DNA from: Candidatus Hodarchaeum mangrovi
Lineage (GTDB): Archaea > Asgardarchaeota > Heimdallarchaeia > Hodarchaeales > Hodarchaeaceae
Length of the DNA stretch: 64,000 nt
Assembly: GCA_016839515.1 (NCBI GenBank)
Contig: JAEOUE010000254.1
Location: 1 to 64,000 of the forward strand
Direction of reading: 5' to 3'
The position numbers were made by a program, and so were the translations under genes. Positions 1-64,000 of this stretch are shown piece by piece. Each line of letters begins with the position of its first letter. Within the stretch, counting starts at the first letter, position 1. The notes below the pieces were generated by a model. That model did not search any database. It was not told where the DNA came from and saw nothing but the letters and a program-made list of their open reading frames with translations.

Positions 1-2
1 AG

Positions 3-284
3 AGTTGGTTGAAATTCGGTTTTCCTCAATCTTATTCCTCAGATGCTCTAGAAACATTATACTGGCTTTCAATGAGCAAAGTTCTCTATCATAAAGAGTT
101 TGAAGAGGCTCTTAATCATGTAATTAAGTCTATGGATCCCTCAGGTTACTGGGTAAACCAGATTGCGTTTAGAAATCCAATGTTAGTTGAAATAGAACCT
201 CAAAAGTCTCCCTCTAGATGGTTAACCTTCAGAGCATGTTTTGTGTTAAAGAATTACTGCGAACTGGTTTTTCAGGACTCATAA
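3..284 (+). CDS. C-terminal fragment of a conserved hypothetical protein (prenyltransferase/squalene-oxidase-repeat-like); runs off window start
   Basis: Frame is open from the window edge: WLKFGFPQSYSSDALE...G.W...PSRWLTFRA resembles the C-terminus of this alpha-barrel family. Confidence 0.5.
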   Translation, partial: SWLKFGFPQSYSSDALETLYWLSMSKVLYHKEFEEALNHVIKSMDPSGYWVNQIAFRNPMLVEIEPQKSPSRWLTFRACFVLKNYCELVFQDS

Positions 285-372
285 ATATCACTTGAATTAG
301 GATATTTCTAAAACTTCTTCTTGGATCTCTCAATTGATTTCTTATTTTTATTGTTAATAACAGAGTGAGATT

Positions 373-705
373 TTAAGGCCATTTAATGTTAAATATAAAT
401 GATTTGGCTGTAGCTCGGTAATATTTGAGGACTATTCCATATTCATTTTTTACTTTTCGGGAAAATAATGCTAAATCCTTGGCAATCAAATCATCAAGAT
501 GTCGTTTTATTGTCCCGGGATTAAGTTGAGTTTTTTGTTTTAATTCCATTATATTTAATTCTTTTTCACGTAATAAATAAAGTATATCTTGCTTTTTTTC
601 ATGAAATAAAACTGGAATAACCAATGGGTCTCTTAATTCTTTCTTTTCAGGTATTACTACCTCTTTACTTGATTCCTTAGATTTATCATAAAAGGAATTG
701 GTCAT
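373..705 (-). CDS. ArsR-like winged-helix transcriptional regulator
   Basis: ILYLLREKELNIMEL...PGTIKRHLDDL HTH plus wing ending KYYRATAK. Confidence 0.8.
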   Translation of the reverse strand: MTNSFYDKSKESSKEVVIPEKKELRDPLVIPVLFHEKKQDILYLLREKELNIMELKQKTQLNPGTIKRHLDDLIAKDLALFSRKVKNEYGIVLKYYRATAKSFIFNIKWP

Positions 706-902
706 TCACAAATAATCCTTTTTACATTTCCTTAAGGGAAAAATATAATTCATTAATTCCTTCAATTGGAATTCATGTTGAGACAAATTTAAATTAGATA
801 ATAGAATGATATTCTGAACTCTTATTCATGATGGTAATTGCTGAAGCAATTATCATCTTTAGTCTTTTTCTCATTGCTATAAGGATGGATGGTTTCTTAG
901 AA

Positions 903-2429
903 TTACATTGATTTTCTTTTACGAGAAGCTATGAGAATCATTAGTGAACATAAAATAATTATGAAAGGTATATTCGTTATCTCTTGATCAGTTAATGCAG
1001 TTGTTGTTTTGGTTTGAAAACTTGTTTGTGTTTGTGAACTAGTAGGCATTGTTTCAGTTATCGGTTCAGAGAAGAAATATTCCAACATATCATCTAAGAT
1101 ATGCTGCCAAGCACCAAAACTGTGACATTCTGGATTATAAACAGCTGTTGTAGACCATCCTTTTGCATTACAAATTGAAACCATATTTTTTGTATCCTCT
1201 ACCATTGGCACCTTGAAATTATTATTATTTTCATATAAGCCAACTGAAAACCATGTTTTCAGATCCATAGAGATAGGGGTCTGTGCATATTTTGACATTA
1301 TCCCAAATGTAGTTTCTCCTCTTGAATAACTCCCTGATTGTGAAGCTAATAGTTTAAATGTGTTAGAACGTTCTAGGACAACATATGCTGAGGCTAGAGC
1401 ACTGATTGAAAACCCCAAATGCAATCGAGCATATGGCGAAGGGTTTGTAGCATAATTTGCATCTATAAACGCTACTAAGCCATCTAAAAATGTTAAATAT
1501 TCTGCATTACAATTATACCAGTTGATACGAGAATAAATGTCATTTGGATTATTGGGATCAGCATCTTTATGGTCTATAAAGATTGCTATTATAGGCTCGA
1601 TTCTTTGATCTGCTATCATATTATCTAAAATGTCCGTGGCTGACATCAATTGAATATAATAAGAACCATCCCCGGTGTACATAGTGGGGTAGTTACCTAG
1701 CTGATCATAGTTTGGAGGAAGGTATACTTGTACAATCGGGTTGTTCCAAGGTGTTTGAAGAGTTGTGAGAGTACCATGTGGGATATCTGGTCTATGAATA
1801 ATATCAAGTGGTTGTATAAACTTAGGCATTGCTAGTTCAGAAGCATTTTTACCAAAAGTATAAGGGGTCTGATTAGGATTACGGGGATCTATTCGCCATT
1901 CATCTTCTCCATTAATTATGAAGAAATAATCAATTCGAGTCGCAGGTTCAATAATAAATTCGAATGATGTGTGAGGAAACTGAAAAAAATTGCTAGAGAG
2001 TGCATAATAGAAAAAAGAAAAATTATCATCCAATTTGGTCATATTAATTGCATTATAGGCAGTAAAGTCTCCTAATATCGCACATGATTCAATTGATGTG
2101 GTTGAATTATAATAGATGAATACAACATGAGAATCATTTTGAATCGCTGGAAAACCACCACCATCAGTTTCTTGCCATGTAATATAGTAATCTATAACTG
2201 TAGCTTTTTCTGATTCCGTTGAATTGTGATATTGTACCAGAAAATCATAAAAACTAGAGAAAAATTGGTTGGTATTAAGTTCAGAAGTTTTTTTTACAAT
2301 ATTATCAACTTTATTGTCATTCTCAGTTTTTACTACTTGAATTAGGTTTGGAGTCATTATAATTGTATTTAAAGAGATTAAGAATGCAATTATCAGAAAC
2401 AAGCAATTATATTTTGGCAAAAATTTCAC
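903..2429 (-). CDS. Membrane-anchored enterochelin-esterase-like alpha/beta hydrolase with N-terminal beta-sandwich (CBM48-like) domain
   Basis: Signal-like N-terminus; IDPRNP; VYLPPNY; GDGSYY; nucleophile elbow GFSIS; ECHSFGAW; S/T-rich linker; C-terminal TM followed by RKRK. Confidence 0.75.
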   Translation of the reverse strand: MKFLPKYNCLFLIIAFLISLNTIIMTPNLIQVVKTENDNKVDNIVKKTSELNTNQFFSSFYDFLVQYHNSTESEKATVIDYYITWQETDGGGFPAIQNDSHVVFIYYNSTTSIESCAILGDFTAYNAINMTKLDDNFSFFYYALSSNFFQFPHTSFEFIIEPATRIDYFFIINGEDEWRIDPRNPNQTPYTFGKNASELAMPKFIQPLDIIHRPDIPHGTLTTLQTPWNNPIVQVYLPPNYDQLGNYPTMYTGDGSYYIQLMSATDILDNMIADQRIEPIIAIFIDHKDADPNNPNDIYSRINWYNCNAEYLTFLDGLVAFIDANYATNPSPYARLHLGFSISALASAYVVLERSNTFKLLASQSGSYSRGETTFGIMSKYAQTPISMDLKTWFSVGLYENNNNFKVPMVEDTKNMVSICNAKGWSTTAVYNPECHSFGAWQHILDDMLEYFFSEPITETMPTSSQTQTSFQTKTTTALTDQEITNIPFIIILCSLMILIASRKRKSM

Positions 2430-2690
2430 CTAAAAAGAGAATTAATTTGAAAAAATATTAGTTTTTAGACAGAGGCAGATCTTTTGAATAAGATAAAAGT
2501 ACTAATTAAACCAGAAAATTTCCATAGGGTGCTAAACTTTATCAAAACACTTAATTATTTTTTGAATTAATATTTTATAGTCTAAAAATAGTAAAATAAT
2601 ATTCCTTTTCTGAAGACAACAAATCTAAAGTATAGGATTTTTATATAATTCTCATAATCCGAACTTTTTGGTAAAAAAAATCATTATTTG

Positions 2691-3179
2691 TCATTTTTTC
2701 TTGAAATAGTTCTCGATTTGAACTGCATGACCCCCTTCATGTCCATCTCCCTTATATGTGTAGCTGAGTAATGATGGAATAGAGACTGGAATAGATGTGC
2801 CTTTCCAGACAAAATTTGTTTGATAATCCCATTCTGAGCTTGATAGGTCTTTAATTTTAGTAATTAATTCATCGAAGGATTCTTGCCATTCTTCCATAAT
2901 TTCATCGATTGTCCATTGTCTTCTTTTTTGTGTTTCTAGCTTATTAAATTCTCTTTCGTTTAACTTCTCTTCATCAATAAACCATGGTTTCTCATCATTT
3001 GAAATACTGTCAATGGCATTGATAAGTTCAAAATTCCAAGCAGAGATGTGTGCCAAAATATCTTTTACAGTCCAGCTCCCTAGGTTTTCGTCCATCTGAC
3101 TTCTTTTTAGTCTATTAACAACATTAAATAATTTTTTATGATTATCAATATAGAATTGGATACACTGTTGTTTATTCAA
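2691..3179 (-). CDS. DinB/ClbS/DfsB-like four-helix bundle protein
   Basis: WTVKDILAHISAW and HEGGHAVQI motifs. Confidence 0.75.
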   Translation of the reverse strand: MNKQQCIQFYIDNHKKLFNVVNRLKRSQMDENLGSWTVKDILAHISAWNFELINAIDSISNDEKPWFIDEEKLNEREFNKLETQKRRQWTIDEIMEEWQESFDELITKIKDLSSSEWDYQTNFVWKGTSIPVSIPSLLSYTYKGDGHEGGHAVQIENYFKKK

Positions 3180-3378
3180 AATGAAATCCTATCCTTTTTA
3201 TTGATTTAGCTTGGTCTAAATCTGATCATGTTAGAGACAACAAACACTACTCTAACATATGTTTTATCTGAATCAATAGTAGTTTCAGAAATATATCTAC
3301 CGAGTAATCCATAAATAAGTTATCATAATAAATTAGTACTAGTAACACCATACAAATTTCGATTAAATAAGAAATTTT

Positions 3379-4731
3379 TCATAGAAGATACCCATACACA
3401 AATATTAACCCTCTCTGACCTATATCCCTTCCTTCATTGTAATCATCAGCATAGGAACAAGTCACACTCCACCCTGTTTCTGTAAAGAAGGAAGGAACAT
3501 TCCTTTTTTCTAAACCCCATTTAAAATGCCGTGTAAAAGGGCCAAATACAAGACCAGCTAGAGCTGGAACACAAATATCCATAAAAATTTTACTTTTACA
3601 ATGACTGATAGCAGCCATTTTTCTAAGCAAAGTGATTATTAGTTTTTGGTCTATATAATATACTAATCCTTCTAAAATCCAAAAAGTAGGAATTTCTAAA
3701 GAATATCCATTTTGTATCAAATAGGATTCCCAGCTTGGTTGTGATAGATCAATAGCAACTCTAGTTACCTTACATAATGGCTTTTTATTATGGAGGATCT
3801 TTTCTTTATATTTTATAATAGCATCAAGGTCGATTTCGAATACTATATGGTTATTTGTTCTCAGAGGTAAAAATCTATAAGCACGACTATCTAAACCAGC
3901 TCCTAAAAGGACGATCTGTGTCTCTTTTTGATTACACCAAGCAGTTAGCAAATTCTTTTCAATGAAATACGATCGTACTAGTGGATAATCACCTCTTTTA
4001 ACTGTAAATTTATGTTTTTCAGCATAAGAAGAAAAATCACCTGCTAATTCTTTTGCAAAAGAATCAATAAATAAAGGAGCATCACTTTTAGACTCTTGTG
4101 CTCGATAATAGGCCATAAGACGAGCTGTAAATGGAATGTCTGTTTTAATTCCATCTTCTTCTCCATATAAATATTCATAATCTCCTATATCCATTGATTT
4201 TGAAATCTCCCTCCTTTTACCTTCTTTTACTGTTTTTTTTAGTTCGTCATCCAAATGATTCTTTTTTAATTCGATTTCAGCTACCTCTTTCTCAATGATC
4301 TCTAGGAATGAAGGCATAATATTGATCTTCCAGATGTACTGAGTCTCTACGGTTTTTTTATGCATAGATGATCCTGGATATTGCCATCCTTCTAATCCTT
4401 TTGACCCACAGTAAAGGAGCTGCAGAATAGCTTTAAGATATCCAACTATATACCCTTCAACTTCCTCTAATGATAAATTCTTATCTTCTATATCTATTCC
4501 TGCTTCTAGAGGATCCCTTAATAAACGAGATGATATATATCCTACATCAATAGGATCTCGTAGTCCTTCTAATATTATTTTCTCAATAGAAGGTTTTATT
4601 TTTTTAATAAAATCTAAATAAACATCAAATCCATGTTCAGGATCCTTATTAAAGATTTCAACTATTTTTTCGACATCTGGTATAGTTTGTTTAATTAATC
4701 TACGAGTAAATGCTATGATATGTTTTTCCAT
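3379..4731 (-). CDS. Leucine-carboxyl-methyltransferase-family SAM methyltransferase with ~190-aa N-terminal extension
   Basis: TARLMAYYRAQES, QIVLLGAGLDSRAYR, FEIDL, WILEGLVYY. Confidence 0.8.
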   Translation of the reverse strand: MEKHIIAFTRRLIKQTIPDVEKIVEIFNKDPEHGFDVYLDFIKKIKPSIEKIILEGLRDPIDVGYISSRLLRDPLEAGIDIEDKNLSLEEVEGYIVGYLKAILQLLYCGSKGLEGWQYPGSSMHKKTVETQYIWKINIMPSFLEIIEKEVAEIELKKNHLDDELKKTVKEGKRREISKSMDIGDYEYLYGEEDGIKTDIPFTARLMAYYRAQESKSDAPLFIDSFAKELAGDFSSYAEKHKFTVKRGDYPLVRSYFIEKNLLTAWCNQKETQIVLLGAGLDSRAYRFLPLRTNNHIVFEIDLDAIIKYKEKILHNKKPLCKVTRVAIDLSQPSWESYLIQNGYSLEIPTFWILEGLVYYIDQKLIITLLRKMAAISHCKSKIFMDICVPALAGLVFGPFTRHFKWGLEKRNVPSFFTETGWSVTCSYADDYNEGRDIGQRGLIFVYGYLL

Positions 4732-4791
4732 CTTGATTAACCCGCAGGTATCTCTCTGAAAACCCTAGGCTTTTTTTCAACTCTTTTAAGG

Positions 4792-5649
4792 TTATTGAGT
4801 CCTTTCCATAATTCGTGTCAAACCAGAAGCAGCTAGAACCAAAAATTCAAATATTTTATAAGAGTCAATCACATTGTTAGCATTATAATTAACAGTTAAT
4901 CCGTCAGTTCTTTCTATGAGAGGAAGCATCTCTGCAACATCTGCAAAATGACTTGCAAGAAATGAAATCACTGTATTGATGGGAGAATTCATTTTTAAAG
5001 GCTTGATTTGCTTTTCATTAAAATTATGAACTGATTTTTTTACTGCTTCTCTTAAATTTGATTCGATTTTAACCATGCTAGAGCTCCTAGCTGATAATCG
5101 TGTTATCGATTGCTTTAGAGTGACTGTTTCAACCCAAGGAGTGAATTTTTTTATGTCATCTGAAAGAAGTTTAGCATCACCTGCAACCAAGATTGTTGGG
5201 ACATTATAGTCACCAGCTGCAAATGAATTAAGCAAAAACTCGCTTAATTCGATTCCATTCATTTCTAGGCGTCTAATAGTTGCTCCACTATATGTATGAT
5301 CAAATGTAGAATGAGATGTACCAAATTTTGCATGATAGCCTAAAAATAAGGCAACGTCACATCCTTCAATCCCTGCAATCATTGCTGTTGGGCGAGGAAA
5401 ACCACGAATGATGTCCACATATTCAGGTAATTCGTCTATATGAAGATTAACCATTGGTCCATGACTATCAGCAACAACAATCTCATTGAACCCAGCTTTA
5501 TTTAGCTCATCAATCACGGTTAATGTGATTCGTGTGGCAATTTTTCTTGTTTCGTTATACATAACTCCCTTTAAACTTAAATGCCCTGGGATGACAACAA
5601 AAGGCATGCCCTCTAAGTCAACAGAAATAAATGCTTTCATATTTATCAT
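4792..5649 (-). CDS. dppA: D-aminopeptidase, peptidase M55 family
   Basis: ISVDLEG, VADSHG, GYHAK, FDHTYS metal-binding motifs. Confidence 0.9.
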   Translation of the reverse strand: MINMKAFISVDLEGMPFVVIPGHLSLKGVMYNETRKIATRITLTVIDELNKAGFNEIVVADSHGPMVNLHIDELPEYVDIIRGFPRPTAMIAGIEGCDVALFLGYHAKFGTSHSTFDHTYSGATIRRLEMNGIELSEFLLNSFAAGDYNVPTILVAGDAKLLSDDIKKFTPWVETVTLKQSITRLSARSSSMVKIESNLREAVKKSVHNFNEKQIKPLKMNSPINTVISFLASHFADVAEMLPLIERTDGLTVNYNANNVIDSYKIFEFLVLAASGLTRIMERTQ

Positions 5650-5770
5650 TCCTAATTTAAATCTATTTTTATTTGAATATTGTACAATTTGATGAAATGC
5701 AATTTAAAGGATTTTTTCGGAATTTCAAATCCTGAATAATCTATCTACTGATGAAGAATAGCCAATAGAT

Positions 5771-6463
5771 CTATTTTTCAATGAATCTTAGAAGCTGATT
5801 AAGGTTTGTGATAATTCTTATTTTATTTTCCTCAAAAACTTGGCCTGTACGATCTATTAATACACCATGCATCCCTGAATTAAAAGCACCAAGAGCATCA
5901 ATCTCTAATTGATCACCAACATATACTAGCTCTTCAAGTGAGAGATTTAATTCATTTGCACATTTTTTAAAGAGATTGGGATTAGGTTTTCTTAGACCAA
6001 CCTCCCCAGAAATAATTATAGATCGGAAAAAGGATTCTATATTAGTTACTGCTAATTTTTGTCTTTGTTGAAATCCTTCACCATCAGAGACAATCCCTAG
6101 AGGGAACTTTTCAAGCATTGTAAGACATGGTAAGACATCCTCATACAATATCCAATTCTCCTCATATTTAATAAGATATTGGGTGAATATTTCCATTGCT
6201 TGATCAGATGAAAGAGTTTGATCCCATTTATTAAAGACACTTTGAACCCGCAAGATTCGTTGTTGCTCAAATGTAATGTTTCCATCCAAATATTCATTCA
6301 TGTATTGATCTGTTTTAGTTTTCCAAATTAAAAAAAATTCATCAAAGGTTGATTGAGGGATTTTAGACTTCACCAATGAATAGATATTTTCAAGAGCTCT
6401 TTTAATTGCCTGCTCATGGTTTAATAAAGTACCATCGATATCAAAGATGATTCCTTTAATCAT
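5771..6463 (-). CDS. HAD-superfamily hydrolase
   Basis: FDIDGTL motif I, RKPNP, YVGDQLEID. Confidence 0.9.
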   Translation of the reverse strand: MIKGIIFDIDGTLLNHEQAIKRALENIYSLVKSKIPQSTFDEFFLIWKTKTDQYMNEYLDGNITFEQQRILRVQSVFNKWDQTLSSDQAMEIFTQYLIKYEENWILYEDVLPCLTMLEKFPLGIVSDGEGFQQRQKLAVTNIESFFRSIIISGEVGLRKPNPNLFKKCANELNLSLEELVYVGDQLEIDALGAFNSGMHGVLIDRTGQVFEENKIRIITNLNQLLRFIEK

Positions 6464-6539
6464 ATCTAGTTCCTCATTCTTTATTTAATGAAAAAGAAAT
6501 GTCGCGCTTTTTTCAACGTTTATAATAATCTCTGTATGT

Positions 6540-7913
6540 TCATTGACATTCAAACTCTTCTAAATCTATTTCAATTGGTTCAATTCGACTTAATATGATA
6601 ATTCCGAGAATTGCAGCTGTAAAAGATGCAATCAAAGTAGTGAATTTCTGCATTGTTAAAAGAACAGTATCTATTATTGCAAGACTTCCTATAAATAAAG
6701 CCATTGTAAATCCAATTCCTGCAAGCATTGCCACACCGATTATATGCTGCCAAGTTATTCCCGTCGGTAAGGAGGTAATCCTCAGTCTCACTGCAATCCA
6801 TGTGGCTACACTTATTCCAAGTGGTTTGCCAATAACCAATCCAAAGAATATACCAAGTTCTAGTGGATGGATAGTTAATGGAACTTCTTCTAGCAAAACC
6901 CCAGCATTAGCTAAAATAAAGATAGGGATAATGGCATAAGCAACCCAATAATGTAAACTACGTTCAAATCTTTGAAGAGGAGCTTCAACCTTTTGACACG
7001 CAGTTTCAAGTGCCTTAATTGCGTTTTGCTGCTTTTGATTTAAAAGAACTCCCGAGCCACATTTCCCTGATGATTGAAATTCCTCAATCATGAGCTGACT
7101 TTCTACAACAAATCTATCAGCGTTAATTTTATTTTTTGCAGGAACTGCGAAAGCAAGTAGAACCCCTGCTATTGTTGCATGAATGCCAGATTGGAGAATA
7201 ACGAACCAAAGGGCGATTCCACCTAGGAGATAAAGGAGGGGATTATATTGATTAAGTCTGTTAAATAGAATAAGAATGAGAAAAATAACAAAAGCTAGTA
7301 TAAGATTGAACCAGTTAATATTTGAAGAATAAAAGATGGCAATAACTATCACAGCCCCAATGTCGTCAATTATTGCAACTCCTGTTATAAAAACTTTTAA
7401 AGGGAAAGGAGCTCGTTTTCCCAAAAGAGCAAGGATCCCTAAGGTGAAAGCAATGTCTGTAGCCATTGGAATTCCCCATCCTGAGATACTTTCAGGAGAG
7501 CTGAAGTTAAAGAATATATAAATTGTTGCAGGGACGATCATTCCCCCTAAGGCTGCTATGATCGGTAATGAAGCCTTTCTTAAAGTGTTCAATTCTCCTG
7601 TTATTATCTCTCGTTTGATTTCTAAACCTATCACAAAGAAAAAAATTGCCATTAATCCATCATTTATCCATAAAGAAAATTTCTTACTGAGTCCAAAATC
7701 ACCAAATCTAATTGTTACATTTGTTGTCCAAAACTCATTATATGTTTCAAATAGGATGAAATTTGTCAGTATCAAGGCACTTAAGGTACAAAAAATTAAA
7801 ATCAATCCGCTAAATTGTTCTGTTTTCATAAAGACTTTAATTGGTCTTATAATACGATCAGATAAATTTTCTTCTGTCATTTTGGTTTTAGTTGCCATAA
7901 ATTTCCCCTTCAT
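6540..7913 (-). CDS. nhaA: Na+/H+ antiporter NhaA
   Basis: WINDGLMAIFFFVIGLEIKRE, GWGIPMATDIAF, AIIDD, GKPLGI, GIGFTM. Confidence 0.95.
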   Translation of the reverse strand: MKGKFMATKTKMTEENLSDRIIRPIKVFMKTEQFSGLILIFCTLSALILTNFILFETYNEFWTTNVTIRFGDFGLSKKFSLWINDGLMAIFFFVIGLEIKREIITGELNTLRKASLPIIAALGGMIVPATIYIFFNFSSPESISGWGIPMATDIAFTLGILALLGKRAPFPLKVFITGVAIIDDIGAVIVIAIFYSSNINWFNLILAFVIFLILILFNRLNQYNPLLYLLGGIALWFVILQSGIHATIAGVLLAFAVPAKNKINADRFVVESQLMIEEFQSSGKCGSGVLLNQKQQNAIKALETACQKVEAPLQRFERSLHYWVAYAIIPIFILANAGVLLEEVPLTIHPLELGIFFGLVIGKPLGISVATWIAVRLRITSLPTGITWQHIIGVAMLAGIGFTMALFIGSLAIIDTVLLTMQKFTTLIASFTAAILGIIILSRIEPIEIDLEEFECQ

Positions 7914-7971
7914 TTTGTACTTTCATTTTTATTTTAAAGATGTTCAGTGAAAAAATTTGTGAAAAGCAGAT

Positions 7972-8658
7972 TTACAAATTTAAGCTCACTTTGGAAGTAT
8001 CTTCTAAAGGTTGAAACAGAACTGCTCGAACTGGCGCGCCTTCAGCTCCTTCTAGTTTCAAAGGGAATCCAAAAAATAAGTACCGGTTAGGAACTATTTT
8101 ATGTAAATCTAGGCTTTCATAAATAAAAATTTCCTTCTTTAATAATAACTTATGGATGTTACTATCTCCAATGCTTAAACAATCTATTCCTATTGCTTTA
8201 ATTTTCTTTTCTATCAAAAATTCTGCGCCATTTTTAGTCAAAAAAAGTTCTTTATGTTCCGAGACAATAGATGGAAAAAGAGAATTTTTAGTTTTTATTA
8301 AAATTATATCATTTGGTTTAATATCATATTGTTCAAGGTGATGAGAACTTATCCCCTCCCCAACAGGGCTCTCTACCATCTCAATGACTAAAGACATTCC
8401 TTGAAATTTTGACAAGGGAATATCGGTAATTTTTTTCCCCGTTTCAAAAAAATGAAATGGAACATCTACATGGGTTCCTGTATGAACCCCCATTGAAATA
8501 CTAGAGAGATTTACTTCATTTTGAGGCAGTTTAAGATGAAATTCCTGTTTAAAGGGGGGATCTCCTGGATATAAACCTATTTGCTCATTAATTGTCTGTG
8601 TAATGTCTAGAGGGAACATAAGAACGAGAAAAAATTCAATCAATTTATCTTCTTTCAT
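7972..8658 (-). CDS. Cyclase family protein (kynurenine formamidase-like); true start may be the Met of MFPLDIT
   Basis: HTGTHVDVPFH, GIDCLS, EGAPVRAV. Confidence 0.85.
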   Translation of the reverse strand: MKEDKLIEFFLVLMFPLDITQTINEQIGLYPGDPPFKQEFHLKLPQNEVNLSSISMGVHTGTHVDVPFHFFETGKKITDIPLSKFQGMSLVIEMVESPVGEGISSHHLEQYDIKPNDIILIKTKNSLFPSIVSEHKELFLTKNGAEFLIEKKIKAIGIDCLSIGDSNIHKLLLKKEIFIYESLDLHKIVPNRYLFFGFPLKLEGAEGAPVRAVLFQPLEDTSKVSLNL

Positions 8659-8751
8659 TCAACTAACTCTATTCTTAGGATTGAAAATTTGAATTCGAAG
8701 TAGTCCTTGAGAAAATTTAGTGGTACTAAGGAACTCATTTTTTTGAGTTTT

Positions 8752-8916
8752 TTAGAGGTCTCTTTGAAGTGTGTTACTAACAAAGATTGAAAGACTTAAT
8801 CCAAAAAAGAGAAAAATATCACCAAATTGGGATGAAGGGTTTAAAATCAATAGAATAAATCCAGAAAATAACATGAGGAGACTAATAAGTATCCCAGCTG
8901 TTTTTATTTGACTCAT
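8752..8916 (-). CDS. Small 54-aa two-TM hypothetical protein (below the ORF-track cutoff)
   Basis: Manual translation MSQIKTAGILISLLMLFSGFILLILNPSSQFGDIFLFFGLSLSIFVSNTLQRDL*; fills the gap in a co-directional gene run. Confidence 0.45.
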   Translation of the reverse strand: MSQIKTAGILISLLMLFSGFILLILNPSSQFGDIFLFFGLSLSIFVSNTLQRDL

Positions 8917-8982
8917 AACAAGATTTTTTTCTATAACTTCTTCTCTTAATATTTTAGATAAAGGTAGATGAAGTAAATAGTT

Positions 8983-10032
8983 CTATAATGTTTGAATGAT
9001 ATCAGAAATAATATGGCTTACTTTGATTACATCCTCCGAATTGATGCCGTAATGTGTAACAAAGCGAATTTGATTGTCTATATTTAAGGCTAATACACCA
9101 TTTTCTGCCAGTTGGTTCATTATTTGACTCATTGGAGTTTTTCTTGGAAAATTCACAAGGAGTATATTTGTATCAGGGATCTCAACTTGAAATAAATCTT
9201 GTTGCTCGTTTAAAAGCCTTGCAAGTAATTGTGCATTCGTATGATCCTCTTTTAATCTATCAATCCATGGCTTTTCTAAGGCTACTAATCCAAAAATCGC
9301 TATAATCCCTGCTTGTCTCATCCCACCACCTAACATTTTTCTAAATTTACGTGCTTTACTAATAAATTTCCTTGATCCTACAAGCATTGATCCTATAGGG
9401 CAAGATAAACCTTTACTAAAGCAAAACATTAAACTATCAATATATTGAGAAAAGTCAGTAATAGGACGATTTAAAGCTAATGCAGCATTGAATATTCGAG
9501 CACCATCCATATGAAACTTCAAAAAATGAGCATCAGAAAACTCTCTAAGTAGTTTTAAGGTTTCTGGAGTAATTGTTTTCCCTCCATACCAATTATGAGT
9601 ATTTTCAATAGCTATTAAGGTAGTGGGTGGCTGATGAATATCTTCTCGATCCCGTATCAACTTTTTCAAAGCCTCAACATCTGGGATCCCATGATTACTT
9701 TGATATAACCATGGGGATAGTCCTGCAATCCGAGATGCACTCCCAACTTCATAAAGTGCCATATGACTTCGTGTTTCAAATAACACTTCATCACCAGGAG
9801 TAGTTTGAGCAAGTAATGATAAAAGATTGGCTTGAGTCCCTGAAGTACACAATAAAGCAGCCTCTTTTTCAAAAATTTTTGCGGATTTTTCTTCTAGTGC
9901 ATTTACCGTTGGATCTTCCTGATAAACATCATCACCAAGTTGGTCATTCGTCATAGTTTTGATCATTTCCCACATTTGGGGACTTGGTTTGGTTACTGTA
10001 TCAGATCGTAAATCTATTATTGCTTTTTTCAA
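8983..10032 (-). CDS. ltaE: Low-specificity L-threonine aldolase (PLP-dependent)
   Basis: IDLRSDTVT, GDDVY.EDPT, SGTQAN, ENTHN, HMDGARIFNA, FSKGL. Confidence 0.92.
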   Translation of the reverse strand: MKKAIIDLRSDTVTKPSPQMWEMIKTMTNDQLGDDVYQEDPTVNALEEKSAKIFEKEAALLCTSGTQANLLSLLAQTTPGDEVLFETRSHMALYEVGSASRIAGLSPWLYQSNHGIPDVEALKKLIRDREDIHQPPTTLIAIENTHNWYGGKTITPETLKLLREFSDAHFLKFHMDGARIFNAALALNRPITDFSQYIDSLMFCFSKGLSCPIGSMLVGSRKFISKARKFRKMLGGGMRQAGIIAIFGLVALEKPWIDRLKEDHTNAQLLARLLNEQQDLFQVEIPDTNILLVNFPRKTPMSQIMNQLAENGVLALNIDNQIRFVTHYGINSEDVIKVSHIISDIIQTL

Positions 10033-10154
10033 TACAAAACCTTCCTTATTCTAAAATCCTTATCAGGCGATTGAGAATTAATAATAAATTATCTTTTTTA
10101 TATTGAGTTATAAAAGTAATTTAGACAATAGAATTTTAAAAGGATTCTTTTACT

Positions 10155-10757
10155 ATGCGTTTACTATTAACAAGACATGGAGAAAGCGAAGCAAATCGTA
10201 ATCAAATATATCAAGGACACATGGATTCACCTTTATCTGAAGAAGGCAGAAAACAAACGTTTGATTTAGTGAAGAGGTTAATGTATGAAAAAGTTCAATT
10301 CTCTAAAATATATGCTTCTGATTTAACTCGTGCTTCTGAAACTGCAAAAATTATTAATGCAACTTTTCATATGCCCATTGTATTTACCTCTAATTTAAGG
10401 GAACTTGATTTAGGCATTTTTGCTGGGAAAAATATTTCCGAATTGAAGGTTAATGGAAAAGATCCCTTACAGGAATTTTTTAAAAATCCTCACATGATAA
10501 TTCCAAAGGGGGAATCGCTTAATCACATGAAGCTGAGAATAAAATCATTTCTTGATATGATTAAATCTTTAAATACCTTTAATACATCTTTATTAATAGT
10601 AGCTCATGGAGGGGTTCTTTTTCATATAATAAAGCAGTTAAATATCCCCTTTGAACCCCCTAAAGGTACTTGGTTTGAAAATTGTAAACTCCAAGAACTC
10701 GAACAAACCCACGATGGCATTTGGAGGATCATTCGCTATAATGAAAATAAATTTTAA
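10155..10757 (+). CDS. Histidine phosphatase (phosphoglycerate mutase) family protein
   Basis: RHGES, SDLTRA.ETA, LRE, AHGG. Confidence 0.9.
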   Translation: MRLLLTRHGESEANRNQIYQGHMDSPLSEEGRKQTFDLVKRLMYEKVQFSKIYASDLTRASETAKIINATFHMPIVFTSNLRELDLGIFAGKNISELKVNGKDPLQEFFKNPHMIIPKGESLNHMKLRIKSFLDMIKSLNTFNTSLLIVAHGGVLFHIIKQLNIPFEPPKGTWFENCKLQELEQTHDGIWRIIRYNENKF

Positions 10758-10767
10758 TTGGTTAACC

Positions 10768-11262
10768 TTAAAATTCAGGTTTAATATCGTCCCAAATTAT
10801 CTGGAAAACATCTTCGTCCTTTAGAGTTACATCCTGTATAATAAATTGATAAATCTTCAAAAGTAATTCATGATGACGAATCTCATCATTGAGTATTGTT
10901 TTTATTAATAATTTCTCCTTCTCATTTTCCAGCTGTTCCCACATTTCCTGATATGTATCAATTGCTTTCTTCTCAAGCTGTAAATGATGATCTATTTTCT
11001 TCTTTAATTCGTCTCTAATCTCTTCAGATATCATCTTAATCCCGCTTGTTTCCGAGTTTAAAGCAATTAGGGCATTAAGGATTGAAATATGCTTCTTGGA
11101 ATCCATAGTAATACTTTTTATCAATTCTGTAATTACTTTATTTTCTACTACTGTCAGTGAAACAGTAGCCGCTTTCATAATACTTTCTTCAAGTATAATT
11201 TGATTTTGATAGAATTCCAGTTTTTCCAATTTTATCACTCCATTCATTATTTTGTTAATCAT
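10768..11262 (-). CDS. Ferritin-like (rubrerythrin-type) four-helix protein
   Basis: Paired E...DSKKH and E...DEIRH diiron-type motifs. Confidence 0.7.
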   Translation of the reverse strand: MINKIMNGVIKLEKLEFYQNQIILEESIMKAATVSLTVVENKVITELIKSITMDSKKHISILNALIALNSETSGIKMISEEIRDELKKKIDHHLQLEKKAIDTYQEMWEQLENEKEKLLIKTILNDEIRHHELLLKIYQFIIQDVTLKDEDVFQIIWDDIKPEF

Positions 11263-11546
11263 CTACTCCAATTTAGTGATGATTTTCATGAAAATTTTCC
11301 TAATTTATTTTCTTAAATCATAAAAATACTATCTTTTTGTATAATAACGCTTTTAAATGTTTATTCTCAATATTTTAGATGTCTTGATAAAAATGTCGCT
11401 TTTATTACTCCTTTTTTTCTATTTGGAATGATATTTAAACTAGCAAAGTGATAAAACAATTGGTATATATATATATGCAATTATTTTGTTATATTAAAAA
11501 CATGTGTTTTGCATGTGATAGGAAAAAATTTTACTAAGGACTCCTA

Positions 11547-12308
11547 ATGTTCCGTCTTGATATAATAACCAAAGCAGGTATACTAGTTTTCTCTCATTCA
11601 TTCATTAATCCTTTAAGACTTGAAGAGAACAGCGATCAAGATATGCAGGCAAGTTTAATCACAGCTGTCTTAAATACTCTAAAAGAGACCCAAGGGGAAA
11701 CAATCACCGCCATACACCAAGTTGGATATAAATTACTTCTTTATGAAGGAATCCTTACCTTTGGTATCTTAACGATTTCTGGTGAGGATGAATCAAAGCT
11801 GCATAATTTTCTTCGGAGCATTGTTTTAAAATTTGAATTAATGTTTACCTACGAATTACATATAGAATCAGTGATCAATCGTACTACCTTCGAATCATTT
11901 AGGAAAATCATTAAGAATATGTATGAAGATATGATTGGGGTAGAATTTGATACATTGCATAAACTCTTAGAAATATTAAAATATTCTAATATATCCAACC
12001 TTGTTGTCTTTGAAACAAATTTTTTTCACCCCATTTTAACCAGTATAGTTGATCATTCGATTGATTTTCCTTTAGATAAAATTATTCGTATTTTTCGTGA
12101 GATTGACAATCTGAGTCTGAGTGAAAAAAAGGATAATGTAACTTGTTCTTTTGATTTGCAATCAATTATAATTCATGGTTTGAAGATTCGACAACATTGG
12201 ATTGCCTGCTTTTCTAGTCCAAATCATGTAAGCAAATTCATTATTCACAATGAAATTGAAGAAATTAAGAACTCATTGCTTTTTCCCGAAGCATTGTCAG
12301 TTAGTTAA
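11547..12308 (+). CDS. Longin-like domain protein with C-terminal roadblock/profilin-like alpha/beta domain
   Basis: LDIITKAGILVFSHSF hairpin, helix ASLITAVLNTLKE, beta meander, helix FLRSIVLKFELMF match longin topology. Confidence 0.6.
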   Translation: MFRLDIITKAGILVFSHSFINPLRLEENSDQDMQASLITAVLNTLKETQGETITAIHQVGYKLLLYEGILTFGILTISGEDESKLHNFLRSIVLKFELMFTYELHIESVINRTTFESFRKIIKNMYEDMIGVEFDTLHKLLEILKYSNISNLVVFETNFFHPILTSIVDHSIDFPLDKIIRIFREIDNLSLSEKKDNVTCSFDLQSIIIHGLKIRQHWIACFSSPNHVSKFIIHNEIEEIKNSLLFPEALSVS

Positions 12309-12388
12309 CCATTCAACTAGCTTTATATGAAGGAAGATTTACATTTAATTAAAGTAAAAGTAATATTTGATATGAGGGACAAACTGTT

Positions 12389-12979
12389 TTGGATGAATTT
12401 TATACTTCATCAAAAGACTTAACAATAAAGATTGCTATTCTTAGTCATCCAGATAATAAAGTCACCCTCTTACTTGAAAATTTAGTCAATACTTACCCTA
12501 AAAAAAGTACTTATCAATATTTTTCTTCCATTTCTGTTAATATTGCTGGTTTACGGTTAGATGAGCTCGATTCTTTCACTAATCGGAAAGTAAAATTATT
12601 TTTAATCCAACCAGTTAGCAATCTCTTCACTGACAAGTTAAATAGACGATATTATGAAACATACGGGGCAGTTATCTTCTTTTCTAAAAATAATCATGAT
12701 GAATTTGTCGCTGCAAAAGCCTTTTATGAAAATTTCAGGAAACTAGCCTCAAGTGAAACTCATCCTGTAGCTTTTGTTGAAGTTCTAGATGGAACTGAAG
12801 AATCCATCTCTAAAATTTTAACTGAACCTGAAATTATAGAGGATGCTCCATATAACTTCTATTATGCTATTAATATGCAAGATTACAAAGGATTTAGACA
12901 GATCTTGGAATTTATCACTAGGCAATTCCTAACAGGTCAAGAAGTTTTGAGAATTATTTCGATGCCCGATACCACTTAA
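12389..12979 (+). CDS. Degenerate Rab/Ras-fold protein (pseudo-GTPase)
   Basis: Collinear with the Rab-like GTPases in this window (IKIAIL, VKLFL, RRYY.TYGAVIFFS...EF, PVAFV), but G1, G3, G4 and G5 are all lost. Confidence 0.6.
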   Translation: MDEFYTSSKDLTIKIAILSHPDNKVTLLLENLVNTYPKKSTYQYFSSISVNIAGLRLDELDSFTNRKVKLFLIQPVSNLFTDKLNRRYYETYGAVIFFSKNNHDEFVAAKAFYENFRKLASSETHPVAFVEVLDGTEESISKILTEPEIIEDAPYNFYYAINMQDYKGFRQILEFITRQFLTGQEVLRIISMPDTT

Positions 12980-13022
12980 GTAAATTTAGGTTTTTTCTGT
13001 TCAAGTCAAATGAGGAGTTATA

Positions 13023-13496
13023 ATGCGTGCTATTCGAAGAAAAGAAAAAGAAATAGATGTAATTGAATGTAAAAAGATAATCAAAAAATGTAAGTATATA
13101 ACCCTCGCAATGAGTAAAAATAATGTGCCATATTTAGTAACAATTACTCATGGATATGATAGTGACCAAAATTTTATTTATTTTCATTGTGCAAATGAAG
13201 GAAAAAAGCTAGATTATATCAGAGAAAATAATAACGTTTGGGGACAAGCCTTATTAGACCACGGTTATCAACAAGGAAAATGCAATCATTATTATGAATC
13301 AGTTCACTTTAAAGGAGAAGTAGAAATACTCCAGGATTTTCCAGAAAAAAAATTAGCTTTGGAAGCTTTGATTGACAGTTTAGAAGAAGATCCAAAAATT
13401 GTTAAGAAACAACAATTAACACAACAGTCGATAGAGAATGTTACCATTGGTAAGATCAAAATAACTAAACTAAGTGGTAAGAGATCAATTGGTTAA
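13023..13496 (+). CDS. Pyridoxamine 5'-phosphate oxidase-like FMN-binding protein (NimA-like)
   Basis: RRKEKEI, PYLV, IYFHCANEGKK, YESV, LSGKRS. Confidence 0.85.
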   Translation: MRAIRRKEKEIDVIECKKIIKKCKYITLAMSKNNVPYLVTITHGYDSDQNFIYFHCANEGKKLDYIRENNNVWGQALLDHGYQQGKCNHYYESVHFKGEVEILQDFPEKKLALEALIDSLEEDPKIVKKQQLTQQSIENVTIGKIKITKLSGKRSIG

Positions 13497-13507
13497 TGTA
13501 ATGTTTT

Positions 13508-14089
13508 CTATTTTTTTTTCATCCTCTCTTTAACTTCAGCAATAATATTATCTATCTCATCAGTCTTCTCCTTTCTTTCAATTGTCCTCTTTGATTCATT
13601 ATTTAAGATAGCTTTTTCTTGTGTAGAAAGAGCACCTGCTTCAGAACCTTTAATCTCCAAGTCTCTCCCAAGGATTTTTGATAATTTCTTTAAAATTAAA
13701 TTCCTTATTGGGAAGGAATGAATTTTCTTTTTATTAAAAATATCATTCACAAAAGACTGAAATTTGGCTTCTTTTTGTGATGAATTTGATACAATCTTTA
13801 CTAATTCGTCCATATTAAGCTGGATTATTTCTAAAAATTCTATTACAACTTCTATATCTAATATTTTGCCTAATAGCTCTCTTTTTTTTTCTATAACTTG
13901 TCTACTTGTATCATAATGCGATTTATTTAATTCATCAACAAATTCTCTCTCTAATTCTTCTTGTTTAATCTTTAACTTTTGTAATTCTCTATTGTATGAT
14001 TCAAGAAATACATTCAGTGATTTGGGGAATTCTGTTATCGAAATCTTTTTTCTTGAAAAGAAGCTAAAAGAACTCATCTTGCAGAACAT
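13508..14089 (-). CDS. Helical coiled-coil protein; candidate divergent ESCRT-III/IST1-like
   Basis: N-terminal SSFSFFSRKK, long helical hairpin, C-terminal DEIDNIIAEVKER helix. Confidence 0.4.
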   Translation of the reverse strand: MFCKMSSFSFFSRKKISITEFPKSLNVFLESYNRELQKLKIKQEELEREFVDELNKSHYDTSRQVIEKKRELLGKILDIEVVIEFLEIIQLNMDELVKIVSNSSQKEAKFQSFVNDIFNKKKIHSFPIRNLILKKLSKILGRDLEIKGSEAGALSTQEKAILNNESKRTIERKEKTDEIDNIIAEVKERMKKK

Positions 14090-14359
14090 TGCTCCTGATT
14101 AACTTAAATAATTTTACTTATAGGTTATTTAATATGGTTTTCTAGTATTCCTTTAAAAATATTGGAAAACTATTGTCTCTGCTCGGACATTAGAGGGGGA
14201 TGGGAGTTTATTCCTCACAAACTGAAGTGATTTATTACTTTATCTCTTTAGCATTGTAATTACCATAAGGATTTATTAAGCTAGTAAGAAAAAAATCTTT
14301 AGGTAAGATTTTTAATTTATCCTTCCAAAATAAATATTAATTCCGTTGGGGCTGTTTCT

Positions 14360-17300
14360 GTGAGACTATTATTTCATTTGAAATATTGGGTTTTCAAAGA
14401 TCTCTTTAATTTCACTTTGATTATCAGTTTGGTCATCCTTCCATCCTTTAATTATAATATCCTATTTCCGTCTCTAAATTTCATTGAAGGACAGAATGAG
14501 GAACTTTCAAACCAAAGCTCTGCTATTGATGTTAACTCGGTGAATACCGATCCATATTTCATTTTACACTCATTTCAAACCCCAAAAATCCTTTTTATTA
14601 TTGAAGATAAAAATAATCCACATCCACAGCTGGATATACCATTCTACAATTATATGACAGTGAACCTAAGCTTTTCAGTTTCTTATCATGATGATCAAAA
14701 TCAAACTTACCCTTCTGAGATTGATGCTATTGTAATATCTCAAACAATCATTGATGAAGGAGTTGTCAACAATCTTAATGCTAGTACGATTCCAATATTA
14801 ACAATGGAACCAGGTACACAAAATGAATTTCAATTAGGATCAAATTGGGGGATTGTTACTTCAGTAAATTCATTTTATGGGATAAATTCCTCTCACTATA
14901 TAACTAATGGCTTACCAGATCAATCATCAGTTCAAATTTATAATACAACTGGGAATTTTGGATATTTACTTGGTTTTAATGCTGTTCCTATTGGTTGTCA
15001 AGTTAATGATTTAGCAAAACCTTCATCTTTAGCAAATCATAAGTGGTTTCGTTCATTAATTACTTTAGAAAAGGGAGAAAATGACTGGTTATTAAAACCT
15101 GCCCCTGAACGAAGAGTATTTTGGGGTGCACACCAAGGAAATCTATTGAATCAGGCAGGATGGAATCTCTGGGAAAGGTCGTTAAAATGGATTTTATATG
15201 ATGATGATCCTGGAAGCGCTTCAATTACAGTAAATGTTAAGGATAAATCTTCAAAAAACGTAGAAAATGCTAAAGTAACATTAATTAATTCAACTGATTA
15301 TTCAAATTATTGGACTCTTAATACTACTGTTACTGGCACCGTAACTTTTACAGATATACCTTTTGATGATTATAACATTATAGTTGAATATCAAAAATCA
15401 ATAAATGATTCACTAACAATGTTACCAATTGTCTCTGAACGTACTTTTCAACGAACTGCAAGTTTCACCTATAGTATTCAGATCCCTTTGTATTTGGACA
15501 ATGAACCACCACAGATATTAAATACATGGTTCAATTCATCAGAATATTCGTTTTATGCAGATATCACTGATATTATCGCAATTTCAGAAGCCTTACTTAA
15601 CATTACAGTAATAAATAAAACTTCACCCTATGATATTATCATAAATACTAATTTTTCAATGGTTCTTAAAACAGGTATTACTTATTTTAATGATACTGCC
15701 TTAGATACTCTAGATGGTACAAATGTAAAAATTTACTACAATATCATTGCTACGGATGAGGCAGGAAATACACGTGTTTCAACAGTTGAAATATTTGATT
15801 TAGAAGACCCCAATCCTCCTCAAATTCATTCTTATGGAGCAAACGATTTTAAAAACGGAACTATCTTATTCTGGGCTAATGTTACTGACGATGGTGAGGT
15901 TGAGTCTGTTACTTTACGAATAAATAATACTTTTCTAAGTATGTTCAAAAATCAATCTAATTATTGGATAGTAAAGAAGAATTTTAATTACGATCTCGTT
16001 CTTAACTATACGATTTGGTCTGCCATTGATACATTAGGAAATGAGAACGGGTCAAAATTGCTTACTATTGATCCTTTATCTCAATTAATGCAAGTTGGGG
16101 ATAATCAAGCACCTCAAATTTGGGAGATCATGAGTACATTTACTTCTCATGTGGAAGGTTTTGTAGATTTCTCTGCACGAGTACAGGATTGGAACATTTA
16201 TCAGTCTCAAGTTAACGTCAGTCAAGTAAAAATTATTTTCGAAATAAATGGAGAAAATGTAACTTATTCCATGTTGAATCCTGGTGGTGGAATTTTTTAT
16301 TCCTTTTCCTACCTATTTAATTACAATGATTCAGTAGCCTTCTGGATTCAAGCGACCGATCTAGCAGGTAATCTGAATCAAGGAAGTAAACATGGTCCTT
16401 ATCCTATTTCTGATAATACTATACCCTATGGTATTTATTGGGCAAAGGAATGGGGGAATGGAACTGTAGATTTTTATTCCCAAGTGGTTGACTGGCCAGA
16501 AAATCAAACGAGTTCTATTTTAAATTATACTACAAATTATCCTTTTTCTTGGATCAGTCTACCGATGGATAAAATCAATAGTACCTTTTTCCATAAAAGA
16601 ATAGATACTTTTGAATATTCTGAAAATAATATTTGGTTTATAATTTCTGCAACAGATGCTTATAATAACAAATATCTACCATCCCTAGATGAAGCCAAGA
16701 GTATCATATTAACGGATGTGGTTAATCCTTCCATTTATTCTTCAAAAATTCACAATTCTACAAGTATCGATTGTCAAATTATTCTCGAGCTTCGAGCTAT
16801 AGATTCATTCGGACTTCCATATCCCTATACTTTAAACAATACATATTACTTAAACTATTCAGTCAATGGGAACCCGATGATCTCAGTAATTATGTCATAT
16901 GTCGATTATGGTCATTTTTCTTATACTTTAAACTTCTCATATTTAGATAATGTCTATTTATATGCTTGGGTTAATGATTTTTCTGGAAATCAAGGGTCTT
17001 GGTCAAAAAATATTACTATATTAGACTTTTCTGCTCCCAAAATTACAAATTATAATGGAACTGTTGATCAAACGGGGATATTTAAATTATGGGTAGAGAT
17101 ATTAGAGAATGGTAGTGGATTGGTAAATCAAAGAATTATTCTTTATGTAAGTAGCTCTATTTTCTATGAAACTTTAGTGAATAATGGAACGAAAAATATC
17201 TATGTTTATGAAAGAGGGGGATTTACACCACAAATGACCTTTGTTTTCTTTGAAATTGAAGCTTCAGACCTAGCAAACAATATCTATATAACACCATATT

Positions 17301-19189
17301 CAAGAGCTCCTATTGAAGACAAAATTCCTCCCCATTATGATGATTTTAGTATTATTCCTCAACAATCTTATCTTAACCGAACTCATGTGAATCTTGATTT
17401 CTGGATTGAGGCTTTTGATTCATTTGGAATATTAACGTCAGTTTTTGTAAACATTAGTTATGAAGACCATTATTCTAACTATACTCTTCTTAAATTTGGA
17501 GATCTTTATAAAACTTCGTCTAGTATAATAAGAAACGCAAATACCTCTTACTCCTTTGAGCTCGTTATTGTTGATGGCGTAGGGTTAACCAATCGAACAG
17601 GTTGGGTGGATTTCGTCACTTTACCATTTAACCAAGCTATTATTACAGATTTTGGAATCGAATATTCACCAACAGAAACTAATCAAATTAGAATTTGGAC
17701 TATTGTTAATAATTCAAAGGATGACGTAAACCTTTACCTTAATGCATCAAAAAACGACCAGATAATAGTATCGCATGAATTAATGATATTCAATGATTCT
17801 CATTATTATTTTGAGCTGAATAATGTAAGCTATCAAAGCAATATTACATATGAAATAGTAGTTGTAGATAACGGTGTTAGAAATGAATATTATTTGCCTA
17901 ATATAATTGAAGATATAATAGTGGTCGAAGATAAATGGGCTCCCAAATTCATTGGATTCGATTACGATCCAAATTATGGCAATAATTCTATATTAATATG
18001 GGCTAGTGTCTTTGAAGATGGAGCAGGGATTGAAAACATCACAATTGTATATGATTTTACCTCTGGTGGTAGTGGAGGAAATCTCCAAGACTGGAAGATA
18101 GATAGTTTGACTCAAATCAACCAATCGTATTATACAATCGTCATTCCAATTACAGGTTCGGGTAAATTTCAATTTAAGTTAATTGCATATGATAAAGCAG
18201 GAAATAAAAACCCTCAAAGTTACTTTACAACATATCCTATTCCAAATATTGAAAGTGGAATTGATCCGCTATTACTCTTAATTGTCTTCGCTTTAACAGC
18301 CTTTATCTTTATTAGCGCAATCGTAGCTGGAAATATCTACCGGAGAAAGAAACAAGCTCAAGAATCAAAATTAAAAGAGTTAAAGACAAAATTAAATATT
18401 CCACTAAATATTTACACACTTCTTGTAACTAGCGCTGCAGGAATTCCAATTTTTGATATGACAAATGTTCTTTATCAACGAGACGAATCCTTAAACACCA
18501 CACTTTCAGGTGTTTCAGTTAGCATCGATACTTTTCTTGATTCTTTTCAGGCTGATTTTATAGATCAATTTCAACAAGTTCCTCAGCATGAACGGAGCGA
18601 ATTTGTTCGAATTAGTGTCATCGAACAAGCTCAAGTAAAGATCTTAATTGGTGCAAGTCAAAATTATAGAATGTTTATTTTCTTCAAGGAGAAACCATCA
18701 GCTTTTGCAAGGAATATTGCCTCTAAGATTATCAGGGAAATTGAGGAAAAATTACCTCTTAAGGATTTGGGGATAATTGATGATAGCCTATTGAAACCTC
18801 AAATTAAAAGAATTATAAATTCTCATCTCCCCTTAACCCTTTTAACACCCTTTTCAATTGATCCAGCAAAAATTAAATTTTATGAAGCTAAAATCAAAGC
18901 TCATGAAACGTCACCTATATCCATGAAGGCATTGAATCTATTAAAAAGAATAATTGTCACCCGTACTTCGCCAAATCTCCTAAAATCAGAGAATAAAACT
19001 CAATTAACCTTTTACGATAAAAATTTAGCAAATCTTCAAATTTTAATGGGAGTAGAATTTTTATACTCTGAAGTAATTGTTATTTGTAAAAAGGCTCTAA
19101 ATGCTTCTGAAGAGCTCATGTATGAAGCTCTCTGGATAGGAGCTTCCCCTTTAGTTAACTTACTTCACGAACCTAAATTTGGTGTTTAA
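14360..19189 (+). CDS. Large single-pass surface protein: signal/anchor, alpha/beta domain, Cna-B-like domain, ~9 Ig-like repeats, TM helix, cytoplasmic longin-like domain
   Basis: Repeated DxxPPxI...A.D.AGN units, many NxS/T sequons, TM LLLLIVFALTAFIFISAIVAGNIY followed by RRKK, then NIYTLLVTSAAGIPIF...TLSGVSVSIDTFL. Confidence 0.75.
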   Translation: MRLLFHLKYWVFKDLFNFTLIISLVILPSFNYNILFPSLNFIEGQNEELSNQSSAIDVNSVNTDPYFILHSFQTPKILFIIEDKNNPHPQLDIPFYNYMTVNLSFSVSYHDDQNQTYPSEIDAIVISQTIIDEGVVNNLNASTIPILTMEPGTQNEFQLGSNWGIVTSVNSFYGINSSHYITNGLPDQSSVQIYNTTGNFGYLLGFNAVPIGCQVNDLAKPSSLANHKWFRSLITLEKGENDWLLKPAPERRVFWGAHQGNLLNQAGWNLWERSLKWILYDDDPGSASITVNVKDKSSKNVENAKVTLINSTDYSNYWTLNTTVTGTVTFTDIPFDDYNIIVEYQKSINDSLTMLPIVSERTFQRTASFTYSIQIPLYLDNEPPQILNTWFNSSEYSFYADITDIIAISEALLNITVINKTSPYDIIINTNFSMVLKTGITYFNDTALDTLDGTNVKIYYNIIATDEAGNTRVSTVEIFDLEDPNPPQIHSYGANDFKNGTILFWANVTDDGEVESVTLRINNTFLSMFKNQSNYWIVKKNFNYDLVLNYTIWSAIDTLGNENGSKLLTIDPLSQLMQVGDNQAPQIWEIMSTFTSHVEGFVDFSARVQDWNIYQSQVNVSQVKIIFEINGENVTYSMLNPGGGIFYSFSYLFNYNDSVAFWIQATDLAGNLNQGSKHGPYPISDNTIPYGIYWAKEWGNGTVDFYSQVVDWPENQTSSILNYTTNYPFSWISLPMDKINSTFFHKRIDTFEYSENNIWFIISATDAYNNKYLPSLDEAKSIILTDVVNPSIYSSKIHNSTSIDCQIILELRAIDSFGLPYPYTLNNTYYLNYSVNGNPMISVIMSYVDYGHFSYTLNFSYLDNVYLYAWVNDFSGNQGSWSKNITILDFSAPKITNYNGTVDQTGIFKLWVEILENGSGLVNQRIILYVSSSIFYETLVNNGTKNIYVYERGGFTPQMTFVFFEIEASDLANNIYITPYSRAPIEDKIPPHYDDFSIIPQQSYLNRTHVNLDFWIEAFDSFGILTSVFVNISYEDHYSNYTLLKFGDLYKTSSSIIRNANTSYSFELVIVDGVGLTNRTGWVDFVTLPFNQAIITDFGIEYSPTETNQIRIWTIVNNSKDDVNLYLNASKNDQIIVSHELMIFNDSHYYFELNNVSYQSNITYEIVVVDNGVRNEYYLPNIIEDIIVVEDKWAPKFIGFDYDPNYGNNSILIWASVFEDGAGIENITIVYDFTSGGSGGNLQDWKIDSLTQINQSYYTIVIPITGSGKFQFKLIAYDKAGNKNPQSYFTTYPIPNIESGIDPLLLLIVFALTAFIFISAIVAGNIYRRKKQAQESKLKELKTKLNIPLNIYTLLVTSAAGIPIFDMTNVLYQRDESLNTTLSGVSVSIDTFLDSFQADFIDQFQQVPQHERSEFVRISVIEQAQVKILIGASQNYRMFIFFKEKPSAFARNIASKIIREIEEKLPLKDLGIIDDSLLKPQIKRIINSHLPLTLLTPFSIDPAKIKFYEAKIKAHETSPISMKALNLLKRIIVTRTSPNLLKSENKTQLTFYDKNLANLQILMGVEFLYSEVIVICKKALNASEELMYEALWIGASPLVNLLHEPKFGV

Positions 19190-19769
19190 ATCTTTGACAA
19201 TTATTGTAAAGATTGTACTTCTAGGAGATGGTTCTGTTGGTAAGACTACTTTACGTGAACGATTCATGGGTAGGGGATTTACAACCAGTTATTTACCTAC
19301 TTTAGGAGCAGAATTTGTCTCAAAGGTCCTTCCAATCACCAGACCAACCAAAACAATATCATTGCGTTTTCAGATATGGGATTTGGCAGGGCAACCAACC
19401 TTTAAACAAATCAGAAAATTATATTATCGTGATTCGGTAGGATTAATTCTTGTTTTCGACATTACTCGTCCAGAGTCTCTTTACAATTTAAAAACATGGT
19501 TAAGTGAAGCAATAACTTATTCAGGGTCTAAAAAATTATCTGTTGTCATTTTGGGTAATAAGATTGATCTGAGAGAATTAGACTGGGTAAAAGCCGAGGA
19601 AATTACTCAAACTTTAAATGAAATTAATAAATTTGACACTTTAGATTCTCCTGCTATCTTTTATCAAACATCTGCCAAAACAGGGGAGAATGTGAATTTA
19701 GCATTCGAAACTATAGGAAAAAAAATTCTCGATAGGTATGAACAGCTAAATTATTTTGATGAAGTATGA
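19179..19769 (+). CDS. Rab-like small GTPase
   Basis: GDGSVGKT, PTLG, WDLAGQ, GNKID, TSAK; start overlaps the upstream stop. Confidence 0.93.
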   Translation: MVFKSLTIIVKIVLLGDGSVGKTTLRERFMGRGFTTSYLPTLGAEFVSKVLPITRPTKTISLRFQIWDLAGQPTFKQIRKLYYRDSVGLILVFDITRPESLYNLKTWLSEAITYSGSKKLSVVILGNKIDLRELDWVKAEEITQTLNEINKFDTLDSPAIFYQTSAKTGENVNLAFETIGKKILDRYEQLNYFDEV

Positions 19770-19787
19770 AGATTTTTAAACAAGAAG

Positions 19788-20018
19788 GTGTGTACAAAAT
19801 TAAGTTGGATGAATTTTACAATGCAATCCTCAGACTTGAGTTACAAAGGAAAAACATGCGAAAGTTGTGCTTACTTAACAGAAAAGGCTCCGATTTATTA
19901 TAAAGAGCATATTACTGAAAAAGAAGCCGGTTTATGTCGATTATATATATTAAAGGACCATTTTGCTATTATGTTGAAGAATGAAATTGCTTGTCCAGAA
20001 TTTATTTCCAAAGAATAG
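19788..20018 (+). CDS. Small Cys4 putative metal-binding protein
   Basis: KTCESCAY...GLCRL...IACPEF; lies between the two GTPase genes; true start probably an internal Met. Confidence 0.6.
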   Translation: MCTKLSWMNFTMQSSDLSYKGKTCESCAYLTEKAPIYYKEHITEKEAGLCRLYILKDHFAIMLKNEIACPEFISKE

Positions 20019-20043
20019 AAGATCTTATGAATAGGAGAATATT

Positions 20044-20601
20044 ATGGCTATATTGGCTAAAGTTTTACTTTTAGGAGATGGTGCAGTTGGTAAAACGGCC
20101 TTAAGAGATTCTTTTCTTGGACGAAGTTTTTCAACCAATTATATACCAACATTGGGTGCAGATTTCATCGCAAAAACCATTACACTTGAGGGGAGAGAAC
20201 TCAGATTTCAAATATGGGATTTAGCTGGACAACCGGCATTTCGTGATGTTAGGAAGCTTTATTATCGTAATACAGCTGGAGCATTCCTAGTTTTTGATTT
20301 AACACGTTTGGAGACATTAACAAACATATCTACATGGTTGACTGAACTTGCGATTAATGCTAATACTCCTAAGGTTTCAATCGTAGTGATTGGAAATAAA
20401 TTAGATCTATTAGAAAAAGAAATTGACCTTGAAAATGAAATTGAATCAATTTTGGAGACCATAAAATTAAAACATCTAGCAAACATTGATACACATATAA
20501 CATACATCGAAACATCAGCTAAAACAGGCAAAAATGTCCCTGATGCGTTTTTTAAATTGGGAGAAGGGATTTTACAACTATATGTGAATGAAAATTTTTA
20601 A
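20044..20601 (+). CDS. Rab-like small GTPase
   Basis: GDGAVGKT, PTLG, WDLAGQ, GNKLD, TSAK; AGGAG upstream of ATG. Confidence 0.93.
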   Translation: MAILAKVLLLGDGAVGKTALRDSFLGRSFSTNYIPTLGADFIAKTITLEGRELRFQIWDLAGQPAFRDVRKLYYRNTAGAFLVFDLTRLETLTNISTWLTELAINANTPKVSIVVIGNKLDLLEKEIDLENEIESILETIKLKHLANIDTHITYIETSAKTGKNVPDAFFKLGEGILQLYVNENF

Positions 20602-22445
20602 CTTGTTTCAACCACTGGTAGACGAATTAGAAACGTTGCACCTTGATCTAATCCCTCACTACTTACTTTTAATTCTCCCTGATGTTCCGTTATTATGATA
20701 CGAGACAGATATAATCCTATTCCAGTCCCAGTGATTTTTTTTGAATATTTCGATGGAAATGTTACGAATGGTTCAAAAATAGTTTCTAGCTGATCAGGAG
20801 CTATTCCTGCACCGTTATCATTAATAGAAATTTCCACCGAATCTTTATATTTATAGCACTTAAATTTAATTTCTCTTTTCTTCTCATCAGTGTGATTGAT
20901 AGCATTTTCTATAAGATTATTCAAAACTTGAGTAATTCTGTCCTGATCAATCTTTACGAAAATTGGAAAGGTTTCATCACAGGTATAGATAAATTGAGGT
21001 CCTAAAATGTCTTGATGTGGTCTTATAGCTTCTTCAAGGTATTCCTTGATACTTATGATTTCGAAGTTAAGAGTAAAAATTCCACGTTCAATTTTGGTTA
21101 ATTCACTTACTCCTGAGACTAATCTATTCAATCTCTCAATATTCTTTTGAATTATCTGAAAGCTTTTAGATCTTTCTTCTTCTGAGAGGGTAAATAAGCG
21201 CTTTCCTAAGAGATCGATATATCCTTTAATAATAGAGAGAGGTGTACGAAGTTCATGACTAGCTAAACTAATGAACTCAGCTCTCCGCTGTTCTAAATCT
21301 CTTCGTGCTTCTTCAGTACGTTTTTCAGCAGTAATATCGCTTATTACTCCAAAAGATCCAATAATTCGATTTTCTGAATCCAATAAAGAAGAAGCTGCAA
21401 CACGTGTAATCACCTCATCGCCGTTTTTATGGACAAACACAAGTTCATAAGCACCAGCAGACTTTTCGTGACGTTCTTTATTTACTCTAACAAATGTACT
21501 AATTGAATCTTGAGAAATAAAGTTGATTACGTTTATACCAATCATTTCATCTTGGGAGTAACCCAACATTTTCTCTATTGCAGGATTGACATAAATTGTG
21601 ATGTTATTAATATCAGTAAGCCAGATTCCCTCACTCATTTTAGTAATTAGTTTACGGTAACGCTCCTCACTCTCGACTAATTTATTTTCTGCAAGAATTC
21701 GCTCTGAAACATCAGATAATGTCACAACAAGATGATTAGGTTCAGTTTGAAACGCATTTACTTCAAAAACTCCTTTAATTCTTTCGTCTTTATAGGTGAT
21801 AATTTGATTTCGCCATGGTTTTCCATTTGCTGCCACTTTTAGAAAAGCATCATGAGCTTCTTCGCTAATTTTGGGGAACAGATCTTCAATACCTTTTCCA
21901 ATATAGAGATCTGTTTCTATTCTTAAAATATTATCAGCGGCTAAATTTGCTCCAGTGAAGATTAAAGTTTTATCATCTGGTAATAATTCGAATAATAACA
22001 TTCCTAAAGGTGAGGAGGCCCAGATATTCCGGTACCGTTCTTCTGAAAGAAATAATTCAGCTTCTGCTCTCTTTTTAGCTGTTATATCTCGACTCACTCC
22101 ACGGTACCCTTCAAATTTATCCTCATGAAGTATAGGTACTGCACTTGTTTCTAATACAATTTTATCTCCATGCTTATGATTAAAATCAGCTTCAAGATTA
22201 TCAATAGGTTGAGTTAATGATATATGTTTGTCAATCCTATCCATAATTGCTTTCATATTATCATGCATTAAAAAAAAACTGAATTGTTGGCCTACAATTT
22301 CTTCAGGGAGATATCCAAGGATTTTTTCTACTTGAGGACTTGAATAAGTAAATTCCCCAATTTTATTAATTTCCCAGACCCAGTCATTGATTGTTTCAAC
22401 TAATGATCGAAATCTTTCCTCAATATTTTTAGTTGTTTTAGTCAT
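20598..22445 (-). CDS. Cytoplasmic multi-PAS sensor histidine kinase
   Basis: Three PAS/PAC units ending RDIT/SDVS/SDIT; H box ASHELRTPL; NLIENA; DNGAGI; GTGIGL. Confidence 0.93.
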   Translation of the reverse strand: MTKTTKNIEERFRSLVETINDWVWEINKIGEFTYSSPQVEKILGYLPEEIVGQQFSFFLMHDNMKAIMDRIDKHISLTQPIDNLEADFNHKHGDKIVLETSAVPILHEDKFEGYRGVSRDITAKKRAEAELFLSEERYRNIWASSPLGMLLFELLPDDKTLIFTGANLAADNILRIETDLYIGKGIEDLFPKISEEAHDAFLKVAANGKPWRNQIITYKDERIKGVFEVNAFQTEPNHLVVTLSDVSERILAENKLVESEERYRKLITKMSEGIWLTDINNITIYVNPAIEKMLGYSQDEMIGINVINFISQDSISTFVRVNKERHEKSAGAYELVFVHKNGDEVITRVAASSLLDSENRIIGSFGVISDITAEKRTEEARRDLEQRRAEFISLASHELRTPLSIIKGYIDLLGKRLFTLSEEERSKSFQIIQKNIERLNRLVSGVSELTKIERGIFTLNFEIISIKEYLEEAIRPHQDILGPQFIYTCDETFPIFVKIDQDRITQVLNNLIENAINHTDEKKREIKFKCYKYKDSVEISINDNGAGIAPDQLETIFEPFVTFPSKYSKKITGTGIGLYLSRIIITEHQGELKVSSEGLDQGATFLIRLPVVETS

Positions 22446-22716
22446 AAAAATACGGTATCCTATACATATTTTCCCTGGGAATCATCTAGTATAAATTAAA
22501 TTCTCCTAGTCTTATTTCTTTTTCATCATTAATTATCATTTTCTTTGATAATTATATTTATTTACATTTTGATCTCTTATCAAAGCTATCATCGAATTAT
22601 TCATTATAATAATTCTTGCAATATACTTTTGATTGACCCTAGAATATTCTTTGTGATGATTCTAAAAAATCCAATCAATTTTCAGGAGATCAACCTTTCA
22701 AAATGATAATCAAGTG

Positions 22717-23985
22717 TTATTTTGAAATTATTTCAAGTAGAGCTTCAATTCGAGTCATTGCTTGTTCCTCAGAGAAACTCCTTGCATCACACATATCTCC
22801 TTCAATTAAAGTCCCTGGTATCCCTGTTAATTCAGTAACCTCTCTTTTAGTTACTGGTTGACCAAGTGAATATCGCTTACATGATCTCATACTATGATAA
22901 AGTATCCCATCACAGGAATAATCTTTAGCAAGTGAACTGATAAGATCAATTTTATGCTGAAGGGTTTTATTTAAGTATATATTTGAATACATAATCGCCA
23001 CATCTTTCAATAATTCACCAGTCTCTTGAAATTCCATAGACCATGCATGTGTATAAGTATCCACTGGGAATACTACTCCTTTCTCAGCTAAAGTATTAAA
23101 AAAATCATATAAATTAAACCAGATAGGGATATTATCGAATAAGAGTCTATATCGCTCCTCCACAGTGATAGCACCGAGATTCTGATTAATTCGATCTTTA
23201 ATTTCTTCCAATGCATTCTCGTACAAGGCTATAATCTCAAATGTTCCTCTTTGAGACACTATGGGAGCCATAAGAAGAAAACGATCGGCACAATTTAAAG
23301 GACTAGGTTTTTTCTTCCCTTGAACAAGAATTTCACTCCATAGCTCGATTCCTCTTTTAGAATTTTGCATAACTTCAGTAAGCTTTTCTTCATCGAATTT
23401 TTTATTAACCTGATTCTCTATAAACTTCATATATTCATCTAATTGAACCATAATATATTCTAAATAGTGTGAGGGAATTTCATCACTATTTAGTGGAGGG
23501 GTGTCAAATAAAAAAAGTGGAACATTAAAAATACGTGATAGTTCTTGATACCATTTTAAAACAGTGCCACAAATATTATTCCCAGCAACTAAAAAGTCTG
23601 GTTTTGCTAATCCACCTGTTCCATCTATTTCATGAAGAGGTGTAGGAGGAAGTGTAGAAAAAATGCTACCAAATGATGTTCTAGCATAAGCACAAAGATC
23701 AGCTGAAAAACCATGTTTTTCTGCAACTTGACATAATCGAGTTGAATCCTTAGCTGCTCCTGCTATCGCTCCATACTGTTCAGGATATAAAGGTAGGATA
23801 TCCATAGCATAGAGAAATTCAACTGGTGCTCCTGAGGTAATCCAAGCAATTTTTTTTATTTCATAAGGGTTTTTTGACTGTAAATAATAAAGCGCTTGAT
23901 TATTCTTAACTTCTTGTAAACAATTTAATCGACGATACACAGGTTCTTTTTCTGGCATTAAATACACCTTAAGATAATAATTCAA
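22717..23985 (-). CDS. 2-hydroxyacyl-CoA dehydratase / benzoyl-CoA reductase-like subunit (HgdA/BcrB-like)
   Basis: GFSADLCAY, NNICGTVLKWY, CDGILYHSMRSCK, EGDMCD..F. Confidence 0.85.
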   Translation of the reverse strand: MNYYLKVYLMPEKEPVYRRLNCLQEVKNNQALYYLQSKNPYEIKKIAWITSGAPVEFLYAMDILPLYPEQYGAIAGAAKDSTRLCQVAEKHGFSADLCAYARTSFGSIFSTLPPTPLHEIDGTGGLAKPDFLVAGNNICGTVLKWYQELSRIFNVPLFLFDTPPLNSDEIPSHYLEYIMVQLDEYMKFIENQVNKKFDEEKLTEVMQNSKRGIELWSEILVQGKKKPSPLNCADRFLLMAPIVSQRGTFEIIALYENALEEIKDRINQNLGAITVEERYRLLFDNIPIWFNLYDFFNTLAEKGVVFPVDTYTHAWSMEFQETGELLKDVAIMYSNIYLNKTLQHKIDLISSLAKDYSCDGILYHSMRSCKRYSLGQPVTKREVTELTGIPGTLIEGDMCDARSFSEEQAMTRIEALLEIISK

Positions 23986-25087
23986 GAAAAGCAGCTAATC
24001 TAGTGTGAATCTGTTCACGATTTGAAAGATCTGGAGTGGTTTCAATTATTAAAGAAGGAATTTCTATCTCTCTAAGCTTATTTTGGAGATGTACAAATTC
24101 AAAAGCTTCTGGATCACACCATTTTGTATTTAGAAGAATCACTCCATCAATCTGATTGTCTTTAATTAATTTCTTCAGATACTCCATTCTTTTATGCATG
24201 TCTAATGCTGTTGGATCAGGAATTCTTTCCATATATGCTTGAGTTAATCCTTCTAAGAATTTTCCAGTAGGAACAACAAAATTGAAGTTTCTGGTCCCAA
24301 AACTAAGATCATCTGCTACAATATGATTGAAACCTTGAATTTTCCAAATATCAAAATTATCAACTCCCATTCCTCCAGTAACTAATAATCGTGGAGATTT
24401 GGGAATTTTTGATGAATCTATGTCTCTCAAGCTCTGTAGATATTCTTCTAAAAGACTTAAAACTTCTTCAATTGGTAAAATATCACCTAAATAAAGTAAT
24501 TTTGCCATATCAAGATACAAAATTTCTCTTTGTGAAACTAATGATGCCAGTTTTTGAAAATATACCCTTCTTTGGTTATATAACTTTATACTTTCAACTA
24601 GCTTGAGCTCATGTTGTGAATCTACAAATTTTGAATGTAGTGAATTGATTAGATTTTCAAATTCAGTTTGAAGGTAACTTCTAGCTGCCTTAGTAGATGT
24701 TAAAACTGGAAAGGTTAGATTATATATCCATTGTTTTGGAAAAACTTTTCTCCAGAGATCTGAAACGTTCTGTAATGAATCGCACGTACCTGCTGAGAAA
24801 ATAATACCATCTAATGTCCTAAAACCACCATTTAATGCTAGATCCATAATTTGACGAAGCCAAGAACATCCAAAAGCTTGTATATATTGCTCTGATGCAC
24901 CAGTCTTTGTGATTCCCATTGACACAATTCTTATAGGATGTAACCCTAAAGCATGGATTATTTCTACTGGAACACGGTTAGTAAAATAACCAATGAGTTT
25001 TTTTCCATCAGTCTCTAATCTTTCCAAAGCTTCTGTATAATTATTATAAAGGATGGAATGTTTTTCTCCATTTATCATTTGTATCAC
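23969..25087 (-). CDS. 2-hydroxyacyl-CoA dehydratase / benzoyl-CoA reductase-like subunit (HgdB/BcrC-like)
   Basis: PVEIIHALG, FGCSW, TCDSLQN, DDL..G.R, KWCDPE, QIHTRLAAF. Confidence 0.85.
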   Translation of the reverse strand: MIQMINGEKHSILYNNYTEALERLETDGKKLIGYFTNRVPVEIIHALGLHPIRIVSMGITKTGASEQYIQAFGCSWLRQIMDLALNGGFRTLDGIIFSAGTCDSLQNVSDLWRKVFPKQWIYNLTFPVLTSTKAARSYLQTEFENLINSLHSKFVDSQHELKLVESIKLYNQRRVYFQKLASLVSQREILYLDMAKLLYLGDILPIEEVLSLLEEYLQSLRDIDSSKIPKSPRLLVTGGMGVDNFDIWKIQGFNHIVADDLSFGTRNFNFVVPTGKFLEGLTQAYMERIPDPTALDMHKRMEYLKKLIKDNQIDGVILLNTKWCDPEAFEFVHLQNKLREIEIPSLIIETTPDLSNREQIHTRLAAFLELLS

Positions 25088-25884
25088 TATTTTATCGATA
25101 ATCCACCATCTAATACTAAATATTGACCAGTTATTCCAGCAGAGGCTTCACTTGCTAGATAACAAATTGCTGCTTTAAGATCAGAGGGATTAATAAATCT
25201 TTGAAGAGGGATCGTCTCAAGTAAAGCTTCTCTTACAGGACTTCCTTCGACTGTGAACATCTGAGACATTGAATCAATTCCTTCAAAGAAGCTTGGAACT
25301 ATGCTATTTACTCGAATCTGTGGAGCCCATTCTACTGCTAATTGCCGTGTTAATCCCAATAATGCAGCTTTACTTGCTGTATAACCTATTTGAGGGATTA
25401 TTGCTGTCCCTTGTAACGCGAGAAGAGAACTTATTAAAATGATCTTTCCACCATTTGGATTAGGTTTGATTAATTCACGAGAAAAATCACGAATGATCAA
25501 AAAACTTCCAGTAAGATTGGTATCAATGACCTTAGACCATGTTTGCAGTGTTTGTTCATTTGTTGGTGCAGCCCATGTTACACCCGCGTTACATATCAAA
25601 ATATCCAAATATTTAATAATATTTTTGAGTTCTTTAACAATTTGTTTAACCTGTTCTTCAATACTTATGTCACAAGTAAATCCTTTTATCTTAGCATCGG
25701 GAAACTTCTCTTTCAATCGTTTTTCTTCATCCTCAATTGATCCATGACGCCCTCTTCCACAAAAGAATATTGAACTTACTCCTGCTTCCAATAAACCTTC
25801 ATTAATACTTCTTCCTAGACCTTTAGCACCTCCTGTCACAAAAGCAGTCTTTCCTGATAAACTAAATAAATCTAAAACCTTCAT
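25087..25884 (-). CDS. Short-chain dehydrogenase/reductase (SDR)
   Basis: TGGAKGLG, CNAG, YTASK, VLDGG. Confidence 0.9.
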   Translation of the reverse strand: MKVLDLFSLSGKTAFVTGGAKGLGRSINEGLLEAGVSSIFFCGRGRHGSIEDEEKRLKEKFPDAKIKGFTCDISIEEQVKQIVKELKNIIKYLDILICNAGVTWAAPTNEQTLQTWSKVIDTNLTGSFLIIRDFSRELIKPNPNGGKIILISSLLALQGTAIIPQIGYTASKAALLGLTRQLAVEWAPQIRVNSIVPSFFEGIDSMSQMFTVEGSPVREALLETIPLQRFINPSDLKAAICYLASEASAGITGQYLVLDGGLSIK

Positions 25885-26663
25885 TGACTCATCAATCCTC
25901 CATCGACAGGAATTACCACCCCTGTAATATAGGATGAAGCATTACTTGCTAAAAATACAACGACTCCTTTAAGCTCCCATTGTTCTCCCAATCTACCCAT
26001 AGGATTTTGATTTTCAAGTGTTTTTCTCATGGGGCTTTCCTTGTCTGTAAAATACCGTGACATATAAGAGGGAAACCAAGATGGTGCAATAGCATTCACC
26101 CGAATTCCATTAGAAGCATATTCAATGGCTAGTTGTTTAGTTATTCCAATAACTCCAGCTTTTGATGAATTATATGCTACAACACCATATTCTCCTCCTT
26201 TATAACCAGCAACACTAGATATATTAATAATAGAGCCACCTAATCCACGTGGTAACATAAGACTTGTTATCACTTCACGACACATTAAAAAAGTCCCAGT
26301 CAAGTTAATATCAATGACCATTTTCCATTTTTCCAAGGATAAACTTTCACTAGGATGTCCCCAAGAAACTCCAGCATTATTTACAAGAATATCAATATTT
26401 ATTGACATTTCAGTTAGGGATTTTACTAATTTTTGTACATTTTCTTCATTACTTACATCGCAATTTAAAGCAATAACCTCAGGTCCTATTTGGGCAAGCT
26501 TGTTTGAAGCAGCTTCTAAAGACCCATGACGACCTCTTCCACAAATTATTACTTTAGCTCCTGCTTCCAATAAACCTTCAGCCATTGAATATCCTATCCC
26601 AGAGGCACCCCCAGTCACTAATCCAGTTTTATCGTTCAAAGAAAACAGTTGAGATATATTCAT
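25881..26663 (-). CDS. Short-chain dehydrogenase/reductase (gluconate-5-dehydrogenase-like), paralog of its neighbour
   Basis: TGGASGIG, NNAG, YNSSK; shares GLLEAG...CGRGRHGS with 25087..25884. Confidence 0.9.
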   Translation of the reverse strand: MNISQLFSLNDKTGLVTGGASGIGYSMAEGLLEAGAKVIICGRGRHGSLEAASNKLAQIGPEVIALNCDVSNEENVQKLVKSLTEMSINIDILVNNAGVSWGHPSESLSLEKWKMVIDINLTGTFLMCREVITSLMLPRGLGGSIINISSVAGYKGGEYGVVAYNSSKAGVIGITKQLAIEYASNGIRVNAIAPSWFPSYMSRYFTDKESPMRKTLENQNPMGRLGEQWELKGVVVFLASNASSYITGVVIPVDGGLMSQ

Positions 26664-26799
26664 GAATTATCTTCTTCCTTATCAGATAGCAAATAATTAT
26701 TACAAGAGATTTTAAATCACTTATGGACAGTTGAATTTTATACTAAATAATAGTCTTATTTGAATTAGAGAGAATTTATTCAATTCCTCTATACATGTT

Positions 26800-27897
26800 T
26801 TATCTGTAAGGTTTTTGAAAATTTAATAAAAGTTTACCCCAGATTCTCATTACTCTTTCATCCCTATTTAAATCTGTTAGCGTTTCATCATCCCCTACAA
26901 ACGTATCTAGTAGCATAGCAGCACTCAAAGTGTTTAGTCGTGATTCATGATACTGAAGAAGCTCTTCTATTAAGAGTTTTTTTATTCCAGGAGACATATC
27001 TTTTAATATAGCAAATGGGGTCGAAAGAAATTTACGCTGAAAATCTTTGACAAGAAGTAAATCTGAAGTAAACCCAGTATCAATAGCCATAAAGTAATTT
27101 TTTCCAAAAATAAATCGCAATTTATGAATATAGGTCGTACCAAATGAAATATATTTGGGCTTTGAATCAAATAATGACTGAATGAATCCAACAATCGCGG
27201 AGAAAAATCCAGCCCAAATACCCTGATTTGTCAAGTTATAAGAAAAAGGAATTTCAAAACCATCAAGATTCGCAATTATTGCCCATCCCTGTGTCTGAAT
27301 TAGGCTAGTGCGTTCTGCATGCTTTCTTAGATAATAATGAAGAAGTAATAATTCCTGAAAAGATAAAATACTAAAATTACTACCCGCAATACCAACTATA
27401 TTGTCTAAAAGATTGTTATCTAGATATCTCTCATTAATATCAAGAATAATGTCTCTAAAGTGTTGTTCTATTGCCTCTTTGGTTTCTTTATCAGCATCAG
27501 TTACTAGATTGCTATATAAAATGGAAGCCTGACCAACCATCACAGCTCTCATAATTTGTTTGATATCTTCAGGGAGGCCTCCTTCAGCATCAATCAATAA
27601 TAATGTAACTGCGGGATCTGATATAATTAGAAAAAATTTTTCTTCCAAGGAGACAATGAAGATTTCAGAGGATTTTAATCCTGAATGAGCTGGTCGGTCA
27701 AAATTAATTGATGCAATACCTTCAGTTCCAAAAAGTTCTTTTCCTAATTTTCCCAATCCCATCAAAAAATTTGAAACGACCTCTAAAAACTCATGACTAG
27801 GATTTCCATAAGACCATTTTACTTCTGTTCCTTCAATAAATAAAGCCCAGTGTTCTTGAACCCTCGCAGTTACTCTTTGCATTTCCTCACAGCTCAT
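26800..27897 (-). CDS. Putative tandem longin-like domain protein
   Basis: Two units: WALFIEGTEVKWSY..VVSNFLMGLGKLGKELFG..IASINF and WAIIANLDGFEIPFSY..IWAGFFSAIVGFIQSLFDSKPKYISF. Confidence 0.5.
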   Translation of the reverse strand: MSCEEMQRVTARVQEHWALFIEGTEVKWSYGNPSHEFLEVVSNFLMGLGKLGKELFGTEGIASINFDRPAHSGLKSSEIFIVSLEEKFFLIISDPAVTLLLIDAEGGLPEDIKQIMRAVMVGQASILYSNLVTDADKETKEAIEQHFRDIILDINERYLDNNLLDNIVGIAGSNFSILSFQELLLLHYYLRKHAERTSLIQTQGWAIIANLDGFEIPFSYNLTNQGIWAGFFSAIVGFIQSLFDSKPKYISFGTTYIHKLRFIFGKNYFMAIDTGFTSDLLLVKDFQRKFLSTPFAILKDMSPGIKKLLIEELLQYHESRLNTLSAAMLLDTFVGDDETLTDLNRDERVMRIWGKLLLNFQKPYR

Positions 27898-28148
27898 TGT
27901 TCTTTCTTAATTCATTTATTTTTTTTGAAAGCGTGTCTAATTTGAAAGATATTGAAATTAACATTTCTTAAATTAACTCGAAACCTTTTCGTATTAAATA
28001 ATTTCAGGAAATTTAGAATGACTTCTTCCCTTTAAAATTTATACATATTAACTAAAGAAAATATAAAGTAAATATAGGAGTTGATGCAAGTTATTACTAT
28101 TAAAAGCTTTTTGACAAACTAAAAAAGGGGGACAGATAGAAGATCTCC

Positions 28149-29576
28149 TTAAAAAGATGGTTGAGGAATCTTTCTACGAGCACCTCTTTTCTCAAGATCT
28201 ACGATCACTTGACTAAATTCTCCTTTAAGTTCAGCTGGAAGTCGAGAAGGATGTTTAAATCCTGATTCACGATCTAAAGCATATGCGTATAAGAAAGTTT
28301 TGAAAGCAGTTCCCATAGGATAAGTTACAATAGACATAGGAATTGTTGAAAATATAATAGCAACTATTCCGATAACAAATGCACCTTCTACTGTGGAAAA
28401 GACTAAATATCCTACATAGGCTCCAGTGGCGCCCCATAACACAAAATTAATGATGTTAAAAAAGAACATTGCTAATCCAAAACCTGTTTCGCCAACCATG
28501 AGATCCAACCAATTATTCCAAACAATTTTAGCTGAATCGCGAATTGAATCTCTTACACCCTTCTTTTTAACTACAATTGCAGGTAGTGTGAAGTAAGTAA
28601 AGAATCTATATAGACCTATAATTATACTTACTATTACTGATGTAATTAGAAATAAAAAGACTGTAAATATCTGTTCATTCCGTCTTTTTCCTGTAGTAGT
28701 AGCTGATCGCCGTGCTCCACGTCCAAGGACTCTCGTAATCATTTCTAAAGTTGCCCTGATGATACCAAACCAAAGTAAAGGAGATAAAACCTGTCGTACA
28801 TCATTCCATGCAGTTTTTAAACTGGGATCTTCTTTTCGATACCAATCAAATGCGTAAGAAACAATAAATCCACCAATGATATAATATAACCCAAAATAAA
28901 CTATTAAATAAATATATTCAATAAAAAGACCTACAAATGAACCTAATTCAGATAATTCTACTGATCCCTCAGTAAATACTCCCCAACTATCATATATTTC
29001 TAGAAAACTGAAACCCATAATCATCCCAGCAAATATTGTAAAGAGAGCGACTATAATAGGAGCAATCAACAATGCTTTTTCTTCAAGAACTAAGCGAGCA
29101 GCAAACTCAACAAATTTTCCAGCTCTTCGCAATCTACGTTGGTTCCATATAGCAAATAATAAAAGGAGAACCCCAAAAATGAGAACTACATAACCAACAA
29201 GAGCAATGGGAGCTAATAAAGAAATAATTATTCCAATCCATATCATTACCCCAGGAATTAGAAATGACATGAATAATACAACAGGAGTAGCTAAATGACG
29301 CATTAATTGTAGTATAATCCATCCTAAAATAAGACACAATACAAAAAAAATCACTAATGCCAATAGTAGGTATGGTATACCTTGTGAAAGAAAAGGAATA
29401 ATAGTTCCTAGTACTATTAAGATTGAATCAAATTCTGCAGGATATTTAATGATTATAAGATCATAAATGGAATAGATTCCAAATCCATAAAGAACTAGTA
29501 CCAAAAGCAGAAATAAAAATAGAGAAAACTTTCCATGATTTGCAGTTTTAGTTTTTGACATAATTTTGAACCTCAT
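28149..29576 (-). CDS. Multi-pass membrane protein, choline-transporter-like (CTL/SLC44/Pns1)-like
   Basis: About 10 TMs; RRLRRAGKFVEFAARLV..LLIAPII; GGFIVSYAFDWY; FFTYFTLPAIVVKKKGVRDSIRDS. Confidence 0.6.
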   Translation of the reverse strand: MRFKIMSKTKTANHGKFSLFLFLLLVLVLYGFGIYSIYDLIIIKYPAEFDSILIVLGTIIPFLSQGIPYLLLALVIFFVLCLILGWIILQLMRHLATPVVLFMSFLIPGVMIWIGIIISLLAPIALVGYVVLIFGVLLLLFAIWNQRRLRRAGKFVEFAARLVLEEKALLIAPIIVALFTIFAGMIMGFSFLEIYDSWGVFTEGSVELSELGSFVGLFIEYIYLIVYFGLYYIIGGFIVSYAFDWYRKEDPSLKTAWNDVRQVLSPLLWFGIIRATLEMITRVLGRGARRSATTTGKRRNEQIFTVFLFLITSVIVSIIIGLYRFFTYFTLPAIVVKKKGVRDSIRDSAKIVWNNWLDLMVGETGFGLAMFFFNIINFVLWGATGAYVGYLVFSTVEGAFVIGIVAIIFSTIPMSIVTYPMGTAFKTFLYAYALDRESGFKHPSRLPAELKGEFSQVIVDLEKRGARRKIPQPSF

Positions 29577-29691
29577 CCTCTATTATTTATTGGTCTTTTT
29601 ATGTTGTTTCGCATCAAAGAGAATTTAAGCTGTTAAAGGTGAATTTTCATAATAAGCATTTAATCAAATACTCCATCAAATTTTTAATCTG

Positions 29692-30525
29692 TTGGTTCAT
29701 TCAATGGCTAATACAATTGAAATAATTTTTTTAGGTGCAATGGCCTCTTTAGGAGCTGGCTTAGCAACAACGATTGGAGCTACTCCCGTATTATCTGGTA
29801 GAGAAGTTTCTGATAAGAATCTAGACATCATGCTAGGGTTTGCAGCAGGAGTAATGTTAGCAGCTTCAGCTTTTAGTTTATTAGTTCCTGCTCTGAATAT
29901 GAATCCAGTATTCACAGTATGGGAGCTAGAACCTGTGGTTTTAACAGTTTTAGGATTCTTTATGGGAGCATTTTTCATACATATAATCGATCGTTGGGCT
30001 CCTCATCAACATTTTATCCACGGACCAGATAAATCTGTTGTATCTATTAAAGAAGGATCAAAAAAGATGTCTAAGAGATTAGCAGCAACTTGGTTATTTG
30101 TCATAGCGATTACTATTCATAATTTTCCAGAGGGTTTAGCAGTAGGAGTGGCATTTGGTGCAGAAAATATCTCCACTGGTTTTATAGTAGCATTAGCTAT
30201 TGGATTACAAAATATACCTGAAGGAACCGCAGTAGCTTTACCTCTTCTACGTGAAGGATATTCTAAATTCGATGTTATTAAGATAACATTAGCTACAGGA
30301 TTAGTGGAACCACTTGGAGGTCTCCTAGGTGTAGCTGCTGTTTCTTTTGTTGGTGGTATTTTGGGTTTTGGGATGGCTTTTGCTGCAGGAGCGATGATAT
30401 TTGTTGTTTCAGATGAAATAATACCTGAAAGTCATAGAAAAGGGCATGAACGTGCTGCTACATTTGGGGTTATATTAGGCTTTATCATAATGATGTTTTT
30501 AGACAATTTCATTGTCGGAGCATAA
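29692..30525 (+). CDS. ZIP family metal transporter (GufA/ZupT-like)
   Basis: GFAAGVML, HNFPEG, QNIPEG, EIIPESH. Confidence 0.92.
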   Translation: MVHSMANTIEIIFLGAMASLGAGLATTIGATPVLSGREVSDKNLDIMLGFAAGVMLAASAFSLLVPALNMNPVFTVWELEPVVLTVLGFFMGAFFIHIIDRWAPHQHFIHGPDKSVVSIKEGSKKMSKRLAATWLFVIAITIHNFPEGLAVGVAFGAENISTGFIVALAIGLQNIPEGTAVALPLLREGYSKFDVIKITLATGLVEPLGGLLGVAAVSFVGGILGFGMAFAAGAMIFVVSDEIIPESHRKGHERAATFGVILGFIIMMFLDNFIVGA

Positions 30526-30745
30526 AACTACCAATAGAAAATAAAATTGATTATTGAATGTTATAGAATAATTCAAAAATAGCATTAGGTGTAAAAAGTC
30601 TAGGATTATTTTTCAACCTCTCTAAATTGATACTTTGTTCTATTATTTCCCAGTGATTTTTTAAATTTATATTTAATTCACTGAGCTTTGTTTTAAGATT
30701 TAGATCTTTCAGTTTCCAACATAATCAAGGAGAATTATCAGCTCG

Positions 30746-31702
30746 ATGCAAGCATTTTACAATAGAATTGTGACATTTATTGTTTTAAACAGATTATTAA
30801 TAGGTGTTCTCTTTGGAGTACCCTTTATGCTATTTGGTTTTTTCACAGAATTAGCTATAATGGGATGGGAAGGGTCAGTATTAGCGGATTCTTGGATACG
30901 CTTATTATCAGCCCTTGGAGTATCCGTGTTTCTACTACCGTATATTTGGATGAGTAATGATTACTATGATGCACCCTTTGATCGACTTGATGAAAAAAAA
31001 CGAGAACTTAATTATTTCTGTAAAACAAATATCCAGAAAAAACCGATATTGGCTTTTTCATTACTTTTAACACCAATTATCATAAGTTTGGTTTTTAGTT
31101 TCATAAATGGAATTGAAAGTGTTTTTTTATGGGGTATTATTCTAATAGTAGGCCATTTTTACAATGCCCCTCCTATTAGATTTAAAGAGCGTCTCTTTTT
31201 TGATTTCTTCACCCATGGATTATATGCATCAGGACTATTTTTTCTCTTAGGAGGAGTTGTTTTAACCTCGATTTCCCAATTACTTCAGCAACCGATTTTT
31301 TTACTTTTATTCGTTTTTTCAATAATAGATGGATCTTGGATTCAATTTAGTGCACAGCTAAAGGATTATGAAATTGATAAAATTGGCAAACAAAAGACAA
31401 CTAGCATTTTAATTGGTAAAAACTCAAGTCTCATTCTTCTACAAGGTTTAGTATGCAGTATGCTTCTCATACTACCATTATATTTGATTATCAATACTAC
31501 TTTGAGAAAATTTTTTCCAGATTATCTAATCTTATTTGCGTTAATTATTTCAATTATTTCTATAATACTCTATATAAAACAGTTATACATGGTACGAGAA
31601 GATTTTATGAAGATACGCAAAATGTCTGGATGGGTAAGAAGACATTTTGTGTATAGTTTTGGAATCATTGCTGTACTGTTCATTAATTGCCCTTTTGGGT
31701 GA
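30746..31702 (+). CDS. UbiA family prenyltransferase
   Basis: NDYYDAPFD, YNAPPIRFKER, QLKDYEID, multiple TMs. Confidence 0.85.
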   Translation: MQAFYNRIVTFIVLNRLLIGVLFGVPFMLFGFFTELAIMGWEGSVLADSWIRLLSALGVSVFLLPYIWMSNDYYDAPFDRLDEKKRELNYFCKTNIQKKPILAFSLLLTPIIISLVFSFINGIESVFLWGIILIVGHFYNAPPIRFKERLFFDFFTHGLYASGLFFLLGGVVLTSISQLLQQPIFLLLFVFSIIDGSWIQFSAQLKDYEIDKIGKQKTTSILIGKNSSLILLQGLVCSMLLILPLYLIINTTLRKFFPDYLILFALIISIISIILYIKQLYMVREDFMKIRKMSGWVRRHFVYSFGIIAVLFINCPFG

Positions 31703-31976
31703 ATTGTCTTTATATTTTGTCAGGAATTCATGATCCTGTTACTCTACCTCCAGAAACTCTAGATGAGAGTCAATAATCACCACATTTAATCCAGTGTACT
31801 CTTTAATAATGATCTCCTAAGATTGCAAGATTTAACGTATTAATGAAATAATTTTACCACATAGAAAATCTAAATAAACATTCACAAACTTTAGGGTTAA
31901 ATGAGTAATTTAAATTCATTTATTTCAACCAGAGTCTCAAGTTCGAGATTAAAGATGCAATCTGAAGGGTTTAAAT

Positions 31977-32885
31977 ATGGTAATTATCTATAAAACTTTT
32001 GAACCAGATCAAGGGCTCGAAGAAATTCAGGCTAGATTATACACCAAAGCAACTGGCATTAATGTTACTGGTGAGGAAATAAAAAAGAGAATTATAAAAG
32101 AGAGAATTAATCCCAATTTTCTTCGTTATGCATTCTCAAAAGAAGGAGAACCTTTGGCGTATATTCAGGCTCGAAAGGAAAGAAGTCATATTTACGCGAT
32201 TGGTTATCCTTGGGCGACTCCAAATTGTCCTTCAGATGTACAAGACAAGTTATTTGATGATCTGAGAAATTATCTCCTTGAAAAAAATCCAGATGAACTT
32301 AGATATTGGATTCATCACTCCTGGAAACACGTTGAATCGTTTTTTCTTAAAAAGGGCTTTAGAAAAGCTTTTAGTGGTTTTAGGTATGAGTTTGATGTTA
32401 CAGAACTCTCTAAGCGGGATGTATCACTTCCTGGTTTTACCTCACGCCTTGCAACTATTCAAGATCTAGAATTATTGATCAAGCTTGCACGAGAAGATGA
32501 GGAATTGGGGAAGGTACCTGAATTAACTGAAGAAGCTTTAAAATCTTATTTCACTGATAAAGTCCTGAAAGATGGTCATTGTATAGTGATCTCTAATGAA
32601 AAAGGAGAAATTATTAATGCAAGTGCCCCATTAAGAGATTTCCCTAATCCTGAACCTGATAATAAATATATGATTTTACGATTCACTGCAACGCGTCCTG
32701 GTTATCATGAGACATGGAAATTACTATTAGTTGAAATCGCTAAGGAGTGTATTAAAGCGGGGTGGATTAATCTTCCTTTAGGTGTTAATATTAGTGAAAA
32801 AAGTCTTCATGGACCAATTTTTGAAACTTTAAATCCACGAAAAATTCCTGGATATAATTTGTTTACCTTTACGGTTAAGAAATAA
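31977..32885 (+). CDS. Hypothetical protein, tandem GNAT-like fold
   Basis: Two alpha/beta halves; FFLKKGF and SRLATIQDL GNAT-like segments. Confidence 0.5.
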   Translation: MVIIYKTFEPDQGLEEIQARLYTKATGINVTGEEIKKRIIKERINPNFLRYAFSKEGEPLAYIQARKERSHIYAIGYPWATPNCPSDVQDKLFDDLRNYLLEKNPDELRYWIHHSWKHVESFFLKKGFRKAFSGFRYEFDVTELSKRDVSLPGFTSRLATIQDLELLIKLAREDEELGKVPELTEEALKSYFTDKVLKDGHCIVISNEKGEIINASAPLRDFPNPEPDNKYMILRFTATRPGYHETWKLLLVEIAKECIKAGWINLPLGVNISEKSLHGPIFETLNPRKIPGYNLFTFTVKK

Positions 32886-33993
32886 CCTGATGTCTTTTTT
32901 TACACTTTTGAAAAACTAGACAATAATGATGATGAACGTTTGAAACATAGGAATAAGGATACCCCCATATACCCATAAATTTCTGATCCTGCAACCAAAT
33001 AAATTCTTGTTTTAACTTGACATTAGGAAGCTCACGTAATTTTAGAGCAAATTCCCAAGCCAAAGGACACATTTTTCCATCTACTTGACGAATATTCTGA
33101 AGAATAACGACTATATAACCACAATCCTTTATTATTTTACAAAAATTGATAAATAGAGAAATTAATTGACCTAAATATTGATTATACTGTGGAATATTCC
33201 CTAAGTCACGTGAATCAGTACCATAGGTCTCATCATAGCCGTTTTCAACTCGTTGTTTAAGAGTTGATTTTACACCACCCCTCGATTCAGCTAAGATATT
33301 CCAATAAGGGGGTGATGTAAGTAATAAATCTGCTAAGGGAAATTCCTGTTCAAAAAAAATCTTCTTACAGTTATGTGAGTCATCATTTGCTAAATAATAA
33401 GTATTGGATCCATTTTCTATGTTTTCAATACGCTTTTTAGCATAATTAGCATATTTACTATTTAATTCAATCCCCCAACAGTTTCGATTTAACTCCTTTG
33501 CAGCAGCAAGTGTACTTCCTATTCCCATAAAGGGATCGAATACCCATCCATCTTTTTTAGTAAAAAATTTGATGAAATGTTTTGCTAATTCAGGCGGAAA
33601 ACTTGCGGGATGATCCTTGATCTCATATGGAAGATCTGAAGGTTTTCCATCAACAATCATCCAGCTTTTTGTGTGTCTTAACCATTCCTTTCCTGTTAGA
33701 TCATTTAACTGATTTTTTTCAGAGTATTTTCCTTTGAATTCAATATTGTATTCCAGATTTCGTGTTATACGACCTAAAGTGCGAAAAATTCGGGCAGTTT
33801 CAATGAAATTCCCTTGAAGAAAATATTCTTCAGCAGTTTTTAGTAATTTTTTAATATCAAACTGAGTCTTTTTAATCAGTTCAGACGAATTAGTCCTATT
33901 TGGAGAAATTTTGATTATTTTCTCCAAAACTGTAGCATTTAATGTCCAAGAACTTTCTTTAGGAGTAGTTCCTTCTTCTTTAGAATTTTTCAT
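32875..33993 (-). CDS. Orphan N4-C/N6-A DNA methyltransferase
   Basis: HPASFP, DPFMGIGST (motif I), GIELN, TSPPYW (motif IV). Confidence 0.85.
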   Translation of the reverse strand: MKNSKEEGTTPKESSWTLNATVLEKIIKISPNRTNSSELIKKTQFDIKKLLKTAEEYFLQGNFIETARIFRTLGRITRNLEYNIEFKGKYSEKNQLNDLTGKEWLRHTKSWMIVDGKPSDLPYEIKDHPASFPPELAKHFIKFFTKKDGWVFDPFMGIGSTLAAAKELNRNCWGIELNSKYANYAKKRIENIENGSNTYYLANDDSHNCKKIFFEQEFPLADLLLTSPPYWNILAESRGGVKSTLKQRVENGYDETYGTDSRDLGNIPQYNQYLGQLISLFINFCKIIKDCGYIVVILQNIRQVDGKMCPLAWEFALKLRELPNVKLKQEFIWLQDQKFMGIWGYPYSYVSNVHHHYCLVFQKCKKRHQVIS

Positions 33994-34125
33994 TATGATT
34001 TTAATCTTTGCATAATGATTCTTATAACTCTCATGATCACTATTGAAAAATGAGAAATAATAACTTTACTTAAAAGAATATAGTGTTTTAAGAGGAGAAA
34101 GGTTTCCTAAAGTTTTTGGATAGAA

Positions 34126-34611
34126 TTATTTGTTTTTTATTAACAAATTATTATTCTCTGACAAGATTCCTTTATCAATCAAATGATTAATTGCTTCTTC
34201 TAATTTAAGATTGTCTGGAGGAGAATTTCCATTAGAAATTGCTTTTATTGTAGCATTCATTACAATTGCTGCTTTATTCTCGAATTTACCTTGAAAAGCA
34301 CCTAGAACCATCGATTCATATTCATCAAAATCACCTATAGGTTTTATTATTTCAACTTCTTTTTCTTCATCATCCGAATCAACATTTATTTTTGTTTTAT
34401 TCTTTAAGATTAATAAGTCCCCTTTCGATTCAATTGTGCCTTCTGATATTAACTCGTCAATTACCTCATTAATCTTATCTTTTGAAGGGAGTTTTTCCCC
34501 TCTTTGTGCTTTCTCTACCACAAATTGCATAATAAATGCTTGACGTTTTTCCATTTTGCTAGGAAAAGTATTTAATAATTGTTCCTTTAATTTTTTAGTC
34601 AATTTGCACAC
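34126..34611 (-). CDS. Protein with two internal winged-helix-like repeats
   Basis: INEVIDELISEGTIESKGDLLILKNK vs LEEAINHLIDKGILSENNNLLIKNK, joined by an acidic linker. Confidence 0.55.
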   Translation of the reverse strand: MCKLTKKLKEQLLNTFPSKMEKRQAFIMQFVVEKAQRGEKLPSKDKINEVIDELISEGTIESKGDLLILKNKTKINVDSDDEEKEVEIIKPIGDFDEYESMVLGAFQGKFENKAAIVMNATIKAISNGNSPPDNLKLEEAINHLIDKGILSENNNLLIKNK

Positions 34612-35172
34612 CTATTCTATATTCAGCTGACTTCGTTTCATCCTAGCCTTTAAAATCGTCTGAGACAATATTTCAATTGCTTCATGAACATTAGTTCCCA
34701 TTCGAGCTGAAGTAGGAAGATATGGAATTTCAAATGGAATATTCGGATTACTATCAAGAAACTCTTGTAATAATTCTTTATTGTATACTGCTGGTAAATC
34801 ACATTTATTTCCTAATACGATAAATGGTACTTCAGGTCCTGCATTGGTATGAAGTTCTTCACGCCATAATTTTAAGTTCTCCATAGATAGGGGTCTGGTA
34901 ACATCAAAAACCATAATACAGGCTCTTGAACCCTTGTAGAAAGGCCCCCGAACTAAATCAAATCGTCGTTGTCCAGCTAAATCCCAGAATTGGTATCGAA
35001 AAAGCTGGCCACTTGCACTTGTATATGGATATGTAGCAATATTTGCTCCAATGGTCAACAAATAAGTGGAATGAAACTCTCGTCCTAGTAAATATTCAAT
35101 AATACTGGTCTTTCCTACAGCTCCATCTCCAATTATTGTTATCTTGTAGTATTGACCAATATGAGGTTCCAT
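34612..35172 (-). CDS. Rab-like small GTPase
   Basis: GDGAVGKT, LTIG, WDLAGQ, GNKCD, TSAR. Confidence 0.93.
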   Translation of the reverse strand: MEPHIGQYYKITIIGDGAVGKTSIIEYLLGREFHSTYLLTIGANIATYPYTSASGQLFRYQFWDLAGQRRFDLVRGPFYKGSRACIMVFDVTRPLSMENLKLWREELHTNAGPEVPFIVLGNKCDLPAVYNKELLQEFLDSNPNIPFEIPYLPTSARMGTNVHEAIEILSQTILKARMKRSQLNIE

Positions 35173-35424
35173 TGTTATGCTTCACAACAACCTATTAGTT
35201 CCAATTATTTGAGAGCTCTAGAAGAAAACCAATCCTCATTTCTTATATTCATTTGCAATTAAATTTCAAAACTAAATCTATTTCAAATAACCCAAAGCGG
35301 TAATTTCCTAGATTTTCTCTTCTTTTGTGAAAAAAACGTTTTAACGCTATTCAATCCTCTACAAGGAATTGTGAATGCTTCAAATTAATGATTACGGAAT
35401 AGAATATATTCATTTAACACTAAT

Positions 35425-35661
35425 TTATCCTTCTTCATAATCTGGGGTTTCAAGCTTATAAAAAACACCTGTTCCTTTCAATGTTTCGTGAATTTTAATT
35501 GATAATTCCAAGATATCATGAACAGTAATATCTCTTCCCCAATCATATTCTAAATCATATTTACCTGTTATAGGTTTGAATCCTAGTCCAGTTAATCGTT
35601 GCATTACTAATAAAGGATTTTCTCCACTTGATGAATGAAAAAGGATTAGAAAAGTTTTCAT
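35425..35661 (-). CDS. Small hypothetical protein
   Basis: 78-aa ATG-start ORF with alpha/beta pattern (F.SSGENP..V..RL..LGF.PITG.YD..YDW). Confidence 0.65.
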   Translation of the reverse strand: MKTFLILFHSSSGENPLLVMQRLTGLGFKPITGKYDLEYDWGRDITVHDILELSIKIHETLKGTGVFYKLETPDYEEG

Positions 35662-35738
35662 AATTATCTATTTCTGAGTGATGATCTTAAAAAATATTCT
35701 ATTTTAATTTAGATAAAAAATCAAATTTCTATAAAATG

Positions 35739-36224
35739 CTAGGGTGTTGAAAATTCACATGAATAAAAGCTAAAAGGTCTTGGATAAGGAAAAACAGGAC
35801 GAATAAGTATCTTAAATGATCTAGGAGTGTCTTTTAATATGAAATCAACTTTTGATTTTTCTCTACCTTTTAATTCAATCGTTTGCAAGTATTTTTCATC
35901 ATGAAATACTTGAATTGAATTCTGAGTTTCTTCTGCTTTTATAGATAGACTGATTTTAAGTAATTCATACTGTAAATTGCCAGAAACTTTGATTTCAATG
36001 TATGAATAGTTCCAATAATCCTTCTCAAGAAGGTTTGAATTTTCATAATTTAATCTACCCATAAGGACTACTTTATTCTCATTCCATTGATCAGTTATTG
36101 AATACTCCTGACCATAGGAATACCCTCCATATGTAATTAACATTGCTGTAAACATATTTCCCATTATACAAGGAAATTGGGGAGAAATTGTTAATCTTGG
36201 TTCATCATTTAGCATAACAATCAA
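35739..36224 (-). CDS. Hypothetical beta-rich protein
   Basis: 161-aa ORF with host-like codon use; no recognised motif. Confidence 0.55.
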   Translation of the reverse strand: MIVMLNDEPRLTISPQFPCIMGNMFTAMLITYGGYSYGQEYSITDQWNENKVVLMGRLNYENSNLLEKDYWNYSYIEIKVSGNLQYELLKISLSIKAEETQNSIQVFHDEKYLQTIELKGREKSKVDFILKDTPRSFKILIRPVFPYPRPFSFYSCEFSTP

Positions 36225-36335
36225 AAAAAGGAAAGATAAAGTTAAATTTATTTTCTTTTTTCGTAAGTAATCCCTTTTGTAAACAACTTATTTTAGTCAG
36301 ATTGATAAATAATAATTAAATCTGGTGGACAAGAG

Positions 36336-38144
36336 CTGATAGAGAGTCATCATATAGATAAAACGTTTCTTCATCCACGTTATTACCGGAATTTTCTGAC
36401 ATGGATACTTGGACATTTATTATCTCATAAACAGTTATTTATTTTAGGATATTTTCTGCTTTTTATAGGAACAAGCTTAGGGATCATCATTCCATTAATA
36501 CTACGCTATTATTTTGATGAAGCAATCTATTCAGGAAGAATAAATGTTATTTTACTTGTTTGTTTTGTCTTTCTTGGCATTTATCTTTTCAATTTCGTAT
36601 CTCAAGCCTTTGGTGCTTACATCAATGCACGTTTCAGTGAAAAGGTAGTGAGGGACGTTCAGGTTGAATTTTTTCAGTCAATTCATTCGAAATCCATGGC
36701 TTTTCATGACTCTGCTCGGATTGGAGAACTCCTTGCTATGGCAACATCAGACTCACGTCAATTATCTTGGATGTTGATTAGTATTCTAATGTTTGCTTTG
36801 GCGATCTTTACAACCTTCGCTAGTCTATTAGCAATGTTCACATTAAATATTCAGCTTTTTTTCATCTTTCTAGGCTTTATTCCATTTATTCTCTTTAGTA
36901 TGTTCACTTATGGCAAATCATTAGGCCCTGTGTCAATTAAAAGGCAAGAACTATTTGCAAAATGGCAAGCAACACTCCAAGAAAATCTAGCAGGTATTAG
37001 GGTTTTACGTACCTTATCAAATCGAAATCAAGAATTCAAAAAATATGATGAGGATTTAAAAGCTGTACGAGAAGTTTTAACTGAACGAGGGATAAAATCA
37101 GCTCGTTATTATCCAATTTTGATTTTATATATCGCTTTAGGGATCGACTTTATTATCGGGGGTTATTTAGTCTTTTTAGGAGAAATTACACCAGGAACTT
37201 TAATTGCATTCAATAGTTTGATCCTTCTCCTTCAAGGTCCTAGTGAATTTATCCGATTTACTGTATTTCTAGGGTCAATGGGATTTGCAGGTGGAAACCG
37301 TGTATTTTCAGTTATTTCTAAACAGCAACAATTAGTTGATGGTAAAATAGACTTGGAAAAAGTTCATGGTGATATTGAATTCAAAAATGTTACTTTTCGG
37401 TATAATCCAGAAGGCCCTGATGTTTTAAAAAACATCAATTTAAAAATTCAATCTGGTCAGATGGTAGCTATCATTGGACATACTGGGTGTGGAAAAACTA
37501 CCCTCTCAAAACTTGTTCAAAGGCTTTATGACCCTGTTGAAGGAGATATCTTGGTTGATGGTAAAAATATTAAGAATTTTCCTATTGATCAATATCGAAG
37601 ACAAATTGGTGTCATTGAGCAGGATATTTTTCTTTTTTCAGCTTCAATTCGAGAAAATATCCTTTATGGATGTGGAAAACTCCATCCTGAATTAGAGAAG
37701 AGAATGATTGAAGTAGCTAAATTAGCACAGATTCATGACTTTATTTCTACCTTACCAAATCAATATAATACTGTTATAGGAGAGCGAGGGGTCACATTAT
37801 CGGGAGGACAAAGACAAAGATTAGCTCTTGCTCGAGCTTTTATGATAGATCCTCCTATTTTAATTTTAGATGATTCAACTAGCGCAGTTGATTCAAAAAC
37901 GGAAGTTAAAATTCAAAACGCAATAAATAATCTTTTATATGCTCGGACAACCTTGATTGTAACCCATAGACTCTCTACAATAAGAAAAGCTGATTTAGTA
38001 GTTTTAATGAAAGGAGGAGAAATTGAAGATATAGGTACTCATGACGAATTATACCTACGGAATGAAGAATATGCAAGTATTTTCAAGCAGTTTGAAGATC
38101 TTCCAGCTATTCCAACAGAACTATTAGTAGAGGAGGAGATTTAA
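36336..38144 (+). CDS. Heterodimeric ABC exporter subunit 1 (TMD+NBD); probable CTG start upstream of the ORF-track start
   Basis: Frame is open from 36309 and encodes two more TM helices; GGTGGA at 36324-36329, CTG at 36336; GHTGCGKT, LSGGQ, ILDDSTS (catalytic E->D). Confidence 0.85.
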   Translation: MIESHHIDKTFLHPRYYRNFLTWILGHLLSHKQLFILGYFLLFIGTSLGIIIPLILRYYFDEAIYSGRINVILLVCFVFLGIYLFNFVSQAFGAYINARFSEKVVRDVQVEFFQSIHSKSMAFHDSARIGELLAMATSDSRQLSWMLISILMFALAIFTTFASLLAMFTLNIQLFFIFLGFIPFILFSMFTYGKSLGPVSIKRQELFAKWQATLQENLAGIRVLRTLSNRNQEFKKYDEDLKAVREVLTERGIKSARYYPILILYIALGIDFIIGGYLVFLGEITPGTLIAFNSLILLLQGPSEFIRFTVFLGSMGFAGGNRVFSVISKQQQLVDGKIDLEKVHGDIEFKNVTFRYNPEGPDVLKNINLKIQSGQMVAIIGHTGCGKTTLSKLVQRLYDPVEGDILVDGKNIKNFPIDQYRRQIGVIEQDIFLFSASIRENILYGCGKLHPELEKRMIEVAKLAQIHDFISTLPNQYNTVIGERGVTLSGGQRQRLALARAFMIDPPILILDDSTSAVDSKTEVKIQNAINNLLYARTTLIVTHRLSTIRKADLVVLMKGGEIEDIGTHDELYLRNEEYASIFKQFEDLPAIPTELLVEEEI

Positions 38145-39995
38145 TTGGCTTGGCACATAATGGGAGCATTACGCTCAGAGAAATATGACAAAAAATATTC
38201 AGAAAAGGAAATATCAAAACGGCTAGCTCCATACATGCTAAAATATAAGAAATTATTGGCATTAATTACTATTTTTTCCCTTTTAGGAGCTCTAACATCT
38301 ATTATAGCTCCTCTAGTTATGGGAATAGGATTTGATGAACTATTCAAAGGAGTGGAGAGTCAGTCTCTTGATTTAATCATTCTTATTTCCATTACATACT
38401 TCTTACTCCTTACTTTCGAATGGATTTTCAATTACTTCTCTCAAATAAATAGTTCAATTCTTCAGGCAAATGTTACATATGATCTTCGTCGCAAATTATT
38501 TGAACGTATTAATCAACATGAATTAGCTTTTTTTGATGCAAATAAAACAGGAAAAATAATGTCTCGAGTCAGTGGAGATACATTTCAGCTCGGGGGAGTC
38601 TTAACTTCTATTATGGATCTTGGCTCAGTCATTCTACGAGCAGGGTTAATTCTCACAACAATGTTTTTTCTAGATTGGCAATTAACACTATTTTCGTTAT
38701 TGATCTTTCCTTTTCTTTTTCTGATTGTTTTTGTATTTCGTAGAGTATTCAGACAATATTCTTTACTCCAGATGCGAGCTGAAGCGACATTAAATGCCTT
38801 TGTTGAGGAACAGATAAGTGGAATTCAGATTACTAAATCCTTTGGTCAAGAACAAAACGTTTTACAAAGTTTTGAAGAACTTCAGAACACCAAAGTTAAG
38901 GTAAATATTAAACAAGCGACTCTTTTCAGAGCTGTTGGACCTTTATTTGATTTAATTGCTGCAATAGGATTAACACTTATATTATTTGGAGGAGGTATTA
39001 CAATAACCCAAACTCCTTCTTTGTTAACTCCAGGTCTTCTTTATTTATTTATCACATATCTTCGACAACTTTTTCAACCTTTGATTGCACTATCTACTTT
39101 TTATGCTTCTTTACAAGGAGGATTTGCTTCTGGAGAAAGGATCTTTTCATTAATGGATGTACCAGTTGAATTAAATGAAGGTCATCTAATATGTCCTCCT
39201 TTAAACGGTGAAATAGAGTTTAAAGACATTAATTTTGGATATAATTTAACCACTTCAGTTCTAAAAGACTTTAATCTTCACATACCATCAGGTCAAACAT
39301 TAGCGATTGTAGGCGAAACAGGAGCTGGGAAAAGTACTATAACATCTTTGTTAGCCCGGTTTTATGAATACAATTCTGGGGAAATTATTTTAAATGGAAA
39401 TCTTTGTCTTAAAGATTTAGATGCAGATTCATTAAGAAATCAATTAGGCTATGTACTTCAAGAACCATTCCTGTTTTCTGGAACCATTAGAGATAATTTA
39501 CTCCTTGGATCTCCATCAGCTACTGAAAATGATCTACAATGGGCCATTAAAACCGTCAATGCTGACTCTTTCATCAGTATGCTCCCCAAAGGATTAGATA
39601 CACCGATAAAAGAACGAGGACGAGGACTATCTCAAGGACAAAAGCAGTTACTCTCTTTAGCACGAATATTACTCAAAGATCCTAAGATATTATTGTTAGA
39701 TGAAGCAACAGCGTCAGTAGATGCATATACTGAACATATGATTCAAAAAGCATTGGAGATTGTATTCAAAGATAGAACAACAATTGTGATTGCGCATCGA
39801 TTATCAACTATCTTAAAAGCAGATCGAATTATAGTCCTAGATAAGGGCCAGATTATTGATTCTGGTACTCACCAAGAGCTAATCAATAAGCCAGGAGCAT
39901 ACCGAGATCTATATTATACCTATTATGCTCACCAAGGTGCTCTTGAGGAATTAAAATTAAAACAGAAAGAAATACACATACTAGTGGAGGATTAA
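38145..39995 (+). CDS. Heterodimeric ABC exporter subunit 2 (TMD+NBD)
   Basis: GAGGAGG before TTG start; GETGAGKS, degenerate signature LSQGQ, LLDEATAS, IAHRLS. Confidence 0.92.
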   Translation: MAWHIMGALRSEKYDKKYSEKEISKRLAPYMLKYKKLLALITIFSLLGALTSIIAPLVMGIGFDELFKGVESQSLDLIILISITYFLLLTFEWIFNYFSQINSSILQANVTYDLRRKLFERINQHELAFFDANKTGKIMSRVSGDTFQLGGVLTSIMDLGSVILRAGLILTTMFFLDWQLTLFSLLIFPFLFLIVFVFRRVFRQYSLLQMRAEATLNAFVEEQISGIQITKSFGQEQNVLQSFEELQNTKVKVNIKQATLFRAVGPLFDLIAAIGLTLILFGGGITITQTPSLLTPGLLYLFITYLRQLFQPLIALSTFYASLQGGFASGERIFSLMDVPVELNEGHLICPPLNGEIEFKDINFGYNLTTSVLKDFNLHIPSGQTLAIVGETGAGKSTITSLLARFYEYNSGEIILNGNLCLKDLDADSLRNQLGYVLQEPFLFSGTIRDNLLLGSPSATENDLQWAIKTVNADSFISMLPKGLDTPIKERGRGLSQGQKQLLSLARILLKDPKILLLDEATASVDAYTEHMIQKALEIVFKDRTTIVIAHRLSTILKADRIIVLDKGQIIDSGTHQELINKPGAYRDLYYTYYAHQGALEELKLKQKEIHILVED

Positions 39996-39998
39996 TTT

Positions 39999-40184
39999 AT
40001 GACTCAGATGTTAAAATGTAAAGAATGTGATGAAACACAACCTATTCCATTACATTGTGGGAAAGCAATGCATATTGAGAAATATGAAGGAAAAGAAATG
40101 CTAATTTGTTGGATGGGGGCTAATTGTGGAATCAAGGAATTACCAATTCATCACGGTAAGCCAATGATGATAGTAGATATATGA
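39999..40184 (+). CDS. Small duplicated metal-binding protein (desulforedoxin/zinc-ribbon-like)
   Basis: LKCKEC...PLHCGKAM and LICWMGANC...PIHHGKPM repeats; GGAGG upstream. Confidence 0.65.
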   Translation: MTQMLKCKECDETQPIPLHCGKAMHIEKYEGKEMLICWMGANCGIKELPIHHGKPMMIVDI

Positions 40185-40206
40185 AAACATATTCATTATA
40201 TTATTT

Positions 40207-40908
40207 CTAATCCTTGAATTGTTTAGAGATGTCTTTATAAACTTTTTCAAGTTTTTTATCTGTTTCTACAACAATTTTCAGGTATTTTTCTATCTTTTTT
40301 ATTTTCTTATCAACTTCGCTGAATTTTTTTTCAACGTTCTTCTGATGAGAATTAATTTTTTTGAGATGATCCTCTATTGATTTGAATTGCTTTTCAATGT
40401 CACCGATAGGAACAGTAATTCCTGATTCATCTTTGATAGTCATAACAGAAAGCTTAGGAGGAGTTGGAGGAGGCATTTGCTCTATCTCTTGTTCCATGCT
40501 CAAAGGAGGAAATTGTTTTGGCATTACTTGGGATTGGGGTTTAGAAATTATTGGCTGTGAAGCACTAGGTGGAGGAGATGAATAAGATGGTTTTACTGGA
40601 GGAGGTTTACTAGGTGGAGGAGGAGTATAAGGTATTGGTGATTGAGGAGGAGGTTTTGGAATTTCTAGAGGTTCAGAAGAACGAAGAAGAGGACTGGGCG
40701 AAGTTTCATGACCTTTTATTGGTGGTGGAGGTTCTTTAAAAGATTCCTGAAGATCTAAAGGAATAATCGGCTTTATCTCATTAGCTTCACGATCTGTTAA
40801 AGCTTGCTGAGCCCCGCAATGAGGACAGGGAAAGTCCATTACATAATTCCGACATTTTTTACAGACTGGACTCATGGTTATTACATAATTCACCTTATTA
40901 ATAAACAA
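40207..40908 (-). CDS. Zinc ribbon + proline-rich linker + coiled-coil protein
   Basis: CKKC..CPHC, multiple PPP(P) tracts, C-terminal heptad helix; true start probably MSPVC. Confidence 0.75.
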   Translation of the reverse strand: MFINKVNYVITMSPVCKKCRNYVMDFPCPHCGAQQALTDREANEIKPIIPLDLQESFKEPPPPIKGHETSPSPLLRSSEPLEIPKPPPQSPIPYTPPPPSKPPPVKPSYSSPPPSASQPIISKPQSQVMPKQFPPLSMEQEIEQMPPPTPPKLSVMTIKDESGITVPIGDIEKQFKSIEDHLKKINSHQKNVEKKFSEVDKKIKKIEKYLKIVVETDKKLEKVYKDISKQFKD

Positions 40909-41020
40909 TTTTTTTCTGGATTTTATTATTTATTTTTATATTCAATATTTTTAGCAAAGCTTGAACACAATTTTTCCGACAATATCCTATTTACTGGATA
41001 AAACGAAAATAAAATACTTA

Positions 41021-41330
41021 TTAATATAGTAAAAAATGAGTAGGGGAACTATTAATATATACAAAAACTATCTGATACCTCTTCACTCCATTGAAACTGA
41101 AAATGCTTTCGAAGGTAGCTACATATTCTATGTCAAGAATCTTTTCACTATATCTTCTTTGATTCCACGTTCCAAGGCATTCTTAGTTTTTTCTCCAAAT
41201 ATTACTCCTCCTCCTAAGGGTTTGTACAATCTCATTTTCTTTTCAGGATCGTAACCTTCAGAAACAAGGATTGAGTTATATTTTTCATCATAAATAGATG
41301 TATATAAATGACTCTAATTGAGTTATTTTT
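41021..41330 (-). pseudogene. Frameshifted NUDIX hydrolase remnant
   Basis: Minus-strand fragments ILVSEGYDPEKKMRLYKPLGGGVIFGEKTKNALERGIKEDI (decayed Nudix box), then after a frameshift ILDIEYVATFESIFSFNGVKRYQIVFVY; no in-frame start; upstream boundary approximate. Confidence 0.7.
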
Positions 41331-41523
41331 TTAAAATTCTCTCCAGGAAGAAAGAAGAAAATAATCAATGAATTTCTTTTGACACTGGTAATCTTAAAAG
41401 AATATCTAATGACGAACTTGGCCCTTTCCTTTCTGCTTCAACTTTATTTTGTAAAACCTATTATAAATCGAACTGTGTAAGAAGAAGAACTTAATAATAG
41501 GTTAAGATACTAATTTAAACAAC

Positions 41524-41793
41524 TTACTTTCGAATTCTTCTCACTTCATAAATCACTGGGTTCCAAGCGTCAGGACAAGCATGAGTACTTACATCTGGAT
41601 TTTCTAACCAAGGAAATTCAGCTCCATATGCCATTGCAAATACTTTAGGCATAATTGAGTAAAGAGCGTGTAGACAGATTTTCCCACTTATCTCATTCCT
41701 TTCAAACGAGATTAAAACTTCGTCTCCGATTTTATGTCCTGCTACGCAAGTTCCTTCTTGATTTTTTACGATTAATTTGATATTATAGGTCAT
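41524..41793 (-). CDS. TIGR04076-family small Cys protein
   Basis: GTCVAGHKIGD, ICLHALYSI, ACPD..NPV.YEV. Confidence 0.8.
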   Translation of the reverse strand: MTYNIKLIVKNQEGTCVAGHKIGDEVLISFERNEISGKICLHALYSIMPKVFAMAYGAEFPWLENPDVSTHACPDAWNPVIYEVRRIRK

Positions 41794-41884
41794 TTTTGAA
41801 TCCCAATTGCTTAAGAATATGTAGTGATCTCTTATTAGGAGCTTATATTTACATCTACAGTCTTAATATAATTATATCTATGAC

Positions 41885-42496
41885 CTATTTTTTATTAACT
41901 AAAAAATCATCTAACAGTTTTGAATTACTTCTTTTCATTGTTACTTTAGTATCCCACTTCTTAGAAAGATTAAGGATAGAACTTGACTCCTTTTTACCTT
42001 GTATTAGTTGTGATAATGCAAAACTTTCCCAAAGTTCATGAAAGTTTCCATCTGTTAAATTTTGCAAAAGAGGATTCAATGGCATTCGTGATTCGTATTC
42101 TTTTAATACATAGTTTAATTCTTTTTTTGTCATTTTTATCCTATTTGAGTTATCGATAATAAAAACACCCCTATTAGACTCGAAAAGGATAATAAAGAGT
42201 GGAAATCGTTTCTTAAGAAAATATAAAAAGGGTTTTTCATTATGATGGACTAGTTTTTTAGAAGAGGCATATAAAATTCCATGAGGAGAGACAGATAATC
42301 GTAAAAATGCTTTATGAGAATGAAGATCTGTATCCACCTCTCTACTCATCCGTACGGCCTTTTTGGCAATTGGATTGCCAATATTTTCTAAAATTTCCTT
42401 TGATAAGGTCTTTACTTCTTCAAGAAATTTGTCGTCAACTTCCTTATGACGACTTAATGCCCTGATAACCTTCTTCTTGTGAATTCTCCTTATCAT
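41885..42496 (-). CDS. DUF4130 (TIGR03915-like) putative DNA metabolism protein
   Basis: REV..DLHSHKAFLRL, KRFP, FHELWESFALS; adjacent to its usual radical SAM partner. Confidence 0.7.
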   Translation of the reverse strand: MIRRIHKKKVIRALSRHKEVDDKFLEEVKTLSKEILENIGNPIAKKAVRMSREVDTDLHSHKAFLRLSVSPHGILYASSKKLVHHNEKPFLYFLKKRFPLFIILFESNRGVFIIDNSNRIKMTKKELNYVLKEYESRMPLNPLLQNLTDGNFHELWESFALSQLIQGKKESSSILNLSKKWDTKVTMKRSNSKLLDDFLVNKK

Positions 42497-42520
42497 ATTC
42501 TTTACCCAAAGAAAGAGGAT

Positions 42521-43675
42521 TTAATTGAAAAATCCATTTAAATTGGTTTGTTTTCTTCCATTTACAATTAAAAATGGTTTAGCTCTCTTTAAAACAACTC
42601 CGAGTTGACAAAGATCTTTATAACTCTTAATTTTATGATTTATTTTTCTTAAATTACAAATCCGTTTTGCGGAGACTTCTCCTATTCCTGGGCATCTTAA
42701 TAACTCCTCATAGCTCGCTTCATTGACATCTAAGGGAAATATTTTATCTTCAAATGCGATTGCTAGTTTCGGATCGATATGTAAAGGTAACATGCCATCC
42801 TCATTGAGAATAGAAATTATTTCTTCTTTTTTATAGGAATATTTTCGGAATAACCAGTCAATTCGATATAGAAAATTCTCTCGCTTTGATATTGTATAGG
42901 GAAGTTTAACTTTCTCTAGTGGAGTTTCTTTCATTGGAGTAAAAGCAGAAAAATATCCTCGCTTAAGGTTAAGATGCTTATATTCCCAAACAAGTCTTTC
43001 AAAAATCTCTTTGTCTGACTCACTTGAAGCCCCTATAATAAATTGCGTTGTGTGGCCTGCAGGAGTTAAGCCAGATTCAATCAACTGCATAATGATCTTT
43101 TGAGGTCTAATAATATCTAGAATGTAATCTTTTGTACTTGAAACTTCTGTTAGTCTTGTAGCGCTGGGAACTTCTATATTTAGACTAACTCTATCAGCAA
43201 TTTCCATAATTCTTCTAATCTGATATTTTTCAGTTCCAGGTAATATCTTAATATGGATATATCCTCTGAATTTATACTGATATCTAATTAAATCAATTGC
43301 TTCAATTATTTTCTCTGTAGTTTCATATACACTTTTTAAAACCCCCGATGACAGAAAAAGTCCTTCAACGTAATTTCTAATATATAACCCAATAAAAGCT
43401 TTAGCTAATTCCTCTGGTGTGAACATAGTTTTTAATTTGGCTTTAGAACACCGATTTATGCAATAAAAACAGTCATTAAGACAATAATTTGTCATAAGAA
43501 CTTTAAAAAGACTAATACACCTTCCATCAGGGCTAAAAGCGTGACATATACCAGCATGATGCGGATTTCCAATTCTATCTCCATTAAATACGTTTCTAGG
43601 TGAAGCCATGGATGCACATATATCAAATTTGCTTGCATTACCTAAAATTTCGATTTTTCTTTGTAATTCACCCAA
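42521..43675 (-). CDS. Putative DNA modification/repair radical SAM protein with HhH motif (TIGR03916-like)
   Basis: GICHAFSPDGRCISLFKVLMTNYCLNDCFYC, EGLFLSSGV, GYIHIKILPG, LLRCPGIGEVSAKRI. Confidence 0.9.
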   Translation of the reverse strand: MGELQRKIEILGNASKFDICASMASPRNVFNGDRIGNPHHAGICHAFSPDGRCISLFKVLMTNYCLNDCFYCINRCSKAKLKTMFTPEELAKAFIGLYIRNYVEGLFLSSGVLKSVYETTEKIIEAIDLIRYQYKFRGYIHIKILPGTEKYQIRRIMEIADRVSLNIEVPSATRLTEVSSTKDYILDIIRPQKIIMQLIESGLTPAGHTTQFIIGASSESDKEIFERLVWEYKHLNLKRGYFSAFTPMKETPLEKVKLPYTISKRENFLYRIDWLFRKYSYKKEEIISILNEDGMLPLHIDPKLAIAFEDKIFPLDVNEASYEELLRCPGIGEVSAKRICNLRKINHKIKSYKDLCQLGVVLKRAKPFLIVNGRKQTNLNGFFN

Positions 43676-43867
43676 ATGTAATCCAACATCTAGATAAGGT
43701 TTTTATTAAATGAAATCATGAAACTCATTTTATATCCTATATTCTATTACCTCAAAATAAAAAAAGGCTGAATTTCTTACTAGTCTAATCATACGTATAA
43801 TCAATAAAAATTCTTGTAAATAAAATACCGAGATTCCATTTCTAAATCGTTAATAAGAGGATTAATC

Positions 43868-44575
43868 TTGAGTAAACACCCAATAAATAAAAATGATAAA
43901 AATTTAGGGTGGCGTTGGGAGTTGGTCACAAACATTGATGAATGGAAAATTCCTGATGGACAGGTTATGAGATTGGCTTTTATTCTAGAAAAAGAGAAAG
44001 AGAAGAAGATCCTTGATATAGGATGCGGATTAGGAAGACATATTGTCTATTTCGCAAGACAAGGCTTTCAGGTATGTGGGATTGATATATCAGAACATGC
44101 AGTATCACATACTAATAAATGGTTAAGAGAAGAAAAATTAGAAGCTGATGTCCATAAAGGGGCATTTACAAGCATAAATTACCCAAATAACACATTTAAC
44201 CTTGTAATTGCTTTAAATGTAATTTATCATGGATTTAAAAAAGAAATTATAAAAGGATTCTCCGAAGTTTTACGTATTCTTAAACCTGGGGGGATATTTT
44301 ATGGAACCCTTAAGACAAAAAGTAAAGATGAACCTTTCGATAACGAAGGTATAGAAATAATTAATAACCAGACGATTATTTTGAGAGAAGGAATAGAAGC
44401 TAATGTTCCTCACTACTTTTCTTATAAAGAGGATTTGATTGAATTTTTTCAGGGTTATGAAGTAGACAAAATAATCTATTGTGAATATTTTTACCCCCCA
44501 CAATTAGTAAAGTCATTTATTAAAAAAGCTGGATCTGGTTATTTTCATTATTTTCTAAAAAAACCCGCAAATTAG
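43868..44575 (+). CDS. Class I SAM-dependent methyltransferase
   Basis: ILDIGCGLGRH, GIDIS, RILKPGG. Confidence 0.88.
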   Translation: MSKHPINKNDKNLGWRWELVTNIDEWKIPDGQVMRLAFILEKEKEKKILDIGCGLGRHIVYFARQGFQVCGIDISEHAVSHTNKWLREEKLEADVHKGAFTSINYPNNTFNLVIALNVIYHGFKKEIIKGFSEVLRILKPGGIFYGTLKTKSKDEPFDNEGIEIINNQTIILREGIEANVPHYFSYKEDLIEFFQGYEVDKIIYCEYFYPPQLVKSFIKKAGSGYFHYFLKKPAN

Positions 44576-44606
44576 ACTTAAAAATCTATGCTCAATAATA
44601 AATATT

Positions 44607-45209
44607 ATGGCATTTATCTATAAACCAGGATATCTACACACCATCATTGGCCCAATGAAGAGTGGAAAAACAGAAAAATTTATTGAAATTTTCGCAAATC
44701 TAAAATTTAGTGATATTCAAGGGATAGTTTTCAATCCAGCTATTAATACACGTGATCCAGTAATTCGAAGTCGGATTTCTAATAGATGGCTCGAAACCAT
44801 TAGAATCGATGAATTACACCCTGAGAATGTCTTTAGACATGTGTCTGATTCACAGAATGTGATGGTTGGATTTGATGAGACACAATTTTTTGCTATGAGT
44901 ATTATTACGGTGATTGATAAACTTTTAGAACAGGATTTTCATATTGTTGCTTCAGGACTGTTGTTAGATTTTCGTGGTGAACCATTTGGCCCGATGCCAA
45001 CATTAGTAGGTCAAGCACATGAAATCACGAAACTTTCAGCTATTTGTGAATATCCAGGCTGTAACAGACATGCAACACAAACCCAGAGGTTAATTAATGG
45101 AAAACCTGCCGATTACAATAGTCCAACTGTTTTAATTGAAGGAGGTGGATATAATGAAGAGTATCAGGCACGTTGTCTTCGTCATCATCATGTTCCTCGC
45201 TCTTCTTAA
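44607..45209 (+). CDS. tdk: Thymidine kinase
   Basis: GPMKSGKT, FDETQFF, SGL.LDFRGEPF, KLSAIC, EEYQARC. Confidence 0.92.
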   Translation: MAFIYKPGYLHTIIGPMKSGKTEKFIEIFANLKFSDIQGIVFNPAINTRDPVIRSRISNRWLETIRIDELHPENVFRHVSDSQNVMVGFDETQFFAMSIITVIDKLLEQDFHIVASGLLLDFRGEPFGPMPTLVGQAHEITKLSAICEYPGCNRHATQTQRLINGKPADYNSPTVLIEGGGYNEEYQARCLRHHHVPRSS

Positions 45210-46324
45210 TTCATCGCACATCGATTCGGCCCGATTTCCAAGTCATTGATCTGGTTTGGGGCCAAAATTGTCTTACCAGCATTAATATTACGTATTTTTT
45301 GATAAGAAGGTGGATGAGGTAGCGTTTCTACACGATTTACTGCATATTCGATAAATTCGTTTTCTGTTTTGTCAACTATTGGATTTTGAATGAAAGTTCT
45401 TACATCAGTTAGTAATGGTTTATTAAAGTGCTCTAGTGTGAATTTCCCGTGATGAGCTGGAGCAATAAACATATCTTGAGACAAAGATTTGTATAAAGTC
45501 ATACTCCTATATAAATCGCTGGCAAATTCTCTTGCTTTGTTTGCTAGATCAGGTCTACCAACACCATCAGCAAAAATTGTATCCCCAGATAGAATACCAT
45601 ATCCATCGATAGAGAAAGAATATGAACCAAAGGTATGACCTGGAGTATGGAGACTTTTTAAATACGTACCATTTAACTGAAATTTATCATTGTGTTTGAT
45701 AGGTGTATATTCTATCGATTTAAATTCATATGGGTCTTGACTTGAAAGAAATAGTGAAGCATCACATTTTTCAGCAAGATTTATTGCCCCGCTCACATGA
45801 TCGGCATGCAAATGAGTATCAATAACCTTAGTTATAGTTAGATCATTAGTACGAGAGTATTCTAAATACGGGTCAAGATTAAATGCAGGATCGATAACCA
45901 AGGCTTCATCTTTTCCAATTAACATGTACGAAAGACAACCCTTTGCGATACGACGAAATTGTATCATTTTAACCCCATCATTCCTCAAAACTTCCTCATG
46001 ATCAAATATACTATTCCATAGGGTTAATCCACCTTCAAGAGATAATGCATTCAAACCTTTCTTTTGAAGGTCCTTTGCAGCTATTTTTGAATCATTCCCT
46101 GATCCACATACTGTGATAATTTCTTGACTTTGAAATTCAGGTGGTAATTCTTCCTTCTTGGTCGAAAGAAGAGTCATTATAGGGATATTAAGGCTATCAA
46201 AGATTGTCCACTCCTTATGTTTTTGGATTCCCCGTACATCTAATAAAAGGGGCCTGTAACCATTGCGTAGTTGTTGATAAAGTACTTTAGGGGATATTTC
46301 AATCCTCAATTCAGATTGTGGCAA
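45206..46324 (-). CDS. Rhodanese + metallo-beta-lactamase-fold fusion (persulfide dioxygenase-like)
   Basis: LLDVR, VCGSGN, LEGG..W; THLHADH, HTPGHT, GDTIF..GVGRPD. Confidence 0.88.
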   Translation of the reverse strand: MPQSELRIEISPKVLYQQLRNGYRPLLLDVRGIQKHKEWTIFDSLNIPIMTLLSTKKEELPPEFQSQEIITVCGSGNDSKIAAKDLQKKGLNALSLEGGLTLWNSIFDHEEVLRNDGVKMIQFRRIAKGCLSYMLIGKDEALVIDPAFNLDPYLEYSRTNDLTITKVIDTHLHADHVSGAINLAEKCDASLFLSSQDPYEFKSIEYTPIKHNDKFQLNGTYLKSLHTPGHTFGSYSFSIDGYGILSGDTIFADGVGRPDLANKAREFASDLYRSMTLYKSLSQDMFIAPAHHGKFTLEHFNKPLLTDVRTFIQNPIVDKTENEFIEYAVNRVETLPHPPSYQKIRNINAGKTILAPNQINDLEIGPNRCAMN

Positions 46325-46731
46325 TTTTACTCACTTTTTTTAATTAAATTGACTTTTAATAATAAAAATTTATATTTTCTTTTACGATTGTAGTTGGAAA
46401 TTTCAGTTCTTACAAGGATCGCTAAAAAAATGTAAAATTTAATTCGCTGGTTGATAGAAAACAATATTTGTTCTTGAATTAAGAAGTCAAATGTAGAGGC
46501 TTAGATATTTTGATTAGAATATATGATGAAAACTCATCTGAAATATCCCTTTCATATTTTCTATTCCTGACCTTTAAAGCTCTCCATATGATTGGTTATC
46601 TCACGATCAGAATATATTTCATTTTCTCAACTTTTTGGATTTAATTTGCTTTTTTTTGTCCTTTCTGTTTTCTACAGCAGTAGGTTTCCTTTACATTAGG
46701 ATAGTGGAGCTAAATTATTAATTAATCATCA

Positions 46732-47052
46732 TTAAGACCGATCAAAAGGTTCTCCGCATTTTGGACAGAAATTTCCTTTAAAGTTAGCCCCACAAATCCC
46801 GCAGCTGACCCATCTTGATGGTGAAGGCTTCTCCTTTTCATGTGGTGAAGAGGAATATTCCCTAACATTCATTAAACCTTTTTCATCGGTAAAAAACTGT
46901 GTGTATCCACATTCAGCACAGATATAAATTTCAAGGGTTGCAGTTTTAGGAAATGCTATTGGTACAGAAAATGTATACATTCCTGGGCTAAATTTAAATG
47001 CTCCACGGATGTCAGAAGCTCCACAATTCGGACAATGCTGGACAAATCTCAT
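46732..47052 (-). CDS. Double zinc-ribbon protein
   Basis: CPNC, CAEC, CGIC, CPKC. Confidence 0.75.
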   Translation of the reverse strand: MRFVQHCPNCGASDIRGAFKFSPGMYTFSVPIAFPKTATLEIYICAECGYTQFFTDEKGLMNVREYSSSPHEKEKPSPSRWVSCGICGANFKGNFCPKCGEPFDRS

Positions 47053-47180
47053 GTTTAATATAATTGATTCTTTAGGTTAATATTCCTGTTGATTCCAGAA
47101 GAGTATTTGTATAGAAGTTAAATAAAGATCTTGGCTTCTATTTCTTTTTGCAATTGAAATTTAGATTTTTAAGAAATCTA

Positions 47181-47678
47181 TTAGGTAAAGGAGGGTTTTG
47201 AATATAAATTAATTAAATAATAAATTTGGCCCCTATGATAATTATCATGGTCATACCATTCTTCCAACAATTGAAATATTTTCATCTTTTCTCCCCAAGG
47301 TGCCTTTGTGTCCTTTTCATAAGAGGAATCTTCTGCTTCTAGAATATGTTCTGAAAAATCTTCAGTGACTAGGAATTTTTCCTTAATTTCTTCTAATGAA
47401 TAATGTACTCTCTCTTCTATTCGGAAAAAGACATTTCTGACCCATTGTGCTCGCACACTTAAATCAGTTTGACTACGATTTGGATCAAAACTTTGATGAA
47501 TATACCGAATTTCAGAACCAAGGATATGCCGTAATATTTCGTCTATTGACCATAAATTTTCTTTTGGTCTTTTTTTAAATTCATCTTCATTAAATTGTGT
47601 CAAATTTTCCCATAATTGTTGACGATGTCTTAATATTCTTGAATAACGACCTTTCCAAATTTTTCTATATGAATCCAA
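47181..47678 (-). CDS. DinB family protein
   Basis: WSIDEILRHI...HDNYHRGQI. Confidence 0.85.
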   Translation of the reverse strand: MDSYRKIWKGRYSRILRHRQQLWENLTQFNEDEFKKRPKENLWSIDEILRHILGSEIRYIHQSFDPNRSQTDLSVRAQWVRNVFFRIEERVHYSLEEIKEKFLVTEDFSEHILEAEDSSYEKDTKAPWGEKMKIFQLLEEWYDHDNYHRGQIYYLINLYSKPSFT

Positions 47679-47679
47679 A

Positions 47680-48495
47680 TTAAAACACCTTCTTTTTTCG
47701 ACAAGAAATTATCAATGAAAAAGGAATAATTTGATTGACCCGAATGAATTTTTCATTAATTTTTCTATCGTAATATGCAAGTTCCTTAAAATTTGATTGT
47801 CGAAGCTGTTCTCTGTTAAAACCTTTTGGTTCTACAATTCTTTCAATTAGAAAACCAGAGTTAATTAGACCATTAATTAACTCTTCAAAGCGTCTATATC
47901 GTTGACCAAATGAAGCGATTTTTTGTTGATTTTCATCCTCCCAATTCCATATGTCACGTGATTCATTAAAATATGAATATATTTTCTCGAAGTTGTATTC
48001 TTCTAAGGCTTCCCATAAGACAAATTGAATTGGATGTAAAATACAGATTAGAAATTGTCCATTATTCCTTAAAATTCTAAAACTCTCATTGAAGACTTTC
48101 TGAATATCTTCTACATAACTGATTGCATGTACGGAAATAATTAGATCAAATGATTCATCTAGAAAAGTTGTGGAAAGATTTTCCATATCTTGCCTTATAA
48201 ACTTTATATTCACATTTTCTCTTGAAGCAAGACCTTGAGCATAAAGTAATTGTTTTTCAGAGATATCTAATCCAGTGACAGATTTAGCTCCCCACTTTGC
48301 TAAAACAATGGATATTTGTCCTCCTCCACACCCTAATTCGAGGCAATCTTTACCTTTGACACCATCTAATAACTTCAAATGCTTTTCACTGGGAGCATAA
48401 GGACCATAATGAACATCCTCTAGAGATATAATTGTTTGAGCTTGATAATAATCGCTTAATTTATCCCAAGAAATTCTATTATCTTCATTTGACAT
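47680..48495 (-). CDS. Class I SAM-dependent methyltransferase
   Basis: CLELGCGGG, GLDISEKQL, RILRNNG, HP. Confidence 0.88.
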   Translation of the reverse strand: MSNEDNRISWDKLSDYYQAQTIISLEDVHYGPYAPSEKHLKLLDGVKGKDCLELGCGGGQISIVLAKWGAKSVTGLDISEKQLLYAQGLASRENVNIKFIRQDMENLSTTFLDESFDLIISVHAISYVEDIQKVFNESFRILRNNGQFLICILHPIQFVLWEALEEYNFEKIYSYFNESRDIWNWEDENQQKIASFGQRYRRFEELINGLINSGFLIERIVEPKGFNREQLRQSNFKELAYYDRKINEKFIRVNQIIPFSLIISCRKKKVF

Positions 48496-48973
48496 AAATT
48501 GGCCTCTAATCTAAGATATTCGATAAAAATTATTTATCTTATTGAATTGTTTAAAGTTTTTCCCTCTAATATGTCTTGAAGGAATTTTTCAACCGTATCA
48601 AAATCATTTTTAGGCTTTTTAGATGCATCTAGGGTTTTTAGAATACCTTCTCCCTCTTCAATGAGACATGAGAGATTGCTTTTTAGTTCTATTATAGTTA
48701 TTGAATTAATTGTAATTAATCTTTTTATCATTACATTTTTGAATAAAAAGATGAAAAAGTTCACTTTTACTAAAATGTCGCGATCCTACAATCATTAATG
48801 GGAGTCCCTTCTGACCTTGAAAGAGAATGAAATATCCAAGCTCACCAAGTAAGGAAAAAATAATTTTAGCTCAAGTGGAAATTCTAGTCAATTCAATTGT
48901 TAAGCTAAAATAATATTAATAGTTCTTAAATGCTTCCATCGGATTTTTAATTAATAAAAAGAGTGATGAAAAC

Positions 48974-49399
48974 TTGATAGAAATTCTTTCAATTGAGCAA
49001 TATTCGCAAATATTAGATCTTTGGCATCTTACCAATTTACCATTGAAAGAAAAAGGACGTGATAGTTATTTAAGCCTTGAAAAACAACTAAATACAGGAT
49101 CAATTATTATTATAGGTTATTTTTCAGAGAAAACTTTGGTAGGTGTTGTATTAATAAGTCAAGATGGGAGAAAGGGATGGATAAATCGACTCGCAGTTCA
49201 TCCAAATTATCGACGACAGGGTATTGCTTCTCAATTAATCCAATATTGTGAAAATTATTTTAAAAGCCTTGATATTACCGTTTATGGAGCTCTAATTGAA
49301 GCAGATAATACCCCAAGTAAAAATTGCTTCGAGAAAAACGGATGGAGCTGTTGGCCAGAGATTCAGTATTATTCAAAACGTAAAAGTGATCAGAGTTAA
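48974..49399 (+). CDS. GNAT acetyltransferase (YpeA-like)
   Basis: DGRKGWINRLAVHPNYRRQGIA. Confidence 0.9.
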   Translation: MIEILSIEQYSQILDLWHLTNLPLKEKGRDSYLSLEKQLNTGSIIIIGYFSEKTLVGVVLISQDGRKGWINRLAVHPNYRRQGIASQLIQYCENYFKSLDITVYGALIEADNTPSKNCFEKNGWSCWPEIQYYSKRKSDQS

Positions 49400-49409
49400 A
49401 ATAGCTATT

Positions 49410-50459
49410 TTATAGATGAATAGGGAACCCGAAAGTTAATAATAATGTCATTATGATTAGGGGAATTATTCTAAGATAACCAACCTCACGTTCAAAACCC
49501 CATAAATATTCAATTGCCAAAAATAAGTAGATTATAATAAAAACAAAGGAAAAAAATTCAAGTATTATTCCGAATGTTCCTGCATAATCTGTGATGTTAA
49601 AAATCAAAAAGCGAGCTTGATCAAAAGAAACATTATAATTTAGCACATATGTTTCATAATTACTCAATTGATTTATAAGAGCTAATATAGGAAGAAAAAT
49701 CACTTTAGGCGCTATTAATACTGAAATTATTTTAAGAGTCTGTAAATATTCAATCTTCAAGGGAGCATCATAAGTTATTAAGTATATAACTGTTGTATAT
49801 AATAGAAATAAGATTAAGTTAAGTATCAAGTATCCAATTATACCATCACTAATTATTTCATTTTGAAGCGGTACCCATTCCATTTGTTTTACTGGATTTC
49901 CATAAACAAATCTTGGCACTGTGATAATTGTAAAGATTATTAGAATAATACTTGAAATTGTATAAAGAATGAGGAAAGGAATCCATGTATCAATACCATA
50001 ACGAAGATAATTGAAAATCTTCTTAGGGAAAATAAACATTTGAAATTGATAAATTGTTCCTGAAATAGAATCTCTTTTATTAGGGACAGGAATATTTTCC
50101 TTTTGACTAACGCCCCGAAGTTGAGAAAGAGGCATTCGACATGAAGGGCAAGTTTTCTTTTCAAGATCTCCTTCAGATAGACTTTTCAGACAAACTTGAC
50201 AATACTCATAATTTAGGATTGAATCAAGTTCTTTACTAGAAAAATCCAACGAATCCTGTACAAATTGAGCCAATCCATGAACTGCCGTAAAGTATTGATA
50301 AGCAGTAATTTTTTTCTCCTTATAACGAATTTTTTGCTTTTTTAACCATTTAATCCAGCTATAAGTGGTTTTCTTATATTCAATCTTTTCTGGTGTCTTT
50401 TCCAATTCATCTGTTATGAAATTAATAATTGCTTCTAGTGGTATATCATTGCTACTCAT
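49410..50459 (-). CDS. Zinc-finger + Yip1-like multi-TM protein
   Basis: CQVC...CPSCR, then MFIFPKKIFNYLR (Yip1-type P..F..L lead-in) and about 5 TM helices. Confidence 0.55.
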   Translation of the reverse strand: MSSNDIPLEAIINFITDELEKTPEKIEYKKTTYSWIKWLKKQKIRYKEKKITAYQYFTAVHGLAQFVQDSLDFSSKELDSILNYEYCQVCLKSLSEGDLEKKTCPSCRMPLSQLRGVSQKENIPVPNKRDSISGTIYQFQMFIFPKKIFNYLRYGIDTWIPFLILYTISSIILIIFTIITVPRFVYGNPVKQMEWVPLQNEIISDGIIGYLILNLILFLLYTTVIYLITYDAPLKIEYLQTLKIISVLIAPKVIFLPILALINQLSNYETYVLNYNVSFDQARFLIFNITDYAGTFGIILEFFSFVFIIIYLFLAIEYLWGFEREVGYLRIIPLIIMTLLLTFGFPIHL

Positions 50460-50662
50460 TAAAAGCCCTCATTTGACTCTATTTAGCTTGAAATTATCAG
50501 GTTTTTAAAACCTAAAATAAAATATCCCTTAAAGATTTTAATTGTGATTTTTAATTGAATAAAATGCTTTTCAGAAAAACTATATAATATTTTGTTAAGC
50601 AGCACTTATTCTTTTCTTATTTTATTCTAAATAAGAAGTTTTATTACGAATAAATACTAAAA

Positions 50663-51892
50663 ATGTATGGAGTCATTAGATTTATGTTCCAAATCCAATT
50701 ATGCGGATTAATTATTTTTTTCTGTGAAGTGGTTTCTAACATTACTTTATTCTATTTTATAGCAAAAAGATACCGAAGAACGAAACTTCTTGTAGTAGCT
50801 ATTCTTTCTAGTTTATATATCGTATTTATCGCTTTTATTGCTATAGAATTATTCTTTTTCCTTATAAACTTTAATAATCCTGTCAATGCTTATCTTGATG
50901 TGGGAAATAATTTTTTCACTTCCCTTTTACCCTTTTTTGGGGGTATATCTGCTGGGATTTTTCTTCTTTTCATAGAATATTTTCGTAATGAACGAATAAA
51001 TCCAATTCACATGGGTATTTATGGTGTCTTTTTAGGAGCATTTATTCTAAATCTTCTTTATCATTACATCATCCCAGAAACAGTTAATATCAGTGAATTA
51101 ACTCCGCCTTTGATGACCAATGATGTACAAGAGTTATTTTATTTTTTTCTAAGCTTTTTATTTTCTACTAATTTTCCTGCACCCTATTTTGTGGGTTATG
51201 TTGTCATTATAACTTTACATTCATTGAATCAAATAAATAAATTAATTGCTCCTCATGAAAAAATACAAAAACGTCAAATAAAGTTAATGGAATATTCGAT
51301 CATTTTTTATTATCTTTTCACCCTTCTTTTAGTCGTTTCAGGCAATATTCTTAGAAACATTACACCCCCTGACGTCCAAGTTTTTTTGAAACATTTTGCT
51401 CCTCATATAACAGTTCTTTTAGGGCATTATACAATGTTTCAAGCATATGTTAAAGCTCCTATTGGATTCTTGCAATTTCAACGAAATGAAAAAATTCTTG
51501 TTATGAACCAATCAGGTATTCCTTTATTTTCATATGATTTTGAAGATTTTAATCAGGAAAAAATTTTTAGCACTCATCTAAAAGGGGAGCAAGATCTTCT
51601 CTTATCTGGGGGAGTCTATGCGGTTCTATCGCTTTTTCGAGATATGATCCAAACAACCAATATCAAATTAATTCAATTTGAAAAGAAACAACTCATGCTG
51701 GCTTATAATGATAATTTCATTACCTTTCTTATAGTAGATAGAGTCTCTCAGTTTCTTTGGTCAGCATTAGAATCTTTTTGCCGTATGTTTAATCTAAGAT
51801 ATGGCAATGAAGCAGGAGAATTAACAGTGGTTCCTGTTTATATTTTTGATGATGCAGTTGAATTAGTAGCCTTAGCATTTGGTCGAAAGTAA
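50663..51892 (+). CDS. 7TM membrane protein with C-terminal longin-like domain
   Basis: Seven hydrophobic segments in the first ~265 aa, then ILVMNQSGIPLFSYDF..LLLSGGVYAVLSLFRDM..FLWSALESFCRMFNLRY. Confidence 0.7.
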   Translation: MYGVIRFMFQIQLCGLIIFFCEVVSNITLFYFIAKRYRRTKLLVVAILSSLYIVFIAFIAIELFFFLINFNNPVNAYLDVGNNFFTSLLPFFGGISAGIFLLFIEYFRNERINPIHMGIYGVFLGAFILNLLYHYIIPETVNISELTPPLMTNDVQELFYFFLSFLFSTNFPAPYFVGYVVIITLHSLNQINKLIAPHEKIQKRQIKLMEYSIIFYYLFTLLLVVSGNILRNITPPDVQVFLKHFAPHITVLLGHYTMFQAYVKAPIGFLQFQRNEKILVMNQSGIPLFSYDFEDFNQEKIFSTHLKGEQDLLLSGGVYAVLSLFRDMIQTTNIKLIQFEKKQLMLAYNDNFITFLIVDRVSQFLWSALESFCRMFNLRYGNEAGELTVVPVYIFDDAVELVALAFGRK

Positions 51893-51907
51893 ATTTCGGA
51901 TCCTTAT

Positions 51908-52918
51908 TTATGTTTTCCATTGATATTTAAGATTTTTACCTTCAAGAAAACTTAAAATATCAGAGACAATCATTTCAGTTTGGTGTCGGATTACATCTTG
52001 AGTATTTCCACCAAAATGAGGCATAACTGTAACATTGGGAAGTTTTAAGAAACGGTTATCTGAATCAACTGGTTCATCATCGAAAACATCGAGGCCAGCA
52101 CCTGCTATCTTCTTTTTTACAAGAGCTTCATAAAGAGCATCTTCATCGATGCAAAAGGAACGAGCAAGATTAAAAAAATGCGCTGTTGGCTTCATTAATG
52201 CAAACAATTCTTTGGTAATGAGTCCTTCTGTTTCCTCTATCGGAGGAGTATGAATCGTGATCAGATCAGATTCTTTCATCAACTCTTCTAGCTCAACAGC
52301 TTGAGCTAGGGTTTCTTTAACAACTAGATGATTTGAATCTATATAAGGGTCATAATAGATTATTTTCGATCCAAAGCCAAGATGTAGACGTTTAGCTACT
52401 CTTTGGCCAATTTGGCCAAATCCTATTATCCCAATTGTCAATCCACCCAATTCAATTCCAATGAATTGGTTATAGAATTCCGCAAATCCGCTTTCATCTA
52501 ATTCTGATATGTCAAACTCTCCACTTCGCAGAAATCTATCCAATTGAATAATTTTCCTTGCTTGAGATAGCATCATACCAACTGTTAAATCTGCTACTGC
52601 ATCAGCATTTCTATGGGGTGTATAAATAACAGGGATTCTTTTTTCTTCAGCTGCTTCAGCATCAATATTAACAGGAGTTCCTCGAGTTGACGCAATCAAT
52701 TTTAAATGGGTTTTCTCTATTACCCAAGCATCAATTTCATCAGCTTCTGTAATAATGATTTCTATGTTCTCATTATTTAATTTTAAAATTAGTTCTTCAT
52801 CATCAAAAAATAATTTGCCTGTTTTCCTCCAATTTTCATATTGAATATCCAATTGAGGGTGATTTTGGAGTATTCTAAGACCATTCTCATGAAATGGAGC
52901 CGTTATTAAAACTTTCAT
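51908..52918 (-). CDS. D-isomer-specific 2-hydroxyacid dehydrogenase (SerA-like)
   Basis: NADAVAD, GIIGFGQIG, NLAR, GLDVFDDEP, PHFGG. Confidence 0.9.
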   Translation of the reverse strand: MKVLITAPFHENGLRILQNHPQLDIQYENWRKTGKLFFDDEELILKLNNENIEIIITEADEIDAWVIEKTHLKLIASTRGTPVNIDAEAAEEKRIPVIYTPHRNADAVADLTVGMMLSQARKIIQLDRFLRSGEFDISELDESGFAEFYNQFIGIELGGLTIGIIGFGQIGQRVAKRLHLGFGSKIIYYDPYIDSNHLVVKETLAQAVELEELMKESDLITIHTPPIEETEGLITKELFALMKPTAHFFNLARSFCIDEDALYEALVKKKIAGAGLDVFDDEPVDSDNRFLKLPNVTVMPHFGGNTQDVIRHQTEMIVSDILSFLEGKNLKYQWKT

Positions 52919-52944
52919 TCATTGGATCTCCTAAAATACAGAGT

Positions 52945-54456
52945 TCACTCTTCAGTTCGTGACTCTTGGTAAATCTCTTTCCATCGCGGATATAATGACT
53001 CATATTCAGCATTTTCAGCTTCTTGAGGATAGAAATAAATATGTTCTCTGAAGAACTTGCAAGCTTCCTCCATATCCTTGTACACTCCAAGACCAATCAT
53101 GCTTGCAATCGCTCCAGCTAGAGCTGCACCCTCAGGTTCTAATACTCTGATCTCAGAATTAAGAACATTCGATAAAATTTGGGCAAAAGCTTTTGAACGA
53201 CTTAATCCTCCAACTAAATTAATTTCAGAAGAAGGAACACCAGTTAGATCGCTGATTTGTTCGTAATTTGCCCTGACAGCATAACTAAGGTTTTCAAGTA
53301 AAGCTCGAGCAAAAGAACCAATATTTATAGGATTATCAAAAGAATAAGCAATGGGAGTAAATTGATACCCCCCTCCACTAGGAATTAGCAACATTTTCTG
53401 AGCTGAGAATATTTGAGGACCTAAATCTGCAAACACTCCACCTGATCCAGGAGCTTCAGACAAAACAAGCTGTTCAAATTTTTCCCATGGATTATGAACC
53501 TCTAGAGGGGATAAAATTGATTCAATAAACCAATGGTGAATGTCTCCACCTGACCCTGCATTCGATTCAATTACCCAACGATGAAGAGGAAAAGCACCAG
53601 TCCATATATTCTGATCTGGATCAATTAAAGGTTTTTGTACGACAAATTGTAATGGCATTGTTGAACCAGCGACAACACCCATAGAATTAGGATGAATAGC
53701 TCCACATCCAATCAAAGAAGCTTGGGTATCTGCAGCACTCATAATCACGGGTATCTGGCTAGAGAATCCTAACTGTTGGCTAATTTCTGGGTTAATTGAA
53801 CCAATAACCTCCCCGAATTGTAAAAGTTCAGGAAGAATCTCATGAGAAAAATTAAATTCTTCCATAATTTTATCAGACCATTTTCTTGCAGTGATATCAA
53901 ATAATAGTGTTTCAGCTGCTGCAGTATCATCACTAGTATATTTTCCAGTTAAACGATAATTTACCCATCCATCTATTGTTAATAGGTGTTTAATCATATT
54001 ATATTTTTCTTCTTCATTTTCTTTAAACCAGAGTAATCGTGGTAGTGCGAATAAAAATGGAGCTCCATGGCCAGTTATTCGGAAAAGTTCCTCATTAGTC
54101 ATGTATTCTTCAACATCAACTTCTAATCCTCTAGCATCACGATTGGGTCCTGCATATATCTCTTTTCCTTCTTTATTGAGAAATACACACCCATGTCGTT
54201 GAGATGTTGCAGAAATTGCCTTTATTTCACGTGCTTCAACTGATGCATTCTCTAATGCTTGTTGAATACACTTTACAAGAATATTCCAAAATAGATCAGG
54301 ATTGAATTCGTGACCATAAGGCTCAAGACCTTCAGGTATCAAATAATGTTGACTCCATGGAATCTTTGAAAATCCTTTAATTTTTCCTATTTCATCAATA
54401 ATTACCGCTTTTCCTCCACTAGTTCCTGCATCAAGCGATAAATAATAAATATTCAT
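52945..54456 (-). CDS. FGGY-family carbohydrate kinase
   Basis: LDAGTSGGKA, ATSQRHG, DAR, ADTQA..G.G, GGLSRS. Confidence 0.9.
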   Translation of the reverse strand: MNIYYLSLDAGTSGGKAVIIDEIGKIKGFSKIPWSQHYLIPEGLEPYGHEFNPDLFWNILVKCIQQALENASVEAREIKAISATSQRHGCVFLNKEGKEIYAGPNRDARGLEVDVEEYMTNEELFRITGHGAPFLFALPRLLWFKENEEEKYNMIKHLLTIDGWVNYRLTGKYTSDDTAAAETLLFDITARKWSDKIMEEFNFSHEILPELLQFGEVIGSINPEISQQLGFSSQIPVIMSAADTQASLIGCGAIHPNSMGVVAGSTMPLQFVVQKPLIDPDQNIWTGAFPLHRWVIESNAGSGGDIHHWFIESILSPLEVHNPWEKFEQLVLSEAPGSGGVFADLGPQIFSAQKMLLIPSGGGYQFTPIAYSFDNPINIGSFARALLENLSYAVRANYEQISDLTGVPSSEINLVGGLSRSKAFAQILSNVLNSEIRVLEPEGAALAGAIASMIGLGVYKDMEEACKFFREHIYFYPQEAENAEYESLYPRWKEIYQESRTEE

Positions 54457-54465
54457 TCAATTCAC

Positions 54466-55086
54466 CTAATCCCAATCAGGAAAACGACGAAGTTTTCCTT
54501 CGAACTGCTTTGCATTTAAATAAAGTTGTAAATATTCCTCTAAAGCTCTGGTTTTTATAGCTGCTCTCTGAAAGGATTCCTCACTGACAGAAATCACTCC
54601 ATGATTTTGGAGTATAAGAACCTGACTGTCCCAAAGAGCTGTTGCAACTGCTTCACCCAATTCTTTTGATCCACTTCTCTCATATGGAACAATCACCACC
54701 TCTGGAACAAGAAAAGCTAATTCCGCAGTAAAAGGTTGAAATTCAGGTGGATTTTCTAGAATTGAGACCGCTGTTGCTAAAGGAGCATGAGAATGAATAA
54801 TAAAGCGGAAATCTTCATCTTCTTGATAAACACGGAGATGCATAGGCCATTCTACACTCGGTGAATAGGTAGAATGTTCCTTTACTATTTCACCATGCAG
54901 TGTCATTTGAATGAGATCTTTCGGTTCAACTAAGTCTTTTTTCAATCCTGAAGGAGTTATCCAAAATTTATCAGTTTCTTCAACAGACCGAAAACTTAAG
55001 TTTCCCCCTATATCGGTCAAGATCTTTTCTGAATAAAGCTCCTTCATTGTCTTACATAATGATTGTTTCAATAATTGATCGTCCAA
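54466..55086 (-). CDS. Class II aldolase/adducin family protein
   Basis: GGNLS.R, ITPSG, PSVEWPMH, IIHSH, LQNHG. Confidence 0.9.
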   Translation of the reverse strand: MDDQLLKQSLCKTMKELYSEKILTDIGGNLSFRSVEETDKFWITPSGLKKDLVEPKDLIQMTLHGEIVKEHSTYSPSVEWPMHLRVYQEDEDFRFIIHSHAPLATAVSILENPPEFQPFTAELAFLVPEVVIVPYERSGSKELGEAVATALWDSQVLILQNHGVISVSEESFQRAAIKTRALEEYLQLYLNAKQFEGKLRRFPDWD

Positions 55087-55110
55087 ATGAAAAACCTCTT
55101 TTGTAGGTAT

Positions 55111-55458
55111 TCATTTCATCAATTTTTGAAGTTTTAATAAATCAGGCATACTTCCTTTTACTTTCAACTTTTTAGCAGTATAAGCTTTCATCCCACCTAT
55201 CTCCCCAGACATGATTCCAACCCATGTTTCAGAATCAGTGGTGATTTTGACATCTGATTTTTCAGGTTCTCCTTCTTGGATCTCGCTAGGAGTACCATTT
55301 TCAATTTTGAAATAATAATGTTTTCCAATATCACTGAATTCAAACGACATTACTTTATTCCACTTTCGAAATACTTTTTGAGACTTTTCAGTTAAAAAGT
55401 TTTCACGGAGTTTGTTAACGCTATCTACATAATCTTCAGTCATTGATTTCACTTCCAA
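55111..55458 (-). CDS. SCP2 sterol/lipid-binding domain protein
   Basis: SDVKITTDSETW..IMSGE...MKAY..KKLKVKGSM.DLLKL. Confidence 0.85.
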   Translation of the reverse strand: MEVKSMTEDYVDSVNKLRENFLTEKSQKVFRKWNKVMSFEFSDIGKHYYFKIENGTPSEIQEGEPEKSDVKITTDSETWVGIMSGEIGGMKAYTAKKLKVKGSMPDLLKLQKLMK

Positions 55459-55627
55459 ATGATTGTTGGGTTAAGAAAGGAATTATTCCTATTAAATATA
55501 GATTCTTTGAAAAGGATTGTGTCATAAAAATACAACTTTTAATTTTTACTAAAATCTTCTGTAAAGCGACAAATTATTTATATATTTGGAACAGGTCGAA
55601 AAATATTATTTTTATTATATCTGAAAC

Positions 55628-57574
55628 TCAAGAAGGAGTATCAAGCAGATTGGAATATTCAATTAATCCTAAATCTTGCAAGTGATTTTTATTAGGTAAT
55701 GAAGTCTCTAAATCCCATTTCAATTTATTATAAAAATCACGTATAATCTGATTTTCTTCTTCGACAGTAATACCTTTATTTGGGCCACTAATTGCTGTTT
55801 TAAGAAGTCGAGTAGGTAATTTGAATGCTAAAGGATTAATTCCTTCTCGAATGTTGAACAAATGTTTAAGAGTAAAAATTCTTTCACCAATTATTGCAAG
55901 TTCTTTTCCTGAATAGGTTGAACCCAGAGTTAATTTTAAGAATTCAGCTATTGGGAAATTTCCCGTTACTAAAGAAAATTGACATAACCCCAGTGACGAA
56001 GTGAGTTGATTATAAAAATAAAAATTAGAGATTTGATCCTTCTTATCTAATTCAGGATACATTTCGTTATATTTAGATAATCCAATCATCAACTCCATAA
56101 AAGCAGTATGTCGACCAGGAGCTGGATCTATTCGATAGGGTAAAACAAGTGTTTTAGAATAACGGGGATCATGAGCTGGAATTGGTTGATTTTGGATATG
56201 CATCGCATATTCTTCTCCCAATTCCTTTTCAACTGCTTTTAATCCTTCTGCAAACCGATCCCCAAGGCCTCTACGATGAACTATTAGCTCTAAAAAGGCC
56301 AAATAGTTTTGCGGGTGTCCCCAATCTAGGATTAAACCTTCTAAATCTTGAGCTGTTAACCGTCCTGTTTCCTGTGCCTCTATAGCATAAGCTATTAATG
56401 CACCAGCTGCGATTGTATCCACTCCCTGTCTATTACAAAAGTCATTAAGCTGAAAAATTGATCCTAGATCATCATTCAGGAGATTTGATCCCAGCATTGC
56501 TAATGTTTCATATTCAGGCTTATGGGTATCTTCAAAAGTATATCTTTCATCTGAATAACGCATTATTCCTCCACAAGCCATTGGACAGGAATGACATCCA
56601 TAGCTTTTGATCTGATATTGTATTACATTATCTCCAGTTATTTTTATACTATTTTTTAACGGAAAATCCTTATGAGAACCACCCCAATTTTTTACTGGAC
56701 CATCTCCTGTTTCTACTGCAATAGCCGTTCCAGCACAAGTTCCCCACTTTCTATACCCCTCTATCACTAGATTAGAAGGACTCATAGAGCCGAAGTTTTT
56801 AATCCTGAAGCGTCGAATCCATGGTGCAAATATCGTTGAAGCTTTTAAAGCAGGTTCCATTAATGAACTAATTCCTTTATTTATCCGTTTATTAACCAAT
56901 TTTCTAAGCTCGGTTAATCCATCTGGGTCACTTACTGGTATATCCTTTGTTCCACTAACGACAATAGCTTTCAAATTTTTAGACCCCATGACTGCACCTA
57001 AACCACTTCTAGCCGCTATTCGTCCTTTATCGGTCACAATACCACTAATTAATACTTTATTCTCTCCAGCTAATCCTATAGAAGCAACATGTACCTTTCC
57101 ATATTGATTCTGCAGTATTTCCTCAGTTTCTAAACAATCCTTCCCTTTTAAATGAGGTGAGGAAATAATCTCTACTGAATCATCAGTAATACGTAGAATA
57201 CTTAGCTCTTTAGATTTTCCTTTAATTATAAGACCATCAAATCCAGATTTTCTTAATTCTGGCCCAAAACGTCCACCACAGTTAGCCTCTCCCCATGTAT
57301 TAGTCAGTGGAGATTTAGATGCAACAGTAAACCGTCCAGAAAAAGGAATTCGTGTTGCACTAAATATTCCTGTAATAAAGCATAAAAAATTATCTGGAGA
57401 GAGAGGATCAACTTTAGCAGGCATATTTCTTAAGAGATAATCAATAACTATGCCATGACCACCTAAAAATTTTAAAAATTTTTCTTCACTAAATCCAATT
57501 GACTCTAATGAAACAGATTTATTTGTTAAGTCAATTATTGCAAGACGATATAATCTAGAATTAGAAATACTCAA
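55628..57574 (-). CDS. aor: Tungsten-dependent aldehyde:ferredoxin oxidoreductase family protein
   Basis: KSPLT, GEANCGG, AARSGLGAVMGSKNLKAI, CHSCPMAC, PEYET, GVDTI, HDPR, GLCQF. Confidence 0.9.
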   Translation of the reverse strand: MSISNSRLYRLAIIDLTNKSVSLESIGFSEEKFLKFLGGHGIVIDYLLRNMPAKVDPLSPDNFLCFITGIFSATRIPFSGRFTVASKSPLTNTWGEANCGGRFGPELRKSGFDGLIIKGKSKELSILRITDDSVEIISSPHLKGKDCLETEEILQNQYGKVHVASIGLAGENKVLISGIVTDKGRIAARSGLGAVMGSKNLKAIVVSGTKDIPVSDPDGLTELRKLVNKRINKGISSLMEPALKASTIFAPWIRRFRIKNFGSMSPSNLVIEGYRKWGTCAGTAIAVETGDGPVKNWGGSHKDFPLKNSIKITGDNVIQYQIKSYGCHSCPMACGGIMRYSDERYTFEDTHKPEYETLAMLGSNLLNDDLGSIFQLNDFCNRQGVDTIAAGALIAYAIEAQETGRLTAQDLEGLILDWGHPQNYLAFLELIVHRRGLGDRFAEGLKAVEKELGEEYAMHIQNQPIPAHDPRYSKTLVLPYRIDPAPGRHTAFMELMIGLSKYNEMYPELDKKDQISNFYFYNQLTSSLGLCQFSLVTGNFPIAEFLKLTLGSTYSGKELAIIGERIFTLKHLFNIREGINPLAFKLPTRLLKTAISGPNKGITVEEENQIIRDFYNKLKWDLETSLPNKNHLQDLGLIEYSNLLDTPS

Positions 57575-57625
57575 TTAATTACCATCCATTGAAGATATAC
57601 AATTCAAATAGCTCTATATTTTTAC

Positions 57626-58465
57626 TCATTTGAGACCAAAACCCATTTGCATTAATTCCGAAAGCTTAGCGAGGAATCGAGTCGCGGGAGCTCCAAGGGA
57701 CACCTCCTCATCAAACATCACAGTCATACTGAGGTATTCGCCAATGTCGACAGGGTTAGCTAGATCTCTTCGCTTCTTAAAGATTCCCCCCAATGCGAAC
57801 ACAACAGGATGCAAACCGATTGGGATGGCCCATCCCCCGCCTTTTCCGAACATACCTACTGCTGTGACACCAACAGTACCCATGAGACGCTTCCTTAGAA
57901 AAGGATCTGATCTAATTTTCCACCAAAAAGGCTTCTTCAGGAAGCCTGGTAAGCGAAGAAAGACACTGACTGACTCAGGAATCCCTTCACCAGCTATGAA
58001 ACGTCCACTGGTTTCTAACCTCTGGACCCGACGAATCTCATCATTAATCTGCCTGAAGCTCTTCTCATTCGCCTTCCTCACGATGTATTGAGTAGGAACC
58101 TTTTCTGAATTCACCTGCCGCTCGATTATCATGCCAACATCAACATCCTCGAAGACAATGAGCTTTATTTTTCCTTTCTTAAAGGCTTGAATTTCTCTAT
58201 GCTCGCCTATGGCTTGAGCAATACATTTTATCACCCAAGCTGTGAAAGAAAGCTTCTCTCCAGTCTTTACTTCATTCTCTATGATAAACTTCCGTGCTTC
58301 TGTGACATCAATCTCAACTAGCCCATAGATACGGTTTTTCGGTGCTAGGTTGTTAAGAAGGTCTATGGGCCAAGTAGATCTGCGGGTTATTTCTCTGAAA
58401 GGAACAGTACTTCCTAATTCTTCGGGTTTCATATCTGGGTCCTGCTTTTTTGAACTCATAAACAA
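57626..58465 (-). CDS. Stand-alone 2-oxoacid dehydrogenase acyltransferase (E2) catalytic-domain protein lacking the catalytic His
   Basis: EIDVT, SFTAWVIKC, GTVGVTAVG, FDEEVSLGAPATRF in place of DHxxxDGA; no lipoyl domain. Confidence 0.8.
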   Translation of the reverse strand: MFMSSKKQDPDMKPEELGSTVPFREITRRSTWPIDLLNNLAPKNRIYGLVEIDVTEARKFIIENEVKTGEKLSFTAWVIKCIAQAIGEHREIQAFKKGKIKLIVFEDVDVGMIIERQVNSEKVPTQYIVRKANEKSFRQINDEIRRVQRLETSGRFIAGEGIPESVSVFLRLPGFLKKPFWWKIRSDPFLRKRLMGTVGVTAVGMFGKGGGWAIPIGLHPVVFALGGIFKKRRDLANPVDIGEYLSMTVMFDEEVSLGAPATRFLAKLSELMQMGFGLK

Positions 58466-58530
58466 TAAACCTCATTTCCATCCGTTAGAACCAAAATACT
58501 AGAGCACTTTGTCCCTGTTGCGTATAGGCA

Positions 58531-58580
58531 TATTATATATAAATGTATACTAAATGTACATTAATCGTTCTATATATAAA
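58531..58580. promoter_or_regulatory. Divergent promoter region with imperfect palindrome AATGTA-N9-TACATT flanked by TATA-like boxes
   Basis: AATGTA at 58542-58547 and TACATT at 58557-58562; TATATATAAA tracts on both sides. Confidence 0.4.
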
Positions 58581-58597
58581 CCACAGGGTGAATCAAA

Positions 58598-59794
58598 GTG
58601 ACCAAAAAAAGTGTGATTTCAGGGTTTGTCAAACCTAGGTTTGAAGCTGTACAGGAAGCCTTCGCTGAGAACTTTGAGCAGCGAAATGAACTAGGGGCAG
58701 CCTGTTGTATTTACCACCGAGGAGAAAAAGTAGTCGACTTATGGGGTGGCATTAGAAACGAAACTACTGGAGAACCATGGGAAGAAGATACCATGGTGAT
58801 TGTTTGGTCAACTACAAAGGGATTAGCTGGATTAGCTATGGCACTTGCTCATTCACGGGGATTATTTGACTTCGATGAATGTGTCTCAAAGTATTGGCCT
58901 GAATTTGCTCAAGAGGGTAAAGAGAATATCACTATTCGACAGCTACTAGCACATCAAGCGGGACTCTTTGAATTCGATGGACAAGGTGACAAGAACACGA
59001 TAGCAGACCTTGATCGTCTAGCAGAGAACTTAGCACGACAAAAACCTGCATGGGAGCCAGGAACGAAGCAGGGATATCACGCTATCAGCCTTGGATACTA
59101 CCAAAGCGAGCTCTTGCGCCACGTTGACCCCAATGGCCGTAGCCTAGGGCAGTACTTCCAAGATGAAATTGCTACTCCACTTGGTCTCGACTTCTACATT
59201 CGACTTCCTGAAGAAATTCCAAATTCCAGACTAGCTACCCTTCGAACTGCCAAGATTGGCCTTTTGGCGATACGAGGTATGCCATTCCGCTTGGTTCTTG
59301 CATCGATGTACAAAAATTCTACATTCCGTAGATCGCTATTTGGGAGTGACATTTCCTTGGACAAAGAACATATTTATGCTAGGAATTTCGAAGTTCCTTC
59401 AGGAGGAGGTGTGGGAACAGCCCGTGCCATTGCTCATGCATACAGCGTTTTTGCGACCGGTGGAAAGGAACTTGGACTGCGAGAGGATACACTTCAACAA
59501 TTAATGGCACCCCCCGTTGCTCCATTACAAGGATCCAGAGATCTAGCCCTAAAAGTGGAGATACCATTCTCTCTCAGTTTCACGAAACCCTCTCCAAAGA
59601 CCCCCTGGGGTTCTCCTAGCTCATTTGGGATGCCAGGAACAGGAGGTTCATTTGGATTTGCGGATCCACAAGCTAAGATAGGATATGGGTATGTCCTCAA
59701 TGGGATGGGTATGTCACTTACTGATCCAAGAGACCTCGCTCTACGTACAGCAATGTACCATTCAATTGGCATAACAGATCCGTACTATGAGTGA
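58598..59794 (+). CDS. Serine hydrolase, beta-lactamase class C-like esterase
   Basis: VVDLWGG, STTK (SxxK), LLAHQAGL, WEPGT..GYH, FGMPGTGGS. Confidence 0.92.
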   Translation: MTKKSVISGFVKPRFEAVQEAFAENFEQRNELGAACCIYHRGEKVVDLWGGIRNETTGEPWEEDTMVIVWSTTKGLAGLAMALAHSRGLFDFDECVSKYWPEFAQEGKENITIRQLLAHQAGLFEFDGQGDKNTIADLDRLAENLARQKPAWEPGTKQGYHAISLGYYQSELLRHVDPNGRSLGQYFQDEIATPLGLDFYIRLPEEIPNSRLATLRTAKIGLLAIRGMPFRLVLASMYKNSTFRRSLFGSDISLDKEHIYARNFEVPSGGGVGTARAIAHAYSVFATGGKELGLREDTLQQLMAPPVAPLQGSRDLALKVEIPFSLSFTKPSPKTPWGSPSSFGMPGTGGSFGFADPQAKIGYGYVLNGMGMSLTDPRDLALRTAMYHSIGITDPYYE

Positions 59795-60720
59795 GGAGAC
59801 AATCCAACACTAGGAACCAAGAGATTCAAAACGATACAAATTTTAACAAGTCTGCAAATTCTAATACTTCCTATTGTATTTTGCCTTCACATTTGAATAT
59901 GAAAACTAACATACTTATAGGTACTTTGTGGTAGGTTACAGTTTCATTACTGCGTACAGATATTGATTTCGTCTCTACCCAATCGGAACTCTTTTATATT
60001 CCTCGTGTTAGGTATCTTGGGATTCTTAATAGATCCCTAGATTCTGAAAGGATAATTATTGTGGTTAATCAGGATTCAGGGACATATTATAATCTATGAT
60101 TGTATAATATTGGCGACAGTGCAAGTCATTGTCCTCCTACGTGGAGATGAAAACCAAGTTTGATTAGCAAAACAGATCTATACCACAGGACCAGCTAGAA
60201 CATACCTGAAATAGAAAAGGAGCAAACAGAATCGTCCCAGAAAAAATCAGTAATAAACAGATTACAACCAGATAATAGAATAGGGCTATAGGGAACAATA
60301 TAAGTAATTGCAAATTATATAAGTCACTACAATACAAGTGATTTAATATTATAGGACAGTGTTACAGTGATTATTAATAAAGAAATTCTAGAGGTTGTTG
60401 TTAGCATAAACAACCATCAGGAAGATCTATTCATTTGCAATATTATTTTTAGTTTTCTACTTCATTGATAGACCATTTTTGCAAAGTGTTGAAGTATTTA
60501 AAAGAGATAATTGTTTCCTTTTGAATCGCACAAAAGAGAAAAGATTCTCAGCGGTGTGCAAAGCATTAATTTTGTTGACTTCCTGATGGAAGGAATTTTC
60601 ACCTCTCCCCTATCCTATAGCTATTAAGACGGTGTGAAACCTATATTTTAAATTATAACCTTTTCCTTTGTTTACAATCGATACTTTAACCTTAATACTA
60701 TTGTTTTTAATTGCTTATTT

Positions 60721-60748
60721 GTTATATCACTATTTGTGACAATATAAC
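60721..60748. promoter_or_regulatory. Imperfect inverted repeat upstream of the hgcA-like gene; candidate operator
   Basis: GTTATATCAC-TATTT-GTGACAATATAAC, about 70 bp before the ATG at 60821. Confidence 0.35.
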
Positions 60749-60820
60749 TTAGGATCAAGTATACTCAAGCAGTTAACATCCATTGGAGATATATAGTATA
60801 ACACCAATGAATCATATATT

Positions 60821-62482
60821 ATGAGTCTTCTCTATATGAAAGTTCTTGAAAAATCTCCTGACCAGTATGATAAAGAATTTCAAAAATTATTTCCAGAAAG
60901 CGCAGAAATATATGAATTAATATTAAAGACAATCGGGAAAACGGGAAAAGTGCTGGAGGTTGGGAGTGGAACAGGAAAACTAGCGATTCAATTGAATAAA
61001 CTTGGATTAGATGTTACTGCTGTCGATACCTCGAAAGATATGATTGATTTTGCCTTAAAAGAAGTTCAATTAAATAATATAGATGTTAAATTTATTCTGG
61101 GAGACTTTACTTCTCATATTATTTATCAGCAACTAGAAACAGAAGGACCATTTGATTTTATTATTTCTACCTTTGTCTTATCAGAACTCACACCTCTTAA
61201 ACAAATACTCTTCCTTAAACAAATATTTAATCTCTTATCCCCAAAAGGACAAATTTTTATTGCAGCAGAAACATTTCCGAAGACAAGATTTGCGAAATAT
61301 TTCTATAAACTAAAAATAGGTATTCTTAATCAAATTAATATTTTTCGTGAAGGGTATAGTACTTATCCTATCCTTGACTTCAAGAAAAGATTAGAATATT
61401 GGTTTCAAGGTGACTTTTTACTGGAAAAAAGGAATATTCAATTATATAATGGAACAAAAAAAGATTCTGAACCTGAAATTACACCTTTACTTTCTTTAGA
61501 AAGTCAACTGGGACGATTTCGATGGTTAAAAGTATTTTATTGTATTCTTAATGGAGTTTTAACCCGTAAAAGTATTAAACCAGGTTTATATAAAGTCGGG
61601 AATCCAAATAACCAATCTCCATTGTTGGTTACCTCAAATTACTATTGGACCGCTTCAACAGTCTCTAAAACTTTACAAAACTTTCAAATTGACTGTTATG
61701 TACTCGTTGCAGATACCAAAGGAATTAATGTTTGGTGTGCTGCTGGAGGAGGTCATTTTACCCATCATAGTATTATCGATGCACTCAGACTCTTTGATGT
61801 GGATAAATTTCTGACCCATAAAGAAATTGTTATTCCTCAACTTGCAGCAACAGGAGTTGATAGAAAAGAAATAACAAAATTCAAATGGGAACCAAAATTT
61901 GGACCAATAAGTATTAAAGAAATCCATAATTATCTGATTAATGGTCGAAAAAAATATCCTTCCCAATCCAAAATTAGATTTGATATTGTTAACAGAACAT
62001 TTATGGGAACTCAACATACAATATTTCTATTAATAATGTATTTTCTCCCAATTTTCTTATTAACTGGATTTCTGGGTTTTTTAGGATTGGATCGATCATT
62101 CTTTTGGTTTAATGTGTCGTTTCAAGGTGCTATTATTGCATTATCCCAAAGTCAATTTTTTGCTTGGTTTTACCCCCTTTTCAATTATACACGATCCTTT
62201 TTCATTAAAGGACTTACTTTTGGAACAATTTCTAGCGTAGGAATCTTGTTTCTCATGACTGGTTTAAAAACCTCATATAACCTCTCCACCATTATTTTCT
62301 GGTTTCTGCTTATAATGCTCCTTGGTCTGCTCGTAAGTTTGGATTTTGCTGGACAAACACCCTATTCAAATCATTTAGAAGTCGAAGCTGATTTGATATT
62401 GTTTCTTTTACCAGCGATTCTCATAATAATCTTTTTAATAACAATGTTGATATTATTTCCTCCTATTACGCTATTATTTTAA
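60821..62482 (+). CDS. Fusion of a class I SAM methyltransferase with an HgcA-like corrinoid-binding domain and TM domain
   Basis: VLEVGSGTG (SAM motif I); PGLYKVGNP..SPLLVTSNY, DTKGINVWCAAGGG (cap helix), IPQLAATGV, FGP; about 5 TMs with DFAGQTPYS. Confidence 0.85.
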   Translation: MSLLYMKVLEKSPDQYDKEFQKLFPESAEIYELILKTIGKTGKVLEVGSGTGKLAIQLNKLGLDVTAVDTSKDMIDFALKEVQLNNIDVKFILGDFTSHIIYQQLETEGPFDFIISTFVLSELTPLKQILFLKQIFNLLSPKGQIFIAAETFPKTRFAKYFYKLKIGILNQINIFREGYSTYPILDFKKRLEYWFQGDFLLEKRNIQLYNGTKKDSEPEITPLLSLESQLGRFRWLKVFYCILNGVLTRKSIKPGLYKVGNPNNQSPLLVTSNYYWTASTVSKTLQNFQIDCYVLVADTKGINVWCAAGGGHFTHHSIIDALRLFDVDKFLTHKEIVIPQLAATGVDRKEITKFKWEPKFGPISIKEIHNYLINGRKKYPSQSKIRFDIVNRTFMGTQHTIFLLIMYFLPIFLLTGFLGFLGLDRSFFWFNVSFQGAIIALSQSQFFAWFYPLFNYTRSFFIKGLTFGTISSVGILFLMTGLKTSYNLSTIIFWFLLIMLLGLLVSLDFAGQTPYSNHLEVEADLILFLLPAILIIIFLITMLILFPPITLLF

Positions 62483-62487
62483 GAAAG

Positions 62488-62766
62488 GTGTATATAGTGA
62501 CTGCTAAAATCTTTCAAGAAAAATGCATCGGATGTACATGGTGTGTTGAGGTCTGTCCTCATCAAATAATAATTATTTCAAAAGAAAATAATAAAGCTGA
62601 GATTATAAATGCAAAATTCTGCATAGAATGTGGAGCCTGTGCATTACAATGCCCTGTTGAGGCAATTCGCTCTCATCCTATAGGTTGTGGATGTATAGGT
62701 GGAGTATTAAGAAAAAAGATTAATAAAATTTTACGAAAAGAAAACCCTAAATCTTGTTGTAATTAA
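62488..62766 (+). CDS. HgcB-like 2[4Fe-4S] ferredoxin
   Basis: CIGCTWCVEVCPH, CIECGACALQCP, IGCGC, C-terminal SCC. Confidence 0.85.
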   Translation: MYIVTAKIFQEKCIGCTWCVEVCPHQIIIISKENNKAEIINAKFCIECGACALQCPVEAIRSHPIGCGCIGGVLRKKINKILRKENPKSCCN

Positions 62767-62788
62767 TTATCCAAAGAGGGAAATTATA

Positions 62789-63784
62789 ATGGAATACAAA
62801 CTATTAGGAAAGACTGGTATTCGAGTTAGTCGAATTTGTTTAGGAATGATGTCTTTTGGCGATCCCAATATATCTAAATGGACCTTGGGGATTGAAGAAG
62901 CAAAATCAATAATTTTGAAAGCAATCGATTTAGGAATTAATTTTTTTGACACAGCAAATGTCTATTCTGCTGGGAAATCAGAGGAAATAACTGGTGAGAT
63001 CTTAAAGGATTATAGAGATGAAGTTGTGATTGCTACTAAAGTCTTTTTCCCCTTAAGTGGCTATAGTCGTGATCCCGAACCAAAACCAAACACTAATGGA
63101 CTCTCACGCTATCATATTAGACAAGCAATCCGTGATTCGCTAAAAAGGCTACAAACTGATCACGTTGATTTATATCAAATTCATCGGTTGGATCCATCTT
63201 TACCAATTGAAGAGATTCTCATATCACTTAATCATCTAATTCAACAAGGAAAAGTCCTTCATATAGGAGCCAGCTCGATGTTTGCATGGCAGTTTACAAA
63301 AAGTCTCTGGATGGCAGAAAAATACAATTTGGAACCGTTTAAAACAATGCAAAACCATTACAACCTTTTATATAGAGAAGAAGAACGAGAAATGATTCCA
63401 TTGTGTCAAGACCAAGATATTGGTCTTATTCCTTGGAGTCCCCTTGCCCGAGGATTCTTAGCTGGTAAATATCAACGTGAAGAAGAAGAGACATCAAATC
63501 GAAGTAAATATGATCGTTATTTAAAGCTGAGATATTTCAAAAAGGAAGACTTTGATATTGTTGACCGAGTTGTTGAAATCGCAAAAGAAAAAGACGTTGA
63601 ACCTGCTCAAATTGCTTTAGCATGGCATTTTAGTAAAGATTATATTACTGCACCTATTTTAGGTGCAACCAATATCAGCCATGTCGAAGATGCTGTAGAA
63701 GCGTTACAAATTAAACTTACAGACTATGATATTGTACGTTTAGAAGAGCTCTATAAACCTCAACTGATCAGTGGTCATTCCTAA
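62789..63784 (+). CDS. Aldo/keto reductase
   Basis: CLGMMSFG, FDTANVYS.G.SE, IATKV, DLYQIHR, PWSPLARG. Confidence 0.93.
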   Translation: MEYKLLGKTGIRVSRICLGMMSFGDPNISKWTLGIEEAKSIILKAIDLGINFFDTANVYSAGKSEEITGEILKDYRDEVVIATKVFFPLSGYSRDPEPKPNTNGLSRYHIRQAIRDSLKRLQTDHVDLYQIHRLDPSLPIEEILISLNHLIQQGKVLHIGASSMFAWQFTKSLWMAEKYNLEPFKTMQNHYNLLYREEEREMIPLCQDQDIGLIPWSPLARGFLAGKYQREEEETSNRSKYDRYLKLRYFKKEDFDIVDRVVEIAKEKDVEPAQIALAWHFSKDYITAPILGATNISHVEDAVEALQIKLTDYDIVRLEELYKPQLISGHS

Positions 63785-63870
63785 GAATTATCTCTAATAA
63801 AATTATCTTTAAATGAAAAAATACTGAATCTTTTTATTAGGTAGGATTCAGTGAAGAGGCTAAAACTGAT

Positions 63871-64000
63871 TTGGAAGAAGAACAATTTCATATACACACA
63901 ACACGTTTATTCGCTGTGTTTGTAATGATGATTGCAGCTTTTTTCTGGGGTACAACATATATAATAGTAAAAATCGGTCTTTCCTATCTTGATCCTCCTC
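63871..64000 (+). CDS. EamA/DMT family transporter, N-terminal part (runs off window end)
   Basis: Manual translation from TTG at 63871: ...FAVFVMMIAAFFWGTTYIIVKIGLSYLDPP. Confidence 0.75.
   Translation, partial: MEEEQFHIHTTRLFAVFVMMIAAFFWGTTYIIVKIGLSYLDPP

Follow-up and report, generated by a model that had tools for sequence, protein, structure and literature searches.

PseudoGTPases have been documented mainly in eukaryotes. Among the described examples, the class i pseudoGTPase domain of AAGAB binds the AP1 sigma subunit, a protein of longin/roadblock fold, according to the available part of PMC12490416, and CENP-M acts as a scaffold in kinetochore assembly, according to that of PMC10211241. 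For Asgard archaea, the accessible portion of a preprint describes an operon in which a roadblock protein is encoded together with a Rab-like GTPase (Liu et al. 2020, 10.1101/2020.10.19.343400). Asgard GTPases are in general hard to match with their regulators because they are rarely found in operons, as the excerpted text of PMC10933270 states. Our own literature search returned no paper on Asgard archaea and pseudoGTPases together, and what joined pseudoGTPases with archaea, within the literature searched, were general pseudoenzyme reviews only; the supplements of Tran et al. 2024 and of the asCOG work of Liu et al. may list the proteins described below.

Here, we show using profile homology, structure prediction and phylogeny that ORF-B of Candidatus Hodarchaeum mangrovi belongs to a real archaeal pseudoGTPase family that is Rab-like, monophyletic and conserved. 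ORF-B lies in the window, which is the whole stretch of 64,000 nucleotides that was analysed, directly downstream of a longin/roadblock-type gene, ORF-A, with which it may form a non-switching assembly.

Replaced G motifs and fold of ORF-B

ORF-B (12389..12979, + strand, 196 aa, TTG start) is an intact frame that begins 80 nt downstream of the co-directional ORF-A, just as the first-pass annotation had described it in proposing a Rab-fold protein devoid of all G motifs. The replacement strings that it quoted are present in the protein, with IKIAILSHPDNKVTLL at residues 13-28, KVKLFLIQPVSNLF starting at residue 67 and PVAFVEV at residues 126-132, and the intact GTPases with which it was compared are found in the window at 19179..19769 (+), 20044..20601 (+) and 34612..35172 (-), with Pfam Ras E values of 1e-39, 5e-42 and 3e-31, respectively. 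A pattern search of ORF-B gave zero matches for all three motif patterns, G.{4}GK[ST], D..G[QHETLM] and [NT][KQ].D, in agreement with the claimed loss. In the alignments, LSHPD (aa 18-22, 12440..12454, +) takes the position of the P-loop (GxxxxGK[ST]), so that LSHPDNKV is found instead of G1/Walker A, and IQPVS (aa 73-77, 12605..12619, +), within IQPVSN, stands in the place of G3 (DxxGQ). FVEV (aa 129-132, 12773..12784, +) occupies the place of G4 ([NT]KxD), and at the ETSAK (G5) site of intact paralogs the last strand carries YY (aa 158-159, 12860..12865, +), in FYYAI instead of SAK. Because G1, G3, G4 and G5 are all replaced, ORF-B is predicted from its sequence to bind no guanine nucleotide, and with its GTPase fold and absent G-motif residues it would fall into class i, defined by the lack of both nucleotide binding and hydrolysis, as set out in the available part of PMC12490416. 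Taken together with the fold evidence below, we consider the identification of ORF-B as a pseudoGTPase very probable.

Searches with the ORF-B sequence by itself returned little: BLASTP against the intact Ras-family GTPases of the window was insignificant (E 2.4 and 11), the Pfam scan gave nothing even at E<=1, and phmmer against the PDB gave IFT27 alone (E 0.026). The earlier by-eye alignment therefore has no pairwise significance, but its register is confirmed by MAFFT, by the Rab21 profile match, by a ladder alignment and by the fold. MAFFT of ORF-B with the intact GTPases gives the by-eye motif correspondences, and the ladder alignment via intact paralogs places KIAILSHPDNKVT opposite KICAIGSGGVGKTS. 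The profile of the ORF-B family matches 557 PDB sequences (E<=0.1), led by Rab21 (3.7e-10) and Rab23 (5.9e-10). Its match to Rabs starts past the P-loop and helix 1, at profile position 32-36, and its vPvaFve aligns opposite the Rab21 strand that leads into NKxD. Among ten scanned relatives of ORF-B, five exceed the Pfam Ras cut-off (21.6 bits) and eight match Ras at E<=0.1.

Structure prediction and Foldseek, the check that the annotation had suggested, yield a Ras/Rab-like G domain. The AF2 model of ORF-B (pLDDT 84.2, pTM 0.83) is a six-stranded alpha/beta Ras-like G domain with 1223 Foldseek matches at E<=1e-3 and TMt up to 0.74; every one of the 46 rows listed from ranks 1-50 (with gaps) belongs to the Ras superfamily, and the top match is Ypt7 as bound to the longin GEF Mon1-Ccz1. 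By fold and profile homology together, ORF-B is a small G domain of the Ras superfamily. The label "Rab-fold" suits the best profile matches, Rab21 and Rab23, but should not be read as a prenylated Rab, since ORF-B ends in ...LRIISMPDTT without a C-terminal cysteine and contains no cysteine in the whole protein.

Origin and retention of the ORF-B family

The ORF-B family has a single origin, within one particular subclade of intact Rab-like GTPases. This genome holds 56 matches to the Ras model, and in an IQ-TREE phylogeny of its Ras-like proteins the ORF-B family forms one clade (support 100/97), which is joined by four intact GTPases in a clade of 99/99 support and has the partly degenerate paralogs C40 (GSPSSPKT) and C172 as successive sisters. 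The tree, with midpoint rooting only, includes the 41 frames of 150-270 aa among the 52 found in this genome and the 18 rows of the family alignment A4. This alignment joins the 4 proteins of the ortholog search to 14 of the 26 from the wider search; left out were the fragments P0046, P0052, P0053, P0055, P0058 and P0059 and the long proteins P0051, P0054, P0056, P0060 and P0061.

Orthologs of ORF-B share 79, 57 and 56% identity with it, and the wider family comprises 26 cluster representatives (50% clustering). The family has matches in 16 of 24 genomes of the order, and its relatives, where the source is named, are Hodarchaeales. An ortholog scan of genome contigs found none, and one of metagenomes found a single locus, L044. 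No P-loop exists in any of the 18 aligned members, all of which lack Walker A and NKxD and carry the conserved LSHPD / QPxx / FVE instead; the sole Walker-pattern match, at residue 99 of P0048, falls outside the P-loop place. LSHPD is invariant among the 4 orthologs. The further family ORFs from related genomes (n=28) likewise contain Walker A and NKxD in no case and the DxxG pattern in one, and 23 of them have an LSHPD-like string. Conservation reaches 0.65 at ex-G1 and 0.67 at ex-G4 against a mean of 0.49, for which core strands inside these segments account in part.

Judged from substitution patterns in the sequences, ORF-B is under purifying selection, with dN/dS of 0.225 at dS 0.49 for the one pair compared, that with the 79% ortholog; the gene downstream has 0.13. 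Contigs from four runs of four different studies contain no indels within ORF-A or ORF-B, and the population SNPs in ORF-B comprise 2 synonymous and 4 non-synonymous changes; one or more of these SNPs come from a contig end of low depth. The ortholog and decay check proposed in the annotation thus speaks for a retained gene.

ORF-A and its pairing with ORF-B

ORF-A (11547..12308, + strand, 253 aa, ATG start) is, by its AF2 model (pLDDT 79.6, pTM 0.60), a two-module longin/roadblock-type protein. DSSP of the model suggests a longin-type beta-beta-alpha-beta-beta-beta-alpha order without N-terminal helix, the topology of longin domains, for module 1 (aa 1-99, 11547..11843, +; E3-8, E13-18, H31-47, E55-58, E61-67, E71-77, H82-99). 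A helical linker (aa 101-145, 11847..11981, +; H101-105, H112-115, H118-130, H134-145) leads to module 2 (aa 151-250, 11997..12296, +; E151-156, E162-167, H176-192, E197-203, E208-214, E217-223, H230-245), which repeats the order but has a helix before the module and would therefore be roadblock-like in topology. The best Foldseek matches, CCZ1/MON1, BLOC-3 and Fuzzy/Inturned (E 2.6e-7 to 1e-4), extend across both modules in alignments of about 280-295 columns. At TM-scores of only 0.3-0.38 and an rmsd of about 17 A, the resemblance to tri-longin proteins is one of module order and not of a superposable whole, and the two modules of ORF-A fall short of three consecutive longin domains. Further matches are AP sigma subunits (E about 5e-4) and Lamtor, Rag C-terminal domains and MglB (about 1e-3).

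The annotation's description of ORF-A as "longin/roadblock-like" is thus supported by the predicted structure, whereas no sequence model recognises the protein. Pfam gave nothing for ORF-A at E<=0.01; longin, Mon1 and Fuzzy models, including PF19036 (Fuz_longin_1), recognised 0 of 25 family members, for which Pfam as a whole gave scattered chance-level matches only; and comparison with the PDB, by sequence and by profile, revealed no longin-family link. Scanning the genome with PF19036 found two other loci only, both under the cut-off, and hhalign of ORF-A with a 250-aa longin-like C1 protein (a weak PF19036 match) gave a probability of 1.5%. An Atlas lead from ORF-A to a Fuz_longin_1 cluster scored 0.82, under the tool's line of 0.9. 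The cytoplasmic tail of a 1609-aa protein (14360..19189), considered as an ORF-A-like module, was rejected (hhalign probability 0.05; Pfam blank).

ORF-A has 32 homologs, which come from Hodarchaeales/Hodarchaeota where the source is named; 25 of them enter the alignment A3, from which P0006, P0007 (near-identical), P0012 (partial), P0015, P0019, P0020 and P0021 were left out. Five paralogs are encoded in the genome. Two of these lie tail-to-tail on contig C81, an arrangement that hints at a heterodimer; three have no adjoining G-domain gene and two adjoin one, among which the paralog at C47:17926 begins 24 nt past the stop codon of an intact GTPase of 459 aa.

The spacer between ORF-A and ORF-B (12309..12388, +, 80 nt) contains TTTATATG at 12322-12329, which we take to be an archaeal TATA-like box, and GAGGG at 12374-12378, 10 nt before the TTG start and presumably a ribosome-binding site. 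Both are retained in L044, a 79% relative whose spacer is 72.5% identical without gaps, and ORF-B may therefore have its own promoter. A scan for sigma-70 promoters, which says little about an archaeon, yielded 16 sites, compared with 13.7 +/- 3.5 for shuffled sequence, and no terminator. No listed data set that contains the stretch is recorded as RNA. The pair itself is retained in the assessable orthologs, which are close relatives (56-79% identity): it occurs in L044 and, on a single contig, as two genes with the consecutive tags ACTSW1_14925/14930. For P0004 as for P0009, the source is a JGI contig 29941 bases long. In a search of proteins of 348-2000 aa, no fused form reached E<=1e-5, which is weak evidence. 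Long matches of the family search that were considered as fusions proved to be an LRR-Roc GTPase (P0061), a TPR protein (P0051), a cadherin-repeat protein (P0060) and a tandem G-domain protein (P0054). Co-folding of ORF-A with ORF-B from A3 and A4 scored 0.00 in two runs without controls and counts neither way on binding.

What could a G domain that no longer switches do next to a longin-type protein? ORF-B kept the Ras/Rab G-domain fold and exchanged its G motifs for other conserved residues, which, as we propose, would turn it into a non-switching protein-binding module. ORF-A, alone or with a paralog, would provide a longin platform like those that dock small GTPases, and ORF-B would stay on this platform permanently, as no GTP could bind to release it. 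The outcome would be a stable scaffold, or a decoy that bars an active paralog from access. A scaffold or decoy role together with ORF-A is plausible, and contact between the two proteins is what we infer. The link to ORF-A taken singly we put at close to an even chance and no better, and we lean slightly towards the proposal as a whole, in which ORF-B serves as a non-switching module and ORF-A as its platform.

Alternatively, ORF-B is a pseudoGTPase whose place beside ORF-A would reflect local synteny only, and its partner would lie elsewhere, in a Rag-like or regulator-like heterodimer with an active paralog or in another complex. The pairing asserted in the annotation indeed applies to the ORF-B orthogroup and not across the pseudoGTPase family, as none of the 29 loci scanned for the rest of the family, 28 of them in 15 other genomes and one the C32 paralog of this genome, has an ORF-A relative within about 1.5 kb, although some are cut by contig ends. 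These loci share no universal neighbour: an enoyl-CoA-hydratase-like gene occurs at 6, an intact GTPase at 3 and a 293-aa unknown protein at 3. In L023, L027 and L029, which belong to another subfamily, the pseudoGTPase adjoins an intact Rab-like GTPase (GDGGVGKT, DLAGQ, NKID). Since the paired orthologs are close relatives, the pair could persist by inherited gene order, and L044 is collinear with the window across about 4.8 kb, unrelated genes included; the TATA-like string in the spacer points the same way. In MK-D1, moreover, GTPase genes are generally not in operons with roadblock/longin genes, as far as the available text reports (Tran et al. 2024, PMC10933270). Nonetheless, the pair holds down to 57% identity for ORF-B and about 70% for ORF-A, a second ORF-A paralog adjoins a G-domain gene, and longin/roadblock platforms are described as established docking sites of small G domains in the accessible part of the same paper (PMC10933270). 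On balance we regard a partner elsewhere as unlikely, though it deserves serious attention.

Could ORF-B still be a switch of an atypical kind, holding guanine or another nucleotide by non-canonical residues? The loops of the former pocket are conserved (LSHPD, QP, FVE, YY), which suggests that the pocket region matters, and a feature search led to RABL5/IFT22 clusters (0.92-0.93, as leads only), beside the phmmer match to IFT27. However, the Walker lysine and Ser/Thr, the G3 Asp/Gly and the G4 Asn/Lys/Asp are missing in every member examined, and SHPD in the P-loop place would be unfavourable for phosphate binding, given that proline and acidic residues at this position generally disfavour it. 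An atypical switch is thus a distinctly improbable reading. We assign a still smaller probability to the old pocket being re-used for another ligand, a metal or catalysis via His20, Asp22, Gln74, Glu131 and Tyr158/159. These residues are invariant among the 4 orthologs, common in the family and clustered at the ex-G1, G3, G4 and G5 positions, and Y158 is invariant in the 18-sequence alignment. However, Pfam, phmmer, profile and Foldseek searches gave no similarity to an enzyme family, and H20 and D22 differ in some subfamilies (LSFLD, LSLVD, LYNPK), which speaks against catalysis being essential in the family as a whole. Finally, decay into a functionless gene, for which the loss of all catalytic motifs and the 4 of 6 population SNPs that are non-synonymous might be cited, is refuted by the dN/dS of 0.225, the frame intact in four studies, the replacement motifs invariant among orthologs and the spread of the family (26 representatives, 16 of 24 genomes), and we give it practically no credence.

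Comparison with known G-domain and longin assemblies

The ORF-B family is a dead Rab-like lineage in which switching was lost and the fold retained, as part of the large expansion of GTPases in Asgard archaea, and C40 and C172 offer natural intermediates in which the change from switch to scaffold can be followed. As ORF-A belongs to no sequence family and has its best structural matches among proteins of the Mon1/Ccz1 type, it is a candidate, open to testing, for the prokaryotic origin of Mon1/Ccz1-type RabGEF complexes. A bolder view, which we hold to be improbable, would see in the pair an archaeal forerunner of eukaryotic assemblies of longin platforms and G domains, a frozen complex resembling a GEF with its substrate that acts as scaffold or decoy, in which a multi-longin protein like Mon1/Ccz1 would hold a Rab-derived G domain permanently free of nucleotide. 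If true, pseudoGTPase scaffolds and a two-longin precursor of tri-longin RabGEFs would predate eukaryogenesis, in the closest archaeal relatives of eukaryotes, and the ladder from intact C70 through C40 and C172 to the LSHPD clade would record a switch becoming a scaffold.

Similar to ORF-B, the N-terminal domain of AAGAB/Irc6, CENP-M and the pG1/pG2 domains of p190RhoGAP have a G-domain fold with degraded G motifs, and they are kept as protein-interaction modules, the role that we propose for ORF-B. AAGAB, CENP-M and p190RhoGAP are absent among the 60 profile matches and 46 Foldseek rows listed for ORF-B. The partner of AAGAB, AP1/AP2 sigma, has a longin/roadblock fold according to the available part of PMC12490416, a fold type to be compared with that suggested for ORF-A. 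In contrast to the eukaryotic class i proteins, ORF-B is archaeal, free-standing at 196 aa and derived from a lineage-specific Rab-like subclade, and its failure to bind nucleotide is predicted. The Rabs (Rab21, Rab23, Ypt7) are similar to ORF-B from strand 2 through helix 5 and differ in having G1, G3, G4, G5 and the prenylation cysteine.

On the side of ORF-A, Mon1/Ccz1, HPS1/HPS4 (BLOC-3) and Fuzzy/Inturned (CPLANE) likewise consist of tandem longin-type modules, and the several ORF-A paralogs in this one genome, two of them mutually adjacent, add to this likeness. The tri-longin RabGEF subunits, however, have three modules and 400 or more aa, whereas ORF-A has two modules in 253 aa and no Pfam match. 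As ORF-B is predicted to bind no nucleotide, no GEF activity of ORF-A on ORF-B would be expected. In MglB/MglA, in Ragulator-Rag and in the Asgard operon of roadblock, Rab-like and DENN genes, a longin/roadblock platform is combined with a small G domain, as may be the case for ORF-A and ORF-B. The G domain in those systems is an active switch for which the platform serves as GAP, GEF or anchor, whereas the G domain encoded beside ORF-A is free of G motifs.

ORF-B, a Ras-like domain without G motifs

ORF-B (12389..12979, + strand; 196 aa, TTG start) follows ORF-A (11547..12308, + strand; 253 aa) on the same strand after a gap of 80 nt, and we hold it with high confidence to be a pseudoGTPase. 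None of the patterns G.{4}GK[ST], D..G[QHETLM] and [NT][KQ].D matches in ORF-B, in line with the loss of all G motifs described in the first-pass annotation; alignments place LSHPD (aa 18-22) at the P-loop position, IQPVS (aa 73-77) at the DxxGQ position, FVEV (aa 129-132) at the NKxD position and FYY (aa 157-159) where intact paralogs carry ETSAK. The P-loop is absent from all members of the 18-row family alignment, in which the single Walker-pattern match (P0048, residue 99) does not lie at the P-loop position. Among 28 distinct further family ORFs (loci L015-L043), none matches Walker A or NKxD and one matches the DxxG pattern, while an LSHPD-like string occurs in 23 of them.

The by-eye alignment with GTPases, from which a Rab fold had been proposed, has no statistical support by itself because the pairwise tests are uninformative: BLASTP against two GTPases of the window gave E-values of 2.4 and 11, ORF-B has no Pfam match, and phmmer against the PDB returned IFT27 alone (E 0.026). 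Homology to G domains does emerge once relatives are included. A word-index search retrieved 4 proteins among 105 candidates (100, 79, 57 and 56% identity), and an exhaustive HMMER search among cluster representatives yielded 26 at E<=1e-3, including 16 at E<=1e-10. Eight of ten relatives scanned with Pfam match Ras at E<=0.1, and five of the ten pass its 21.6-bit cut-off (P0041, 23.3; P0044, 31.7; P0050, 29.9; P0057, 36.4; P0054, 62.2). The profile of the 18-member alignment matches 557 distinct PDB sequences at E<=0.1, best of all Rab21 (3.7e-10) and Rab23 (5.9e-10), over a span reaching from after the P-loop and helix 1 to helix 5. The AlphaFold2 model built on this alignment (pLDDT 84.2, pTM 0.83) has Foldseek matches to 1223 PDB chains at E<=1e-3; the matches listed are all Rab, Ras, Ran or Ral proteins, headed by Ypt7 in complex with Mon1-Ccz1, a longin GEF (2.9e-8). 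A feature search of the ESM Atlas, a lead only, pointed to Ras-superfamily clusters. The model, its structural matches and the profile bear out the Ras-like G-domain fold.

Could ORF-B be a decaying gene? Against this stand its conserved orthologs, replacement motifs that are invariant across all four of them, a frame intact in four studies and a dN/dS of 0.225 at dS 0.49 (Nei-Gojobori, against the 79% ortholog in metagenome locus L044), compared with 0.13 for the downstream PNPOx-like gene and 0.10 for the last 46 codons of ORF-A. Contigs from four runs in four studies span the pair with no indel within either gene, single contigs bridge the junction, and the sole indels among them fall at 11464-11476. 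This TA-rich stretch upstream of ORF-A (11464-11477) differs between the studies' assemblies by 2-nt deletions and two substitutions. ORF-A carries 2 synonymous and 2 non-synonymous SNPs and ORF-B 2 and 4, every change in ORF-B lying outside the replaced motifs. The major-residue fraction is higher in the former G1 (0.65) and G4 (0.67) segments than overall (0.49), which is only suggestive of a kept function because both segments include core strands.

Origin of the LSHPD family

The Pfam Ras model has 56 matches in this genome, 51 over the cut-off. Among 52 frames tabulated, eight rows (seven ORFs) have no Walker A match, and all three motifs are absent only in ORF-B and the paralog C32:7716-8246. 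In a careful IQ-TREE tree of 41 own-genome frames of 150-270 aa and the 18 alignment rows, 20 LSHPD-type rows form one clade (ultrafast bootstrap 100, SH-aLRT 97), nested in a larger clade of 26 rows (99/99) that has four intact GTPases at its base, C254, C23, C31:4042 and C70:16351. Next to the LSHPD clade, two partly degenerate paralogs branch off one after the other as its sisters (98/88 and 99/93), in a tree that is rooted at the midpoint only, places C172 on a long branch and contains degenerate sequences that can attract each other.

Aligned as a ladder, C70 has intact GSGGVGKT, DTAGQ and NKKD; C40, close to it, differs in carrying GSPSSPKT and in a broken G4; P-loop and G4 are missing from C172, in which the place of G3 is disrupted. 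In the LSHPD clade the motifs are all lost and framework residues are kept (KICAIGS versus KIAILSH; VKLILVD...YYRGA versus VKLFLIQ...YYETYGA).

Further Ras-like ORFs without a Walker A match are C40:22739-23440, almost a copy of C70:16351, itself intact, with a long insertion besides GSPSSPKT; C172:10103-10699; C106:2800-3333; C259:1298-2161, a frame of 332 aa in which two degenerate G domains stand in tandem; and C148:9220-9921, which keeps DLAGQ and NKKD. Judged by their motifs, these ORFs suggest that the genome holds pseudoGTPases at several stages.

ORF-A and the conservation of the pair

ORF-A goes unrecognised by Pfam, by sequence and profile searches of the PDB, and by Pfam on 25 family members. 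It has 32 homologs among 543 candidates and five paralogs in this genome; its homologs, like those of ORF-B, are labelled Candidatus Hodarchaeales/Hodarchaeota (Asgard archaea) by their sources. The AlphaFold2 model (pLDDT 79.6, pTM 0.60) has three parts: a longin-type beta-beta-alpha-beta-beta-beta-alpha module without N-terminal helix (aa 1-99), a helical linker (aa 101-145) and a second module of the same order (aa 151-245), roadblock-like in that a helix precedes it. The best Foldseek matches, over about 280-295 aligned columns, are CCZ1/MON1 (2.6e-7 to 6e-5), BLOC-3 (6e-6) and Fuzzy/Inturned/CPLANE (1e-5 to 1e-4), followed at about 1e-3 by Rag C-terminal domains, AP sigma, Lamtor and MglB. 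Given the low TM-scores (0.3-0.38, rmsd about 17 A), the modelled likeness to RabGEF subunits appears to lie in the tandem modules and not in a rigid whole, and ORF-A has two modules, not the three of CCZ1/MON1, BLOC-3 and Fuzzy/Inturned. The longin/roadblock-like character first proposed is upheld by the predicted modules and structural matches, though sequence methods give no match. A separate 250-aa protein of ORF-A size (C1:1947-2696), with no detectable relation to ORF-A, has a longin-like N-terminal start with weak Pfam matches below cut-off (PF19036 Fuz_longin_1, 18-19 bits; Sybindin, 15.6 bits) and a C-terminal half that is roadblock-like by eye.

Among orthologs the pair is real. L044 is collinear with the window, its start coding for the C-terminal 46 residues of an ORF-A ortholog. 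In an NCBI MAG, one 19817-base contig carries, as consecutive genes, ACTSW1_14925 (257 aa, in the cluster of the 70% ORF-A relative) and the 57% ORF-B ortholog ACTSW1_14930. The 56% ORF-B and 66% ORF-A orthologs each lie on a 29941-base JGI contig, probably one and the same. Across the LSHPD family, for which 16 of 24 genomes from the order yield matches, the pairing is not kept: no ORF-A relative lies in the roughly 1.5-kb flanks of any of 29 loci (L015-L043; 28 from 15 other genomes plus the C32 paralog). At three of these, in three other genomes and one subfamily (L023, L027, L029), the pseudoGTPase gene is immediately preceded by an intact Rab-like GTPase gene (GDGGVGKT, DLAGQ, NKID). At L019, L021 and L022 the pseudoGTPase has as recurrent neighbour a 293-aa protein of unknown family, whose C-terminal half has a strand/loop pattern reminiscent by eye of a degenerate G domain.

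The gene of a 459-aa GTPase with intact GDGMSGKT, DVGGQ and NKVD (Pfam Ras 27.6 bits) lies upstream of the ORF-A paralog C47:17926-18669, which begins 24 nt beyond the GTPase stop (locus C47:16522-18669), so that two of the five ORF-A paralogs adjoin a G-domain gene. This paralog is divergent; in the GTPase, a large insertion separates G1 from G3, and about 230 aa extend the protein at its C-terminus. Two further paralogs lie tail-to-tail, 2 nt apart (C81:37634-39135; 310 and 136 bits with the ORF-A family profile), an arrangement reminiscent of how paralogs pair as heterodimers in eukaryotic longin GEFs; one paralog has metabolic neighbours.

The AT-rich window (GC about 0.30-0.34) holds three intact Ras-family GTPases by Pfam (19179..19769, 20044..20601, 34612..35172). 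GC rises to 0.38-0.43 at 56001-60000, against about 0.32 elsewhere. A 1609-aa protein (14360..19189, + strand), encoded downstream of the pair in L044 as well, combines a long N-terminal region with many N-x-S/T sites, one predicted membrane span near the C-terminus and a cytoplasmic tail. This tail, about 300 aa long, has no Pfam match and does not resemble ORF-A. The stop of the gene and the TTG start of the first GTPase gene (+ strand) overlap, the second GTPase gene (+ strand) follows after 275 nt, and the 1609-aa protein may be a receptor coupled to a GTPase. The third GTPase gene (- strand) abuts a same-strand 161-aa ORF of no family (34126..34611), possibly another GTPase-partner pair (34126..35172).

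A putative platform for a non-switching G domain

The first-pass call of a pseudoGTPase beside a longin/roadblock-like protein holds overall. From its lost motifs ORF-B is predicted to bind no nucleotide, and from their adjacency the two products might bind each other; a functional link is plausible, if tentative. ORF-A would form a platform, and ORF-B would sit on it as a non-switching G-domain module whose role may be that of a scaffold or of a decoy for an active paralog.

The searched literature yielded no Asgard pseudoGTPase, no archaeal tri-longin protein and, for pseudoGTPases and archaea together, general reviews only; supplements of Tran et al. 2024 and Liu et al. may list the LSHPD family. 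The pair is undescribed in the titles and passages on Hodarchaeales longin or Asgard Ccz1, and in the passages seen of Tran et al. 2024, the Liu et al. 2020 preprint, PMC11513930, PMC13037920, PMC12490416 and PMC10211241. PseudoGTPases as such are already known, and what is new here is the archaeal case. Our reading of ORF-B as a module on ORF-A draws on known systems: according to passages of PMC10933270, it is established that dimers of longin and roadblock proteins act as platforms for small GTPases, and a class i pseudoGTPase on a longin-fold protein has a solved precedent, described in passages of PMC12490416, in AAGAB with AP1 sigma.

Follow-up and report, generated by a model that had tools for sequence, protein, structure and literature searches.

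A gene for a surface protein with a predicted longin tail, linked to one branch of Rab-like GTPases in a Hodarchaeales archaeon

The Hodarchaeales are the Asgard lineage nearest to eukaryotes. In Asgard archaea Rab-like GTPases and longins number in the dozens (PMC10933270, PMC4915359), and published Asgard longin/Roadblock proteins, longin-GTPase fusions and a Roadblock-Rab-DENN operon tie longins to small GTPases (bioRxiv 10.1101/2020.10.19.343400; PMC10933270). In MK-D1, GTPase genes generally lie outside operons with longin genes, so that regulator-GTPase pairs are hard to assign (PMC10933270). The locus described here bears on this pairing and on the question of what brings GTPases that lack lipid anchors to membranes (PMC10933270, PMC4915359). 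It comes from a Hodarchaeales genome and encodes a surface protein with a predicted longin tail, called the receptor below, beside two Rab-like GTPases. The Asgard longins as described in those sources are soluble, unlike this transmembrane (TM)-fused tail, for which the fold search gives the Loki longin 8YQG a Z of 8.7.

The predicted fold of the tail is common to the TRAPP core (TRAPPC4/Trs23, TRAPPC1/Bet5 and sedlin; PDB 2ZMV, 3CUE, 2J3W) and to further longin platforms of Rab regulators, Mon1-Ccz1 (5LDD) and CPLANE Fuzzy/Inturned (7Q3D). Also shared are an extended helix 1 whose outward side is conserved and an association with Rab-type GTPases, seen here as gene linkage. The receptor longin differs in sitting behind a TM helix and an ectodomain of ~1300 aa and is only 5-13% identical in sequence, and the Hodarchaeales unit has no second longin or TRAPPC3-like subunit.

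SR-beta, the GTPase partner of SR-alpha, carries a TM helix. The SR-alpha SRX and SR-beta pair (PDB 1NRJ, 5CK3) resembles our locus in combining one longin with one small GTPase, one partner being membrane-anchored, but the anchoring is reversed and the GTPases of the locus are Rab-like. In actinobacterial conservons (the histidine-kinase-like membrane protein CvnA, the Roadblock CvnB, CvnC and the GTPase CvnD) and in Group 1 Rup loci, as described in PMC4316618, an operon joins a membrane protein, a Roadblock/longin module and a GTPase, and by analogy the receptor-GTPase locus likely works in a similar manner. We nonetheless rejected its assignment as a conservon (Cvn), since the receptor has no kinase domain, it is a longin and not a Roadblock that is fused to the membrane protein, and the GTPases are Rab-like rather than MglA-type like CvnD. 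The receptor-longin architecture was not found in the published literature searched; supplements to those papers may list such architectures.

The features of the locus are given in Table 1, with positions in the window, i.e. the whole 64,000-nt stretch of DNA analysed.

Table 1. Features of the receptor-GTPase locus, with positions in the window.
Feature	Position	Strand	Details
193-aa helical protein	13508..14089	-	divergent from receptor gene; often adjoins receptor gene in relatives
Longin-tailed receptor gene	14360-19189	+	1609 aa, GTG start; single-pass (type I-like) surface glycoprotein with predicted cytoplasmic longin tail
N-terminal hydrophobic stretch	14360..14470	+	hydropathy peak 1.77 at aa 18-36
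Conserved N-terminal extracellular domain	14546..15220	+	aa 63-287, begins beta-alpha-beta
Cna-B/carboxypeptidase-regulatory-like beta domain	15221..15470	+	weak Pfam matches
Nine ~100-aa beta-rich repeats, sequon-rich stalk	15473..18244	+	HMM versus shuffles
TM helix and RRKK	18269..18352	+	aa 1304-1322, then RRKK at aa 1328-1331
Predicted cytoplasmic longin domain	18407..18844	+	aa 1350-1495; model and fold search; long conserved first helix
C-terminal tail subdomain	18848..19186	+	~113 aa, mostly helical; model pLDDT 73-96 per block
Rab-like GTPase 1	19194..19769	+	longest ORF from TTG 19179, 196 aa; Pfam Ras E 1.4e-39
Cys4 mini-protein	19821..20018	+	longest ORF 19788-20018 from GTG, 76 aa
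Rab-like GTPase 2	20044-20601	+	185 aa; Pfam Ras E 5.2e-42

An initial annotation had placed the receptor, the two GTPases and the mini-protein in four open reading frames, and we find all four there on the forward strand, together with its 25-bp gap between the mini-protein and GTPase 2. The overlap it proposed between the receptor stop and the GTPase 1 start probably disappears: because homologues start at residue 6 of the longest ORF, the likely start is TTG 19194, 4 nt past the stop. Its 18-bp gap ahead of the mini-protein holds for the longest ORF but widens to 51 bp with a start at ATG 19821, near which the homologues begin (65 aa). The order receptor-GTPase-mini-protein-GTPase is peculiar to the source genome. 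The mini-protein gene of most relatives is found on the upstream side of a receptor gene.

The receptor has the layout of a type I single-pass glycoprotein (N-terminal hydrophobic segment, internal TM helix, basic residues, sequons on the outer side), glycosylation being a prediction. The N-terminal hydrophobic stretch, likely a signal peptide or anchor, is weak in the source copy, and several homologues have stronger hydrophobic helices there. The conserved domain behind it is 38-44% identical among 10 homologues and had zero Pfam or PDB matches; it may resemble class I glutamine-amidotransferase-like domains. The Cna-B-like domain claimed earlier does find matches at aa 288-345, to PF13620 (E 2.9e-4) and SpaA (E 6.4e-4), both short of the cut-off. 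Repeat boundaries in the stalk were placed by eye from motifs, and each repeat was tested with an HMM built on the eight others; for six of the nine, 0 of 200 shuffles reach the score, and for the remaining three 1, 5 and 6 of 200 do. Some nine Ig-like repeats had been counted, and nine there are, probably Ig-like, with faint Ig-family Pfam matches (Big_7, E 0.036). The richness in N-glycosylation sequons is real: of 52 N-x-S/T sequons, 39 fall in aa 381-1300, versus 14.8 expected from composition, and the tail has 3 versus 1.7 expected. Likewise confirmed is a single strong TM helix (Kyte-Doolittle 3.04) followed by RRKK, and a TM helix directly precedes the tail in 59/59 testable homologues. 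Ectodomains (~1200-2500 aa) vary between homologues while the tail is kept.

The tail comprises 282 aa (aa 1328-1609; ~270 aa in the earlier estimate) and yields a confident model (pLDDT 84). Its tail residues 24-162 follow the longin topology, strand-strand-helix-strand-strand-strand-helix-helix (E24-31, E36-41, H49-77, E90-96, E99-105, E109-115, H121-137, H148-162), and not the Roadblock permutation, the topology being that defined in PMC3747258. In a fold search of 48,161 chains, 11 reach Z≥8 and all 11 are longins, headed by TRAPPC4 (2ZMV; Z 10.2, rmsd 3.2 Å over 120 residues); the first Roadblock ranks 24 (Z 7.4). Other searches of the tail gave little: Foldseek returned no row at E≤0.001 (best 2.3e-3, longins and Roadblocks mixed), none of 28 tails matched a longin Pfam family (a single Robl_LC7 match had E 0.1), a tail profile found no longin match in Pfam or among PDB sequences, and a Fuz_longin_1 search of the source genome did not match the receptor gene. 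Among Atlas neighbours of the tail (0.83-0.87), 22% of members carry Fuz_longin_1, which we treat as a lead only. The longin fold first suggested by sequence pattern is thus predicted also by model topology and fold search; the domain begins at ~18407 as proposed, but with its third helix it ends at ~18844 instead of 18760. Helix 1 has 29 residues, and its outward face, assigned by helical wheel and not from model coordinates, has a conservation of 0.51 versus 0.36 and 0.34 for helices 2 and 3; outward residues S56, G57, D63 and Q70 (tail numbering) reach 0.72-0.88. In longins this face is the GTPase-binding and dimer surface (PMC3747258).

Both GTPases keep motifs G1-G5 (GDGxVGKT, PT, WDLAGQ with the catalytic Gln, NKxD, SAK), are 48% identical to each other and belong to a common branch. 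The closest solved relatives in a PDB profile search are the Thorarchaeota Rab 7EZB, then Rab7/Rab11/Rab2, and both proteins carry what we take to be RabF-like motifs. As initially annotated, neither has a C-terminal prenylation cysteine; with zero Cys in either, we call them Rab-like, as for other archaeal members. Archaeal Rab-like proteins generally lack this cysteine (PMC4915359), and its absence is therefore not evidence for this particular pair. The mini-protein has the pattern CxxC...C...C, with the four Cys invariant in 6 homologues, and is likely metal-binding; it occurs in 15/83 genomes of the class, all of the source genus, and had no match in family searches.

Relatives of the receptor and the GTPases were gathered by whole-genome profile searches. 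Of 30 receptor genes, 17, spread over 15 genomes, have a Rab-like gene within 0.5 kb, in every case on the same strand; another 3 are tandem paralogues inside GTPase-linked clusters, and the other 10 have no linked GTPase (8 cut or gapped, 2 with both flanks intact). Tandem receptor paralogues occur in 3 genomes, and the source locus has no second longin gene. The conserved gene linkage anticipated in the initial annotation is therefore found, and it is to one GTPase branch. A tree without two partial GTPases puts the 20 linked GTPases on one side of a branch and 27 others on the other (SH-aLRT 99), and the same branch returns after 13 more GTPases were added (SH-aLRT 80; two partial GTPases, six long-branch rows from the source genome and one frameshifted copy left out). 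Of the 29 small GTPases in the source genome, the three branch members, at two separate loci, are the ones found within 1 kb of a TM-longin gene; none of the other 26 lies within 3 kb of one. Across 15 pairs, distances between tails track those between GTPases (r 0.76; partial r 0.57 once a neighbouring metabolic gene is removed), a result whose permutation support is overstated because kin are not independent. Physical linkage alone yields co-duplication and correlated distances.

Given the predicted longin fold and the conserved linkage to one GTPase branch, the tail likely docks those GTPases at the membrane, i.e. acts as a membrane-anchored longin docking platform for neighbouring Rab-like GTPases that lack lipid anchors. 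We put the probability of this reading at roughly 0.55. Longins also serve other partners: those of Sec22, VAMP7 and the sigma/mu adaptins, whose main partners are not Rabs, are among the top fold matches of the tail, and SNARE and adaptin longins score level with GEF longins (Z 8.4-9.2). The tail could accordingly be an adaptor (for coat, SNARE-like, cytoskeletal or Roadblock/longin partners) whose job would be to anchor or sort a surface adhesin; the GTPases would then be co-regulated or inherited neighbours that make no contact with the tail. This is a tentative alternative, somewhat unlikely in our judgement, that would suit several features of the gene neighbourhoods. Genus-level synteny includes metabolic genes, such as an unrelated HGD-D dehydratase gene found near the receptor at 14 of the loci mapped, and inheritance of the main locus is block-wise. 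GTPase-less receptors and receptor-less GTPases both exist: the two sister-family genomes have the receptor and yielded no branch GTPase at the search threshold, and 6/14 branch members outside the profile-building set are without a recognisable receptor gene as neighbour. Most of the distant TM-longin genes also lack a GTPase neighbour, a small GTPase lying within 1.5 kb at 2/20 loci mapped. However, the linkage is to a single branch, always on the same strand, in two genomic contexts and in both gene orders; the dehydratase gene points in the opposite direction and does not occur in the second context; and one distant TM-longin gene, L130, has a branch GTPase 78 bp downstream.

The direction of control could also be reversed, with the GTPase acting in delivery of the surface protein: its GTP form would bind the tail as its effector, so that the giant glycoprotein is positioned, transported or shed, for example into protrusions or vesicles, with no outside-in signal, by analogy with SRX/SR-beta. 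SRX chains match the tail at Z 7.0-8.1, the monomeric longin of SR-alpha binds its GTPase on the top face (PMC3747258), and Pfam and PDB searches, with a model of the N-terminal domain that is unreliable (pLDDT 45), identified no ligand-binding domain in the ectodomain. We find this arrangement improbable, as a long helix 1 goes with dimerising longins (PMC3747258) and swapped ectodomains suit sensing or adhesion. More improbable still is a folliculin/SMCR8-type GAP subunit that gives an arginine finger. Asgard longins with a GP motif and an arginine finger are described in PMC12290439, and the tail has conserved G34 (99%) and P36 (96%) in the loop that joins strands 1 and 2 and an Arg110 conserved at 90%; but the motif is G-[VLI]-P in 67 tails, not the GP that marks FLCN/SMCR8/NPRL2-type longins before strand 2, Arg110 opens strand 5, following a short turn, and is replaced by Lys in 6%, and the SMCR8/C9orf72, Lst4 and NPRL2 chains rank 22-34 in the fold search, below other longins. 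A DENN module, in which cDENN and dDENN come after the longin for a total of 400-500 aa (PMC3747258), was rejected as well, since ~113 aa follow the longin and no DENN Pfam match was found. The exchange-factor role implied by the initial annotation retains its longin fold but is weakened by this short tail, and because longins are platforms whose catalysis usually needs a second longin and extra parts (PMC3747258).

If the tail is a docking platform, the outward face of helix 1 would be the site of GTPase binding, by comparison with TRAPP, MglB and SRX complexes, and the switch would sit where the glycosylated stalk meets the membrane. When the variable ectodomains are engaged or clustered, two longin tails might pair, as homodimers or tandem-paralogue heterodimers, and the pairing might alter the choice of GTPase or the nucleotide it carries; the receptor may signal across the membrane, as the initial annotation proposed. 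The tail could serve as exchange factor, hydrolysis helper or GTP-state effector, plain docking being the least demanding reading, and the Cys4 mini-protein, which travels with the receptor gene, may be an accessory subunit. A bolder proposal, which we regard as unlikely, is that these proteins are Hodarchaeales transmembrane receptor-GEFs, in which pairing of the variable glycosylated ectodomains, driven by ligand or contact, builds a TRAPP/Mon1-Ccz1-like longin dimer beneath the membrane that recruits and activates a dedicated unprenylated Rab-like GTPase. Such a family, if true, would constitute an outside-in adhesion-to-small-GTPase pathway, and would give the prokaryotes most closely related to eukaryotes a pre-prenylation means of bringing Rab-like proteins to membranes. 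The locus names a concrete candidate pair, since the soluble tail of 282 aa and the two GTPases of ~190 aa each are expressible and assayable, with the 26 paralogous GTPases of the source genome as specificity controls. Hodarchaeales strains bearing membrane protrusions are in culture (10.1101/2025.02.26.640444), so localisation is testable in cells.

We finally note some features around the locus. A PAS kinase gene adjoining it is convergent, and is not beside the GTPase gene in the relatives mapped. The 193-aa upstream protein had no family match in Pfam and PDB searches, and its resemblance to ESCRT-III is unproven; a Snf7 search of the source genome found two other genes instead. A sigma-70/terminator scan, unsuited to archaea, was discarded as promoter evidence, with hits at shuffle level (36 versus 35.8; 2 versus 2.8). 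Two sequencing runs contain low-depth, 99%-like fragments and may derive from the source sample; one fragment (19097-19489) crosses the receptor/GTPase 1 junction with zero differences.

All four ORFs proposed on the plus strand by the initial annotation are present at their coordinates. The first encodes the 1609-aa surface protein (the receptor; this label, like "GEF", is a hypothesis), in which a single strong TM helix (aa 1304-1322) is followed, as proposed, by RRKK (1328-1331) and a cytoplasmic tail of 282 aa; at the N-terminus lies a weak hydrophobic stretch. Sequons are over-represented on the outer side (39 vs 14.8 expected, aa 381-1300), and the tail has 3 vs 1.7 expected. Of the claim of about nine Ig-like repeats, the repeats stand, nine of ~100 aa in a leave-one-out test (0/200 shuffles as high for six of them; 1, 5 and 6 of 200 for the other three), and their type is probably Ig-like, all Cna-B and Ig-type Pfam matches on the receptor being sub-threshold. 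Pfam and PDB searches assigned no family to the N-terminal domain of the ectodomain.

The tail is predicted to have the suspected longin fold, based on an AlphaFold2 model (alignment of 28 rows; pLDDT 84, pTM 0.81) and a fold search. The model runs from a juxtamembrane helix through strand-strand-helix-strand-strand-strand-helix-helix (tail residues 24-162) to a helical subdomain; this is the longin order and not the Roadblock permutation, as defined in the accessible part of PMC3747258. Among 48,161 solved chains, 11 reached Z>=8, all longins: TRAPPC4 at the top (Z 10.2, rmsd 3.2, 120 residues), the others being Sec22, VAMP7, Loki longin, sedlin, AP-3 sigma, CPLANE and SR-alpha, with no longin sub-type prominent. 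Foldseek listed longins and Roadblocks with no row at E<=0.001, and sequence methods (tail profile against Pfam and PDB; Fuz_longin_1 in the same genome) detected no longin in the tail.

Both GTPases match Ras-family Pfam models (E 1.4e-39 for GTPase 1, 5.2e-42 for GTPase 2), with G1-G5 and the catalytic Gln intact, and the nearest solved relatives by profile are a Thorarchaeota Rab, then Rab7/11/2. Neither contains any Cys, hence no C-terminal prenylation cysteine, as had been noted. Two gene boundaries were revised from homologue alignments: GTPase 1 probably starts not within the receptor gene but at TTG 19194, after a 4-nt gap and with GGTG 9 nt upstream, and the mini-protein at ATG 19821, which replaces the 18-bp gap. 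The mini-protein, with Cys invariant at four positions and no match in a family search, has 18 matches across 15/83 Heimdallarchaeia genomes, in this genus only. Ten immediately precede a receptor-homologous gene and three a gene that is cut off and looks secreted; one is found at a contig end, three occur in other contexts, and the window's own copy sits between the GTPases. The mini-protein gene goes with the receptor, not with the GTPases.

The receptor family is modular, its inner module kept and its outer part changing. The TM helix directly precedes the tail in 59/59 proteins of testable length; one ectodomain type (~1600 aa) is like the window's, another (~1900 aa) has no detectable ectodomain similarity to it, and types of 2200-2500 aa have additional N-terminal parts, with DUF2341 in one. 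The host genome has six TM-plus-tail genes, including a paralogue with the receptor's ectodomain (E 5e-186) and a distant tail. Close homologues carry the database names Hodarchaeales or Heimdallarchaeota. A single-query search found the tail in 19/83 genomes of the class, every one in the order Hodarchaeales; a tail profile matched 44/400 Asgardarchaeota genomes, weakly outside the order with one exception, and 76 matches were found among 1.84 billion representatives scanned. Further TM-longin surface-protein subfamilies occur at mapped loci L051-L058 and L110 and on host contigs C23, C217 and C344; in one subfamily the gene that follows is conserved (~310 aa) and starts with a pattern resembling a longin, so that its product may be a partner subunit.

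The proposed gene linkage is conserved: for 17 of 30 core receptor genes at fetched loci, a Rab-like gene lies no more than 0.5 kb from one end of the receptor gene and always shares its strand (downstream in 15, upstream in 2). Three more are tandem paralogues inside GTPase-linked clusters, and the ten without a linked GTPase comprise seven contig-cut upstream, one at an assembly gap and two with both flanks present. The pair is seen in 15/17 genus genomes having a core receptor. The host genome encodes 29 small GTPases. Its three branch members, at two loci, are the only ones with a TM-longin gene at most 1 kb away; for the other 26 the shortest such distance is 3.7 kb. Both proteins of the host's second pair are nearest to the second pair of another genome, G057, consistent with an ancient duplication of the receptor-GTPase pair. 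In a sister family (2 genomes) the receptor is present with no branch member at threshold. More distant TM-longin genes had a small GTPase within 1.5 kb at one of 9 loci (convergent, outside the branch) and, in another set, at one of 11 (56 bp downstream, same strand). At L032, L040 and L041, one or two branch GTPases accompany a tandem of two different receptor paralogues, which are longin heterodimer candidates.

In a quick tree omitting two partial rows, a branch separates the 20 receptor-linked GTPases from 27 others (SH-aLRT 99). Searched across the order, a profile made from these 20 had 34 matches scoring above 240 bits, including its 20 source rows. Six of the 14 new matches adjoin a receptor-family gene (one frameshifted), two adjoin a tail remnant, and for six no receptor gene is recognisable in the vicinity; one of those six precedes the gene of a secreted, tail-less DUF2341 protein. 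All 13 new matches put into the tree fell within the branch (support 80). Branch GTPases bear switch signatures of their own: Pro40 (20/20 vs 5/25 others), Pro73 (20/20 vs 7/25) and never Arg at 74 (15/25 in others). Signs of module decay, as tail remnants by branch GTPases or a frameshifted branch GTPase by a receptor gene, were seen at L120 (G065:C39), L121 (G055) and L131 (G062:C12).

The feature is well supported as real, its architecture, intact GTPases, linkage and single GTPase branch being established, and we read it as a new form of longin platform for small GTPases, with a large surface glycoprotein as its anchor and a dedicated Rab-like branch as its counterpart. In the accessible parts of the sources, Asgard longins, longin-GTPase fusions and a Roadblock-Rab-DENN operon are already described (10.1101/2020.10.19.343400), bacterial conservon and Rup loci are on record (PMC4316618), and GTPases of MK-D1 generally lie outside operons with longins (PMC10933270). 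A full-text literature search over the accessible main-text passages found no description of a longin domain fused C-terminally to a TM helix and giant ectodomain; the words "longin" and "receptor" are absent from the main text of PMC12962969.

With a probability of roughly 0.55, the tail directly docks or regulates the branch GTPases, in any outside-in or localising form. It would dock them via helix 1 and thereby keep them at the membrane beneath the stalk, and ectodomain engagement may pair tails into the usual longin dimer platform. Longins bind GTPases and dimerise on the helix 1 face, a long helix 1 going with dimers (PMC3747258, accessible part); across 67 tails the helix 1 core is the best-conserved stretch (0.67), and its outward face, assigned by helical-wheel split, is more conserved (0.51) than those of helix 2 (0.36) and helix 3 (0.34). 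Tail distances correlate with GTPase distances (r 0.76; partial 0.57 when the dehydratase gene is controlled for; 0/5000 permutations); the permutation result is overstated, since related genomes are not independent.

That tail and GTPases make no direct contact is rather unlikely. At the main locus the pair is inherited together with opposite-strand genes, one for an HGD-D dehydratase and two resembling short-chain dehydrogenases, so part of the synteny there reflects genus-level inertia; independent support for the linkage comes from a second genomic context, with ABC-transporter genes and the GTPases upstream. A delivery or effector role is a good deal less probable, and a GAP-finger role of the tail very improbable: Asgard longins of GAP type are on record, but the loop between strands 1 and 2 reads G-x-P in the tails and GP in GAP longins (PMC12290439, accessible part).

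Genes of the receptor-GTPase cluster and its neighbours (L, mapped locus; G, genome; C, contig)
Feature	Position	Strand	Observation
Receptor	14360-19189	+	
GTPase 1 (ORF)	19179-19769	+	
Cys4 mini-protein (ORF)	19788-20018	+	
GTPase 2	20044-20601	+	
Three-PAS histidine kinase	20598-22445	-	stop overlaps GTPase 2 stop by 4 nt
193-aa helical, lysine-rich protein	13508-14089	-	10/83 class genomes, usually adjoining mini-protein or receptor gene
253-aa longin-looking protein and 196-aa protein	11547-12979	+	1.4 kb upstream of receptor
365-aa protein	26800-27897	-	no Pfam match; conserved within this gene block among relatives; two host-genome paralogues
475-aa protein	28149-29576	-	PF04515 (plasma-membrane choline transporter family) above cut-off, E 3.8e-12
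~158-aa protein	L032:5136-5612, L037:6872-7348, L040:6063-6539, L041:12900-13376; G000 C148:17694-18188		

Among the neighbours, the 193-aa protein resembles ESCRT-III by eye, an identity unsupported by Snf7, Pfam and PDB searches. The 253-aa and 196-aa genes do not adjoin the receptor in mapped relatives, and the 196-aa protein has weak similarity to small GTPases and lacks the G1 motif. PF04515 is known chiefly from eukaryotes. The conserved ~158-aa protein, without a match in a family search, lies just past the receptor-GTPase cluster in several genomes. Among the loci mapped, only in this genome does the three-PAS kinase split the GTPases from the dehydratase block. The pattern of the 365-aa protein suggests tandem longin/Roadblock-like domains.

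What the first reader, a model, noticed from the sequence alone, without database searches (positions are those of the whole stretch)
60821..62766. SAM-methyltransferase::HgcA-like fusion followed by an HgcB-like ferredoxin: a self-contained corrinoid methylation module
Seen: the N-terminal ~215 aa form a class I SAM methyltransferase (VLEVGSGTG). They are fused in frame to a corrinoid-binding domain with the HgcA-type cap helix GINVWCAAGG (from ~61727) and flanking HgcA-like motifs (PGLY.VGNP, LVTSNY, PQL.A.GV), then about 5 TMs with DFAGQTPYS (HgcA has NFTG.STYTS). Five bases after the stop starts a ferredoxin with CIECGAC, GCGC and a terminal CC, which are HgcB hallmarks. Known: HgcAB performs microbial mercury methylation, its canonical motif is N(V/I)WCA(A/G)GK, canonical HgcA has no fused methyltransferase, and SAM has been implicated as its methyl donor. 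Inference: the fusion couples a SAM-binding methyl-donor module directly to the cobalamin domain. The K->G change in the cap motif may indicate a paralog with an acceptor other than Hg (another metal/metalloid, a thiol or a lipid). The downstream AKR and EamA genes may be co-transcribed.
Basis: partly seen in the sequence, partly recalled or inferred. Interest (0 to 1): 0.9.

Follow-up and report, generated by a model that had tools for sequence, protein, structure and literature searches.

The report
SAM methyltransferase fused to HgcA-like protein
An Asgard archaeon encodes a membrane vitamin-B12 protein closely related to the mercury-methylating enzyme HgcA, fused to a SAM-binding methyltransferase and followed by an HgcB-like ferredoxin; this form is common in Asgard archaea and bears on how the mercury-methylation family is loaded with methyl groups.

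Summary
ORF 60821-62482 (553 aa) is an in-frame fusion of three parts. These are a CpaM-like class I SAM methyltransferase (res 1-215), an HgcA-like corrinoid domain with cap helix NVWC306AAGG, and five TM helices. Five bases downstream lies an HgcB-like 2x[4Fe-4S] ferredoxin with the GCGC cysteine and a C-terminal CC.

The fusion is not an artefact. Contigs of two other studies bridge the domain junction, and 203 of 400 Asgard genomes hold a homologue.

NCBIfam already models the partners: CpaM (NF043040) and the HgcAB-like fusion protein (NF043039). This protein falls below all curated cut-offs, including canonical HgcA (172 vs 275 bits).

In trees of both domains it sits on the side nearest canonical HgcA. 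Whether canonical HgcA is nested among or sister to the methyltransferase-associated forms is unresolved (AU p 0.576).

Only the two genes are syntenic, so AKR and EamA are not part of the module.

Most likely it is a SAM-loaded, ferredoxin-reduced corrinoid methyl carrier with an unknown, probably thiophilic, acceptor. I found no paper describing the fusion. Novelty: new variant of a known kind.

The parts
60821..62482 (+). Fused gene, 553 aa: CpaM-like SAM methyltransferase :: HgcA-like corrinoid domain :: 5-TM domain
   Evidence: ORF. Pfam and NCBIfam matches. The same two-domain architecture is seen in 94 of the 120 listed homologues.
60821..61465 (+). Class I SAM methyltransferase domain, residues 1-215, CpaM-like
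   Evidence: NF043040 CpaM scores 121.8 bits over model positions 1-192 of 216. This is the best NCBIfam hit for this part, but it is under the cut-off of 180. The Rossmann-type alternation of strands and helices is visible. Foldseek neighbours are small-molecule class I methyltransferases.
60950..60976 (+). SAM-binding motif I, VLEVGSGTG (residues 44-52)
   Evidence: Position. G48, G50, G52 and the acidic D69 are invariant in 20 fused homologues.
61466..61555 (+). Interdomain linker, residues 216-245. In relatives this is the point where the gene is either fused or split.
   Evidence: The linker includes a lower-confidence stretch: the block for residues 241-250 has mean pLDDT 69. In Loki-type second systems 1-3 TAA codons sit at this junction (L141-L145), while L146 is continuous.
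61556..61975 (+). Corrinoid-binding domain, residues 246-385 (CFeSP/HgcA type)
   Evidence: PF03599 scores 56.9 bits. NF043039 scores 211.1 and NF040863 172.2 bits. The nearest solved relatives are CFeSP large subunits 2h9a and 4c1n at 1.6e-8.
61721..61750 (+). Cap-helix motif GINVWCAAGG. Cys306 (codon 61736-61738) is the expected lower axial cobalt ligand.
   Evidence: Position. G301, I302, N303, W305, C306, A307, A308 and G310 are invariant in 20 homologues. All 79 family members examined keep N[VI]WC.
61985..62455 (+). Membrane domain of five transmembrane helices (residues 389-545)
   Evidence: DSSP helices of the AlphaFold2 model. The domain aligns along its length with the 5-TM domain of canonical HgcA. 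HgcAB-like fusions end after the fourth helix.
62342..62368 (+). Conserved loop DFAGQTPYS between TM4 and TM5
   Evidence: Position. It aligns with NFTG(A/S)(T/S)(P/T)(F/Y)T(S/N) of canonical HgcA. G511 is invariant. The cytoplasmic side is inferred from helix counting.
62488..62766 (+). HgcB-like ferredoxin, 92 aa. It has two CX2CX2CX3C motifs, GCGC (Cys67 and Cys69) and C-terminal Cys90-Cys91.
   Evidence: NF040864 HgcB scores 72.0 bits, the best hit but under the cut-off of 99. C13, C16, C19, C23, C45, C48, C51, C55 and C69 are invariant and C91 is 90% or more conserved in 16 relatives. The gene is adjacent to the fused gene in 12 of 12 loci of the genus.

Best explanation
This is a two-gene cassette for a membrane-anchored, SAM-dependent corrinoid methyl-transfer enzyme of the HgcA family.

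Proposed cycle:
1. The HgcB-like ferredoxin passes low-potential electrons to the corrinoid held by the HgcA-like domain, giving Co(I).
2. The fused CpaM-like Rossmann domain binds SAM and presents its methyl group to Co(I). This gives methyl-Co(III) plus SAH, with Cys306 of the cap helix as lower axial ligand.
3. The methyl group then leaves cobalt for an acceptor that SAM cannot methylate directly, that is, an electrophilic or radical acceptor. For this Asgard clade the acceptor is most likely a thiophilic metal or metalloid, handed over by the cysteines of the ferredoxin tail.

The physiological acceptor is not identified, and competence for Hg(II) is possible but not inferred.

Shown here: the domain architecture, its conservation, the family placement and the exclusive pairing of the two genes. 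Inferred: every chemical step.
For: Family placement. All three parts have their best NCBIfam matches to CpaM, HgcAB-like/HgcA and HgcB.

SAM-binding and cobalt-ligand residues. The SAM-binding glycines G48, G50 and G52 and D69 are invariant in 20 fused homologues. So are the cap-helix residues N303, W305 and C306. All 79 family members examined keep the cap cysteine.

Methyltransferase and corrinoid protein always travel together.
- The methyltransferase is fused in 36 and adjacent in 23 of the 79 family members examined.
- The junction is fused or split among close relatives: L141-L145 are split by TAA codons in the same frame, and L146 is fused.
- Triple fusions also exist (L048, L054).
- Trees of the two domains share the same terminal clades and the same deep split: 100/97 in the corrinoid-domain tree and SH-aLRT 98 in the methyltransferase-domain tree.

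Synteny. Within the genus only the fused gene and the ferredoxin stay together: 12 of 12 loci.

Ferredoxin. It keeps two full cluster motifs, the C73-equivalent cysteine and the terminal cysteine pair.

Published precedent. Purified canonical HgcAB takes its methyl group from SAM via Co(I), with HgcB as electron mediator and a Cys thiolate ligand (PMC11588087, Discussion read).

Gene context in relatives. In the Loki/Thor group that shares the well-supported 43-row canonical-HgcA side of the tree with the window's clade, cassettes sit beside ArsR/SmtB metalloregulators in 10 of 17 loci. In 4 of 17 they sit beside ACR3-type arsenite efflux genes. Canonical hgcA likewise has ArsR upstream in 9 of 19 loci.

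Corrinoid use. The genome holds at least 9 other B12-binding-domain proteins over the Pfam cut-off.

Structure. The full-length model is confident: pLDDT 86.6, pTM 0.79.

Co-folding. The methyltransferase domain was folded against the HgcA-like domain, the ferredoxin and SAM. This gave weak support: score 0.37 (three runs 0.35-0.48), best of 3 controls 0.02. The runs agree in at least 43% of contacts, and the partner's pLDDT is at least 74. In the calibration the mark was reached by 58 of 80 solved complexes and 2 of 110 mismatched pairs. At 0.60 or under it was reached by only 7 of the 80 and by both mismatches.
Against: - There are no biochemical data for any member of the methyltransferase-associated clades.
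- Canonical HgcAB uses SAM without any CpaM (0 of 5 canonical genomes have CpaM over its cut-off). A separate SAM domain is therefore not chemically required, and it could serve another purpose.
- The window's methyltransferase domain scores 121.8 bits, under the CpaM cut-off of 180. Separate CpaMs score 261-300 bits.
- The co-folding result is only weak. Interdomain geometry could not be measured because no coordinates are available.
- The cap-helix stretch is the least confident part of the corrinoid domain: the block 301-310 has pLDDT 61.
- The metalloregulator and ACR3 context is absent from the window's own clade: none was found among the nine neighbouring ORFs of two window-type loci of the genus that were scanned, and the window's own ORFs flanking the cassette within about 5 kb that were scanned hold none.
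- Two of the six window-type ferredoxins end in a single Cys rather than CC (L120, L124).
- CobS, CbiB and the CobQ-type amidase domain were not found in the genome, which is 91% complete. The corrinoid would therefore have to be salvaged.
- Organisms with fused HgcAB that were tested made no methylmercury (passages of PMC4646819 and PMC10087281).
Confidence: 0.58

Rival explanations
1. It is simply a working mercury methylase, an orthologue of HgcAB in Asgard archaea. Hg(II) is the acceptor and the fused methyltransferase is an accessory that speeds methyl loading.
For: - In the careful tree the window's clade lies in a 43-row set with all 19 canonical HgcA, with support 100/97.
- It shares with canonical HgcA the five TM helices, the NFTG-type loop, a separate ferredoxin, the C73-equivalent Cys and the terminal CC.
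- Related Loki/Thor cassettes share the upstream ArsR-type regulator with canonical hgcAB.
- A paper proposing Hg methylation by Asgard archaea (ISME J 2023) is recalled only. It is not held in the library.
Against: - The protein scores 172.2 bits on the HgcA model against a cut-off of 275. A canonical control scores 435.2 bits.
- The ferredoxin scores 72.0 bits against a cut-off of 99.
- None of the six cap motifs used as the high-stringency criterion (all ending in K) is present.
- Canonical HgcA is a separate 100/100 clade.
- The only non-canonical relatives tested in culture made no methylmercury, although those belong to a different sub-clade.
- The window-type loci have no metal-responsive neighbour.
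Confidence: 0.16
2. SAM is used only for repair. The methyltransferase domain and the ferredoxin together re-activate oxidised Co(II) by reductive methylation, as the activation module of methionine synthase does. The catalytic reaction of the corrinoid domain is something else, for example methyl transfer from another donor or reductive dehalogenation of halomethanes.
For: - A SAM-binding domain plus a low-potential electron donor is the composition of known corrinoid re-activation systems (established knowledge of MetH; not tested here).
- Canonical HgcAB needs no such domain to use SAM.
- A 2026 preprint reports CCl4 dechlorination by heterologously expressed HgcAB (abstract only seen).
- Other methyl donors for HgcA are still being proposed (passages of PMC12484752).
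Against: - The methyltransferase is stoichiometrically fused or adjacent in 59 of 79 family members and co-diverges with the corrinoid domain. This fits a catalytic partner at least as well as a repair factor.
- The MetH activation domain is not a class I Rossmann methyltransferase (recalled).
- No other methyltransferase or dehalogenase gene is conserved beside the cassette.
Confidence: 0.14
3. These are two separate activities joined only for co-expression. The methyltransferase domain methylates a small molecule or lipid directly with SAM, and the corrinoid-ferredoxin part acts on that substrate or product without ever receiving a methyl group from the fused domain.
For: - The structural neighbours of the N-terminal domain are ordinary small-molecule methyltransferases: CysG of Kitasatospora, PH0226, TehB, DhpI, CmoA and a phosphatidylethanolamine N-methyltransferase.
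- The second-best NCBIfam hits are PmtA and UbiG.
- Support for docking is only weak.
Against: - This methyltransferase subfamily was seen only beside or fused to HgcA-like proteins in the loci examined.
- Canonical-HgcA genomes lack it: 0 of 5 over the cut-off.
- Family-specific invariant residues lie outside the SAM motifs: L9, E10, P13 and E122.
- The high pTM of 0.79 for the whole chain argues for a fixed packing of the domains.
Confidence: 0.07
4. The fusion is an assembly or gene-calling artefact, or a decaying pseudogene.
For: The genome is a fragmented metagenome bin: 348 contigs and 6.09% contamination.
Against: - Contigs of other studies bridge the junction without indels: X11 record 1 covers 61030-61752, and X19 record 17 covers 61319-62257.
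- 20 DNA runs from 8 studies hold half or more of the stretch's sampled words. Four of these runs may be the source itself.
- 94 of the 120 listed database homologues have both domains in one protein.
- Catalytic motifs are invariant.
Confidence: 0.01

Closest known systems
Canonical mercury-methylation pair HgcA/HgcB (NCBIfam NF040863 and NF040864; e.g. Pseudodesulfovibrio mercurii ND132)
   Same: - A CFeSP-type corrinoid domain with the cap helix N-V-W-C.
- Five TM helices and the conserved NFTG-type loop.
- A separate dicluster ferredoxin immediately downstream, with the C73-equivalent Cys and a C-terminal Cys pair.
- SAM is the published methyl donor.
- Both lie on the same well-supported side of the family tree.
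   Different: - It has a 215-residue SAM methyltransferase fused in front, which 19 of 19 canonical loci lack.
- The cap motif ends in G, not K.
- It is under both curated cut-offs: 172.2 against 275 bits, and 72.0 against 99 bits.
- No ArsR regulator lies beside the window-type genes.
[quoted passage not shown]
   Same: - The same methyltransferase subfamily and the same cap motif type, NVWCAAGG.
- The same obligatory partnership of methyltransferase and corrinoid protein.
- NCBI already names some fused forms CpaM.
   Different: - Here the methyltransferase is fused to the corrinoid protein, while the ferredoxin is separate.
- There are five rather than four TM helices.
- The ferredoxin has a cysteine tail that the fused ferredoxin domains lack.
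- It is under both cut-offs: 121.8 against 180 bits, and 211.1 against 285 bits.
- It lies on the canonical-HgcA side of the deep split in both domain trees.
Corrinoid iron-sulfur protein of the Wood-Ljungdahl pathway (AcsC/CdhE; PDB 2h9a, 4c1n, 4djd)
   Same: A homologous corrinoid-binding domain (PF03599; PDB hits at 1.6e-8). It is also a methyl carrier cycling through Co(I).
   Different: - It scores only 76.6 bits against a cut-off of 306.
- It is separated by a 100/100 branch in the tree.
- It has no N-terminal Fe-S or TIM-barrel part and no membrane domain.
- The methyl donor there is a methyl-pterin.
- The window's genome has no CdhE and no other PF03599 protein.
SAM-to-cobalamin methyl loading in methionine synthase re-activation and in class B radical-SAM/TsrM-type enzymes
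   Same: SAM methylates Co(I)-cobalamin, with a low-potential electron donor at hand (for TsrM and class B enzymes as discussed in PMC11588087; for MetH recalled).
   Different: The SAM-binding folds are unrelated: here it is a class I Rossmann domain. The ferredoxin has two fully ligated clusters and no radical-SAM cluster motif. The enzyme is membrane-anchored.

Membership tests
Canonical HgcA (NF040863) | Whole-protein score at or above the curated cut-off of 275 bits | tested here: not met
   172.2 bits. A canonical control, L061, scores 435.2 bits.
Canonical HgcA (NF040863) | Cap-helix motif N(V/I)WC(A/S/G)(A/S/G)GK with the conserved Cys | tested here: not met
   The motif is NVWC306AAGG: the Cys is present and the final K is replaced by G. 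The six accepted motifs all end in K (Capo 2022 passages). K is present in 19 of 20 proteins without a methyltransferase and in 0 of 59 with one.
Canonical HgcA (NF040863) | CFeSP-type corrinoid-binding domain followed by five transmembrane helices | tested here: met
   PF03599 scores 56.9 bits. There are five helices at 389-545 in the model. It aligns with canonical HgcA through TM5.
Canonical HgcA (NF040863) | Methylates Hg(II) | not testable with these tools
   This needs an isotope assay.
HgcB ferredoxin (NF040864) | Score at or above the curated cut-off of 99 bits | tested here: not met
   72.0 bits, which is the best hit.
HgcB ferredoxin (NF040864) | Two CX2CX2CX3C cluster motifs, a further conserved Cys after the second cluster (C73 of ND132) and a C-terminal Cys pair | tested here: met
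   Cysteines at 13/16/19/23, 45/48/51/55, 67/69 and 90/91. C69 aligns with the GVGC cysteine of canonical HgcB. The role of C73, C94 and C95 is taken from PMC11588087 (passage).
HgcAB-like fusion protein (NF043039) | Score at or above 285 bits, with a ferredoxin domain in the same polypeptide | tested here: not met
   211.1 bits over model positions 15-281 of 350. The ferredoxin is a separate gene matching positions 296-350 with 51.8 bits.
CpaM (NF043040) | Score at or above the curated cut-off of 180 bits | tested here: not met
   121.8 bits. Genus orthologue L121 scores 125.4, Loki 138.6 and Thor 130.4 bits. Separate CpaMs score 300.2 and 261.2 bits, and a Chloroflexi fused form 271.6 bits.
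CpaM (NF043040) | Class I SAM methyltransferase encoded beside or fused to an HgcA-family corrinoid protein | tested here: met
   It is fused in frame. CpaM is the best NCBIfam hit by 77 bits over the next methyltransferase model. In the methyltransferase tree the domain groups with the CpaM domains of other fused proteins, against 7 other methyltransferases of the same genome, with SH-aLRT 84.
CFeSP large subunit / CdhE (NF003195) | Score at or above 306 bits and an acetyl-CoA synthase gene context | tested here: not met
   76.6 bits, covering the C-terminal domain only. No CdhE was found in the genome. This is the genome's only PF03599 protein.

The most novel reading that the evidence does not exclude
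The methyltransferase-fused HgcA-like proteins of Asgard archaea are the nearest living relatives, or the ancestral form, of the mercury methylase. In this reading the fused Rossmann domain is the original SAM-loading module, which canonical HgcA later lost while keeping SAM as donor. The native job of the family would be reversed-polarity (carbanion- or radical-type) methylation of thiophilic metals or metalloids, under ArsR/ACR3-type control in the Loki and Thor lineages. About half of the sampled Asgard genomes would then carry an unrecognised organometal(loid)-forming enzyme.
Probability: 0.2. Interest if true: 0.85.

Novelty: new variant of a known kind. Interest (0 to 1): 0.64.

Why it matters
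The native function of the HgcAB family is an open question in mercury biogeochemistry. So is the way its cobalamin is loaded with a methyl group. SAM was shown to be the donor only in 2024 and was called unexpected (PMC11588087), and other donors are still being proposed (PMC12484752).

The analysis here shows that the non-canonical relatives fetched carry a dedicated SAM-binding methyltransferase, fused or adjacent, in 59 of 60 cases. The forms closest to the true mercury methylase have it fused. That is independent genomic support for SAM as the family's donor.

It also gives experimenters a naturally self-contained two-gene system in which the loading step can be dissected domain by domain.

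It bears on metagenome surveys as well. Asgard hgcA-like genes of this type should not be counted as canonical mercury-methylation genes without a test. In the one phylogenetic study read here, the N-terminal domain would have been removed with the poorly aligned first 327 alignment positions (PMC10083202).

Tried and rejected
Rooting. With CdhE as outgroup, the free careful tree nests canonical HgcA inside the methyltransferase-associated proteins. However, a tree holding all 57 methyltransferase-associated rows together is not rejected: p-AU 0.576, and its log-likelihood is 2.06 higher. I therefore do not claim that canonical HgcA descends from a fused ancestor. The outgroup fills only about 42% of the kept columns.

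Expression. No RNA holder is listed for the stretch. Nothing follows from this.

Parts without contig cover in single runs (for example X16 at 61792-62052) are not evidence of anything.

Upstream RNA elements. Rfam at E up to 1 gave only sub-threshold chance-level hits: mir-1829 at 33.5 bits against 60, and two others. There are no tRNAs. There are no convincing ORFs in the 1-kb gap 59795-60820.

AKR and EamA as part of the module. This is rejected on synteny.

Window-type neighbours in the genus are unrelated genes: methyladenine glycosylase, arginase, class V aminotransferase, a radical-SAM protein and a Ras-like GTPase.

Interdomain geometry. The structure tool returns no coordinates, so the distance from the SAM pocket to the corrin site could not be measured.

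Solved structures. No HgcA structure was found by sequence. The top Foldseek hit, 9a0b_A, is by its title the deposited computed HgcAB model, not an experimental structure.

Literature.
- The first search was badly chosen and useless.
- The phrase 'corrinoid protein-associated methyltransferase' occurs in 0 papers of the library.
- 'hgcA' together with 'methyltransferase domain' occurs in 2 papers, and neither is relevant to a fusion.
- The ISME J 2023 paper on Asgard Hg methylation is not held and is cited from recall only.
- Supplements are closed. The sequence lists and trees of PMC10083202 and of the Hg-MATE catalogue (PMC10087281) may already contain these Asgard proteins, and I could not check.

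The apparent in-frame TAA stops in second Asgard copies turned out to be ordinary gene boundaries, with two genes in the same frame. They are not recoding.


Full report
WHAT IS THERE

The window holds an ORF at 60821-62482 (+) of 553 aa. It ends in TAA. Five bases later a 92-aa ORF opens at 62488-62766 with GTG.

The first about 215 residues match class I SAM methyltransferase models: Methyltransf_25 at 2.1e-14, Methyltransf_31 at 3.6e-14, and more. Motif I, VLEVGSGTG, lies at residues 44-52.

Residues 252-369 match PF03599, the CFeSP corrinoid-binding domain (56.9 bits, cut-off 24.8).

An AlphaFold2 model built on 20 homologues is confident (mean pLDDT 86.6, pTM 0.79). After the corrinoid domain it shows five long helices at 389-420, 426-449, 460-481, 488-510 and 518-545.

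The cap helix GINVWCAAGG is at residues 301-310 (nt 61721-61750), with Cys306.

The small ORF is a dicluster ferredoxin (Fer4, 9.1e-13). Besides the two cluster motifs it has cysteines at 67, 69, 90 and 91.

The downstream aldo-keto reductase and EamA genes are also real.

NOT AN ARTEFACT, AND NOT RARE

Contigs of other public studies cover the domain junction without indels. X11 record 1 covers 61030-61752, and X19 record 17 covers 61319-62257. Others run from the end of the fused gene through the ferredoxin: X9 record 30 and X16 record 14.

20 DNA runs from 8 studies of sediment and soil metagenomes hold half or more of the stretch's sampled words. Four of these runs may be the source itself.

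In the 5.8-billion-protein collection, 94 of the 120 listed homologues carry both a methyltransferase Pfam domain and PF03599 in one protein of about 520-590 aa. The closest are named as Hodarchaeales, Heimdallarchaeota and other Asgard MAGs (43-75% identity). A large group comes from Chloroflexi (about 28%). NCBI names several of them 'corrinoid protein-associated methyltransferase CpaM'.

Of 400 genomes of the window's phylum, 203 have a match at E <= 1e-20. Among high-quality genomes the figure is 45 of 90, and in the window's own genus 17 of 21. Most listed matches span both domains in one open frame.

In the library of 50%-identity representatives, 52 proteins match at E <= 1e-30.

FAMILY ASSIGNMENT

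NCBIfam gives the following scores.

| Part | Model | Bits | Cut-off |
|---|---|---|---|
| Corrinoid + membrane | HgcAB-like fusion protein, NF043039 | 211.1 | 285 |
| Corrinoid + membrane | HgcA, NF040863 | 172.2 | 275 |
| Corrinoid + membrane | CdhE, NF003195 | 76.6 | 306 |
| N-terminal domain | CpaM, NF043040 | 121.8 | 180 |
| N-terminal domain | next methyltransferase model | 44.4 | not used here |
| Ferredoxin | HgcB, NF040864 | 72.0 | 99 |

Every part is therefore closest to the mercury-methylation family and its named satellites, but below every curated cut-off.

Controls behave as expected. A canonical HgcA scores 435.2 bits. Separate CpaMs score 300.2 and 261.2 bits. A triple fusion scores 371.2 bits on the HgcAB-like model.

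The genome has no other PF03599 protein and no CdhE. There is no solved HgcA structure by sequence; the nearest are CFeSP large subunits. The best Foldseek hit is the deposited computed HgcAB model, followed by small-molecule class I methyltransferases.

ARCHITECTURES ACROSS THE FAMILY

I fetched 80 loci from species-representative genomes and annotated them with profiles of the two domains. Four arrangements appear:
- Methyltransferase fused to an HgcA-like protein, plus a separate small ferredoxin (Asgard, Anaerolineae and a few others).
- A separate CpaM directly upstream of an HgcAB-like fusion (many bacterial phyla and some archaea).
- A triple fusion (two Desulfobacteraceae; also Asgard L146).
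- Canonical HgcA plus HgcB with no methyltransferase.

Of 79 family proteins, all keep N[VI]WC. The residue after the cap motif is K in 19 of 20 proteins without a methyltransferase in the locus. It is K in 0 of 59 with one fused (36) or adjacent (23). Because the K-bearing proteins form one clade, this is one evolutionary event and not 19 independent ones.

Five genomes with canonical HgcA have no CpaM over its cut-off anywhere; the best score is 80.6 bits.

In some Loki genomes a second system has CpaM and the HgcAB-like gene in the same frame, separated by 1-3 TAA codons at the very junction that is continuous in L146.

PHYLOGENY

A careful ML tree was built from 86 corrinoid-plus-membrane domains (302 columns, LG+C20+F+G4, rooted on 10 Asgard CdhE). 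I left out 17 redundant or truncated loci before building.
- Canonical HgcA is a 100/100 clade.
- The window groups with five genus orthologues (100/100).
- A 100/97 branch unites all 19 canonical HgcA with 24 fused proteins: the window's clade, a second type in the same genus, Thor, Loki/Hermod, and three bacterial ones. It excludes the Chloroflexi fused forms and all HgcAB-like fusions.

With this root, canonical HgcA is nested among methyltransferase-associated proteins. However, an AU test does not reject the alternative that all 57 methyltransferase-associated rows are one clade (p 0.576). The root is therefore open.

What holds either way is that the window's protein belongs to the methyltransferase-bearing lineages closest to the true mercury methylase.

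A quick tree of the methyltransferase domains (56 domains plus 7 other methyltransferases of the window's genome as outgroup) recovers the same terminal clades. It also recovers the same deep split, with SH-aLRT 98. The two domains have therefore diverged together. The long outgroup branches make that tree's root unsafe.

CONTEXT

Within the genus I compared 12 loci: the window plus 11. Eight of the 11 are the window's type and three are the second type. Only the fused gene and the ferredoxin are shared (12 of 12), and nothing else in the window's last 14 kb recurs. AKR and EamA are therefore bystanders.

Window-type neighbours are unrelated genes.

In the Loki/Thor group, 10 of 17 loci have an ArsR/SmtB metalloregulator. 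In the four Thor loci it sits directly upstream on the same strand. 4 of 17 loci have a transporter that scores 266.8-281.0 bits on the ACR3 arsenite-efflux model, whose cut-off is 282.8.

Canonical hgcA has an ArsR-type gene upstream in 9 of 19 loci. TetR-type regulators accompany 5 of 19 CpaM plus HgcAB-like loci and 3 of 12 Chloroflexi loci.

Ferredoxins of the Asgard fused systems keep the C73-equivalent cysteine. A terminal CC is present in 15 of 17 Loki/Thor loci and in 4 of 6 window-type sequences, the other two ending in a single Cys. The Chloroflexi ferredoxins end right after the second cluster and have no tail.

The genome lacks detectable CobS, CbiB and the CobQ-type amidase domain at 91% completeness. 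It encodes at least 9 B12-binding-domain proteins over the Pfam cut-off. It therefore uses corrinoids and probably salvages them.

MECHANISM

The published cycle for canonical HgcAB has four steps: reduction to Co(I) through the HgcB clusters, methylation of Co(I) by SAM, Cys-thiolate ligation of methyl-Co(III), and transfer to Hg(II) (PMC11588087, Discussion).

Every sequence element that cycle needs is conserved here, and a dedicated SAM-binding domain is added. I therefore read the cassette as a SAM-loaded, ferredoxin-reduced corrinoid methyl carrier.

The chemical point of routing a SAM methyl through cobalt is inversion of polarity. This is inference from established cobalamin chemistry, and it points to an electrophilic or radical acceptor. 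The cysteine tail, and the ArsR/ACR3 context of the Loki/Thor group, point to thiophilic metals or metalloids.

Co-folding of the methyltransferase domain against the HgcA-like domain, ferredoxin and SAM gave weak support only: 0.37 against 0.02 for the best control. The calibration caveats are given in the For line.

None of the chemistry is shown. Rivals are a plain mercury methylase, a repair-only role for SAM, and two unlinked activities; they are scored in their own sections.

KNOWN OR NEW

The partnership is known to NCBI's curators as models NF043040 and NF043039. Fused HgcAB is in print as a non-methylating relative (passages of PMC4646819 and PMC10087281).

A phylogenetic study placed Asgard sequences in the fused-HgcAB subtree and removed the first 327 alignment positions as poorly aligned. 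Its text never mentions a methyltransferase domain (passages of PMC10083202).

The SAM-donor paper does not mention fused methyltransferases: its text has 0 occurrences of 'fused', 'fusion' or 'methyltransferase domain'.

Searches for the CpaM phrase found 0 papers. Searches for hgcA with 'methyltransferase domain' found 2 irrelevant papers. Within the searchable library, therefore, the fusion, its abundance in Asgard archaea and its position next to canonical HgcA are not described.

VERDICT

This is a new variant of a known kind: a below-threshold, Asgard-specific clade of the CpaM/HgcA-like system with canonical-HgcA-like features. Interest is moderate to high because it ties the 2024 SAM result to comparative genomics and offers a tractable test system.

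Noticed in passing
window 59795-60820: A 1-kb AT-rich stretch upstream of the fused gene has no ORF of note and no tRNA. It holds a hairpin at 60378-60431 (-) that scores 33.5 bits on a microRNA model against a gathering score of 60, which is probably chance. An AT-rich TATA-like run lies about 25-35 bases before the ATG at 60821.
   Followed up: partly
L141-L146 (G178, G208, G270, G271, G007, G099): Many Loki-type genomes carry a second system besides the fused one. It consists of CpaM and an HgcAB-like fusion in the same reading frame, separated by 1-3 TAA codons in L141-L145. In L146 they are joined into one triple-fusion frame.
   Followed up: partly
L012, L021, L022, L035 (Thor); L011, L014, L015, L019, L023, L025 (Loki): ArsR/SmtB metalloregulator genes lie directly upstream of, or divergent from, the fused cassette in 10 of 17 loci. 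ACR3-type arsenite-efflux genes, just under the curated cut-off, are present in 4 of 17. This mirrors the ArsR gene upstream of canonical hgcA in 9 of 19 loci.
   Followed up: partly
L061 7999-8300 and L086 1048-1350: In two Desulfobacula canonical hgcB genes a TGA sits exactly at the conserved GVG-C position. The frame reads on to ...CC and then a second TGA. This fits the HgcB selenoprotein form (GVGU) listed in PMC13188914.
   Followed up: yes
L133 and L137 (G005, G002): Two Asgard CdhE proteins of about 600 aa carry the corrinoid-binding domain twice in tandem, with two matched stretches each.
   Followed up: no
G000 whole genome: No CobS, CbiB or CobQ-type amidase domain was found at 91% completeness. 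Yet 9 B12-binding-domain matches are over the Pfam cut-off. The organism looks like a corrinoid user that depends on salvage.
   Followed up: partly
G070 (C5 and C39), G071, G074, G060 and others of the genus: Some genomes of the window's genus hold two different fused cassettes. One is the window's type (E about 1e-160). The other is a second type (E about 1e-75) with cap motif NVWCAARG and a methyltransferase domain that passes the CpaM cut-off at 222.1 bits. The window's genome has only the first.
   Followed up: partly
L079, L028 and relatives: TetR-family regulator genes accompany 5 of 19 CpaM plus HgcAB-like loci and 3 of 12 Chloroflexi fused loci. The regulator family thus differs between sub-clades.
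   Followed up: no
window 55628-59794: The upstream genes are an aldehyde:ferredoxin oxidoreductase (55628-57574, -), a protein with a 2-oxoacid dehydrogenase acyltransferase domain (57626-58465, -) and a beta-lactamase-family serine hydrolase (58598-59794, +). None recurs beside the cassette in relatives.
   Followed up: partly
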